A DNA stretch of 64,000 nucleotides from Octopus sinensis. Taxonomy: Eukaryota. A program made the position numbers and the translations under genes. Below are positions 1-64,000 of the stretch, piece after piece. The notes under the pieces are model-generated. The model searched no databases. It saw nothing but the letters and a program-made list of their open reading frames with translations, and was not told the DNA's origin. The stretch's first letter is position 1, and each line of letters starts with the position of its first letter. The stretch lies in contig NC_042998.1 in assembly GCF_006345805.1 (NCBI RefSeq), positions 193,626,001 through 193,690,000 on the forward strand, given 5' to 3'.

Positions 1-283
1 TTCTGTGTTCAAATTTCACCGAGGTCGAATTTGCCTTTCATGCTTTCGGGGTAGATAAAGTAAGTACCAGTTACGCACTGGGGTCGATTTAATCGACTTA
101 ATCCGTTTGTCTGTCCTTGTTTGTCCCCTCCGTGTTTAGCCCCTTGTGGGCAGTAAAGAAATAGGTATTTCGTCTGTCTTTACTTTCTGAGTTCAAATTT
201 CACCGAGGTCAAATTTGCCTTTTATGCTTTCGGGGTCGATAAAATAAGTACCAGTCGAACACTGGGGTCGATGTAATCAACTT
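1..283 (+). mobile_element. SINE family A, head-truncated dimer (cut by window start)
   Basis: Body GCCTTTCAT..TTCGGGGT.GATAAA..AAGTACCAG and 3' end AAAGAAATA; second unit joined at GGTATTTCGTC (~163). Confidence 0.85.
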
Positions 284-637
284 ATATCCTCTCCTTAAAA
301 ACGCTGGCTTAAGCCAAAATTAGAAATCAATATATATAGTTATAAGATAATCATTAACATATCTCAGGAAATATTATCGAGAGTTTGTCCCAGCCTCTCA
401 CAGAATTATAGAAACCATACGGTTTCCATAATTTTATAACAATTTTTCTGGGTGTGTCATCCCAGATACCAAAAATGGCATTGCAGAGGATACTAAAGCC
501 ACTAACGTTCATACCAGTTTGATTCAGATGGTATAAGTCGGTTTACAGTATTTCTGAGATTAAATATGATGCCACATAATTTCCAAGTATTTTCAATTTC
601 TTGGGTGCCTCCTAAAGATCTGTAACTGAAAGCAAAA

Positions 638-1000
638 ATGCCAATCACATTGCAATACTATTTGGATTCACCAATACTCTTCAACGATAGAAGTGATCGA
701 AACTACCATAATAAAATTCTTATGTTTCATGTAATCGAAGCCAGAATTATGAATGGGTCTGTCCATACGATCAGATGTGCTATTTCAGTTCATCTGCCTT
801 CAGCTTTGAATGGCACTACCATTTTATGACGATCGACAAGTCTCGGGGCCATTTTCTTGAGATTTTAAAAGTTAAACTGGCAAATCTATGTTTCACTCAT
901 GATCAGTTCTGTGTTGCATGCCCTGGTGATGAGCCAAGTAGATATCTTATCGTCAGACCACCAAACCCCAGAACATAAAACGCTTAGCCCAGAACTCTTG
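638..1000 (+). pseudogene. Decayed Helitron Rep/Hel PIF1-helicase C-terminal fragment
   Basis: Frameshifted ORFs read LMFHVIEARIMNG and MTIDKSRGHFLEILKVKLANLCFTHDQFCVAC, matching PIF1 motifs MTINKSQGQ and FSHGQLYVACSR. Confidence 0.7.
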
Positions 1001-1347
1001 ATGAATACAGCACAATGGCTTTAGAATCGCATTTGTTTTATGCGTTGCAAATCAATTTAAAATAACAAGAAATATATAAAGTAAAACAGTTACAGAATAT
1101 TTTCTTAAATTTCAAAATTAAAATTTTCAATGAATACAATCTCAGAATCTTGACACATTGTAAAAACTTGAAATAATTCAACTTTGCAAATATGTAACTA
1201 CATTACAATGAAAGATATATGTAAATACAATTGCTTGCGAAATGCACTAAATCAAATTCTCGCTACAAGTTACGTCATTTAACTTTGAAAAAAAGCACTT
1301 CGTGCGTGCAAGTGGGTGTGTGCATGTATATATATATATTATATATA

Positions 1348-1743
1348 GGCACAGGAGTGACTGTGTGGCACGTAGCTTGCTTACGAACCACATGGTTCCG
1401 GGTTCAGTCCCACTGTGTGACACCTTGGACAAGTGTCTTCTACTGTAGCCTCAGGCCGACCAAAGCTTTGTGAGTGGATTTGGTAGACGGAAACTGGAAG
1501 AAGCCTGTCGTATATATGTTTATATATATGTGTGTGTGTGTATGTTTGTGCATCTGTGTTTGTCCCTCTAGCATTGCTTGACAACCGATGCTGGTGTGTT
1601 TACGTCCCCGTAACTTAGCGGTTCGGCAAAAGAACCGATAGAAAAGTACTAGGCTTACAAAGAATAAGTCCTGGGGTCGATTTGATTCGACTAAAGGCGG
1701 TGCTCTAGTCAAATGGCTGAAACAAGTATCAGAGTTAAAGAGA
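1348..1743 (+). mobile_element. SINE family B (tRNA head, CORE-like segment, internal TA/TG tract)
   Basis: GGCACAGGAGTGACTGTGTGG head, GGTTCAGTCCC B-box-like motif, ACCTTGGACAAGTGTCTT, AAAGAG-type tail; four more copies in window. Confidence 0.85.
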
Positions 1744-2239
1744 ATGTATAAAGTAGTAATACACAAATGACATCAAAATCAGCGACAGTTGTTTCGATAG
1801 AGCTTTATTCACTGTACTAATAAAAGATTACATAGCTACTAATAAGTACCTATGTCACTTGTTGACCGTTTGAATTAAACCTGATGATAGTGAAATTGCG
1901 TAATTCTGAGTAAGCTTTTATAACTACGTTGAATAAAGTTCTACCGAAACAGCTGTCTCTAATTTCAGCGCCATTTGTGTGTTACTATTCCATACGCACG
2001 CCGCACCAAAGATTCACCGGTGAGTTGGATTGTTGGTTATTAATTGGATTTAGTATTTACATAACTACAGTATCCTGCCCGCTTTCGATGTCTTCAATGG
2101 TATATTATTTAACCGTCAGCTCTGTGTAATGATACCTACCCATTTTCTGGCGTATTACGCGTAGATATGTCTCGATTCATATGTCTTGATTCATAATGAA
2201 TCCTTATAACTAAATTATATATTATATGTATAAATGTAT

Positions 2240-2390
<151 letters not shown>

Positions 2391-3023
2391 TTGTGTATGC
2401 GTGAGCTGAAACTAGATAAAATATAAAATATATATACACATGCATATATATTATAAGCATACATGCATAAGTGTGCGCTCGTGCACGCATTTATATTTGA
2501 GTTTTTTTTTTTTAAATGTTAATAAAAAACCTTTTTTGATTCACTTAAAAATTATTTCTCCAGACGAAAGTCTTAATCGACTTTAGTTTAAAGTAATATG
2601 AGGATTCACTAATGTTTCCCTTTCGGTGGTTTATGTTATAATCCAAAAGCAAACCTTGAAAACCAACATTCGGAATGAGTTGCATAAATACATTGCAAAT
2701 AGAAAATGTTTAGAGTGAAAGAAATAGATAGAATAATTGGTGAAAAGGGTGAGAGAATAACACAGCTGTGTTCTTCTTGCTGGAACAATAAGTTAAATAA
2801 TACCTGAAACATATAAATAGATAAAACAATCATCGCCAATAAATTACTATTAGAATTAAAACTAATTGATTTTTCCTTCGTAATTGACTTAAACTTGTTT
2901 TCTTGAAATTAACTCCGTTTTTAGCATTTTGTTCTACGGTTTTTTTACAATCCTAATTAGTTTCTGTTCCTCGTGTTGACTAGAAGACAAATTTTCTCCT
3001 GTGAAATTATGTGCATATGTATG

Positions 3024-3472
<449 letters not shown>

Positions 3473-4394
3473 AATAATCAGTCTTAGATCTAAGATTCGC
3501 ATACATATATAAAATTACTTAGTATAGAAATATATGTACATGCCGCTAAACATTTTCTTAGCTGCATTATAAATAAACAAATAGAGATTGCGGAAATCTT
3601 ACGCAACGTCTTGTAATTTCTTTATTCTTTTGAATATATTTGATCATTGTTTTCTGTGATCGTATTTATATTCTTTCAATGTTTTAAACATTTATTCCAA
3701 TTAGATGATTTATTTATTTATTTATTTATTTATTTATTCAAGTTTTATGTTGATTTAATTCGCGGACATTTCTTATACTTTCTTTTTTGCAGAGAAGAAT
3801 TGTGTTTATAAATGTTTTTTTTTTTTATTTTTACTGATATATTTTTTTCTACATATTTTAGTTCACATAGAAATACGGTTTACTTAATTGTAATACAATG
3901 CTGGAAAGATTTTTTTTTTCTTTAACTGACTTCAGTTGCTATTACATAATTAATTATGAATATTCCTTTACAATGTACATCAAGTATATTTAGCATAATT
4001 ACCTTATAGTTGATTTAACTGGTAAAAAGTTTCCATCAGATATCTAGTTTTAATGGTATATGCTGAGAAACACGAAATGCTAACACTGGCTATTTGATAA
4101 CATTTATCTCACTCAACCTGATATATATCTTTCCGGTGTACGGGCGTAAATCACCAAAGTGTTGAGTTAAGTTACTTTATTTTCGCTAAACTCCATAAAT
4201 CTAATGAAATAAATAGCATAAAAATGGACAATAACAGAATCTAGTAAATTAGTTTTTGTCAAACTCGATTAGCAATGGCAAATATCTTTAGCTCATTAAT
4301 GATTTGAAATATCAAAATGTTCTGTTACCTAATAAGGTACGAATGGAGTACTTACGTACAACCACTGCACTGCGTTGGTATTTCATTTGTACTC

Positions 4395-4610
4395 AGAATC
4401 GTTAGCACGCCGGGCGAAATGTTTAGCGGCATTTCGTCTGTCGCTACGTTCTGAGTTCAAATTCCGCCGAGGTCAACTTTGCCTTTCATCCTTTCGGGGT
4501 CGATTAAATAAGTACCAGTTACGCACTGGGGTCGATATAATCGGTTTAATCCGTTTGTCTGTCCTTGTTTCTTCTCTCAGTGTTTAGCCCTTTTGGTTAG
4601 TAAAGAAATA
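4395..4610 (+). mobile_element. SINE family A with perfect 18-bp TSD
   Basis: GGTATTTCATTTGTACTC at 4377-4394 and 4611-4628. Confidence 0.9.
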
Positions 4611-5441
4611 GGTATTTCATTTGTACTCTGGGTTGGAAATATACAAACATATTCATATGCGTGTCGCCTAGATGTTAAATAAGGCCCATGGAAAGCAAGA
4701 TTGGATTATTATTTAAATGAGCTGTAACATTCTAATAAGTAACATTATCTCGGTATCACAAGAAATTCAAACGACTCCTCAATAACAACAGAAATCGGTC
4801 GGTTCATCCCTCAGTCGAAATTTTAGGAAAGGTTCTTCTTGGCTTAATTACAGAGTAAGACAAGACACATAAGAACCAACGACGGTGGTTCAAAGCAGTC
4901 GGTTGTTCTGCTAGTGATTAAGTTGTTGCACTCACGATCGCCAGATCGAGCATCGTGCAGTGTTCTTGAATAAAATACTTCATTTCATGTGTTGTGTGAA
5001 TAAACCCAACGTTTCCTCGGCGTATCGTAAACGGTGACTAAATGAGGTTGAGCTTAGACTTGGATTCCGCCATCGTAAAATCCTCACCAGCAACGACTAC
5101 CAAAACAGACAGACCCATGGGTTGGAGGGTTGCCGTCTAAGTGATGCAAAGGTGTCAGCTGCTAGGTGTAGAGAATCACCAACAAATGACTGATGCAGCG
5201 CATCAAATGACATAGCATGCCCCCCTTCTACATAACAGTTTATTTATTAATCTTGTCCTACATTATTCTTTGTCATGCTATTTATTTAATACAGTAAGGT
5301 GCATGGAGTCACCACGCGGAGAATTCCTCGTCTATTTTCGTAAATCTAGAAGTGCCGATAGTGGTTATACTTACAAACAGGCATTTGTGTATGTGTCTAT
5401 GTATATACATATATATTTATCTTTAACTTGTTTCAGCCATT

Positions 5442-5484
<43 letters not shown>

Positions 5485-5486
<2 letters not shown>

Positions 5487-5747
5487 GACATGTACTTGCA
5501 TAGCAAGTGACCTGATCTGAGATCGTGTGCTGAAACAAAAACAATTGCATTTAAGAAACACAAAAAAAAAACGTTAGATTCACTTCAACATTTAAATTTA
5601 ATTTGTCAAAATATTTTCGTCGCTTTGAGACCGCGACCTGTTCACTGACAAAACTTGCACGAATTAAATTTAAATGTTAAAGTGATTCTTACGGTTTTTG
5701 TGTTTTCTTAAATGGCTTATAAACACCTTCCACGCTGCAATTGTTTA
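5485..5747 (-). mobile_element. Short Penelope-like element with inverted arms, in a (TA)n tract
   Basis: Imperfect inverted arms (~5548-5603 and ~5662-5715) flank an HHR-like fold; related copy at 56459-56627. Confidence 0.6.
5602..5652 (-). ncRNA. Candidate minimal type I hammerhead ribozyme, G3-C8 variant
   Basis: Reverse strand reads UUUGUCA-GUGAACA-G-GUCGC-ggucucaaa-GCGAC-GAAA-AUAU-U-U-UGACAAA: 7-bp stem I, 5-bp stem II, palindromic stem III. Confidence 0.6.
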
Positions 5748-7248
5748 TACATACATATATATATATATATATATATTATATATTATATATATATATATAT
5801 ATTATATATATAATATATATATAATACATAAGATATAATGTGTTGTGTGTGTGTTGTTTGTGTATGTATGTATGTATGTATGTATGTATGTATGTATGTA
5901 TGTATGTATGTATGTATATGTGTGTGTGTACATATATGCATATGCAGAGGGACAAAGATAGAGATAGAGAATTGCGATTAATGTACTTCTAATTTCAACC
6001 GACAGACTGAGGCCTGCTGGGAAGGCATAATATCATTGGAAGGAAAGGGTTAACAGATGGATGAGGAACGAGGTGAGAATTGTTGAGAATGGTAATTGGA
6101 TAAATCTTTGCCTGGACATCGATTATAAGCATTATATGAACATTATGAACAAAAGACATATGTCACCATATGATTTACAGAACAAAATGCATGTAAACAT
6201 GAATTTGTAAATTTACAACATCATGTTCCAATCTTGCCGTCAAAATCTGTTAAATCCTACAATTACGTGCACATACTCAAACGCGGACAAATTCAGGTGT
6301 ATATAATTGTGTGTGTGTGTGTGAGACAGAGAGAGAGAGTGTGTGTGTGTGTGTGTGTCAGTGTGTGTGTGTGTGTGTGTCAGTGTGTGCTCGCGCTCGT
6401 ATATTTATATTCATAAATGGGTGCATTTATATTCATAAATTTTTTTATTCTTTTTAGCATAGACACAAATAATCTTAAGTCAGTCACTTTTAATCTGAAA
6501 AAATGCGTCCCACTGCGTCTGTGCGTCTGTGTATATTTTGCTTAAACAGTAAAAGCAGATTTTAAATCTATTTTTAATCGCATAGTGTCAAATATTTATT
6601 TTTTATTCCATAAACCTTTTGTATTTACGTTTTGAGCTGTTACTTTTTAAATATATTTTTTTTCATTTCCTTTACTTCGTGATTTTACAAGTTGCATAAA
6701 ATAAAGGTATTTCGTATTCTATTTTGGCATTCATTTAATCTTGCCCCGAACGATTTGCAAGCTGTATAAAATTTTTACAAAGAATGGCACGAGAGAACAA
6801 TTTTTGAATCTAATGAGCTATTTCCATTTGATTTCAATTAGTCTCAAGTCTGAATGATAAGAAGTGTCTTTCATGAAAGATAACAGTGTCGGGCGTTTCT
6901 GAATAGTCTAGGTTTTATTAGAGTGATGACATGTAATTAGATATTTAATGATCTTTCTTACCAACCACTTAGAAATTGATATTCTAATTTATATTAGCTA
7001 TAAGACTACTCATATCACATCATATCATTTTTGAGAGACAGAGAGAGAAATAATCTCGAATAGTGTAAAGTAAATGTTTTGTCTGCTTACAAAAATAAGA
7101 CTTACTTGTACAAGAACAAACAAAAGCGCAGTTACTTATTTTATTGACCCTAGTTAAAGTCGACTGCGGCTGGATTTGAAACCAGAACGCAAAGAGGAAA
7201 CTAATTTTAAGCAGAAGACTGTGTATCCAGCATTTTACTATTTCAACC

Positions 7249-7479
7249 TATTTCTTTATTACCCACAAGGGGCTAAATATAGAGGGGACAAACAAGGACA
7301 GACATAGGTATTAAGTCGATTACATCGACCCCAGTGCGTAACTGGTACTTAATTTATCTACCCCGAAAGGATGAAAGGAAAAGTCGACCTCGGCGGAATT
7401 TGAACTCACAACGTAACGACAGACGAAATACGGCTACGCATTTCGCCCGGCGTGCTAACGTTTCTGCCAGCTCGCCGCC
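7249..7479 (-). mobile_element. SINE family A, full length, 18-bp TSD
   Basis: CATTTTACTATTTC(A/T)ACC at 7231-7248 and 7480-7497. Confidence 0.9.
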
Positions 7480-8904
7480 CATTTTACTATTTCTACCGGG
7501 AATGCTAAAGATGAAAATGTGTGAAGAACATGTGATTATGTTAGAAGAGTCTTGTTTAGTTACACCTTTAATCTCGTGACTGGTAATAATCCATGGATAT
7601 AGAGTTCTTTAGATCAAAAGGAGTTTCCTATCTTATCCCGCTCTTCAAATTCTCAATGCTGTGTATTTTATCATATTTCAGTAGATTTATATATTTCAAT
7701 TTAGAAATTTCTGGTCTTGCCTAATTATAATTAGGCAAGAGCAGCAATGACACTTTGCCATCGAAATGTTGTTTCTTCCGAATTCATATGAAGCGAACAA
7801 TGGAAGCATAATTGTCGGAAATAGTTTAGGAAGATGACGAACTAATGAATCTTGTCAATATTAAGTGGAATACAAATTGCTGTTGATGCATAAATGACAA
7901 TGTTTTATATACGAGATTTCCGAATACAAAGAAATACTGAAAGGAACAATGAAGTTAAGCACTCAAATCTAAGAGAATGCTGATGTCACTCACAGAAACA
8001 AATGGATGAAATAAAGCCAACCGAATATTAGCAAAGATTCCCTAAGCAACACCAGCTAACTACTAACTCACAGATACGCTGTGTCTTCGAAATTTCTCTT
8101 CAACTGGTAATTTAAAAGTCTACTCTAGAACCTACAGTAAGCACCTCCACTAACCATACGGCAGAAGCGCTCACCGTATAGGTGAAAAGATCGGAGAGTA
8201 CTGTCGAGAAGGCAATTGAAACAAACTGACATCCATACTTTGCCAACATCAGCATACCATAAAGAAATGCGATGAATCGATAAACAATGTTGAAATAAAA
8301 TTCTTTCAACACATCCAAAAGATCCGATATTCCGACAGGTTGCATACGGATGGTTTCAACCGAATGGAGTAACAACACGCATATCGACCATCTACCGCCT
8401 CCATATTGCAATCACACAAGCGTGAGGATGAAATAAAATCGAAGTCAACCAAACTGAATCATCGCACACATCCCGGCACACTCACACTTGTATACACACA
8501 ATCCTGAAAATTATAATATGCAAAGGCTCGAGCGTGGACTTTCATGTTGGTGCCAACAAAACAGAAAGAAAAAAAGCAAATTAAAATTTAAAAATGGCGG
8601 AGACAGTGAAACAAAAGACTAACCTGATTACACGCATGGATGTTACGTAACAATCAGATGATGATTGACAACCAGAACATGCAAGAGAAAATTCACTTGA
8701 AGAATTTGAAATCATTGAAAACGTCACAGTTGTGTGATGAAAAGTTGACAATATTGCCAAAACTAAAGGGAAGTATAACGAATGATTGAGTTTATTGTCA
8801 GTATCACCCCCAACAAAGTGCATATATGTATATGTATGTGTGTGTATTATACTAACAAAAGACTAATACGAAATCCATCTCCTACTATTAATTAACACTA
8901 TATA

Positions 8905-8922
8905 CATGTATATATATGTATA

Positions 8923-8985
<63 letters not shown>

Positions 8986-9065
8986 CATACATACATACAT
9001 ATATATATATAATATATATTTATTATATATATACATATATATATATATATATCTATATATAATAT

Positions 9066-9107
<42 letters not shown>

Positions 9108-9181
9108 TTATATATATATATATATACATATATAACACATATACATATTTATATATTTATTTATATATAATATATAATGTA

Positions 9182-9212
<31 letters not shown>

Positions 9213-9240
9213 ATATATATTATATATATTATATATGTGT
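8905..9240. repeat. Degenerate (TA)n microsatellite
   Basis: Seen directly. Confidence 0.95.
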
Positions 9241-10135
9241 GTGTATGTATATGTTATACTTTTAGTCACTCTCCTAACAAATGCGAATATCTTGTTTCAT
9301 TATTTTTCTTCTTATTATTTTTTCTTTTTATTATCCCCATTTTTCTTCTTTTAATTATTCCTGTTTATTTTTGAATTATTTTAAAGCAATGAAAATTCTT
9401 GCTTTTGAAGGATTCATATCTTGTTTCCTAAAATTGGATATTAATTTTGGCGATACTTTGAAAACAGATTTCGTTAATATTTCAAATAGCCGATAATTTA
9501 CTGCCACAAGACATAAAAATAGATATACAAAAGCAATGGAATAATTTAATAATTTTCTCATTACAATGTCGTTATAGATCGTCTCTGAGATGGAGTAGTT
9601 TGGCCATTGAATCGATAAAACCTTTAGGTAATATCAACATTTGAAACTTTGTTTGAAACAGTATAGCATATTGTAAGCAATCGATCAATAGTCCTGTCAG
9701 AAGTCACTGACACGTTAACGTCGTTTTTTTTTTTCAATAATGCATGTCTATTGAAGTGTTTCTGTAGTGTTATCGAACTGACTTAGAAAGCCTCCTTTCC
9801 ATCGCCCAGCAATGTAATCATTCATGGCAATGTTGTTGTACTTTGACATATCTAACCATATTAATATCAATCATGATTGGAGCAGTGCTCATTTGCTGAT
9901 GTTAATACTTGAAATGAAGCTAACCAAAGAAATGTTTTTAAGTCCAGTGATGACCTAGATGTCATGAACGATTGTTCAAGAAGCAATAACACGTTTTGCA
10001 TCGCTTCAAAATTCTCATGGTTTCCTTATAGAGAAACAACTCTTGCTCATTACCATAATGTCATATATTATCATTACCAAAACAAAGTAGTTGGAGCACC
10101 AATTTCCTTTCGGACCATGGTCTTGTTAATATTCT

Positions 10136-10287
10136 TATTTCCTTATTGCCCACAAGGGGCTAAACATAGAGGGGACAAACAAGGACAGACAAAGGGATTA
10201 AGTCGATCACATAGACCCCAGTGTGTAACTGGTAGTTAATTTATCGACCCCGAAAGGATGAAAGGCAAAGTCGACCTCGGCGGAATT
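10136..10287 (-). mobile_element. SINE family A, 5'-truncated
   Basis: Matches body and 3' end of family A. Confidence 0.85.
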
Positions 10288-10569
10288 GTAGATGTCTCGA
10301 TTTTCATTATATTGAACTAACCATCTGCAAAGCTTTCGTATATAAGCAGAATATAACAGTTTTCACTAACTCGTTTAAACGCCGGTTAGCGATGCTAAAC
10401 ATAAACAACTAAACAAAAACTTGGTTCCTAGACATGCAATAATAACTACACAAAGAAGATATAATTGCTCGCCATCTTTGAAACGAAGAATACTCACGCA
10501 TACAAACATGCATGCATACATACACACACACACACATACAGACAGACAGACAGATAGGCAAACAGACAG

Positions 10570-10980
<411 letters not shown>

Positions 10981-11769
10981 CTACACTCTCAAATTTAGAC
11001 TAAACGTCTATCGACTTTTGATAAACTTATATCGGCAATAAGACTTTCTTCTCAAGACTTTCTTCAGTTTTACCCTGTGAAGAATTCAGATTCTGCTAAC
11101 GCCTTACAAAGCAAGGTTCCGATGGGCAAACAATGTATTGCTGAGAATAAACACCAAGAAGATGAATCTATGAGATTTCCATGTAAATAATATTAAACAT
11201 TATTTCAGTGAAAACATTAATCTTGGAATAAGAAACAAGAAACTCGCTGAAGAAGTATCAAACCAGACGCCTCACATTTCTTGGATTTTGTTACTTATTT
11301 CTTGTACAAATTTGATAATAATGTCTATGTTTTTTCGGCTTTTTTTTTACAACGTATGAAGATAGTATTTTAGATGTAAGTATACCTGACTTCAAATGTA
11401 ACTGAAAGATTCATGGAAAAAATGGCTTGCAAATCCAAGTAGACGAGAACTTTGTGATGGTAAAAGTTCGTATAGCACTCATGTAGCATGACTACGATTT
11501 ATTTTTGCAGATTTTGCTGTTCATCTTGAGAGTGTATTATAATAAAAATGTGGAGAGTAGCTGTACAAGAATTTTTTAAATGCCCACCTTCTGAATATTC
11601 AGTACGTATTTTATGGCATCCTTACTTGATGTACATGTATTTTATTTATTTTCGAGTCAGTGGATGCTGGGCATCGACTTTTTCATGTTGTCTTAAGCCG
11701 TTTTCTATTGAACCCACGGATGATAAGATTTATTGTCGTAAGTTAAATTTCCAGTTATAAATTGAGGAT

Positions 11770-12025
11770 GCATATGTACAAAGGGTTGGCTAAAAAGAGA
11801 AAAGATAGAATGTCAGGGGACAACTGGGGAGACTCCATCGTTAGCTCCTACACGCATTTTTTTCTCTCCTTGTTTGTTTTCTGTGTATATTTCTGTCGAA
11901 GAGCGTAGGCTTGAAACGTAAAAGACTTGTTCTATTTCTATTCCTGAGCGCCATACTAATACATTTTTTGTTTGTACTCCACCTGCCTTCGTCTTTTGTT
12001 TATTTTCGTAAACCTTCCCTCTATA
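11770..12025 (+). mobile_element. Penelope-like pLTR fragment with HHR-like motif (11888-11925)
   Basis: CTGTCGA-A-GAGC-GTAG-GCTT-GAAA-CG-TA-AAAGA; homologous to 57300-57490 and 18430-18605. Confidence 0.55.
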
Positions 12026-12369
12026 TAGACAGTTGGTCATTCTGCAAGAAATAGCAGTCAATTTTTTCTCCGATCACAATTACCGTCTTAAGGTAAGGAA
12101 AGTCACATTGATTTATATAGTTTACATACTCTAAAAAAGGGGGTGCTATTACAACTAGAATGCCTTTCATCATGGATCTGCTCCCTCGAACAGACTTAGG
12201 AACAAATAACATCAGCAAAAATAGTCTATAAAGAAATATATGATTCCCCATTCATAATCTTTCACTAACTCGTTCAGACACCAATTAACGATGCTAGCCA
12301 TAAGCAAATAAACAATAAAACTATTAGAGAAGCAATAGTAACAACACAAACAAGATATAATTGCTTACC

Positions 12370-13152
12370 TATTTCTTTACTACCCACAAGGGGCTAAACA
12401 CAGACAGGACAAACAAGGACAGACGAACGGATTAAGTCGATTACATCGACCCCAGTGCGTAACTGGTACTTAATTTATCGACACCGAAAGAATGAAAGGC
12501 AAAGTCGACCTCGGCGGAATTTGAACTCAGAACGTAGCGACAGACGAAATACCTATTTCTTTACTACTCACAAGGGGCTAAACACAGACAGGACAAACAA
12601 GGACAGACGAACGGATTAAGTCGATTACATCGACCCCAGTGCGTAACTGGTACTTAATTTATCGACCCCGAAAGAATGAAAGGCAAAGTCGACCTCGGCG
12701 GAATTTGAACTCAGAACGTAGCGACAGACGAAATACCTATTTCTTTACTACTCACAAGGGGCTAAACACAGGGAGGACAAACAAGGACAGACGAACGGAT
12801 TAAGTCGATTACATCGACCCCAGTGCGTAACTGGTACTTAATTTATCGACCCCGAAAGAATGAAAGGCAAAGTCGACCTCGGCGGAATTTGAACTCAGAA
12901 CGTAGCGACAGACGAAATACCTATTTCTTTACTACTCACAAGGGGCTAAACACAGGGAGGACAAACAAGGACAGACGAACGGATTAAGTCGATTACATCG
13001 ACCCCAGTGCGTAACTGGTACTTAATTTATCGACCCCGAAAGAATGAAAAGCAAAGTCAACCTCGGCGGAATTTGAACTCAGAACGTAACGGCAGACGAA
13101 ATACGGCTACGCATTTCGCCCGGCGTCCTAACGTTTCTGCCAGCTCGCCGCC
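12370..13152 (-). mobile_element. SINE family A tetramer (one head + four 184-bp bodies), 21-bp TSD
   Basis: Unit boundaries at 12370, 12554, 12738, 12922; AACAAGATATAATTGCTTACC at 12349-12369 and 13155-13175. Confidence 0.92.
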
Positions 13153-13729
13153 TTAACAAGATATAATTGCTTACCATCTTTGAAAAGAAGAACACACGCG
13201 CATATTCATTATCTTACTTTCATCTAGGACACTATTTGTTTCACAGTATATCTTTAGATCTCACAGTATATCTTTAAATCAGCATGAACTGATTTTTCGA
13301 TCGTGGTTGGTTTGGGCGAATAACTACAATGACTCCGCCAAAAGACCTATCACTACATACCTCTATCACTCATCTATTCGTCATTTATACTACCTAATTA
13401 ATAAATACCAAAACGCTGTTTCACAATCCTTTCGCTTCTGGAAATAGAAATCTCTATATCGTCTTTTAATCTGCTGCAAACAACAGCCAGATCTCCTCCT
13501 AGTCATACCCGACAGCCTGTTGAATATGGAACGAGACATTGTCATTGTAGATACACTATGCCTCGTGAGAACGCTTAGTCACAGCTGCAAGCCTTTTCCT
13601 CATATGCTTGCTCGATTAGTTATGTCTTACGGCTAAACAACCACACCATCTGTATGTGGAAATTATGAATGTTTGTTGAAACAAAGACAGGACTACGATG
13701 GAAATTAAAGCAAATATGGCTAAAAGAAT

Positions 13730-13943
13730 GAAGACAGACAAACAGACAGGCAGACAGACGGACGAACGGAACGACCGACCGACAGACAGATAGACAGACA
13801 GACGGACGGGTGGACAGACGGATAGACTGACAGATAGACAAACAGACAGACAGACAGGCAGACAGACAGGCAGACAGACAGACAGGCAGACAGACAGACA
13901 GGCAGACAGACAGACGGATGGACGGACGGACAGACCGACAGAT

Positions 13944-13977
<34 letters not shown>

Positions 13978-14128
13978 GCAGGCAGGCAGACAGACAGGCG
14001 GACGGATGGACGGACGGACGGACAGACCAGCAGACAGACAAACAGACAGACAAACAGACAGACAAACAGACAGACAAACAGACAGGCAGACAGGCAAACA
14101 GACGGACAGACAAACAGAAAAACAAACG

Positions 14129-14167
<39 letters not shown>

Positions 14168-14174
14168 GACAGAC

Positions 14175-14222
<48 letters not shown>
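13730..14222. repeat. Degenerate (GACA)n/(GATA)n array
   Basis: Seen directly. Confidence 0.95.
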
Positions 14223-15252
14223 CAATTTAAATGCCACGGACGTTGGAATAACACAATCATATTAGGCTGGTCTGAGATTTAATATTCATTAAATTAATTC
14301 AGAGTGATTTATTGATATCTTTATTTGTATATTTGTTATTTTTCATAATTTTTTTAATAATTTATCTTAAGAAACTTTCTATCAAATATTCTCGCTTTCC
14401 TTTCAAGTATCCAATAGTTAAGGAAACTTCATTTCATCCCTACTCGTGTCGGCTGTTAAATTCCAACAGATCAACAACTTAATGACAAAAAATTGATTAT
14501 TGATCTCCTTGACGCCAATGTTGAAGCTTATTTCAGTAATTCAATACTAAGTTCCAAAGTGATTCTTCTGCTTTGTTGCATTTTGAGGTTTTTTTCTTTC
14601 TTTCTTTTCCTCAAATATTCTTTGATTTGCAGGAAACTATTTTCTTAATTGCTTCTCTCGGGTTACTGCACGGGTTATTCTTTAAATATGTATCCTAGTC
14701 ACTTACTGGTTTAAATTAATCCGCTTAGCAATGTTTGGTTTATCATTTTATTGGAATGACCCGACTTCTTCAAAGTCTCTTCCGCTTAGTTTTTGATTTT
14801 TATTTTAAAATTGATCGAATTTAATTTAAATACTATTTTCATATAAAATTAATCAATCAAAAAATTTTCATTTTGAATCATGTTTCATTGTTACTATTTA
14901 TCTTCTCAAACTTGAGGCGCCCTATATTTTAAAGCAATAGTAAGTCTCACTTGTAACACATGGATTACACATAAAACAACTACTGAACCAGTTCAATGTA
15001 AACTAAACTTCCTCGTACTCTGCTCTACAATACGAGAACAGGGTAAAGTGCACAAGTCAAGACATTACTAATATAATTAGTGTTAACGAATAAATTTGTT
15101 TAATGGCATCACGTATGTTAGCAGTTCTTAATATGTTTTCCATGCAGATGGTGCTACTGAGAAATTTTGAAGGACCATTATGTTATGATCAGGCATCAAA
15201 TCATTTACATTTCCGTACATACGTTTCGTAATTCTCATATCACTATCGTGAC

Positions 15253-16092
15253 ACACATGCATACATACATGCATGCATACATGCATACATACATACATAC
15301 ATAGATACATACATACATACATACATGCATACATACATACATGCATACATACATACATACATACATACATGCATACATACATACATACATACATACATAC
15401 ATAATACATACATACATACATTCATACATACATACATACATACATGCATGCATACATACATACATACATACATACATGCATACATACATACATGCATACA
15501 TACATACATACATACATACATACATACATACATACATACATGCATACATACATACATGCATACATACATACATACATACATACATGCATACATACATACA
15601 TACATACATACATACATAATACATACATACATTCATACATACATACATACATACATACAAACATACATACATACATACATACATACATACATACATACAT
15701 ACATACATACAAACATACATACATACATACATACATGCATACATACATACATACATACATACATACATACATACATACATTCATACATACATACATACAT
15801 GTATACATGCATACATACATACATGTATACATACATACATACATACATACATGCATAATACATACATACATACATACATACATACATGCATGCATGCATG
15901 CATGCATGCATACATAATACATACAACATACATACAATACATACATACATACATGCATACATACATACATACATACATACATGCATACATACATACATAC
16001 ATACATACATGCATGCATGCATGCATGCATGCATGCATACATACATACATACATACATACATACATACATACATACACACATACATACATAC
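15253..16092. repeat. Long (CATA)n/(CATG)n array, contiguous with RTE 3' end
   Basis: Seen directly. Confidence 0.95.
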
Positions 16093-16620
16093 ATGATGGC
16101 TGCCCCCTCGTTATCGAGTATGGCCATTGCACGAAGCTTAACTGTTACTGGTGCTGTGATCGAATGTGACTTTTTAGCCCAGCCAAAGATCTACAATGTC
16201 TTGTGCAGAATTGGCAGCTAAAACCTTTACCGGCTATAGTTGTTACTGGGCTGCATGTCGTTTAAGTCCTCCTGCCAAATTACACTCTCTTCCACATACC
16301 CGACAGATATGATTAGTATGGTGTGTTACACCACCACCAGTGGCCAGGTTGTCACTCATCTGTCTCGCTTTATGACTATGAAGATGACTCTTGAGTCCAG
16401 CTTTACTGAGGCAGGGTCTTACACAGACACTGCATGTCAGCATCATAGGAAGACCCTTCTCATCTGGAAGTGTAACAGCGATGCCCTTCCTGACATCCTT
16501 CCTTACTTTCTCATGTGCTACTCGAGATTTCTCAAAAGTGGCTGTCCCCGAGTGCACAATCCTTTTCCACCTGCTACGATCAATAGCTATGCCTTCCCAT
16601 GTGTCAGGAGAGATGCAAGC
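16093..16620 (-). mobile_element. 5'-truncated RTE-clade LINE 3' end (ORF C-terminus with two C2H2 fingers)
   Basis: WEGIAIDRSRWKRIVHSG; CSVC..CLSKAGLKSHLHSH; CRVC..CNLAGGLKRH; ends in an (ATGT)n tail. Confidence 0.85.
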
Positions 16621-16661
16621 ATACATACATACATACATACATACATACATACATACATACA

Positions 16662-16695
<34 letters not shown>

Positions 16696-17832
16696 CTTAC
16701 GTACATATTAGAGGGTAACGTATGAAACTCATGTCAATCTTTCCTAGAAATGGAAGAGTTATATTCTTTTGCATGGCAGAGTATTGTAAGCCACGCCTAC
16801 TACTATATTCGAACATGGATAGTGCCACATTATAATTCTTAACTCTAAGCTTAAGTGAAGACCACAAAGCCGTTGGACAAAATCAAAACAAATTCTTCTT
16901 TGGCAGTTGAATCCGACAAAAAGCAATTATTTCTTATCTAAATGCTGTTACTTCTAAGTCTATTCAAAATACGAAGCAAATGAAAGGAACAAATAATAAA
17001 AATATATGAGCTATAAGCATGTATAGAGCGTTTATCTACTGTTGCATGTCGATCAATTTTATATTATTTGAACATATTCAAAATCCGACCTAACTAAAAG
17101 TATACATACTCGTAGAAACCAACAGAAAAGCAAATGCTCCTTGTTTTTTCAACATATTTGAAATTTTGAGAATAAATACCGATCATAGAGCATAAAATGG
17201 AACATTCTTTCGAACGTAAAACCATGTACTGAAAATTTAAAATAACCTGCAACTTATGCACCGCAAATACTCGTCTGTCAAAACCTCTTCAACGGACTTT
17301 CTAAAAGAACTTCCTATTGCCACTGCATTATCTGAACACAAGTTATGTTAAACTGCATACATGCCTTCATATATAAATTATTATCTATATTGCGAGGATC
17401 TATTTTAATAGGCCTAAATTGTTATTCAGCTTCGCTATCCAGCTTCGACCACCATTAGACTTTAAGTACTTTTACTTTCTCTTCTGCTCAAAAATACTTT
17501 TTCCTCTGCTTTATGTCCACATGTACCTCTTTGACCAAACTATAAGAATATGTACAAATGATCTTGTTTTCATAGTCATTACCTGATCCATAGCTACAAA
17601 CAAATACATAAGGACTGATTCTCCAACCCTCGCAAATTTTCTTGTTCATTAATGCTCTACTATGTTTGAGCTGATACATCATTTTCTTTTGGTTTACTTT
17701 ATTATAGAGGAATATACCTCCTATTCAGTCACTCTTCATTCCATATAGGTTCTTGTTCCCAGATATATCCGGGTCCATGCATATATCTAAGTATGTGTAC
17801 GAACGAATGATTAAGCCACCGTCCGTAGCCTG

Positions 17833-18267
17833 AATAATCCTTTCTACTATAGGCACAAGGCCTGAATCGTTGGGGGAGGAGGCTAGTCGATAATATCGAC
17901 CACAATACTCAACTGGTACTTATTTTATCAACTCCGAAAGGATGGAAGGCAAAGTGGACCTCGGTGGCTTTTGAACTTAGAACGTAAAAGACGAACGCTA
18001 AGCATTTTGCTCAGAGTGCTAACGATTCTGCCAGCTTGCCGCCCTAATAATAATAATCCTTTCTACTATAGGCACAAGGCCTGAATCGTTATCGTTGGGG
18101 GAGGAGGCTAGTCGATAATATCGACCACAATACTCAACTGGTACTTATTTTATCGACTCCGAAAGGTTGAAAGGCAAAGTCAACCTCGGCGGAATTTGAA
18201 CTCAGAACGGACGAAATGCTGGTTAGCATTTTTCCCGACGTGCTAACTATTCTGCCAGCTCGCTGCC
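17833..18267 (-). mobile_element. Two tandem copies of a SINE A-related subfamily with a different 3' tail
   Basis: Family A head and body; tail CAGGCCTTGTGCCTATAGTAGAAAGGATTATT; copies ~17833-18043 and ~18050-18267. Confidence 0.8.
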
Positions 18268-18429
18268 TTGATCGTTGTCTTAATGAGTGACTTTTTGTTT
18301 CCCTGCAAAGATAGGTTTTGTGAAATGATTTGAAATTAATTTTAAATAAATATTACAGATCTTCTGTTTTCTAGTGATATTTAACATACTAGTCTCCAAA
18401 TAGTATGTTTATAAAGATATATAGTTCAA

Positions 18430-18605
18430 ATTTACAGAAAACAAAAGACGAAGACAGGTGAGGGTGCAACGAGCAATAGTATAAATTTAACGCTGGGGAA
18501 GAATGGAAAAGTCGTTAACATTTCGAGTCTACGCTCTTCGACACAGATAGAGATGACAGGAAAGCAATAGAGAGAGGACAAAAAAATGGAAAGAGAAAAA
18601 GTGTA
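18430..18605 (-). mobile_element. Degenerate Penelope-like fragment with eroded HHR motif (~18511-18544)
   Basis: Reverse strand GTGTCGA-A-GAGC-GTAG-ACTC-GAAA-TG-TT; flanks match the 11770-12025 family. Confidence 0.5.
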
Positions 18606-19045
18606 TAAGGATATATATACTGTTCAATTTAGTTCCCGCATAAACATAGTTACCCGCATAATTAATCTACATACAAACAAAACCAGTTCAAGGAAACTAT
18701 TTCTCTCCTCTTACAAACACCACCTAATTATAGCCACATTAAAGTACATTAGCAACTTTTTCTAGCGAAAATACAGCAAGCTTAAAATCTTATAATTAGA
18801 TGGCAGAAGCCAACCTACCACCACCCTTGACAATCGAACCTATTGTTTATTGTTTTTAATATAAAATTAATCAATACACTCGTGAAGTTCCTTTCAAAAT
18901 AATGCAAAACTGTTCTATGTAACTGTTTATATTGTTTCTGGCTTATGATATACGAACAGATTCTTACTCTTTCTGTTGATGACTGGCGAACTCCATTTTG
19001 AAGAGAGAAATTTTGCATTTGTTGCCTTCTCTTTTCAAGAGAACA

Positions 19046-19228
19046 GTGTGTGTGTGTGTGTGCTTGTGTGTGTGTGTGTGTGTGCTTGTGTTTGTGTGTG
19101 TATGTGTCTGTGTGTGTGCGCTTGTGTGTGTGTGTTTTGTGTGTGTGAGTATTTGTGTGAATGTGTTTGTGTGTGTGTGTTTGTGTGTGTGTGTTTGTGT
19201 GTGGTGTGTGTATGTTTGTGTGTGTGTA

Positions 19229-19284
<56 letters not shown>

Positions 19285-19305
19285 TGTGTGCGTGCTTGCA
19301 TGTGC
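19046..19305. repeat. Degenerate (TG)n array
   Basis: Seen directly. Confidence 0.95.
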
Positions 19306-19364
19306 AGAGAGATACAGAGGAAGAGAGAAAAGGGGAAAGAGAAACTTAGTGAAAAATATTGATT

Positions 19365-19840
19365 TTGACACAAGACCAGTAAATTCGGGGAAGGGGTAAG
19401 TCGATTATATCGACCCCAGTGTTCAAGTGGTACTCATTTTATCAACGCCGAAAGGATGAAAGGCAAAGTCGACCTCGGCGGAATTTGAACATAGAGACGG
19501 ACGATATGCCGCTAAGCATTTGGCCCGGAGCAGATACGATTCTGCCAGATCGCCGCCTTGACTTAGCTACACTGTTATTTGGAATCGAGGATAGCTTAAT
19601 AAAATATACCTATTTCTTTACTACCCACAAGGAGCTAAACACAGAGAGGACAAGCAAGGACAGACAAACGGATTAAGTCGATTATATCGATCCCAGTGTG
19701 TGACTGGTACTTAATTTATCGACCCCGAAAGGATGAAAGGCAAAGTCGACCTCGACGGAATTTGAACTCAGAACGCAGCGGCGGACGAAATATCACAAAG
19801 CATTTCGCCCGGCGTGCTAACGTTTCTGCCAGCTCGCCGC
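19365..19840 (-). mobile_element. Two adjacent SINE A-type copies (~19365-19557 and 19611-19840)
   Basis: Family A motifs. Confidence 0.85.
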
Positions 19841-19899
19841 TGTGACATGATTCTGTCAAAAGTTTTCGAGCAGACATGGACACCTCACACACTCACACA

Positions 19900-20087
19900 C
19901 ACTTACCCGTAATTCATGGGAGTGAGTAAGAGGAATGCACCAGCTTTGCGTGGGAGGCCGGTCAAATGAAGCAACGAGAAACGAAGTGCCTTGCACAAGG
20001 ACACGAAGCGCCACCCTCTGCAGGAATCGAACCTATGACAGAAAGACTATGAACCCTACAACCTAACCACTTGGCTGCTAGCGTTCA
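19900..20087 (-). mobile_element. Old tRNA-headed SINE
   Basis: A-box AGCCAAGTGG, B-box GGTTCGATTCC, then GTGTCCTTGTGCAAGGCACTT. Confidence 0.55.
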
Positions 20088-20639
20088 CTATTGGAATTAG
20101 TGCAGTGAATTAATGATTCAGAGACAAAAATCTGCTTTATTAACACAAGAGGATTATAATGAAGTTTAATTAAATATTATTTTGGTATATTTAAATCAGT
20201 GCTATTTTTTTATGAAGTATTAAAAATATCACTAAAAATATTAATGCGGTGGAGAAAAAAACAATCTTATTCAATGGCAAAATATTATTTTAACTATTTC
20301 TGCAATCATGCGAAACAAGTTGAAACATTTTTCACTCTTATAATTTCATCATCAAAATATATATGCCAAAGCAGTAGTCGTAAATGTGATAGATTGTACA
20401 CCAGTTTAACATAGAAGAACAGAATTGTTTTGTGAACAAACGGTGTATAAATACATTTGTATCATACATTTGACGATGTTTTGAAATATTGCCATTATTG
20501 CAGGATCGAACTAATTTCATCTGTTTATCCAAATTATCTTGGTTTAAAATGATTCTATTTCCAGTTCATTTTTGTACAACGAACGTTAGATAGATGTCTC
20601 AAAACAATTAGTTGTGGAATCACAGCATCAAGTGACACT

Positions 20640-20930
20640 GAAAAGGTGCTTGTATGTCTGAATGTATTTTTACACTGTAGCCTTTCTAATGATTGTTGAC
20701 AATATGGAGTCTATGATCTTCAAGTAAAGGTCGTCGTCGACTCATTTTGTCTCCAAATTATTCAGTCACAGACGTTATCGCATTTAAACAGAAACGACTA
20801 TTGTGAAGGTCATCGTTCATTGCAGTACACTTCACAGTACATCTTCTCTATGGCCTCGCCTAGGTCCCTCAACTCCTACAGGAGTTGTAGAGGTGTTGTC
20901 ATGACAAACAGCGAATCTTCAACATTATTG
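20640..20930 (-). pseudogene. Possible Tc1/mariner transposase C-terminal remnant
   Basis: HDN and *PSQ*SFLFKCDNVCD resemble the WPxxSPDLNPIENxW region; heavily decayed. Confidence 0.35.
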
Positions 20931-21095
20931 TTTACTTGACGAAGTCCATCTCTTGTCAGGAGTGAACACAATTTATTCTAGAAAGACATGCAGAAATATT
21001 GCAAGCAGAAAAACCAAGACAAGCAAAAAATCCATAATACGAAGTTGACACCAGTAATGTTTGAAATTTGAACGCTGAGAAGTAGAACGTATGCT

Positions 21096-21511
21096 TATTT
21101 CTTTACTACCCACAAGGGGCAAAATACAGAGGGGACAAACAAGGGCAGACAAACGGATTAAGTCGATTATATTGACCCCAGTGCGTAACTGGTACTTATT
21201 TAATAGATCCCGAAAGGATGAAAGGCAAAGTCGACCTCGGCGGAATTTGAACTCAGAACGTAACGGTAGACGAAATATCTATTTCTTTACTACCTACGAG
21301 GGGCTAAACACAGAGAGGACAAACAAGGACAGACAAACGGATTAAGTCGATTACATAGACCCCAGTAAGTGGGACTTATTTAATCGACCCCGATTAAAAG
21401 GATGAAAAGCAAAGTCGACCTCGGCGGAATTTGAACTCAGAACGTAACGGCAGACGAAATACGGCTACGCATTTCGCCCGGCCTGCTTAACGTTTCTGCC
21501 AGCTCGCCGCC
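21096..21511 (-). mobile_element. SINE family A dimer with degenerate TSD
   Basis: GTAGAACGTATGCT (21082-21095) and GTAGGACGTATACC (21514-21527). Confidence 0.85.
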
Positions 21512-22269
21512 TTGTAGGACGTATACCGTAAGACGAACTATCCAATGCTCTAACAATTCAGAAAATTTGCCGCGAATAAAAAAGCTATACTGAGCCGTAA
21601 AGAAATGTGTCCAACCTTTCTATAACCACAGTGATTGAACAATAACCATTATAAAAATAGTTAAACATCTATGTGTATATGTATTATGTATGTGTGCGGA
21701 TATATGAATGCATGAATAATCGTATGAAAATTTCCAGTTAACAATGTATCAAACCTCCTGTGATATAAATCTGGGACTATGATAATATAAAATTCAAAAG
21801 TTAGCTAGGGCATAAACAATTTAAACGGAAAGAAAACATCAACTTTTTATTCCGGTCTAATGAAGATTTCGTAGAAAGGTCCCATGGGAAATGATTTTGT
21901 TGGTCGTTTTGAGAAGGAAATTTCTTGTGAATAAAAAACGTAATTTGTAAAACAATGAAAAATATCTATAATATATATTTTAAATATTCATCAAATTACA
22001 CTTTCCTTTATATCAACAGTATATCAAGGTGTCAGTATTTACATTATATTCGTCTCAATCACACGATAAACACCACCTGTGAGAGAATATTTTAGCTGCC
22101 TTTTGGGTGAAATTTACCCTATATCAGGCTTCTTTCCAATAAATCAGTGATGTGTCCTGTAGCTACGAATATTGTCTGAGAATTATCGACCTCATTTTCT
22201 TTAGCTATGGGTGTATTTCTGGCTACTACCTAGTGCCATGACTATGTTGACGATAATAACAACGTTGGT

Positions 22270-22314
22270 GGTGATGGCGATGATGATGACGATGATGATG
22301 ATGATGATGATGAC

Positions 22315-22386
<72 letters not shown>

Positions 22387-22819
22387 GGTGGTGGTGGTGG
22401 TGGTGGTGGTGGTGGTGGTGGTGGAGCAGTGGTGTGTAAGGATAACGGGGATTGGGTGTCGACGTCGAGTGATAGAGGAGGTCGTCTAATTACATTCCTA
22501 AAGTAAATGGACCAGAAGAAGAAGAAGAAGAAGAAACAACAACAACAACAGCAACAACAACAAGACGAAGAAGAAGAAGAGAAGAAGAAGAAGAAGAAGA
22601 AGAAGAGAAGAAGAAGAAGAGAAGAAGAAGAAGAAGAAGAAAAACAACAACAACAACAACAAGACGAAGAAGAAGAAGAAGAAGAAGAAGAAGAAGACGA
22701 AGAAGAAGAAAAACAACAACAACAACAAGACGAAGAAGAAGAAGAAGAAGAAGAAGAAGAAGCGTATCTGAGGAAAAATTACTATTGCAACTACTACTAC
22801 TACTCCTACTACTACTCCA

Positions 22820-22861
<42 letters not shown>

Positions 22862-22862
22862 G
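22270..22862. repeat. Trinucleotide repeat cluster (GAT, GGT, AAG/AAC, TAC)
   Basis: Seen directly; a (CAA)n-GAC-(GAA)n block recurs three times. Confidence 0.9.
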
Positions 22863-23299
22863 GTATTCTTTTATGTGGCCTAGCCTTCCGAAGTGATTAT
22901 GGTGTTGATATAAATGGTAATTACGATACCGTCTTTCACAGGAGAAATGATGATGGTGCAACATTGCAGCCATTTGCTTCAGGCGAAAGAGAGGCAGACG
23001 ACAAGATAAAGTAGTAGCCATTATAAAATATTTAAAAAGAAGAAAAAAACGCATATATATAAATCAACAAATATTGACTTTTTTCTCTTCTTATGACACC
23101 GACCAGCAAATAAATATTTTGCTACATGGTACAGCAATCAGACTGGATGGTGGTGGGATCCTGTTGTTAAGGACGTGACAGACTTGTTTTCAATAATTTC
23201 GTGTGAGAAGCTTGTGTTTCATGTATAGCCAATATCATTTTCTGTGGAGGTTTTTTTTTTTTTGTTTTTAGCAAGATAGTGAAGAAAATCAACACACGC

Positions 23300-23885
<586 letters not shown>

Positions 23886-24562
23886 TATTTGTGTGTCCAT
23901 TTGTATATTATGTATATGTATAGTGGGAGACAGAGAGACAGAAAGAGAGTGATGCAGCGAGGGAGGGAGTGGGTGGTAAGGAAATGGTATTCAATCGTTC
24001 CAGACATTATGCTATCGTTGATGCACGAAAATGTTGGTGTGTTTTTTTGCTTTTGTTTTTTTATTTCAACATATCCGCTGCCGTGTGATAAGGAACATCA
24101 GAGAAATGCTACAAAGCTAAGTAAAGATGGAAATACCGAAGAACAATACCGAAAAGAAATAACGAAAGAAACATGTTGAATTAACATTAAAAAAATGGAA
24201 GACTTGATTCTTGCTGGAGATAATATAACAGTTTCTGATGTGTTATCTACGCAACAAATGCGCTTCTGTTCACATATACATATAGTCTTATACATTGTTC
24301 GAATAGCTTCAATATTTGTATATAAATATAGAGCTTTTGTTCAGGAATTGCAAATTGATCTCACTTACAAAGTACAGAAAGCTGAAAGAAATGAGTTGTT
24401 AAAGCCAGACGTACTTTTCGGCATATATTTCAATCATTATCAATCATAATCACTATAACTGCAAACATTTTACTGATACGTGTAAATATATTATCATTTA
24501 TAGCTACGGATCTTGCACGAGTTCAAATGAATACATCTATAGTATATTGTCTCTAATTTTTT

Positions 24563-24652
<90 letters not shown>

Positions 24653-24661
24653 GTGTGTATG

Positions 24662-24698
<37 letters not shown>

Positions 24699-25315
24699 AC
24701 TGACACACATATGTCTATAAAGTAAATATGGTCCATATGTACACTACCAAAGTTTTGAGTAATCCTTCAGTAATGTTACATTATCTTTGTTTTAAATCGG
24801 TAAAAAAAAAACTAACATTGATATATGTATGTATATTTGTGTATTCATGTATATATGCATGTGTGCATAGCTAGGTAGCTAGACAGAGAGAAAGAGAGAG
24901 AGTGAGAAAGAGAGTAGTTTATGGGTTCCATCCCAGACAACTAAGTCTCTAAAAAAGTACGCACTACAAGACAGAATAGTATTTATATAAATGAATAATT
25001 GACAGTTATGCAAATAATTTAATACTATTATATCTCTTCAAAAGTATACATCTTTAAAAGTACACTGGCAGAGAAAGTGTTGTGCACCTGTAAGGTATTA
25101 GTATTATACATACATACTCGCATACACACATACACATATACATACATATAGGTATATGTGTGTGTGTGTGTGTGTGTGTGCACGCGTGTGTGTGTGTGCA
25201 CGCGTGTGTGTGTGTGCACGCGTGTGTGTGTGTGCATATATAGCATATTTCTCTAATTTGTGTATATATACATGTGCATGTATGCATATGAGGGTGTGCA
25301 TATATATATATAGAG

Positions 25316-25384
<69 letters not shown>

Positions 25385-25396
25385 AAGAGAGAGAGA

Positions 25397-25748
25397 GGCA
25401 TAGCTATGTGGTGAGTAGCTTGCTTCCCAATCACATAGTTCCGGGGTTCAGTCCCACTGCGTGGAATCTTAGGCAACTGTCTTCTACTATAGCTTCGAAC
25501 CGACCAAAGCCTTGTGAGCGGATTTGGTAAGACAAAAACTGAAAGAAGCCCGTCGTATGTGTGTGCATATGTGTGTGTCTGTACCTTTGTGGCTGTGTCC
25601 CCCCCCCCATCACCGCTTCACAGTCGATGTTGGTGTATGTATATCCACGTACCTAGCTGTTCGGCAAAAGAGACCGAAAGAATAGGCTTATAAAAAAAAG
25701 TCCTGGTATCGATTCATTCGACTACAACCGTTTAAGGCGGTGCTCTAG
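25397..25748 (+). mobile_element. SINE family B, diverged copy
   Basis: Matches 54139-54553. Confidence 0.8.
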
Positions 25749-26329
25749 GGTTTTAGAAAATCTTGATAAGATCAGATATGTTGCTAGCTGTTATTATTTA
25801 ATCCCGGGTTAGAACAGGGAAATAGTTGTTTGTTATTTCAAACAGATCCAATAACGGAATAGAAGCTCACTCGTTGTTGTCGCTATCGTCGTCGCCATTG
25901 GTGTTTAACCCAAAATCTACTCTAACCAAGCACACCCACGATAAAGGCGTTCCAGACATGATTATCGTCTTTTCCAACTATTTTAAGACGGCAGAGAATA
26001 GATTTGGAGGAGATTTGGCTTGCATTTTCAGCAGTCCAGTGACCACGTGGAGGCTCCCTTAATGAAATATTATCAAGAGGTTACTGTGTGACTGACTCTA
26101 TTGACTTATTTTTCTACAGTGGAGAGATTGTAAATGGAAGCTATTTTGAAATCTATTCGAAAGTGATACTAAATGGCAGGATATTATTTCTTAGGATATC
26201 TATATCACTATAAGGTTTATTCTAGCAGGAAATTCTAACGCAGATATTCCCCAGAGAAACAACAGTCCATAGAAGATATGTTATAAAATAAATATATAAA
26301 TGCATTGAACTGAGAATATTCATAGATTG

Positions 26330-26700
26330 AAAGCTGGTAACAGTTCTAGATGAAGACTGATTAAGAATAATTTGACTAGACTGATATCTTAGGAGAAAGA
26401 AATTGTTGACAGTTTCTATTGGAATTGCGTGACTGCAGATTGAAAAAGGATCAGTTTTCAGTATATTTATTCCAGTTGAATGCAGAGAGAAAGCCAGTTT
26501 TCTTGTGCTGAAAGACTGGACTTGGCTACTGAGAGCATTGATAATAAAGATAATTTTAAAAACTTTCCTAAGAAGATTAACTTCTGGAATTGGACAATTG
26601 AGAATAATCGTCGATTAACCAAACACAAAATATATTTTATTTGTACCGCTTCACTTAAAAATGATTTGGATAGCTTGGTAATTTATACCATCTTCGTCAG
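26330..26700 (+). pseudogene. Possible Merlin/IS1016-type transposase remnant
   Basis: IEKGSVFSIFIPVECREKASFLVLKDW resembles the ERGS..CF.VPV.DR..TL.II..W region; many stops. Confidence 0.35.
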
Positions 26701-28774
26701 CCGAAGTAAACATTCTAGAAATAGGATATTATTGCAAAGAAATTCATTATCATAATTTTTTCAAGACTGGCGGAATGACAGAATCATTACAGCGTCGGAC
26801 AAATTGCCAAGCTGAATATTGTCTGAAGTCGATAAAATATTTATCACGTTCTGGGGTTCGTTAAACTGATTTCACATCTTTTCAAAAGTATGTGAGTTTG
26901 TTCATTATAATATATTCATAATCAATTAGAATTAATATCAATGTGTTTTCTTAATCAAATTGCGCTCAAGTTAATATTATTGCTACAGAATCTTAGAAGA
27001 CAAAAACACTGGCAGGTCTTAACCTTTCTTTTAATAATAATATTAAGTTAAGACGAAGCATGGGAAACTGATGCCGAAAGATCATGTTTCTTTATTATTC
27101 TGTAATAGAAATTAATCTGAACTAGTACAAAACATGTTGAAAAATCATCAATTCTTATTTGCTTTCATTAATACACCGCCTCAACTTCTCCTTAAGCTAT
27201 TACTAACTTGGACTTTAAATACAAATGTTGATAAATCCATGGTGCACGCACGTCTTGCGTTCTCACGAATTGGTTTTATTGAAGCAAATAAATCTAAGAT
27301 GCAAAGTAAAACATGCACGTTTGAAGCAGACTGCATAATCAGTAAATCTTTTCTATTTCTTCACCTGTTAAATCCAACCGAAAGCAGATGTAGTAGCCTG
27401 ACCAACCGGAAACCTAGTTTTTATGCTTTTCTTAAAATTTCAAAGACTTGATTTCCTTAATTTATAATCCTCATTGCAAAGTAAAATAGAAAAAAATATA
27501 AACATCAGTACATTGTCATGTTATTTAGACCTTACTGAGCAAACCTCTGATCAAAGACGCTCCAGCCATGACCACCCGTTGTTATATTTAGACCTAGAAC
27601 ATTTCGGACAACACTAACGAACGTGTCCTTCCTTAATGGAAATTTAGCTGTTATTTCTTCACATACATTCAGGTTTCTCAGTCCTCTAGTTTATTGTAAA
27701 TTGTTGTAAAACTTTGCAAAACCGTAATAACGTCGGATATAAATGCGAGTTGTACTCAGTTACGGCCGTTCACGTCTTGAGTTCAAACCTCATAGAGGTC
27801 AATTGTGCCTTGAATATTGTGCGACACTTAACTCTCTCTACTCTTACTCTGTCTCTTTCCTCCTCTACCCTTACTCTATCTCTTTCTTCACTCTTTCTCT
27901 TTCTGCTCTTGCTTGCCTCCCTTGTACATTTCTCTTCTCTCTCTGTCTCCCTTTCTTTTTCATTCTCTCCCCCTTCCCTCTTACTATATCTCTCTCCACT
28001 TCTACTCTTACTCTACTTCTTTCTGCACTCTTACCCTTTCTTTCCACCCTTGCTTGCTTCCCTTGTAGCTTTTTCTTATCTCATTTTCACTCTGTTTCTG
28101 TAATCCTTCTATTCCTTCATCCCCCCTCTATATCTCTCTCTCTCTCTCTTCCTTCCATTCTTTCCTTCTCTCAGTACTTCCTCTTCCCTACCACGTGACC
28201 GGTGTCCAGTGAAGGCGGTGTTGTTCATTTTCGCCCTGCCTTTGACCAGACTGATCATGCTTGTATGGGCTCCTGATACGTCCTCTAGGACTTACTCCAT
28301 TTCATCTTCGCGCAACCCCACTAAGTTCGTTCGATAGCTGTAAATCTCTTTCTGTTTCATTTGTGGTACATGTATAATAATAATTTTTTCTTCTGTTGCA
28401 TATAGCCGTAAGGCTTCGTGCTGTTATACATGCATAATTCTTTGTCTGTTGTATTTATGTAATGTCTTGTTTGTTTCTGTCTTAGTATACATTCGGTAGC
28501 TTTTCCCAGCAGCTTAATAACAGCACTGTCGCCTCCAAAACTGAGTGGGCTCAATGGTAATGACGCGAAACCACTATGATATTTTGGATCATTGACTGAC
28601 GAGGAGAACTCAGCTGCGAATATTCTGTTTATCGTATCTTTGTCAAAATTTCCCCAGCCGTTAAAGTTTCGTCTAGTTTCCCGGTTGGTCTGCTTTCGTC
28701 TAACTTTTTCTCCCTGTGTTTTTCTATTAAACCTTATATATATACATATATACGTATATATTATATATATATAT

Positions 28775-28975
28775 ATAATTCAAAATGTGACCGCGTGTGT
28801 ATCGTTGGCGATTTTTTCCTCCGTCTTTCCTTCCTTGGATCTTTCCTTTTCCTATGTTTCAGACGAAGACCTCCGCTCAAAACGTTAGATCCTCCTCCTT
28901 TCTTTCCTTTCCTGAGCGTCCAATAACACTATACTTGTTCCACGTCCATGCGTTGTTGTGTTTGGATTAACTATA
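28775..28975 (+). mobile_element. Penelope-like fragment in TA tract with eroded HHR motif (28856-28890)
   Basis: CAGACGA-A-GACC-TCC-GCTC-AAAA-CG-TT; downstream TCCTGAGCG shared with the 11770-12025 family. Confidence 0.45.
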
Positions 28976-28988
28976 TATAGTTAATATA

Positions 28989-29219
28989 GGCGGTGAGCTG
29001 GCAGAAACGTTAGCACGTTGGGCGAAGTGCGCAGCCGTATTTCGTCTGTCGTTACGTTGTGAGTTCAAATTCCGCCGAGGTCGACTTTGCCTTTCATCCT
29101 TTCGGGGTCGATAAGTTAAGTACCAGTTGCCCACTGGGGTCGATGTAATCGACTTAATCCCTTTCTCTGTCCTTGTTTGTCCCTTCTATGTTTAGCCCCT
29201 TGTGGGTAGTAAAGAAATA
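28989..29219 (+). mobile_element. SINE family A, full length
   Basis: GGCGGTGAGCTGGCAGAA head to AAAGAAATA end. Confidence 0.9.
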
Positions 29220-29272
29220 TATATATATATATGTACCCTACAACTCCACTTTGTTATATATATATATGTATG

Positions 29273-29338
<66 letters not shown>

Positions 29339-29411
29339 AACAGACAGAAGCAAACAGTTAGATAGATAAATAGATTGATAGATAGATAGATAGATTGATA
29401 GATAGATAGAT

Positions 29412-29465
<54 letters not shown>

Positions 29466-29468
29466 TGG

Positions 29469-29502
<34 letters not shown>

Positions 29503-29895
29503 ATATATATTATATATATGCAATATAATGATATATGTATGGTGTACGTACTCCACCCAATTATTTTTATTATTAATTTAATCAGGATATATAACCAATA
29601 AAATAATTTAAACATAAATCTATAGATTTGGAAAGCTAACTGCCAGGTAATGGATTATAGAGAATTTCTAGATACATTATATAATCCTGTTGTAAATAGA
29701 CTCTCAAATATAATCTCAACACAAATAGACTTTCAGCAAAAGATTACTCGAAAACCTGATAAACTCATCTGCGTTCAGTGTGTCAGAAGTGTGAGTACGT
29801 ATGAGTGGGTATGTGTGTGTGTATTTGTATGTGTGCACAGGGTTCAGTAGGTGCAGTATGTTATAAATGTGTATAAACATATGCCATATGCCCAC

Positions 29896-29968
29896 GGGCA
29901 TACGGCATAGTGGTTAAGAGCGCAGGCTACTAACCTCAATGTTCAGAGTTCGATTCTGGGCAGTGATA

Positions 29969-30010
<42 letters not shown>

Positions 30011-30155
30011 TCGAAAAATACCTCAGGAATGAGAACCCAGTTCGAAATTTCTCCAAGGCACCTGATGAAGGCTGGAGAATATATCAGCCGAAACATGTTA
30101 ACAACAAACAAGATGAGGACAAATATCCGTCAAATGTAAATAATGTGAATAATAA
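29896..30155 (+). mobile_element. tRNA-headed short element carrying an HHR core
   Basis: A-box CGGCATAGTGG, B-box GAGTTCGATTC, (AAT)n, then CTGATGA-A-GGCTG..CAGCC-GAAA (30062-30093). Confidence 0.6.
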
Positions 30156-30209
30156 CCATATTTATTTATATATTCAAGGATGGTCTGTTCAGCACAATTA
30201 AACACAGTC

Positions 30210-30269
<60 letters not shown>

Positions 30270-30853
30270 ATGATGCTGACACCCTAACCACTAAGCCACG
30301 CGCCTCCACTATGGAGTGTAATGTTTAAGTTAATATTTAATGAAATGAGAACGATACAACTTTAAATAATATATCTACTGTACTTGACAGCAAGAATAGC
30401 GAAGTCTATACGTTTGGGATATGCAGCTACATACAGACAAGGACATTGTCCGTACGATGCTCATTTCATTAAATATATTAATTCGATGTTAATACACAAT
30501 ACACAGATTGGAAGGGGGCGGGAATAATTTATTGAAGATTGCTGTTTAGTCATAGTTCAACCCTCATGAAGCAAACTACACTCAAAGTCATTCCTTTTAT
30601 TTCCTTTCAGAAGTCTGGATTTTGCATTGACCTCCCTTTCTTTTAAGGCCACGAGGTGTAATTTTAAATAGTCATAGCTTCTACTTCTAGCAGATTAAAC
30701 GACCACATAGATGCACACTCGTTTACCGGTCTTGTTTTTCATATTTTTTGTATTTTATGGAGTGTAAAAAAAAAACAATGAAATAACGTTCGGTTATGTT
30801 TACAAATATTGGCCATTCCAATCTCATTTAGTATCTAAGAACTAACTGATTGC

Positions 30854-31155
30854 TGGTTGATATGTCAAACGTGACCCAAGGATGGGCAGAATCAATTCAA
30901 ATGATTGACTGTAGTAATCATGTACCGGAACTGTTGTCATATTTACCATCTTTACGAAGTGTTGTTTCCTTAAGCGTTTTCCTTTTTTTTAATTTATAAC
31001 TTGGTGTGTATTTTCCAATATATTCTCGTAGATTTATCTTTTCTTTTTATTATATTTGTTTTGAAAGAGAGATAAAAAAAAAAAAACTCTATCTTTCCGT
31101 CATTGATCTATATCAATGAATTCATTGAAATGTTAACAGAGACTAGAATAAGTTT
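30854..31155 (+). repeat. 302-bp segment, copy 1
   Basis: Identical by eye to 34218-34519, including the A13 run. Confidence 0.9.
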
Positions 31156-31642
31156 TATCGATTTGTTCTATGATTTTTGTTGTGTTTTTTTTTTGCTATT
31201 GTTTTTGTTTTTATTTTTTTTTTTTTTTATCAAACAGATAAAATGTGACTAGCAATAAAAAGAGAATTAAACAAATATTATTGAAATGTTATGGACAAAG
31301 TGCAAATTGAAATTTTTGAACTATTAAACTGTATCATTCATCAACTGCACCGCCTGCCAGATTGAATAAGATTTATAACATCACAGTAAATTGTTGTACA
31401 AAATGGAATTGTTTTATATTTAGTATTCTATACGTGATAATTGGCACGTTTACAGTTTTACCTTTATCTACACATTTTCGTAAACTCGTGAAAACTCTAT
31501 CTTGCAAAATCACCTATTTCTTTAACTTTTGCCATCATCATCGTCATCATAATCAACACCATACTTTTCATCCTTTCTGGATTGACAAAGTACCAATCTA
31601 GTATTGGGATCTATGTAGTCAACTTGCACCTAGATTTGAAAC

Positions 31643-31700
<58 letters not shown>

Positions 31701-32482
31701 GATGACATCCTTTTTGTCTTGGGAGACAATGGGGTTGCACATAAAATAATCTAGTCCGGCTTTTACATGTCATGTCCTAATACATCTCCTGCTGTGGCTG
31801 TGTAGTCCTATCCTGGACAAACACCCCATCTGGCAGGTGCCGCAAAAGTAGCGAAGACTTTGCCTGGTTGGTTGTAATGCCATAGTTTCTTGTTGACGTC
31901 TTTTCCTGTCTTCCCATTTGTCCTTTCTCCCTCTGTCACTCCTTTGTGTTCCCTCTTTTACGGCACGTCGCCAATCTCCATGGTTGCTGGCAACTGCTTC
32001 CCAGTTGCTAATATTGATGTCGCAGGCCTTCATGTCCCTTTTGCAAACATCCTTGTATCGTAAGAACGGTCTTCCCACAGACCTAGTGCCCCTAGCAAGC
32101 TCTCCGTAGAGTATGTCCTTGGGAATTCTGCCATCTTCCACACGGCTAACATGTCCAAGCCATATCATACGTCTTTTTGTGAGGAGTGCAAACATGCTTG
32201 GTATTCCTGCTTGCTTGAGGACATCTTTGTTGGGGACATGATTCTACCATTTGATGCCAAGGATTTTCCGGAGGCAGCGCAGGTGAAAGATATTTAGGCG
32301 ACGCTCTTGGCGTGTGTATGGCGTCCAAGTCTCACTTCCATATAGCAGTGTGCTAAGTACACATGCCTGGTAAATCTTCATTTTTGTGGTCTTGGTCAGC
32401 TTATTGTTGTCCCATGCCCGTTTGGAGAGTTGGGCCATCACAGCAGCTGCCTTGCCAATACGTATATTGAGCTCGGCATCAA
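31701..32482 (-). mobile_element. RTE (BovB-like) LINE 3' portion with (AAT)n tail
   Basis: DAELNIRIGKAAAVMAQLSKRAW..LLYGSETW..WLGHVSRVEDGRIPKDILYGEL..CGTC..SRIGLHSHSRRC. Confidence 0.92.
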
Positions 32483-32740
32483 TATACCAAAATCAGAAGC
32501 ACCCTGATCAAGGGGATGCTATTTGCTGATGATGCCGCTCTAGCATCACACACAGAAGAAACCCTGCAAAGGCTCATCAACTGTTTTGAGCAAGCATGTA
32601 GCGATTTTAGCTTAGTTATCAGCCTCAAGAAGACCAACATCTTGGACAGGCTATATTGGACATCCCAAACATACATATTGGAGACCACAGACTACAGGAG
32701 TTGAAGTTTACCTATCTTGGCTTTACCGTCACCTACAACC

Positions 32741-32741
<1 letters not shown>
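32483..32741 (+). mobile_element. Inverted upstream RT segment of the same RTE element
   Basis: MLFADDAALASHTEETLQRLI..ISLKKT..KFTYLGFTVTYNL on the opposite strand. Confidence 0.88.
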
Positions 32742-32775
<34 letters not shown>

Positions 32776-32776
<1 letters not shown>

Positions 32777-33000
32777 CTTTTTTTTTCTTCTTTCAAATTT
32801 GCTTCCATTTCTTGCCGAGTGTCTTCTCGACTCATAGGGCAAAGAAACTCATAGTATACATTGGTAGGCCATTAAACTAAACTCACTAGTTCGTTTATTT
32901 TTTTTAAAGTTAAATTAAAATATATGGGTAGTAATAGTTCTCACATCGGCAAAGCTCTTCTCAATACGTGTGATGTACCATTTAAGACAATCTTTTGCAC
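32776..33000 (-). mobile_element. R4/Dong-like non-LTR 3' end inside a (TAA)n array
   Basis: ORF end VQKIVLNGTSHVLRRALPM*, 3' UTR, short A-rich end running into (TAA)n on both sides. Confidence 0.65.
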
Positions 33001-33064
<64 letters not shown>

Positions 33065-33083
33065 GTTCTTATTATTATTATTA

Positions 33084-33117
<34 letters not shown>

Positions 33118-33233
33118 CATTATCCTTATTATTATTATTATCATTATCATTATTATCATTATCATTATCATTATTATCATTATCATTATTATTATCATTA
33201 TTATTATTATCATTATTATTATTATTATTATCA

Positions 33234-33266
<33 letters not shown>

Positions 33267-33300
33267 CATTATTATTATTATTATTATTATTATCATTATT
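33001..33300. repeat. (TAT)n/(CAT)n array
   Basis: Seen directly. Confidence 0.95.
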
Positions 33301-33639
33301 TAAGACGTCGCACAGTATTCAATATCGTGATATTGTCGATTGAACGTATTGCGTCTACCGAGGATTTGTACTGTCTGTCAAGTCACGACAAAGACCTCAG
33401 ACAGACAGTACTTTACACAATATGCTTGCAGTTCCAAATTATTAAACAACGCAAGCAACTTATAACAAACTAAAAACAATATATTCCAAAAGGACTGGAA
33501 GATTTCCGATGAATTTATTATTAAAAGACTATAAAAACTGTTTGTGGAAATACCCACATTTTCCGGGAAGGACAAAACACCTGTCCTTCCACAGAAATGA
33601 GATTATCGAGCCTTCTGATTTTCCTTCCTCTTGTTGAAC

Positions 33640-33820
33640 ATGGCTATGCTTAGAATAGGTAGTATGAATGCCTGTTCCTTTGGGTTACTTTAGAAGTAGA
33701 ACCACCTCAACAACCTCAGGTCACTTGATATAACTGTTGTGGTTTTCAGTCAGACCAAACTTTCCGAGGCACAAGCTTTGGTGTTCATCTACGATGGCGA
33801 CGAGTTTTACGCATCTCTAA
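33640..33820 (+). pseudogene. APE endonuclease N-terminal fragment of a LINE (L1/Tx1-like)
   Basis: MLRIGSMNA..LRSLDITVVVFSQTKL resembles the (S/T)xNVRG..DIxxLQET motif. Confidence 0.45.
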
Positions 33821-33829
33821 GTCTTTACA

Positions 33830-34925
33830 GCCTTTTCTGGTACGTGAATGCACCACTTTTCTGAAGTGTTGTATCCATATTTTTACATAGTAACCAGTGT
33901 ATGTTGCGACAAATCTTATCATGTCACATATTTTCTGAGCTAAGATTTGCAGTCTATGACAATATGCTTAATATTTTCTACTTACAGATTACGTAAGTAG
34001 CACTTGGTTGCTGAAGCGATAGAATAAATACCCTTGCTCGCATAACTAGTGTTGTTTAGTATTAGATTTTGAGCAACCACAAACAAACTTTCAGTTTTTC
34101 TCTTTATATCTCCGTTCCGGGGAGTTGTGATTTTTGTATATTTTTGGCGTCTATGTAGAAGTTTCCATATAAATGTATTTCTTTCAGTGCTTCCTACTTT
34201 TCACAAATTATTTGCTTTGGTTGATATGTCAAACGTGACCCAAGGATGGGCAGAATCAATTCAAATGATTGACTGTAGTAATCATGTACCGGAACTGTTG
34301 TCATATTTACCATCTTTACGAAGTGTTGTTTCCTTAAGCGTTTTCCTTTTTTTTAATTTATAACTTGGTGTGTATTTTCCAATATATTCTCGTAGATTTA
34401 TCTTTTCTTTTTATTATATTTGTTTTGAAAGAGAGATAAAAAAAAAAAAACTCTATCTTTCCGTCATTGATCTATATCAATGAATTCATTGAAATGTTAA
34501 CAGAGACTAGAATAAGTTTCAGGCGAGTAATTTCTAGTTCTATTGCAGCATGTTTCAGTAATTCTTCAATCTTTGCAATTGAAGTAGTTTACTGACCTTT
34601 GTTCTTCAGGCGCACAATCAGAAATGTCAATAAGTTCTCTCCCTCCAATCTTCCTTTTTATGCATAAACGACTACAATTGCCTTTAGATTTTTCTCGAGT
34701 ATATTTCTTCTTTTTTTCTTGTCTCATGCCTCTGTTTCATGTTTCACCCAATTCACTATTCCATCACAACAATGCCCAACGGAACCGGCCATGCATTGAT
34801 GGCATTTATAAGATTCCTTGAATTACGTTTGGACTTCAATGCAAGCTTTAATCTTTTCAAATTTATTGTTTCCACTTTTCCGTTCATTTCGTTATGCATA
34901 ATATCATCGAGTTCCAGCTTCTAAA
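33830..34925 (-). pseudogene. Highly decayed R4/Dong-like retrotransposon ORF, interrupted by the 302-bp copy
   Basis: LKSKRNSRNLINAINAW; RKIGGREL; ESLFVVAQ; ENIKHIVIDC; HDKICRNIHWLLCK. Confidence 0.7.
34218..34519 (+). repeat. 302-bp segment, copy 2
   Basis: Identical by eye to 30854-31155. Confidence 0.9.
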
Positions 34926-35200
34926 ATCCGCTCTTTCGGTAAGTTTATTCGATTGCTGCTAGCGTAGTCAGACACGTTTCAAGTCAATCCTCAAAGCGAA
35001 TTATTTTAAAGTGTACAACAGCATGGAGTAGCGATTTTTCGTTTCTTTTTCATTTTTTTTTTTTTACTTATTCGCACTCATAGGGATTTAATGAGTTTGA
35101 TGGATCTTTCCATTGAGGGTTCACGTAAAGAACAGGTTTTGTTTTAGATAAAATATTTCGTTTCATTTATCTACACTTATATGTAAAATGATGACGGATA

Positions 35201-35798
35201 TATTTTTCTTTACTACCCACAAGGGGCTAAACGTAGAGGGGACAAACAAGGACAGACAAACGGATTAAGTCGATTACATCGACTCCAGTGCGAAACTGGT
35301 ACTTTATTTATCGGCCCCGAAAGGATGACAAGCAAAGTCGACCTCGGCGGAATTTGAACTCAGAACGTAACGACAGACGAAATACCTATTTCTTTATTAC
35401 CCACAAGGGACTAAACATAGAGGGGACTAACAAGGACAGACAAACGGATAAGTCGATTACATCGACTCCAGTGCGAAACTGGTACTATTTATCGACCACG
35501 AAAGGATGAAAGGCAAAGTTCGACCTCGGCGGAATTGGAACTCAGAACGTACGACAGACGAAATACCTATTTCTTTATTACCCACAAGGGACTAAACATA
35601 GAGGGGACTAACAAGGACAGACAAACGGATTAAGTCGATTACATCGACTCCAGTGCGTAACTGGTACTTAATTTATCGACCCCGAAAGGATGAAAGGCAA
35701 AGTCGACCTCGGCGGAATTTGAACTCAGAACGTAACGACAGACGAAATACCGCTAAGCATTTCGCCCGGCGTGCTAACGTTTCTGCCAGCTCGTCGCC
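35201..35798 (-). mobile_element. SINE family A trimer with ~16-bp TSD
   Basis: Junctions GAAATACC/TATTTCTTT; AATG(A/G)TGACGGATATA on both flanks. Confidence 0.9.
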
Positions 35799-36028
35799 TT
35801 CAATGGTGACGGATATAGTAAGCACGCCCCCGCAAAAGAAATTCATAATCAAAATTTCCACACGCTGAACAAACAAAAATTAACAGTAAGACAAAGATGT
35901 TTTAAGAGAAAAAATAATTAATTAATTATATTTCCGTTGAAATCGCTGTGTGAAGAACAATGCAAGAGATGCAATTTTTTAAAAAATTGAACTAAGGCAC
36001 GCATGTTACTGTAATTGCCGTCTACTAT

Positions 36029-37077
36029 TGGTGGTGGTGGTGGTGGTGGTGGTGGTGGTGATGCTGGGGCGTGTTGGGGCTGTTGTTGCTGTTGTTGTTG
36101 TTGTTGTTGCTGTTGTTGTTGTTGTTGCTGCTGCTGGGGCGTGTTGTTGTTGTTTTGTTGTTGTTGTTGCTGCTGCTGGGGCGTGTTGTTGTTGTTGTTG
36201 TTGTTGTTGCTGCTGCTGGGGCGCGTTGTTGTTGTTGTTGTTGCTGCTGCTGCTGGGGCGTGTTGTTGTTGTTGTTGTTGTTGCTGCTGCTGGGGCGTGT
36301 TGTTGTTGTTGTTGTTGCTGCTGCTGGGGCGTGTTGTTGTTGTTGTTGTTGCTGCTGCTGGGGCGTGTTGTTGTTGTTGTTGTTGCTGCTGCTGGGGCGT
36401 GTTGTTGTTGTTGTTGTTGCTGCTGCTGGGGCGTGTTGTTGTTGTTGTTGTTTGTTGCTGCTGCTGGGCGTGTTGTTGTTGTTGTTGTTGCTGCTGAGGG
36501 GGTGTTGTTGTGTTGTTGTGCTGTGCTGGGGGTAGGCGCGTGTTGTTGTTGTTGTTGTTGGTGTTGCTGCTGGAGCGTGTTGTTGTTGTTGTTGTTGTTG
36601 TTGCTGCTGGGGCGTGTGTTGTGTTGTTGTTGTTGCTGCTGGGGCGTGTGTTGTTGTTGTTGTTGCTGATGCTGGGGCTGTTGGCGGTGTTGTTGTTGTT
36701 GTTGTTGCTGATGCTGGAGCGTGTTGTTGTTGTTGTTGTTGTTGCTGCTGCTGGGGCGTGTTGTTGTTGTTGTTGTTGTTGTTGCTGCTGGAGGGTGTTG
36801 TTGTTGTTGTTGTTGTTGTTGTTGCTGCTGGGGCGTGTTGTTGTTGTTGTTTTGTTGTTGCTGCTGGGGCGTGTTGTTGTTGTTGTTGCTGATGCTGGGG
36901 CGTGTTGTTGTTGTTGTTGTTGTTGCTGCTGTTGGGACGTGTTGTTGTTGTTGTTGTTTTTGTTGCTGCTGGGGCGTGTTGTTGTTGTTGTTGTTGCTGC
37001 TGCTGGGGCGTGTTGTTGTTGTTGTTGCTGTTGTTGCTGGGGCGTGTTGTTGTTGTTGTTGTTGCTGCTGCTGCTGT
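36029..37077. repeat. Minisatellite (TGT)n(TGC)n-GGGGCG
   Basis: Composite unit of ~27-36 bp repeated about 30 times. Confidence 0.95.
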
Positions 37078-37272
37078 TAAGCAACAAGACGGGTAAGGGT
37101 GATTAGGTGATGGTCTAGGGCTTAAGGGCGGAAGACCCCAAACCTTGGAAAAAAAAAACTTTGGTCGTCTTGTTGTAGTCGAGGACTCTTCGTTGACGCC
37201 CGACACCACTGGTAGGTGGCCCTCGAAGTCGCTGGAAATGGAGACCTCCAAGTCCAAATTCTTGAACGGCTG
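37074..37272 (-). mobile_element. ~200-bp dispersed repeat embedded in (AAC/AGC)n
   Basis: Second copy at 45871-46056; orientation inferred from the tail-like (AAC)n. Confidence 0.7.
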
Positions 37273-37317
37273 GTGCTGCTGCTGCTGCCGCTGGAGGTGG
37301 TGATTGCTGTTGTTATT

Positions 37318-37594
37318 GTCGCAGAAGAGAAAGCAGGTCAACCCCCGATACCGAGAGCATCGACGGATGGATGAATGCGCTTCTAGGCTCAGTAGTTGCG
37401 TAGGAAGTCGGGGACAAGAAACAGGAAGAAAGAGTGAGAGAAAGTTGGGGCGAAAGAGTACAACAGGGGTCGCCACCACCCCCTGCCGGGGCCACGTGGA
37501 GCTTTAGGTGTTTTTGCTCAATAAACACACAATGCCCGGTCTGGGAATCGAAACCGCGAGTCCGCTGCCCTAACCACTGGGCCATTGCGCCTCC
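37318..37594 (-). mobile_element. SINE family C (tRNA head)
   Basis: GGAGGCGCAATGGCCCAGTGGTTAG A-box, TTTCGATTCC B-box; body shared with 44404-44709. Confidence 0.75.
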
Positions 37595-38061
37595 ACTGTT
37601 GGTGCTGCTGCTGGTGGTAGTTGTTGTTGTTGTTGTTGCTGCTGAGAATGCCCAAACCTCTGGCTCATATGCCCTTTGTGAGCCAAATGTTGATGGTGAG
37701 CAACTTCTAGTTAGTCGGGTGGCTATTTTCTGCATTTTATATTTTAACAGAGACTACTTCTTTTATTGGTGTAGTTGATTTAACAACCTTTACATAGAAT
37801 GTAGTATTTCAGAAAGCATTGCAGAGCAGCTGCAAATCGCGACAATGTTGTTGCTGCCAAAGTCACCATAATTAAGTTTCATTCCATCGCATTGCCTTTG
37901 AGGCAGCTGACATTATTTTATTTAGAATATACTTCGTATTTATTTCGTGTTCTTTCTGTGTTGCAACAAATCTTAATAGTTGCAATTCTTCATATTTAGT
38001 AATACTAAATAATACTACTTAGTAATATTTAGTAACATATATATATATATATATTACTAAA

Positions 38062-38127
38062 TATGTATATATGTATGCTTCTGTGTATGTACACACACCC
38101 ACACACCTATACAAATACATATATATG

Positions 38128-38202
<75 letters not shown>

Positions 38203-38253
38203 TTAGCAATATTTAGTAATTTATATATATATATATATTACTAAATATTGCTA

Positions 38254-38289
<36 letters not shown>

Positions 38290-38363
38290 TACATATACAT
38301 ATATATGTATGTGTGTAGGTGTGTGGGTGTGTGTACATACACAGAAGCATACATGTATACATA
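38062..38363. repeat. Foldback palindrome centred on a (TA)n tract
   Basis: ATGCTTCTGTGTATGTACACACACCCACACACCTA mirrored by TAGGTGTGTGGGTGTGTGTACATACACAGAAGCAT. Confidence 0.85.
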
Positions 38364-39996
38364 CATATATGCATACACACATACATAAATACATACATAC
38401 ATAAATACATACATACATACATGCATACATACATACATACAGCATACATGCATACATACACATACTTGATGGTAGTCTAGTCTTGCGCTTAAATTACTGT
38501 TGAGTCCCTATGTTGATGAAAGCATACCACACTATCGCAAGATTGAGACTACACCTCCTGGACATTTACGGGCACATTAGTGAACGGCTCAGGCTCACGA
38601 ACAACCAGAGAGCCGCAAACGCTCCGCTTTTTCTACATTCAGGTTACCCCCCCCCAAGAGCAAAAAAACTACGAAGCAGAAATAGCTCATTGTTTCAGGA
38701 GTAGATAATTAAAATTTCTCCATTTGTTGGTTGTTCTAAGAAACCCAAGTCTGGGAATAAAAGGGCGCAAGAAGTACCTGCACATCAAACTAAGTAATGA
38801 TAAACGCCTATTCGACACAGAAGTCATTTTCTAATATTTTGACAATTAAAAAGGCAATAAGCAAAAATAGACGAGATGACCAACAGTACAAACACTGAAG
38901 GTTTCAAATGAGACTGTCCTTCTCCCATGTGTACGAATTTATATTCAACTTGCCAGTTAACTGCGACAGCACTGGTTTTTCAATCACCGTTTTACTATAT
39001 CTTACAAATATCTTACAAATCTTGTTTTTGGAGTGCTTACAACTATATATTAGTAACAAACATATGCAAGGTGACTAGATGTTGCATAGACAGCAGATGT
39101 GTTATGCCGCGCTAGGCACCAACTGACATACATATTTCTGGCGGTTAACTGCTAGAGTCGTTAGGACATCCAAGTGCGTTACGATATTTGTTTCGGCTTA
39201 CTACACCTTGAGTGTTTTTCGTCATATATTTTTTTTTCCTTTGTCACATATATTCTTAGCACATAGTTATGTTTGTAGTTTCTAGTAGATATCTGCTTCG
39301 ATTAGCATACCAATGTCTATAGTTAAAATCATCAAAGAAAAACGAAAACGGGTCAGAAGCAACTCTGTCAACCGGTTATCTACAGTGGGAAGTGTATTTC
39401 TGACTATTCTATGTATAAACCGAATGACAAAAACAGACTAAACCTGCCGTCAAATACAAAATAATATTTCAGTATATCGTTGTTGTTATTTAGCTATAGA
39501 CTTTGAATAGAATCGAAAACAAATTCCAGGAATAATTACAGCGATTTTTACTACAGAAATTTTTTTTTAAAGTCTACAGAATTTATCGTTCAAACTGCTG
39601 TTTCTCTTCATCGTTCAAACTGTTATTTCTCTTCTCATACAGTGTGATCTAAATACAGAATTACATTCGAAGCGCCCGACTTCCATGGCAAGAGTTAGAA
39701 ACGAAATCTATGCAATTTGAAATAAATGGCTATATTATACATAGATGCACACATCGGCTATCAACGATGGAGTGCAGAAATTTCTGAAGTATGCTTCCAC
39801 CCATAATAAATGTAAATTAAGTAATGAAAAGAAATCCAACAATTGTCCGTTACATGGAAAATAAAATTTTAATTTTTAGTTGTGATTGTACGTGTATCTG
39901 TCTGTCCGTGTGTTGATGCATACAACGCCCACGTAATGTTTGGTTACAATCAATGCGCGAACATACATATATACATACGTGTGCATATATATATAT

Positions 39997-40042
<46 letters not shown>

Positions 40043-40047
40043 TACAT

Positions 40048-40117
<70 letters not shown>

Positions 40118-40305
40118 CGCCAATATATACACTAAGATACAAGGTGGAGAAACGCATTCACACAATGAAAAATCTTCACACATGCACAGACATATATCTA
40201 AAGTTAAAAATCGGGTAGTGGGTAGAGATAGAGAAAGAGGGAGTGAGTAATACATACATACATACATACATACATACATACATACATACATACATACATA
40301 CATCA

Positions 40306-40339
<34 letters not shown>

Positions 40340-43031
40340 CATACATACATACATACATACATAGACAAAGAACGTTTTATAATGAGTTGATGAGTACTGG
40401 AAGATAAACATAAACTAAGTCAATAGCATTGCTTTTCCCATTTCTCTAACGACGTATATATCGTTGCACTAATCTAAATACAATGTTGCATTTCTTTATG
40501 GGCCATTTTCAATTTCCTTCTTTTATCCTATTTCGTTTTACTTCGTACTTAATTACAATTTTCACTGAATGTTCTCATTTTGCTGTTTCTATATTTAATG
40601 CACATTTTATTAGAAATGTATCATACATACATACATACATGTTGTTTAGATATTTACCAATCATATCACATTGTGAGATACTTCACTATTAATTTCCGTA
40701 GATAGAATTATTTAAAAAAATATCCCCGATGCTATTGTTTTCTAAGACGTAATTCACTGAATTCACGTCAACTGAACTCCAACCCACGACCACAATATTT
40801 AAAAGAAAAATTCATATTTCTATTTGTCAACCCTGTTGTCCATGTATATTTTTAACTACTTGAATACAACCCACAGAGGAAGCTTTCGCGTTCTTACTCA
40901 ACTAGTAAGAAATGACAACCAAATCTCCCTCAAGTCACATCCTACTCTTTTGGTAAAAAGAACCCTTGAATAGTATATTCCTAGATATACTTAAAAAAAC
41001 AGGATGGTTTTTGTTGGAACGCTGTTAATAATAGGATTGTTTTATCTCTGCTTACCTCTGGATAAAAAGTAATAACCTGCAAGAAACAGCAACCAAGTCT
41101 CCCTCAAATCACACCCTAACCTTTTAAAAAGAGAAGACACATTGAATAATGCATTCTTGTATACGCTTAAAAAGACGAGATGATCCTGGTTGGAACGCCA
41201 TCGATCAGAGGTCTGCTCGATCGGGCTAAGCAAGAACAGTTTCCCCTAAACAAGAACAGGTTTCCTCTAAATCAACAGAAAAATTAAGAAAATGTCTTGC
41301 AGTAGTGTTTAGTTATATTTCTTTATGTCCTGAGTTCAAATTTCTGTGGGTAGACTTCTTTTCGACATTGATAAAATACTGGATTACTATTTCCGACTAT
41401 GCTTCTTGCGCAAAACTTGTTAACCTGTGCATATATATCAAAATCGATTTTATTATCCTTTGAATTACATCGTGTCAGTCGTACATTTTGTGTCAGTTGG
41501 GTTACACGAGTCAACGAGAAAATCTCTTTTCAGTTGTTCGATTCGCTCGAATAAGTCCCTTAAATCACACCCTCCGTCTTCAATAAAATGGATACAATGG
41601 ACAACAGGCTCAAAAAGACAGGAGGGTCACGATTGGGATGCTTTTACTATTAAATCTGCACCATGAAATTTGGCCTGGTGCTAAGCATCGGCAACAAGCG
41701 ATAAAGTGGTAGAGTCATTACAACATTGAGCAGAACGCCATGTGATATTTGCTCCGTATCTCTGCGCTCTGATTTCTGAAGTCAACATTGACTTTCTTCT
41801 CTTCGTGATCGATAAATGTTGTATCCTCCGACTCCAATGTCGAGGTACCGCCAATTGTGACGGATGGTTTAGATACATTGTACCAGTATAATAACAGTAA
41901 ACAAGATAAGAATGCTGCCGTAACAACAACGTAACGATCCAACAATCTCTTCACGAACCAACAATCAATATTCCAAACGAACTAACCAACCGATGCCTTC
42001 CGACTTCACTGAGAACTCCACTCGAACTATAACACACAAACCTCACTCCGACCACTGTATTTCTTGCAAGGGAGTGCCGTGACTCTCATCACAACAATAA
42101 AGAACCAGTCAAGTAGTAGAGCTATTTCTTTCTGTTCTTTTCCCCCATTCATTTTCCTTCGTCTTCCTTTTTTCTTCTTAGGATTGGTTATGGGGAAGGA
42201 AGTATGAAAAATGCTTTTAAACTGCATTCCCACTAATCCTTTTGGCATTTCTCAATGGACTCGCAATGAAAAAGAACTTGTCATCCGAACAGCAACGAGA
42301 GACATCACCTCCGAACAATGCTTTGTTCGGGATAAATATAACAGGCATATTGTTCTATGTTGTTCTATGTTGTTGTTGTTGTCGTCGTCGTTGTTGTCCC
42401 CGTTATTTAGCAACCCTATGGCGAACCACATTTTAGCTGTGAACGCCTTATCATTTTAGGGGCAGTCATTTTATTTCTAAAATCGTAGAATGATATTTGA
42501 AAGAATATTGGCTGTTATTTCTAGCAGACTGATTAGCCACGTATCTCTCGCTTGGTTCACTATCTCTTTGTCTTGTGGTTGCTTCTGGCGATCAGCAGAC
42601 AAAAACGAGTTAAGAAATCGACGTATTAAGTCAGTAAACAGGTTCTTGTTTTTTTTTTGTTTTGTTTTTTTTTTAATTACACCATTTCATCCATCAATGA
42701 GAACTATAATCAAAGGTCTTCTTCATATAACCATACAATCTTATTTTCCAGGCATAGTACATCTAGGATTACATGATCCTGTGTATACGACATTTTTAAA
42801 AGATTGTAGACGACGATTTAAAATGGATATAATTGCTACATCTAGCATTACGAGAGACCACCTAGAGGCTCCTTCTTGAATTTTTTTCTTCAGTTTATGC
42901 CATGTAAAACCGGTTTAATCGCAGAAGGAAGAAGAGCAGTGTTCATGACTCCTTTCAGAATCTGAGACTGCTGGGAGAAAATATGAAGTTGTCCTGAGAC
43001 CAGAAAACTTGTTCCTAATATTTACAATAAA

Positions 43032-43285
43032 AAACACCCAAAGGCCACGTGATGGCGTTAACCCGGACGACAGATGAGTTCTACTTCCGACGGGCTTCAA
43101 TACAGTCTTTATCCACGAATGCCGCCAATCGACCCGAAGCTTAGAAAGCAGACACCCAAAAGCCATGTGATTGTGTTAAACCGGATGACAGATAAGTTCT
43201 ACTTCCGATGGGCTTCAATACAGTCTCCGTCCACGAATGCCGCCAATCGACCCGAAGCTGAGAAAGAAAACACCCAAAATGTCAC
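43032..43285. repeat. ~118-bp tandem duplication of a decayed SINE B-like segment
   Basis: TCTACTTCCGA..CCACGAATGCCGCCAATCGACCCGAAGCT occurs twice. Confidence 0.75.
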
Positions 43286-43923
43286 ACAGTCAGATGGAAA
43301 TTGGAACCACGTCGTTGCGAAGTGAACTTTTTTTTATCTATACTACCATTTTTCAAGATTCACATAAACTTGATAATATTTTATTTTCTGCCTTCTTCGA
43401 AAATCCTTGGCCATCTTTCAAGTCGAATGAAATGAATGACAGCAGTGTGAAATGTGGGAGAGCAAAAATGAGCTCTAAGAAGAAATTTTAACTAATTACA
43501 GTTGCTTCATTTATTTTTTATTAATTGTTTCATCGGTTTTAAATGGATTTTCTTTTACTCCCTCAACATGACCATAACCTGTCTTGTTTCTTTTTAATTA
43601 AGCTCGTTTTGGGATGTTCTGTTTTTTTTTTCGTAATATTATAAATTTTATTCTGTAAAAGTGATTTTCAAAAAAATCAATGGAATGTGATCGATCTCAA
43701 AGTATGACCGAAACTTATTTTACGGTTCTAATTAATTCGGACGATCCACATTCCCCCCACAAACTATGCCTTTATAGTTTCTCTGAAAACAATTATTGCT
43801 AACTAATCACCTTCAAGCTTCGGGAATATTTTTATGCACGGGAAGACTACAAAATTGACAAACAGCATTGCTTCGGGTGTGACAACATAGCCTCCGAAGA
43901 TCCAATTTCCGCAACGCAACATG

Positions 43924-43966
<43 letters not shown>

Positions 43967-44403
43967 TACTACTACAACTACTACTACTACTACTACTACT
44001 ACTGTTATCAATAATATTTGGTGGACTGCTGTCGACGCCTCAACAAGACACAGTAAACACAGTCCACATCTGCCCCCGGACCTGTGTAATAGGAACGTCA
44101 CCTTAAGATCACTTGTGTGCAGGATCAAAGATAAAGACTTCCTGTAACATCCTCTAACTGTCCCCCGTCACCCCTTTCCATATCGCCACTGGACCTATGA
44201 AATAAGTGTAATGATGTTGGTGCTGGTTTCTTTACTGAAAAACCTGCCCGATGAATAATGTTTAAGTGGTTATGACCTGTGCAGCCAGACCCTCTTCTCT
44301 CGTTCTACAAGCTTGTACTGGTCTAGTGCGATATGTCATTTGTTGTGCTGTGTTGTTCTTTTTTCCTGCGTAGAGGGTTGTATTGTCTTCTACCTAATAC
44401 CTG

Positions 44404-44709
44404 TGGAGGCGTTGTGAGTGTTTATTGAGCGAAAACACCTAAAGCTCCACGAGGCTCCGGCAGGGATGGTGGTGATCCCTGCTGTACTCTTTCACCACAA
44501 CTTTCTCTCACTCTTACTTCCTGTTTCTGTTGTACCTGTATTTCAAGGGGCCGGCCTTGTCACTCTCTGTGTCACGCTGAATATCCCCGAGAACTGCGTT
44601 AAGGGTACACGTGTCTGTGGAGTGCTCAGCCACTTAATTTCACGAGCAGGCTGTTCCGTTGATCAGATCAACCGGAACCCTCGTCGTCGTAACCGACGGA
44701 GTGCTTCCA
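44404..44709 (+). mobile_element. SINE family C-related copy with deleted head and different tail
   Basis: GTTTATTGAGC.AAAACACCTAAAGCTCCACG body shared with 37318-37594. Confidence 0.7.
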
Positions 44710-44742
44710 CGTGCACATAGCATAGTAGTGCCACTATGTATA

Positions 44743-44790
44743 CTAGCAGAAAGACCGCCCGAAGGGGCGGTTTTCTGTTCGTCAAACCTG

Positions 44791-44792
<2 letters not shown>
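44743..44792 (-). mobile_element. Helitron 3' terminus
   Basis: Reverse strand ACCGCCCCTTCGGGCGGT hairpin followed by CTTTCTGCTAG|T. Confidence 0.65.
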
Positions 44793-44837
<45 letters not shown>

Positions 44838-45870
44838 TATGTGTGCGTGTGTGTGCCTGTATGTGTATGTGTTTATATTCGAGAGACAGTGTGGAGGAGA
44901 GAGGGGGAGAGAACATTGCAAAAAACGAATGAACTAAACATGAAATGAAAAAATCATATAAATAAAAGCTCGTTAAAAACTTGTACCGAATATTCAAATT
45001 TGTGAACTTGAAACTCAATAATAAAAGGAAGTTCAGAAAGTAAATATTCCTAAAACTTCAATTTATAGAAACAATCTCACTTGCTTAGTAAATATATCTT
45101 GCAATAATTTTTTCGTGATTGTAATATATCTGTAATTTTAACAACCTTCAAGGTTTAGCATGCTAGAAATAGCAGCGATCACATAGTTATTACTGTAAGG
45201 CTTATAGCATTCCAAACAGCCATACCAACAAAATCACTTAATTTTACCAATCATTTTTTTTTTGTTTTTAATTATACCGGTATATTAAAATTTTTTCATT
45301 TTATCGAAAATAAGCCTCAAATTTATTCAGCTGTTTTGGCTAATAGCATTTCTTTCATTCAATAAATAATGTTTTTACATTACGTCTATAGAATAAACTG
45401 TGAGTTTTTCAAATAGCGAACTTGAAATGGAAACATTAATGAATTATCATTAAGGAATTATCATTAATGAATTATCATTAATGAAAATAGAGGCGGGAGA
45501 GAGTGAGGGACTGTTGCAAAACGGGAAATTCGCCTGCAACGAATTAATATTATGTATTAACGTGAATGCAACGAATATTTAAATTTGTGAAAAATTTGTA
45601 CTTCAAATATTCAATAACCTTCAGAAATCGAAATCATAGGAAATTGATTGCTATATAAATTTATAAAAAAATTTCCAGACGGTGAAGCCTTTAATAATTG
45701 CTTTCTTTTATTAATTGTTACATAGCTAATTAATAAGAAGCTTTCTCCAGTATAACATAGCTGTAATTGTGTGTGTATCTAAATCGCGGTGGGTGGGGTT
45801 GTAAACATATGTATTTTTGTTGCTATTGTTATTACTGTTGTTACTGCTGCTGCTGTTGTTGTTGTTGTTG

Positions 45871-46056
45871 TTGTTAAGCAACAAGACGGGTAAGGGTGAT
45901 TAGGTGATGGTCTAGGACCTAGGGGCGTGAGACCCCAGACCTTGGAAAAAAAAAAACTTTGGTCGTCTTGTTGTAGTCGAGGGCTCTTCATTGACGCCCG
46001 ACACCACTGGAAGTCGCTGGAAATGGAGATCTCCAGGTCCAAATTCTTGAACGGCT
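45871..46056 (-). mobile_element. Second copy of the (AAC)n-embedded ~200-bp repeat
   Basis: Aligns with 37074-37272 apart from an internal deletion. Confidence 0.7.
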
Positions 46057-46190
46057 GTTGTTGCTGCTGTTATTCCTGTTGTTGTTTAACTTTAGGCCAA
46101 CTGTGATTAAGCAGATTTACCAAAATCATTCCAATCACTTTTTTTTATTCGATCTGTCATGCCCCTTATACCAAACATTACATTATCATA

Positions 46191-46698
<508 letters not shown>

Positions 46699-47759
46699 TG
46701 TGGTAAGTAGCTTCCTTTTTTTTTTTTTTCTTTGAAGACAACAGTGTGATATTTTTGTTTATGCTAATAGTGGTTGTGTGGGCGGCGACTGCGTTGGCGT
46801 CATTATTGTGTTGTTGTCGTTGTGATTGACGTCGACTCATCATCATCATCGGCAATACATTTTATCAATTTTCTCTTGACTTTGTCCTTTCCTTCACCGT
46901 TGGCGCGAATAAAGCCAAAATATAAAGAAAATCCTTTGTGAGGAATGTCAACTGCCTGAAATAATGGTGTAAAACTCACGTATCGGTGCTTAGAGTGGTT
47001 AAATTTTAAATAGCATGTAACCCGTTTGTTTTATCAAAATATTTTGCTATGGCTGTTGGTAAACATGTTACAACGTGTATATTCACAGCCTTTTCATTGG
47101 CTTTCAATCATAGCATTAACCGTTTATTAAATGCCTTATTCTTCAAACAAAACCATCTCAGTTCTTGTAATCTTTTATTTCATTTCTTTATTTAATTTCA
47201 TAAACATACATGTTTATTTAGCTGTTCATTATATTATATAATTTTTTTTTCCCTACGTTCGTTGATTTATTTCTTGAATTGTGTATTTAGGGTATTTAGA
47301 CTTTAAGTGAAAAATTTGCCGTACGACAACCTAATCACATTCCGTCCGCTTGAACTATTTTTTTCTTTAACTTTAGTCGGCGTATTAGTAGTGGAGCATA
47401 ACAGATCAGATCGATCTGTGCAACCATCCAAGAAATACAGATGATTTCCTTCTAGCTACTTTGTGCTACACACATAACTCTGAATATCGTATTATTCTGA
47501 GAAGGAAAAGATGATTGTGGAAGAAAAGAAAAAAGGAGGAGGGAGTAAGAGCAGAGGTTTTTAAAAGGCTACTCAGTCTATTCAAGTGTTGATATGTTCA
47601 GAAACACATCTGCTTAGGCCTGATACGCAAAGCTATATCTTTATTTTCTCATTAACGTAATGTGTGCGCGTGTGAGTGTGTTTATGTATTTATATATATG
47701 TGTGCATATACATGTATCTATATACAGATAGACATTACACACACTCACACACACACACT

Positions 47760-47791
<32 letters not shown>

Positions 47792-47978
47792 ATTCCTTTA
47801 CTAGTTGGACTGCAACTAAACTGGGCGCCATCTTTAAAGTTTTTAGCGGAGCATATCCACATTTGTACTCACTTCAAACTGACTTCATTGTTTTCTACTT
47901 CTCGCTCCGGTTTCTTACGGAACAGAAGCGCAGTATAAACAAAGGCGCCATTGTGAATGTAAACACAGACCCTCACAC

Positions 47979-48018
<40 letters not shown>

Positions 48019-48806
48019 CACACACACACACACATCTCCATGTTTCTCATCATATATGATTGTGTATTTGTGCGTGTGTATGTATTTATTAATTTTAATC
48101 ATATCAAACACTGATAGTCTACGCTGAGTTTCAAAATGGGCCTATCTAGTTCAGCCTGGGGCAAAACTCAGAGCAAACTGTCGACTTTTGATATAAATAA
48201 CTTTAATAAACGTATCTCTCCACTCCTAATTTTCCATATTTTTTTGTGCGAACAGAGAAGGTAAACAAAAATTTAGCGGTGATTGTTAGAGACATTAAAT
48301 GACAAAGTTAAGCATGTTTCTTAAATGAATTATTATCGTGTTACAAGAAGACATACTGATTTTCATTTCGAACGTGAGGCAGCTATGAATTCATGTTTCT
48401 GTCTCAATAAGTGTCATCAGCATAGCATTGTCATTTATTGACTTCGAAACCAGATTTAGGCAATTCACATGTACGAAATGTGAGTCAAAAACATTCATGC
48501 TTAATATGTGTGCGTGTATATATGTGATATACCAATATACACTTATATATACATACATGTGTGTATGTGTGTACGTGTATGTGCATGCATGTATGTATGT
48601 CTGTCGTTATTCAGTTTTATTTCACGATTTCATGCCAATAGAGTAAGAGTCGGCTCCTTCATTGGAATTTCAACATCAACAGAGTATTTTTGTATGTATG
48701 TATATATGCATGCATGTATGTATGTATGTATGTATGTATGTATGTATGTATGTATGTATTATGTATGTATGTATGTATGTATGTATGTATGTATGTATGT
48801 ATGTAG

Positions 48807-50274
48807 GTATGTATATATGTATGTATGCATGCATGTATATGTGCAGATTTGTATGTTTTGCTTTATGTATGTATTTTCATGACATGTTCATATATATTTA
48901 AATGATAAACTTTTTTTAAAGTTCCAGTGATTGATTAGATCTGTAGTCTTTGAATCAGCTTTCCCCTTTCTGGTTTTCAGAAACCTAATATGTATGTATG
49001 ACTCTTCTATATATATTTTTTTTAATATTATAAATCTTCCACTGAGGAGGAAGCCGGTTTCCAACAAAGATACAAGGCTCCATCTTTGGGATGTAGTTAA
49101 CACAGACAAATTCACATTTGGAACTTGAGAAAAGTCTTGCATATTTTTACTGTTCCACTCACAGATTGCGCTTGTAATGTACGAATTAGCCGGTCGATTT
49201 CTCTTTCTGAAAATCCCAGTTTATCCAGATTTTCCTTTAAGCATTTACTAACGGATTTCTTTATAGAGTGTCCTAGCTACATCATGTCTCATCAGTAGAT
49301 AACAACGGGTTGACATTTTCGGACAACTGCTTATGATGTGGATGATATCTTCAGTGTGAACCCAACAAAGTCTGCATCGGTTGTCACGTTTTACTGCTTT
49401 TCCTGCATCTTTATCATTTTTGTGCATCAGGTACTTAGTTGATATGTATGTATGGTATGTATGTATGTTGTATGTATGTATGTATGTAGTATGTATGTAT
49501 GTATTATGTATGTATGTATGTATGTATTATGTATGTATGTATGTATTATGTATGTATGTATGTATGTATATGTATGTATGTATGTATGTATTATGTATGT
49601 ATGTATGTATGTTGTATGTATGTATGTGTATGTATGTATGTATGTATATATGTATGTATGCATGCATGTATATGTGCAGATTTGTATGTTTTGCTTTATG
49701 TATGTATTTTCATGACATGTTCATATATATTTAAATGATAAACTTTTTTTAAAGTTCCAGTGATTGATTAGATCTGTAGTCTTTGAATCAGCTTTCCCCT
49801 TTCTGGTTTTCAGAAACCTAATATGTATGTATGACTCTTCTATATATATTTTTTTTAATATTATAAATCTTCCACTGAGGAGGAAGCCGGTTTCCAACAA
49901 AGATACAAGGCTCCATCTTTGGGATGTAGTTAACACAGACAAATTCACATTTGGAACTTGAGAAAAGTCTTGCATATTTTTACTGTTCCACTCACAGATT
50001 GCGCTTGTAATGTACGAATTAGCCGGTCGATTTCTCTTTCTGAAAATCCCAGTTTATCCAGATTTTCCTTTAAGCATTTACTAACGGATTTCTTTATAGA
50101 GTGTCCTAGCTACATCATGTCTCATCAGTAGATAACAACGGGTTGACATTTTCGGACAACTGCTTATGATGTGGATGATATCTTCAGTGTGAACCCAACA
50201 AAGTCTGCATCGGTTGTCACGTTTTACTGCTTTTCCTGCATCTTTATCATTTTTGTGCATCAGGTACTTAGTTG

Positions 50275-50287
<13 letters not shown>
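48807..50287. repeat. Tandem duplication, 833-bp period (48807-49454 / 49640-50287)
   Basis: Identical ORF pairs in the track are offset by 833; the copies are bounded by (TATG)n arrays. Confidence 0.92.
49050..49443 (-). mobile_element. R4/Dong-like fragment (CCHC knuckle, RHD motif); duplicate at 49883-50276
   Basis: CRLCWVHTEDIIHIISSCPKMSTRCYLLMRHDVARTLY. Confidence 0.8.
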
Positions 50288-50305
<18 letters not shown>

Positions 50306-50820
50306 TGTATGTATGTATGTATGTATGTATGTATTTATGTATGTATGTATGTATGTATTTATGTATGTATGTATGTATGTATGTATGTATGTATGTATGT
50401 ATGTACGTACGTACGTATGTATGTATGTATGTATGTATGTATGTAGTATGTATGTGTGTATGTATGTATGTATGTATGTATGTACGTATGTATGTATGTA
50501 CGTATGTATGTATGTATGCATGTATGTCTGTCTGTCTGTATGTATGTATGTACGTATGTATGTATGTACGTATGTATGTATATATTTATGTATGTATGTA
50601 CGTATGTATGTATGTATGCATGTATGTCTGTCTGTCTGTATGTATGTTTGTACGTATGTATGTATGTACGTATGTATGTATATATTTATGTATGTATGCA
50701 TGTATGTATGCATGTATGTCTGTCTGTCTGTCTGTATGTATGTATGTATGTATGTATGTATGTATGTATGTATGTATGTATGTATGTATGTATGTATGTA
50801 TTGTGTATGGTATGTATGTG
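50288..50820. repeat. (TATG)n array
   Basis: Seen directly. Confidence 0.95.
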
Positions 50821-50841
50821 TGAATGAATGCAATATAGAAA

Positions 50842-50975
50842 GCCGCACGGCTTAGTGGTTAGACTGTTACACCCATGTTCATAAGAATGTGATTTCGATT
50901 CCCGGGCTGGGCGATGTGTTGTGTTCTTAAGCAAAACATTCCACTTCACGTTGCTCCAGTTCACTCAGCTGGTGA
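50842..50975 (+). mobile_element. Old tRNA-headed SINE 5' part
   Basis: CGGCTTAGTGG A-box, TTTCGATTCC B-box, GTGTTCTTAAGCAAAACA..GCTCCAG. Confidence 0.6.
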
Positions 50976-51062
50976 AAGATGAATAATGCAGGAATGAGAT
51001 GGAATATATACGTCACACAATCTGGGAAGCCGGCCTTATGAGCTCCTTTGATGTATACATAT

Positions 51063-51115
<53 letters not shown>

Positions 51116-51600
51116 GACCTTTCACCGGTGTCGATGTTTATATTAAATCTTTTTGTGCGACTTAAATTTCAGGTTCAACAAATAGAGAGCGATGAAATAA
51201 ACACTGGTATCAATGATTTAAGCTAAATCCTTTAAGACGGTGCTCCAGTTTGGCTGCAGTCCAATGGTAATGTGTGATTTGAGGAAGAGTTAGCTACCAT
51301 CTCTATTTTTATTTCTATTTCGAATGACCATGCAGAAGCACCCCCTTGTTTGTTTGTGTTTGTCATAGCCATAATATAAGATTGCAACTTCTAATGCTCA
51401 CAGTGAGTTATTGATTTACGTAATATAATTTAATCCTTATTCTGAATAATCAGTGCAATGTTAACTACTTCAAATGTATTATTATTTCGCTTGTTACTAA
51501 ATATTCCACTGTTTAACTTACGCTTGAAACGAAGAAACTTTATTCTTACGTGGAGTACAACCTATAAACTTAAATAATAATAACAATACTTCTGGCCGAA

Positions 51601-52490
51601 GGCGGCGAGCTGGCAGAATCGTTAGCACGCCGGGCGAAATGCTTAGCGGTATTTCGTCTGGCGTTACGTTCCGAGTTCAAATTCTGCCGAGGTTGACTTT
51701 GCCTTTCATCCTTTCGGGGTCGATTAAATAAGTACCAGTAACGCACTGGGGTCGATATAATCGACTTCATCCGTTTGTCTGTCCTTGTGTGTCCTCTCTG
51801 TGTTTAGCCCCTTGTGGATAGTAAAGAAAAAGGTATGAGGAAGGCAGCGAGCTATCAGAAACGTTAGCACGCCGGGCGAAATGCTTAGCGGTATTTCGTC
51901 TGGCGTTACGTTCTGAGTTCAAATTCCGCCGAGGTTGACTTTGCCTTTCATCCTTTCGGGGTCGATAAATTAAGTACCAGTTACGCACTGGGGTCGATGT
52001 AATCGACTTAATACCTATGTCTGTCCTTGTTTGTCCCCTCTGTGTTTAGCCCCTTGTGGGTAATAAAGAAATAGGTATTTCCTCTGGCGTTACGTTCTGA
52101 GTTCAAATTCTGCTGAGGTCGACTTTGCCTTTCATCCTTTCGTGGTCGATTAAATAAGTACCAGTTACTCACTGGGGACGATATAATCGACTTAATCCGT
52201 TTGTCTGTCATTGTTTGTCTTCTCTGTGTTTAGCTCCTTATGGGTAGTAGTATGAGGAAGGCAGCGAGCTGGCAGAATCGTTAGCACACCGGGCGAAATG
52301 CTTTGCAGTATTTCGTCTGCCGCTACGTTCTGATTTCAAATTCCGCCGAGATCGACTTTGCCTTTCATCCTTTCGTGGTCGATTAAATAAGTACCAGTTA
52401 CGTACTGGAGTCGATATAATCGACTTAATCCCTTTGTCTGTCCTTGTGCGTCTTCTTTGTGTTTAGCCCCTTGTGGGTAGTAAAGAAATA
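51601..52490 (+). mobile_element. SINE family A cluster (monomer, dimer, monomer)
   Basis: Heads at 51601, 51843 and 52260; (G)GTATGAGGAA flanks the middle dimer. Confidence 0.9.
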
Positions 52491-53946
52491 GATAATATTT
52501 CTGGTCTACTACATGAACTGAAATCTAATTTTTAGGAGATGTCAATAGCTTATTGTTTTGGCTTCATATGAATAAAAGACAAAGTTGAAACTTGTATGAT
52601 TTGATCTCGGGATTTTTTGCCAGCCCGCCGCTGCCAGAGTGCACCAAATTGTAAGAAGTTCCACGGAAATCAAAATGAAACTCTGTGAGAAGATAAAGAA
52701 TGCCTATGTGATCGATCTAAGTGAATACCTCACAGAAGTAGTCGTCAAATTCCTCTCCAGTATTAACTTACCGTCTTAAAAAGGAAGGACAGTCCATTAA
52801 CCCGTACATATCCATGGTTGCGCTTTCGCAACGAAAAACCTTCTCCTACTTATTTGGATATGAACTCGCCGGGAAGCATCTGATTGAATGTACTGTCCTT
52901 CTCTTCTAGATTGTGAAAGCTTACTATAACGTTTAAGCTAAATACAGTGAAGTTTTTTTTTATGGGTTAAATAACATATTTGTAGACATGTTATGTCTGA
53001 AAAATGGCGAGATGATCAAAGCTGGAAGGCCTCTTGCCATAGATCTGCATAATATAAGTGGCCTGAAATAACCGAAAAGTTCTAGCAAGTCAGTATGCAA
53101 AAGTGATTTCAACACTTTTTTTGTGTGACTTAGTCATGGAGGAATGACCTCTTCATTTATTGCACAACTTTCATGACTGAGAGGGGAAGTCAACGAATTA
53201 AGCTTACTTCATGGGTTGTTGTCGAGCAGGAGACCTTTTTGAATTCTTGCAACAAAATGGAACTCATATAAAGAACCTCTTGTTTGTCAGACAACCATTA
53301 ATACTCATAAAATCTGGATAAAAATACACATTTTCATTTTCCCCAACTCGTACTTTTGTGTCTGGTAAAATAAATAATAATACTTAGCCTGATCCGTCGA
53401 ACCAGCGATGAATTATTTATGCAACTGCTCGACCCGTTAGAAAAATCAGCCAAATCCCTTTCAAACCATACTCTCAAAAGAAAAGGGTATCGTTAGTAAC
53501 GTTTTGATCCTAAGTCTCTTCCATTAGGATGGAATTGTGTTTAGATAACAGCAACAGCAACACCACTGCCATATTTACTCCTATATTCATCAATATCGCC
53601 AAACTAACAAACTACGGACAACGGTATGTCAATAATCACATTCAACTGTCTCAAAAACACTGGTTTCTTTCTATACGGTAAGAAAAACAATGATGGCCAT
53701 AATTTTTATTATAGGTCTACTGAGTCAGAGTTGATTTAGGACTAAACTTACAATAATTGTAGCAACTTGCTATAAATAGTAGCCAAATCATGATGGTCTA
53801 CTCGTTTCCAATTGACCTAAAGCGAAGCAACAACGTCATTTGTGTGCAAGAGATTATTCAATAGAAATGCGGGATTATTTAATATATCTATAGATTCATG
53901 CTGTTTAGATAAATCTATAACAGTCATATTATTAAATCAATAAATA

Positions 53947-54614
53947 CGAGGGTGGACTGAATAGTTCATAGACTGACTATGAAGGAGTGGTGCTAGAGCT
54001 GTGAAATCTTTCATGCATTAATTTCAACTCTTCTTATTAATATTTGCATTGCTTCCTTCTTGGTAAACTGACGCCACAACACCGATGGAAGAAATGTGTG
54101 AACCGCAAAAGGGACAATGTTGAAAAATAAACCTCGTAGGCGCAGGAGTGGCTGTGTGGTAAGTAGCTTGCTAACCAACCACATGGTTCCGGGTTCAGTC
54201 CCACTGCGTGGCACCTTGGGCAAGTATCTTCTGATATAGCCCCGGGTCGACCAATTCCTTGTGAGTGGATTTGGTAGACGGAAACTGAAAGAAGCCTGTC
54301 GTATATATGTATATATATATGTATGTGTGTGTGTTTGTGTGTCTGTGTTTGTCCCCCTAGCATTGCTTGACAACCGGTGCTGGTGTGTTTATGTCCCCGT
54401 TACTTAGCGGTTCGGCAAAAGAGACCGATAGAATAAGTACTGGGCTTACAAAAAGAATAAGTCCCGGGGTCGAGTTGCTCGATTAAAGGCGGTGCTCAAG
54501 CATGGCCGCAGTCAAATGACTGAAACAAGTAAAAGAGTAAAAGAGTAAAAGAGTATTTAGTTACATTCCATTAGAGTATCTTGGTCAGTCTATGAACTTT
54601 TCAACCAACCCCCG
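53947..54614. mobile_element. Non-autonomous mariner-type element (TIRs, TA TSD) with nested SINE B
   Basis: TA|CGAGGGTGGACTGAATAGTTCATAGACTGAC ... GTCAGTCTATGAACTTTTCAACCAACCCCCG|TA. Confidence 0.75.
54139..54553 (+). mobile_element. SINE family B, full length
   Basis: Head GGCGCAGGAG, tail (GTAAAAGA)n. Confidence 0.9.
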
Positions 54615-54759
54615 TATACAACTGTATGTATTAAGCCTACCATGTATATATAATGGCAAGGGACCAGTAAATTTATACATATATTTACATTTCGTACATT
54701 TTTATAGTAAGAGTATTTACTATACCTCTACGCAGTCGCTGGTATGTAGAGTAAAATAA

Positions 54760-55143
54760 TCTCTCTCTATATAAACGGCAGTTTGTCTGTGCGTGTTTCT
54801 GTGTGTCTGTTTGCTTGTACCCTCACCCTGACCACGGCTTTCAACCGGTTCTGATGAAACTTGACACACACATAGCCCAATGTCATAATTCAAAACTAAC
54901 GCAGCGAAAATTTTGAAAAGTTCCCCCAGTTCTGAAAAAAATTGATAAATTCGACATGGGGTCGAGAATCAGGAATACGAACCACAAACTGTCTAGGGGA
55001 CGCAACTCTACCTTTTTTAAATCTCAAAAAAAAATTTACCATCATTTTTTCCATTTTTTTGCTATTTTTTGGCTATAACTCTCTAAAAATGCTTTATAGT
55101 TATTTCCCTTACAAACCTGAGCAACGCCGGGCGATACTGCTAG
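54760..55143 (+). mobile_element. Complete non-autonomous Helitron
   Basis: A|TC start, imperfect subterminal hairpin CCTGAGCAACGCCGGG (55116-55131), CTAG|T end, no TSD. Confidence 0.8.
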
Positions 55144-56401
55144 TGTGTCAATAAAATGCACATAATGCCTTAAGTCATTAACTATTGCTGTCGTGTGGTT
55201 GACTTGTTCGTGAAATTATTGATATTTCTTGGAGTAGTCTCTATTAATATCATATTCTTAAAAAGCCATAAAACTGAAAGTATTATATTATTATATAGTC
55301 TTCAGAGTTGAATTTGAAGCGTAAATATCGAAATAACAATATGTCATTTTGCACACATTTTATCGTCTTGTTAAATGATATTCTTCATTTATTCGATATG
55401 AATTATATGCCGTTTCTTTATAAAAAAAAAACAGACACTTTTATTTCTCTCGAATAGACATTTTGTCCCAAAAGTCCAAAAAAAATTTATATCGTTCTTG
55501 TTGTATAATTTGTTTTATATATTTTCTTTATATAATCCATCTAGTTCCTTATATCTGTCAGTATATTTTGATGTTTTATACTTATATTTTTCTCTCAGTT
55601 TTATGCTTTGCACTGAAGCCATATAAAGGAATTCCTATGTGATTAGAAAAATTTCACAAATTCAATTATACAGCGGATGCGGTCACATTTTGCCATTGGC
55701 GTCACATTCCTGATGGGTTTTTACTGTGTGAAAAGACAAGATGGCTGCCAGTAGAATTCGATACTTTTATTTCTTCCTGATCTTCCATTTATTTATTTGT
55801 CTTATTTTTTCCCTTTGCTTTCCTTCTTAAATGTCTCTTTTTTTCTTTCAAACACAAAATTTCTATCCAACTTCAATTTATCATGTCCTTGAGGATAAAT
55901 TTTAAAACATAAGTTCTTTTTTTTTTTGCTAACAATTGGTATCATTTCAATATATTTTATTAATCAAAGTTGCAAATAAATATATATGAATAGGTATATG
56001 TATGCTTCTGTCTCTCATAAAAGTAGAATGAATAATATAAGTACATCGATACACATATGTATACACATATTTGTAGATATATTTAAACATAGATATAGTC
56101 CTATATATACAGATATAGTCCTGTAGTCCTAAATATATGTGTGCGTACATACTTTCGTACATATATGCCAAGCCTGTTTCTATTCCACTAATACTTTCTA
56201 TGAAATAGTTTTATGTATAGATCGATAAATAGATAGACAGATACATACATACACACATACATACATATATATATATATGTGTGTGTGTGCATGCATGTGT
56301 GCGTGTGTATGTATATATATACACATACGTACATACATACATACATACATACATACATACATACATACAAACATACATACATACATACATACATACATAC
56401 A

Positions 56402-56436
<35 letters not shown>

Positions 56437-56458
56437 GTATATATATATATATATATTA

Positions 56459-56622
56459 CGGAGATATGCTTGCATAGCAAGTGACCTGATCTGAGATCGT
56501 GTGCTGGAACGAAAACAATTGCAGCGTGGAAGGTCTTTATAATTTAAATTTAAATGTCGAAGTGAATCTAACGGTTTTTGTGTGTTTCTTAAATGGCTTA
56601 TAAACACCTTCCCCGCTGCAAT

Positions 56623-56627
<5 letters not shown>
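56459..56627. mobile_element. Internally deleted copy of the 5485-5747 element (no HHR)
   Basis: Shared CTTGCATAGCAAGTGACCTGATCTGAGATCGTGTGCTG; inverted AAACAATTGCAGCG..GAAGG / CCTTC..CGCTGCAATTGTTT. Confidence 0.75.
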
Positions 56628-56718
<91 letters not shown>

Positions 56719-57249
56719 CGTTTGAGTGTGTGTGCACGCGTTAATTTATGAGATAAATATGAATGATACCCTAAACCGTGGTTTCTTTCGGTCGGCTCAT
56801 CGGCCATTTTCTAACAGAAAAGTAGACTCGGGATGTAAGCCATGACGACAGAGGAAAAGCCAATACAGAAAGGGAAATTACAGAGGCCGACTTTCTGTGA
56901 AGAAAGCATTAGCCATAATCGTTAGTGTGGAGTATTGAGTTGGATTTCAAACAATGTGGGTGATGATAGGCAATAAGAGAAGATTGTTAAAGAGCAGGTG
57001 ATACGGTGAAAACCAGAAGCAGACAGAGGGGAGAGAGAATTCCTTTGATTAAAATGTTGGAGCATGTTTGTGGGGCACGCCATACCAGTCACTGGAATGG
57101 ACTGAAGTGATAAAAGCAGACATAAATGTACATGCTCACCAATGAGTATACGTACATACAGATACCCACAATACATACAACCGACAAAATCGTATAGTAA
57201 CACATTATAGCTATATACACACACACATACACACACAAACACACACACA

Positions 57250-57298
<49 letters not shown>

Positions 57299-57299
57299 G

Positions 57300-57490
57300 T
57301 CGCCATGATAGTTCGGAAGCCACTACACACATTTTTTTTTCTCTCCTTGCTTTTATCTGTGTCCCTTTCTGTAGAAGAGCGTAGGCACGAAACGTAAAAG
57401 ACTTTTTCAGTTCCTGAGCATTATACTAATACATCTGTTTGTTTTGTACAGCACCTATCTTCGTCTTTTGTTTCTTTCGTGAACTCTCCA
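57300..57490 (+). mobile_element. Penelope-like pLTR fragment with HHR-like motif (57365-57400)
   Basis: CTTT-CTGTAGA-A-GAGC-GTAG-GCAC-GAAA-CG-TA-AAAG; sits between TA tracts. Confidence 0.55.
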
Positions 57491-57495
57491 TATAT

Positions 57496-57537
<42 letters not shown>

Positions 57538-57647
57538 ATATATATAATTTCAACAATTGAGGGTAAAATTAATTAATTAATTATCAATCAATTTCACCAA
57601 GTGTTCAGTATGTAAAGGGACCATTTAAGGCGAATTCAAATTATTAC

Positions 57648-57923
57648 ATTATATAAAAGGGCTTAGTAAAATAAATTACTTTGCCACATACTGAACTCAT
57701 TAGAAATAGCAGCTAAAAAAACTTTTTTAAAACTATTTCTAATACTTAAAGAAAATCTCTCTCACATAGTGCTTGCTCAATTCAACTCACGAAAGCAAGC
57801 ACTATATGAGAGAGATTTTCTTTAAGTATTAGAAATAGTTTTAAAAAAGTTTTTTTAGCTGCTATTTCTAATGAGTTCAGTATGCGGCAAGGTAATTTAT
57901 TTTACTAAGCCCTTTTATATAAT
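57648..57923. repeat. Near-perfect inverted repeat, 130-bp arms, 16-nt loop
   Basis: Arms 57648-57777 and 57794-57923; three mismatches by eye. Confidence 0.92.
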
Positions 57924-59713
57924 ATATATATATATATATATATACATACATATACAGCTCTTACATACACAGTAATATACCTACAAATACACATCCATCA
58001 TACAAACATGGTAAGGGGTCCCCGTCGGTCAGTATTGATTACTTATCTGTATTACATTCGGAGGGTGGTGCAAGCTTTTTGGGAAGGTTAACCGTGTTCC
58101 ATGCAAGCAAGTCTTCCCATTGCGAGCCACCAATTTTGCTTAAGGGAATAACTCCAACTTTGAGGTCCACACAGCTTGGCACCATGCACTCCAACAGGTT
58201 CGGCCTACAAATTACGATCTGCTATAGTCGATGTCGTCAACGTGGACCCCGCAGCTTTTGCTAAGAACTGAAGCAATTACTAGTCACAAATAAAATCAGC
58301 TTATCGACGTGAAACCTGCAATGGTAACTTATCAATAGTATTGTTCTTAATGGCAGTAACACATTTCTCAGTCCTACCGAGACACCATTGGGATCATCAG
58401 ATAAGAAAAAAAGACATTTTTTTGTTTTTGTTTTTGCTTTTTGTTTTGTAGAGGTTGTCAATGACAATAAAGTCATTAGAGGACTGAATAGAGCCGATTT
58501 AATTTACTATTACCTCTCTCTCCACTAAACACTAACGCCTTGTGCCTACGTTAGAAATCAGGGTTGTTGTGAACTGATAGGTTCATTAATAAATATATTT
58601 AATGCTTCTGGAGTATTTATGTCCCCTTATATGCTGTGTTGAAACCCTTCCGAGGTCGACAACTTTGACTTCTCATTCTTCCAGAGTTGATAATAGAGAT
58701 ATTACTCAAACACTAGAATTGAGACAATAGATTATTCCCAACCTAAAAATGTATGATTTATGCTTTTATGAGAAATCATTTACTAACTCTCTTAAATCTT
58801 TTTAAATTATTTCCACCTCTACCAATATTTCAGTAGAATACCTGTTCAAATTTGTATCTATCATCATTATCATTATCATAGTCATATTCAACATAATCGT
58901 CATAACTACCTCCGCCATCATCATCATCATCATCACCATAATCCTCATCATTATTATCATCATCATCATCATCATCTTCATCATCTACTCCATCAATATC
59001 AAACTGGTCAAATATTCTTCATTCAATCATTACATATTTCTTCCGACTCTCATCTCTGCTTTTACCTCTTTGTTTACTTTTTCCTCTTCCTCTTCCTCCT
59101 CCTCCTCCGTCTTCTTCCCCTCCTCCTACGCACTCCCTTCCTCTTTTTATCCATCTCCATCGTATTTCTGCTCTTTTATTATCATCAAGTCTTCTGTGAA
59201 GTTGTGGTCTTCGTTCCCTTCCAATCTGTTTCGTGCCAAAACATTTAGTATCCCCCCCCCCACCGAGTTTCTTTTACTGCTGCTTTATTTTGTGTGTATG
59301 TGTGTTTTCATTCAGTATTTTATTTTTGCTTTTAGCTCCTCTTGGATTTATTTCCACTCCAGTTCCTTGTGACGTTGGTTTTCTTGCTCATTGTCCTTCA
59401 TTTTCTATTTCCCATCTCTGCCAGTTTCAGAAACAGATGTTTTCCATATTTAAGTCATAACGCAAATCTAAAACCTATAATTTTTCTGATTCTCCTTCAA
59501 CGTATTAGTGTCGTCATCATATTCTAATAGCCTCAGGAATATATTTCATAGACAATCATATAACTACCTATATGCATACACATACACACACGCAAACACA
59601 CACATGTGTGTGTGTGTGTGTGGTGTGTGTGTGTATCGAAATGTATGTTAGGAAAATAGGTATACTTGTCAGAAGAACCTTGCGATTTCTGTTGCAGTGT
59701 TTTATGTATAACG

Positions 59714-60240
<527 letters not shown>

Positions 60241-60903
60241 TATAAATATCTCTGTCCTATACAAAATATATGTAAATGCACACTTGACCAGCTTTTCTGT
60301 AAATTTATGAAAGAACACCAACTCATTCAGTGAGTGTTTCATTGATCTCCGTTAGATCGCTGTGATTAAGTAGGCGACCTTGTAATTGGCACCTTCAATA
60401 CGTGTTATTCCATTAGCTCCTACGACTGTAACTGTGGATCATTATCACTGCTATAATTGCTATCACTTCTTCGAGCATAACATCGTAATCATCCTTCTCC
60501 CTGTCGATTCCATTATCAATAAGATACAGAAATTAAGAATATCAGATTAGGATTACGTTTATGTTTATCGTCAGACCATATCTTTGTCAAAACTAAACCT
60601 CAAGTTACTGAAACATAAAGATTTACATGGCAGACAACATAATCTTTAGAAACCTCGTAAGATGTTTACCAATAACGCAATTTCTTCACGTAAACAAAGT
60701 ACACCTTTAATTGCATCCAAAATATTAATCCATGTTAGAACTGATGTCTACTCAAAGCATGAAAAAGTTATCCAACGTGCAGTGATCATACATGTCTTTG
60801 CAATGCATTTCATTATTCCCATTAGTTGTCTAGAATTCCATTTCTTAAGATATCATTGGTTTTTTTTGGGGGGGCGGGGTTACTTTTGTTACCATGCCAC
60901 TTA

Positions 60904-61320
60904 CTCTTTTACTCTTTTACTTGTTTCAGTCATTTTGACTGCGGCCATGCTGGAACACCGCCTTTAATCGAGCAACTCGACCCCGGGACTTGTTCTTTTG
61001 TAAGCCCAGTACTTATTCTATCGGTCTCTTTTGCCGAACCGCTAAGTAACGGAGACATAAACACACCAGCATCGGCTGTCAAGCAATGCTAGGGGACAAA
61101 CACACACACACAAACACACACACACGCATATATATATATATATATTTATACATTTATACGACGGGCTTCTTTCAGTTTCCGTCTACCAAATCCACTCACA
61201 AGGCTTTGGTCGGCCCGAGGCTATTGTAGAAGACACTTGCCCAAGGTGCCAAGCAGTGGGACTGAACCCGGAACCATGTGGTTGGTAAACAAGATACTTA
61301 CCACACAGCCACTCCACGCC
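60904..61320 (-). mobile_element. SINE family B, full length
   Basis: Matches 46191-46698. Confidence 0.9.
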
Positions 61321-61920
61321 ATATATGTTTCTAATAGTTTAATCAATGGGGGAAGAGATTGTCCATAACTCTTTATGGGGCTTCCGTGACTGGAAGTTAT
61401 CTTCTAACCAGAAATGTGACCTAGTGCTTGTAAAAGAGCAGAGTCCGTTAAAGGTACCTAAGGTCCATATGGGAAAGGAAATCAAGTATAAAACAGGAAT
61501 ATTACCACTTGCTTAACTATTTATTTGTGTTACTATATCATTGCCAAGATTATAATTATATAAATTCTAAGGTGACCAGTTTTAATTGTAGTAGAATAAA
61601 ATAAGCACATTGATCTACTATGTTATTGGCACTTATTTTATCGATCTCTGATGAACGGAACGAAACGATAATCTCAACAGAATTTCACCTCCCAATCTGT
61701 AGAGACAGAATTAAAAAGAAAACATTATTCTTGCCACTAACAGCACAAAGCGTATTCGAAGAAACATTTTTTGTATTTCTTGTTGTCCTACTCCTGGTAA
61801 TAATTTCTGTTAATTCCACCACCCAGAAGAAATTCATTCAACAGAATATAGGTTTTCTTCTGGGGTTAAAAAGCAAAGATATGTTTATACTGGGAGTTAA
61901 AAACACGTAATAATTAAAAC

Positions 61921-62035
<115 letters not shown>

Positions 62036-63599
62036 TAAGTATACTCGCTACTTTCTACTTGTTTTGTTCACAGCTGGAGTTTCCAGAATCTTCTGTGGGG
62101 AGCTCTTAGGAAATAGTAGACAATCTCTATGATTTTTTTCGTGTTATACTTGCTTTTGTTCTTTTATGGTTTATACGCAGAAATCCCTAGATATCCCTAA
62201 AATGGTTATGTACAACAGCGAGCTTCTTCAGTGTTGAGTTTATAGGGTTTCCTCTCAGCAGCTGCTACACGGCCCAGCTGGGACATTATTTTGTGGTCTT
62301 GCACGGTCATAAGGTGTTAATGTCCATGATGAACCTACCGAAAGTTGTGCTGTCACTGACCATCTATTCATATTATGCCACGAAAGTAACTATGAACGAG
62401 GGTTTGACGTCTTTGCTGATGCTTCTGACGATGACACTTGTATCATATTTCTTTGCGTCGAATATTGTGGGAATAGTGTATGAACAGATGTATCTCGGAT
62501 AAATTGGCTTAGCACTTTAGCCATTACTTTTTAAATGGACATATTGGTCTATACAACCACCCTCAATGTGTCTGCCCGGATTGTCTCACACACTTCCTCG
62601 GATCGAACAAGGAACCGCTCTCACGTCATGGCCATCGCAAAGCTCAGATAGTTTACTCTCCTTCTCACATGCTCCTCTCTGGTGGATGGTGGTAGACTGG
62701 AGAGTGTCTTGTGAACAATTGCTATCAATTTTTAGTTGTTTGTTGTAAACTGTTTCATATTTTGGCTTCATTTGTAAGAACGCTTACAAATGATGGCGTC
62801 TTTTTATTATTCGCCACGTTTTCGTTTGACGAAGTACGTGAATGTATACCGTTGTAGTTGTTGCCATTACTGTAGTTAAATGTGTTGTCTGTGACATTTT
62901 TTTGTTGTTGAAATGTTAATATTTTTATCATTGTCTGCCATTTATTTGTATATTCATTAATATTTTTATTTTTTGCATATTTCAGTTGTTGTTTTACTTT
63001 GTTCTATAAAATTTTTCCTGGGGGCAGATTCTGAAAAAGAGACCATTTTCGCTTTAGAGTTAGACAGTGAAATAGAATGGAAATACTTTTAAAAGACCAA
63101 TCTTGTTACCTAACCCCGGTACGAGGTAGACAGTTTAAAGTGTTCGATACCTGTTCCTGATAGAAATAATAATCAAAAGGAAACAGTTTTGATTCTATAA
63201 TGCCGACATTAACCAGCGTAGATAATGGTCAATTTTGTCATGCCTTGATTAATACTTCACTGGTGCTAAAACTTTAGATCATTGCAGAATCGGTACTTCG
63301 GGTCTACTCTATTTGTCGTCATATTGGCTTGGAGGTTCCGGGTCAATAAACTTGAACAGCTAAGATAAAGCCTTCGCTCCGTACCTTTAGCCCAGAGCTC
63401 TGTAACTACTGTTTGGGTGTGCTTCTGGTCAGCATTAACTTGTTTGCCACATATTTGTCATGCAAAGGTCTCTGCTCTCACCTATCAGCCAATTTTTCAT
63501 GCGTTTTTTTTTTCCTTGCTATTAATATCACCTTCTTTGAAACAACACTTTTAGCACTTCCCTCAGACTGTTCCGCCTGGATTTCGTGCATGGAGTCAA

Positions 63600-63950
63600 T
63601 AGCAATGCCGGACAAAATGCTTAGAGACATGTTGTCCTTCTTTACGTTCTGAGTTCGAATTCTGCCGTAGTCAACTTCGCTTTTCATCTTTTCGGGGTCG
63701 ACAAAATAAGTATCAGTTAAGTACTGGATCTATGTCAACGACTAACCCCATCTCTCAAAATGTCAGGCCTATAGTAGAGAGGATTATTTTTATCATGATT
63801 TTTTTTTTCAATAATTTTGACAAAAGACCGACAATTATAGGGAAGAGAAATGTCGAATGCATCATCCCCGATATTTGACTAGTACTTTATTTTATCAATT
63901 CCCGAAGATTGTAAGGCAAAGTCGAACTCGGTGGGATTTGAATTCAGGAC
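63600..63950. mobile_element. Two decayed SINE A-related copies in opposite orientations
   Basis: TTACGTTCTGAGTTCGAATTCTGCCG (+) and GGCAAAGTCGAACTCGG..ATTTGAA (-). Confidence 0.65.
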
Positions 63951-64000
63951 CTAAACAGCTGTAAAGAACAAGAACGTTTTGAAAACTATCAAAATCTCAA

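What the first reader, a model, noticed from the sequence alone, without database searches (positions are those of the whole stretch)
5602..5652. Minimal hammerhead fold with a compensatory G3-C8 core swap
Seen (reverse strand): perfect 7-bp stem I, core GUGAACA in place of CUGANGA, one extra purine, perfect 5-bp stem II, GAAA, and palindromic stem III (AAUAUU) ending in UU. Established: C3 and G8 form a Watson-Crick pair in the active hammerhead, and Penelope-like elements carry minimal HHRs with palindromic stem III thought to act as dimers. Both core changes together restore the 3-8 pair, so this looks like a selected variant that standard CUGANGA searches would miss. Activity is inferred; the UUU cleavage triplet is suboptimal.
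Basis: partly seen in the sequence, partly recalled or inferred. Interest (0 to 1): 0.85.

Follow-up and report, generated by a model that had tools for sequence, protein, structure and literature searches.

The report
Swapped-core hammerhead in octopus retrotransposon
Thousands of copies of a jumping gene in this genome, which appears to be an octopus, carry a hammerhead-shaped RNA in which two paired core letters have traded places, while its two sister families carry the standard pair and a third pairing, so the fold is kept by selection and likely still cuts itself slowly, though cutting is untested.

Summary
The motif is not a one-off. It is the hammerhead in the terminal repeat (pLTR) of a Penelope-like retrotransposon (RT plus GIY-YIG endonuclease) that I traced to full-length copies. 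G3-C8 is the family state: 2,704 exact copies against 0 with CUGANGA, 6,921 with a looser pattern, and 53 of 55 copies picked without reference to the core. Two sister families (about 50-55% protein identity, one clade) carry homologous hammerheads with U3-A8 and C3-G8, and five more stem pairs change on both sides. Copies also record a transcript start 60 nt before the predicted cut (40 of 65 end in one untemplated G, likely cap-derived). So those copies came from uncut RNA, and copy ends show no peak at the cut site. Best reading: a slow, dimer- or protein-assisted ribozyme in the element's 5' leader; cleavage is untested. The window copy is a truncated passenger. My literature searches found G3-C8 only as a laboratory mutant, but three key papers were unreadable. 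This scan noted G3-C8 before in phages and a protist retroelement.

The parts
5602..5652 (-). Minimal type I hammerhead fold with G3-C8 core
   Evidence: homologous to sister-family hammerheads
5639..5645 (-). Core strand G3 U4 G5 A6 A7 C8 A9 (G3 = 5645, C8 = 5640); extra G at 5638
5619..5637 (-). Stem II (5 bp, begins G10.1-C11.1) with 9-nt loop II, the part that varies between subfamilies
5609..5618 (-). GAA, palindromic stem III AAUAUU, U17; predicted cut between 5609 and 5608
   Evidence: cut site inferred from hammerhead numbering
5485..5656 (-). Hammerhead-bearing arm: 5'-truncated pLTR plus start of the ORF, ending at the long (tailed) 3' end; 23-nt deletion at the ORF start; lacks the transcript start
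5485..5541 (-). The 'tail': about 58 nt between the family's two 3' ends, part of the ORF's first codons
5657..5746 (+). Inverted, tail-less second arm; a few leader bases are joined through a 4-nt microhomology to sequence downstream of the hammerhead, skipping it
5452..5484 (.). (TA)n target, left side
5746..5823 (.). (TA)n target, right side

Best explanation
The motif is the hammerhead of a Penelope-like retrotransposon family in which the C3-G8 core pair is fixed as G3-C8, and it likely acts as a slow self-cleaver that needs a second copy or the element's protein. Shown: it sits in both terminal repeats of full-length elements that encode RT and GIY-YIG, 56 nt before the ORF's ATG, and sister families have U3-A8 and C3-G8 at the same place. 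Inferred: the element is transcribed from an initiator-like start inside the repeat, 60 nt before the cut. Cleavage after U17 would remove that capped leader, or trim read-through RNA from tandem copies to unit length. Inferred: the protein nicks both strands of a (TA)n target and primes reverse transcription at two sites about 33 and 91 nt into the ORF. When the template is the 5' end of the RNA, the cDNA runs only 150-210 nt to the cap, which gives the thousands of short copies and head-to-head pairs such as the window's. Those copies keep a whole hammerhead, so their templates were uncut; slow cutting is compatible with transposition.
For: Family state: 2,704 exact G3-C8 copies, 0 for the reversed control; 0 with CUGANGA before the same stem II; 6,921 with a looser pattern, control 2. 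G3-C8 in 24 of 25 arms picked by a downstream anchor and 29 of 30 copies picked by an upstream anchor. No variant above 10% over the core and stem I 5' strand in contigs of four runs, organisms A, C, E, F. Parent: a 793-aa open frame about 1 kb upstream of the motif; GIY-YIG over Pfam's cut-off in its C-terminal 142 aa; YVDD and a CxxxCxxC linker read directly; BLASTP E 2e-8 to a protein with RVT_1 and GIY-YIG matches; best named relative an Octopus vulgaris RT-domain protein, 55%. L242 has pLTR-ORF-pLTR, and the frame from the pLTR's ATG runs into the RT. Families A (G3-C8), B (U3-A8) and C (C3-G8) form one clade, SH-aLRT 100 on a quick tree. In 11 aligned motifs, 6 of 11 pairs change on both sides, including 3-8; 116 of 117 cells pair, against at most 48% for slid controls. 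Subfamily changes fall in loop II (6 of 9 positions), not in the hammerhead frame (1 of 42, a wobble-compatible change). Stems I and II form in the native leader. An engineered C3G/G8C double mutant of a Penelope hammerhead is partly active and needs the element's protein (PMC11167929).
Against: No cleavage data. Copy 5' ends show no peak at the cut site: 55 matches, 16 explained by stem I microhomology, against 29 at a control site (39 vs 29, p 0.27); 2 of 50 shorter arms end within 5 nt of it. G3 can wobble-pair with U17, and the fold program prefers this. The double-hammerhead form (-25.4 kcal/mol) is less stable than two monomers (-27.6) or another dimer (-30.6). Most family C copies have C in place of the conserved A9, which hints at relaxed catalysis in this clade. 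The 11 rows stand for only 3-4 independent lineages. The frame is not better kept than the flanks (1 of 42 vs 10 of 158, p 0.46), and 13 of those 42 positions were fixed by the search pattern in part of the sample. No run on record as RNA was listed.
Confidence: 0.66

Rival explanations
1. The motif descends from a hammerhead but no longer cuts at a useful rate. The fold is kept as a protein-binding, promoter or translation element, and the 3-8 pair only as part of that shape.
For: No fossil peak of copy ends at the cut site while cap-ended uncut copies are common. Hammerhead mutants did not affect insertion of a lizard Penelope element in vitro (PMC11167929). Family C mostly has C9. UUU triplet and G3-U17 wobble.
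Against: The 3-8 pair is a tertiary pair of the active core, and three Watson-Crick states in three sister lineages are hard to explain without selection on the active fold. U4 G5 A6, G12 A13 A14 and A15.1-U16.1 are invariant in all 11 rows while the flanks differ.
Confidence: 0.27
2. The ribozyme cuts efficiently in cells, and cut RNA is the translated form while uncut RNA is the template, so cleavage is a switch between messenger and template.
For: The cut lies between cap and ATG, 56 nt before the ORF. The leader starts with an ATG whose short frame stops before the ORF (read from sequence). 5'-UTR hammerheads of some RNA viruses promote cap-independent translation (PMC13725137, abstract only).
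Against: No RNA-level data. Minimal Penelope hammerheads cleave weakly in vitro (PMC4209133).
Confidence: 0.2
3. Chance hammerhead look-alike in the loop of a MITE-like DNA foldback element.
For: The window copy is a long inverted repeat in a TA target.
Against: Many copies are not inverted, junctions differ in every copy, and the family links to an RT-GIY-YIG ORF. Covariation with sister families. No equal hit in 30 shuffles.
Confidence: 0.02

Closest known systems
Minimal type I hammerheads in pLTRs of Penelope-like elements (Cervera and de la Pena 2014, PMC4209133; parts 1-2 of 4 read)
   Same: Type I topology in the pLTR, extra nucleotide between 9 and 10.1, G10.1-C11.1, palindromic stem III, mostly dispersed single copies; a U3-A8 variant was reported in Schistosoma
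   Different: G3-C8 core fixed family-wide; longer stem I (7 bp); all three pairs found in sister families of one genome
PAc Poseidon element of the green anole (PMC11167929; passages and second half of the main text read)
   Same: Hammerhead at the pLTR-ORF junction, two RT start sites inside the ORF start that define the tail, AT-rich targets, uncut RNA as the main template; engineered C3G/G8C partly active
   Different: PAc has C3-G8 with its cut inside the ORF. Here the swap is natural, the cut is 56 nt before the ATG, the tail is about 58 nt, and the protein has a Cys linker like Neptune or Nematis
Natural core variants of hammerheads (Perreault et al. 2011, PMC3088659; section 8 and passages read)
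   Same: Compensated change of the 3-8 pair in nature
   Different: Its text names only U3-A8; figures and supplements were not seen
Drosophila virilis Penelope promoter (PMC2377424; abstract and passages read)
   Same: Internal, initiator-type promoter within the terminal repeat
   Different: Here the start is inferred from untemplated G at copy ends, and no spliced copies were found

Membership tests
Hammerhead ribozyme (minimal type I) | Three stems around the core, with G10.1-C11.1 and A15.1-U16.1 | tested here: met
   stem III only as a 6-nt palindrome
Hammerhead ribozyme (minimal type I) | Literal CUGANGA core | tested here: not met
   GUGAACA; 0 canonical copies with this stem II
Hammerhead ribozyme (minimal type I) | Watson-Crick pair between positions 3 and 8 | tested here: met
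   G-C here, U-A and C-G in sister families
Hammerhead ribozyme (minimal type I) | NUH cleavage triplet | tested here: met
   UUU; NUH rule in PMC3884650; that U17 is slower than C17 is recalled
Hammerhead ribozyme (minimal type I) | Match to an Rfam hammerhead model | tested here: not met
   none among 10 matches at E<=10
Hammerhead ribozyme (minimal type I) | Self-cleavage at the predicted site | not testable with these tools
   indirect test on copy ends showed no peak
Penelope-like elements (EN+) | ORF with RT and C-terminal GIY-YIG | tested here: met
   GIY-YIG 24.6 bits over cut-off 22.6. RT by YVDD motif, BLASTP and weak RVT_1 hits in 5 of 9 relatives; no Pfam RT hit on the protein itself and no PDB hit
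Penelope-like elements (EN+) | pLTRs in tandem or inverted arrangement, 5' truncation, one-sided tail | tested here: met
   L242; 58 of 80 inverted pairs have one long and one short end, 2 have like ends, 20 unclassified
Penelope-like elements (EN+) | (TA)n or AT-rich targets | tested here: met
Neptune or Nematis clade | Cys-rich linker between RT and EN | tested here: inconclusive
   CxxxCxxC seen; no named references in the tree
Non-LTR retrozymes | Tandem non-coding monomers bounded by hammerheads | tested here: not met
   copies are dispersed pLTR pieces of a coding element

The most novel reading that the evidence does not exclude
An animal retrotransposon family runs on a naturally G3-C8 hammerhead. 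Its three sister families have walked the catalytic 3-8 pair through all three states (C-G, U-A, G-C), and the ribozyme, placed between cap and start codon, sorts the element's RNA into cut messenger and uncut template. If so, Penelope elements reported to lack hammerheads may carry swapped cores that CUGANGA searches cannot see.
Probability: 0.3. Interest if true: 0.8.

Novelty: new variant of a known kind. Interest (0 to 1): 0.62.

Why it matters
The 3-8 pair was defined with laboratory mutants, and the papers I could read report only U3-A8 in nature. A G3-C8 core fixed in a family of about 7,000 or more copies, beside sisters with the other two pairs, is natural covariation for that contact. 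It also means ribozyme counts from CUGANGA descriptors are too low. The role of Penelope hammerheads is an open question. This clade gives four natural cores in one sequence frame for direct comparison. The copies also fix the transcript start, the cut position, the ATG and both RT starts, so the leader can be tested directly.

Tried and rejected
Spliced-copy idea: short copies seemed to begin with a 4-nt exon joined at an acceptor-like site. Rejected, because only one G is constant and the letter before it is mixed (T 18, A 14, C 6, G 2 of 40; counted by hand from the 100 of 930 matches listed). Non-autonomous short element with a fixed 5' end: rejected once 602 copies were found to run further upstream. 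A Pfam GIY-YIG search of the genome did not reach the parent family. Rfam gave only microsatellite-driven miRNA matches among the 150 of 320 listed and no hammerhead locally. No RNA holder listed; contigs cannot show cut ends. The metagenome scan gave 2 partial relatives with no hammerhead found in them. PDB sequence search: 0 hits. A rule that N17 avoids pairing with N3 fits this clade, but another family has U3 with A17, so I do not claim it. The careful tree did not finish; the quick tree is used. Could not read: Lunse et al. 2017, Przybilski and Hammann 2007, Arkhipova et al. 2017.

Full report
Observation. The predicted cut is between window 5609 and 5608. The 51-mer folds with z -2.5. 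A descriptor free at positions 3 and 8 finds this site alone in the window. Thirty shuffles give 0.43 hits per window and none with stems as long. Rfam's hammerhead models do not match it.

It belongs to a large repeat family. A DNA search of the own genome gave 1,411 candidates, of which 40 were scored. An exact pattern of core plus stem II has 2,704 matches, reversed control 0. The same pattern with CUGANGA has 0, and a looser G3-C8 pattern has 6,921, control 2. Among copies picked without using the core, 24 of 25 (downstream anchor) and 29 of 30 (upstream anchor) have G3-C8. Contigs of four public runs from organisms A, C, E and F show no variant above 10% over the core and stem I 5' strand, while CpG sites in stem II do decay (those runs are not on record as RNA). 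Subfamily differences crowd into loop II (6 of 9 positions) and spare the frame (1 of 42, an A-to-G that keeps a wobble pair; p 3e-5). The frame is not better kept than the flanks (10 of 158, p 0.46), and part of that sample was picked by a pattern covering 13 frame positions.

The parent is a Penelope-like element. 602 copies run further upstream, through about 1 kb of microsatellite-rich sequence, into a 793-aa open frame with YVDD, a CxxxCxxC linker and a GIY-YIG domain. The whole protein has no Pfam or PDB hit. Its C-terminal part passes Pfam's GIY-YIG cut-off, and 5 of 9 relatives have weak RVT_1 hits. It aligns to a protein with both domains at E 2e-8, and the best named relative is an Octopus vulgaris RT-domain protein at 55%, which is my basis for calling the host an octopus. 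L242 shows pLTR-ORF-pLTR. The ORF starts at an ATG 56 nt after the predicted cut and runs into the RT. Copies have two 3' ends, about 33 and 91 nt into the ORF, mostly beside (TA)n. Of 80 head-to-head pairs, 58 have one long and one short end, 2 have like ends and 20 are unclassified. Without the 30 loci chosen for likeness to the window, it is 36 of 50 with 0 like ends; a few loci are segmental duplicates. This matches the one-sided tail described for these elements (PMC8557442, passages) and the two RT starts of PAc (PMC11167929). The window copy is such a pair: a tailed arm with the motif (5485-5656) and a tail-less inverted arm (5657-5746). It lacks the transcript start and has a 23-nt deletion, so it is most likely a dead passenger.

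Sister families give the decisive comparison. A search with the parent's N-terminal part found related families, of which I fetched 30 loci. Behind their ORFs lie homologous motifs with the same extra G. Family B has U3-A8 (4 loci). Family C has C3-G8, mostly with C at position 9 (9 loci), and one locus, L268, has a fully canonical core. Nine of the 24 non-A loci gave no B or C motif, most being truncated, and L253 carries only an inserted family A copy. Families A, B and C form one clade (SH-aLRT 100), with A sister to B plus C, on a quick tree. In an alignment of 11 motifs, invariant columns are almost all hammerhead positions. Six of 11 pairs change on both sides (two in stem I, 3-8, two in stem II, one in stem III), 116 of 117 cells pair, and slid controls reach at most 48%. 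These rows are 3-4 lineages, not 11 independent events, but each lineage keeps every pair.

The copies record the RNA they came from. Of 100 listed matches at the repeat's 5' end (930 in all), 35 continue with the element's own upstream sequence. Of the other 65, 40 have a G where the template has C, preceded by mixed letters (hand count; p 5e-10 against 25%). I infer a copied cap (cap copying by RT is recalled knowledge) and a start at the A of an initiator-like TCAGAT, 60 nt before the cut. D. virilis Penelope also has an internal initiator-type promoter (PMC2377424, abstract and passages). These copies hold a whole hammerhead, so their templates were uncut. Copies starting exactly at the cut are not enriched: 55 matches, 16 of them stem I microhomology junctions, against 29 at a control site (39 vs 29, p 0.27). 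This is no evidence of cleavage. It agrees with PAc, where uncut RNA is the main template and cleavage needs the protein.

Mechanism. Shown: position, family state, homology and covariation. Inferred: transcription from the repeat, slow cleavage after U17 helped by a second copy through the palindromic stem III or by the element's protein, and loss of the 60-nt capped leader or trimming of read-through RNA. For activity: an engineered C3G/G8C mutant of a Penelope hammerhead is partly active, and stems I and II form in the native leader. Against strong activity: the G3-U17 wobble, a double-hammerhead form 2 kcal/mol less stable than two monomers, the UUU triplet, and C9 in most of family C. A G3-C8 variant was noted as hampered in a C17 context (PMC3884650, passage, data not shown there), and family A has U17. 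I put about 0.66 on a slow active ribozyme and 0.27 on a fold kept without useful cutting. The messenger-or-template switch (0.2) is a more specific version of the active reading, so these figures overlap.

Novelty. Minimal hammerheads in pLTRs are known, with a natural U3-A8 variant (PMC4209133, parts 1-2; PMC3088659, section 8). Full-text searches for G3-C8 and its spellings and for octopus Penelope hammerheads turned up G3-C8 only as a laboratory mutant. I could not read Lunse et al. 2017 (about small hammerhead variants in these elements), Przybilski and Hammann 2007 or Arkhipova et al. 2017, and I saw no figures or supplements; any of these may hold a natural case. Earlier notes of this scan report G3-C8 in phages and in a protist retroelement (unchecked), and none on this sequence or genome. 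A survey that found no hammerheads in Naiad elements used the literal CUGANGA core, so swapped cores could have been missed there; I did not test this. Verdict: a real, new variant of a known kind, with unusually clean natural covariation and untested activity. Interest 0.62.

Noticed in passing
window 56456-56627: Second insertion of the same family, again head-to-head with one long and one short end, both arms truncated downstream of the hammerhead.
   Followed up: partly
L001, L004, L006, L008, L010 (second arms; window 5657-5670): Leader bases joined through a 4-nt microhomology to sequence just past stem I, deleting the whole hammerhead, as if RT jumped the folded stem. Five loci, all from the 30 chosen for likeness to the window.
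   Followed up: partly
L245, L246, L248-L250, L254, L255, L258, L266: Abundant sister family C has C3-G8 but C in place of the conserved A9; L268 keeps A9.
   Followed up: partly
L104, L113, L116-L119, L124, L126, L132, L137: A distant Penelope-like clade in the same genome has its own U3-A8 hammerheads without the extra G, with A17 or U17; some members have a second ORF upstream.
   Followed up: partly
L169-L198, just upstream of the inferred start: The 25 nt before the start look like an intron end (branch-point-like motif, pyrimidines, AG), but no spliced copies were seen.
   Followed up: partly
L086: Tandem array of about 60-nt units made of the leader and the 5' half of the hammerhead.
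   Followed up: no
L251 and L249 (near 7935), L133: Separate canonical CUGANGA hammerhead-like motifs unrelated to the flanking elements.
   Followed up: no
window 12366-13104, 21096-21461, 35205-35751, 51598-52491: Tandem copies of a related unit of about 184 bp at four places, probably a SINE-like repeat (identity not tested).
   Followed up: no
window, many microsatellites: Rfam miRNA matches (mir-297 and others) below gathering score, driven by (TA)n and (TACA)n repeats.
   Followed up: yes
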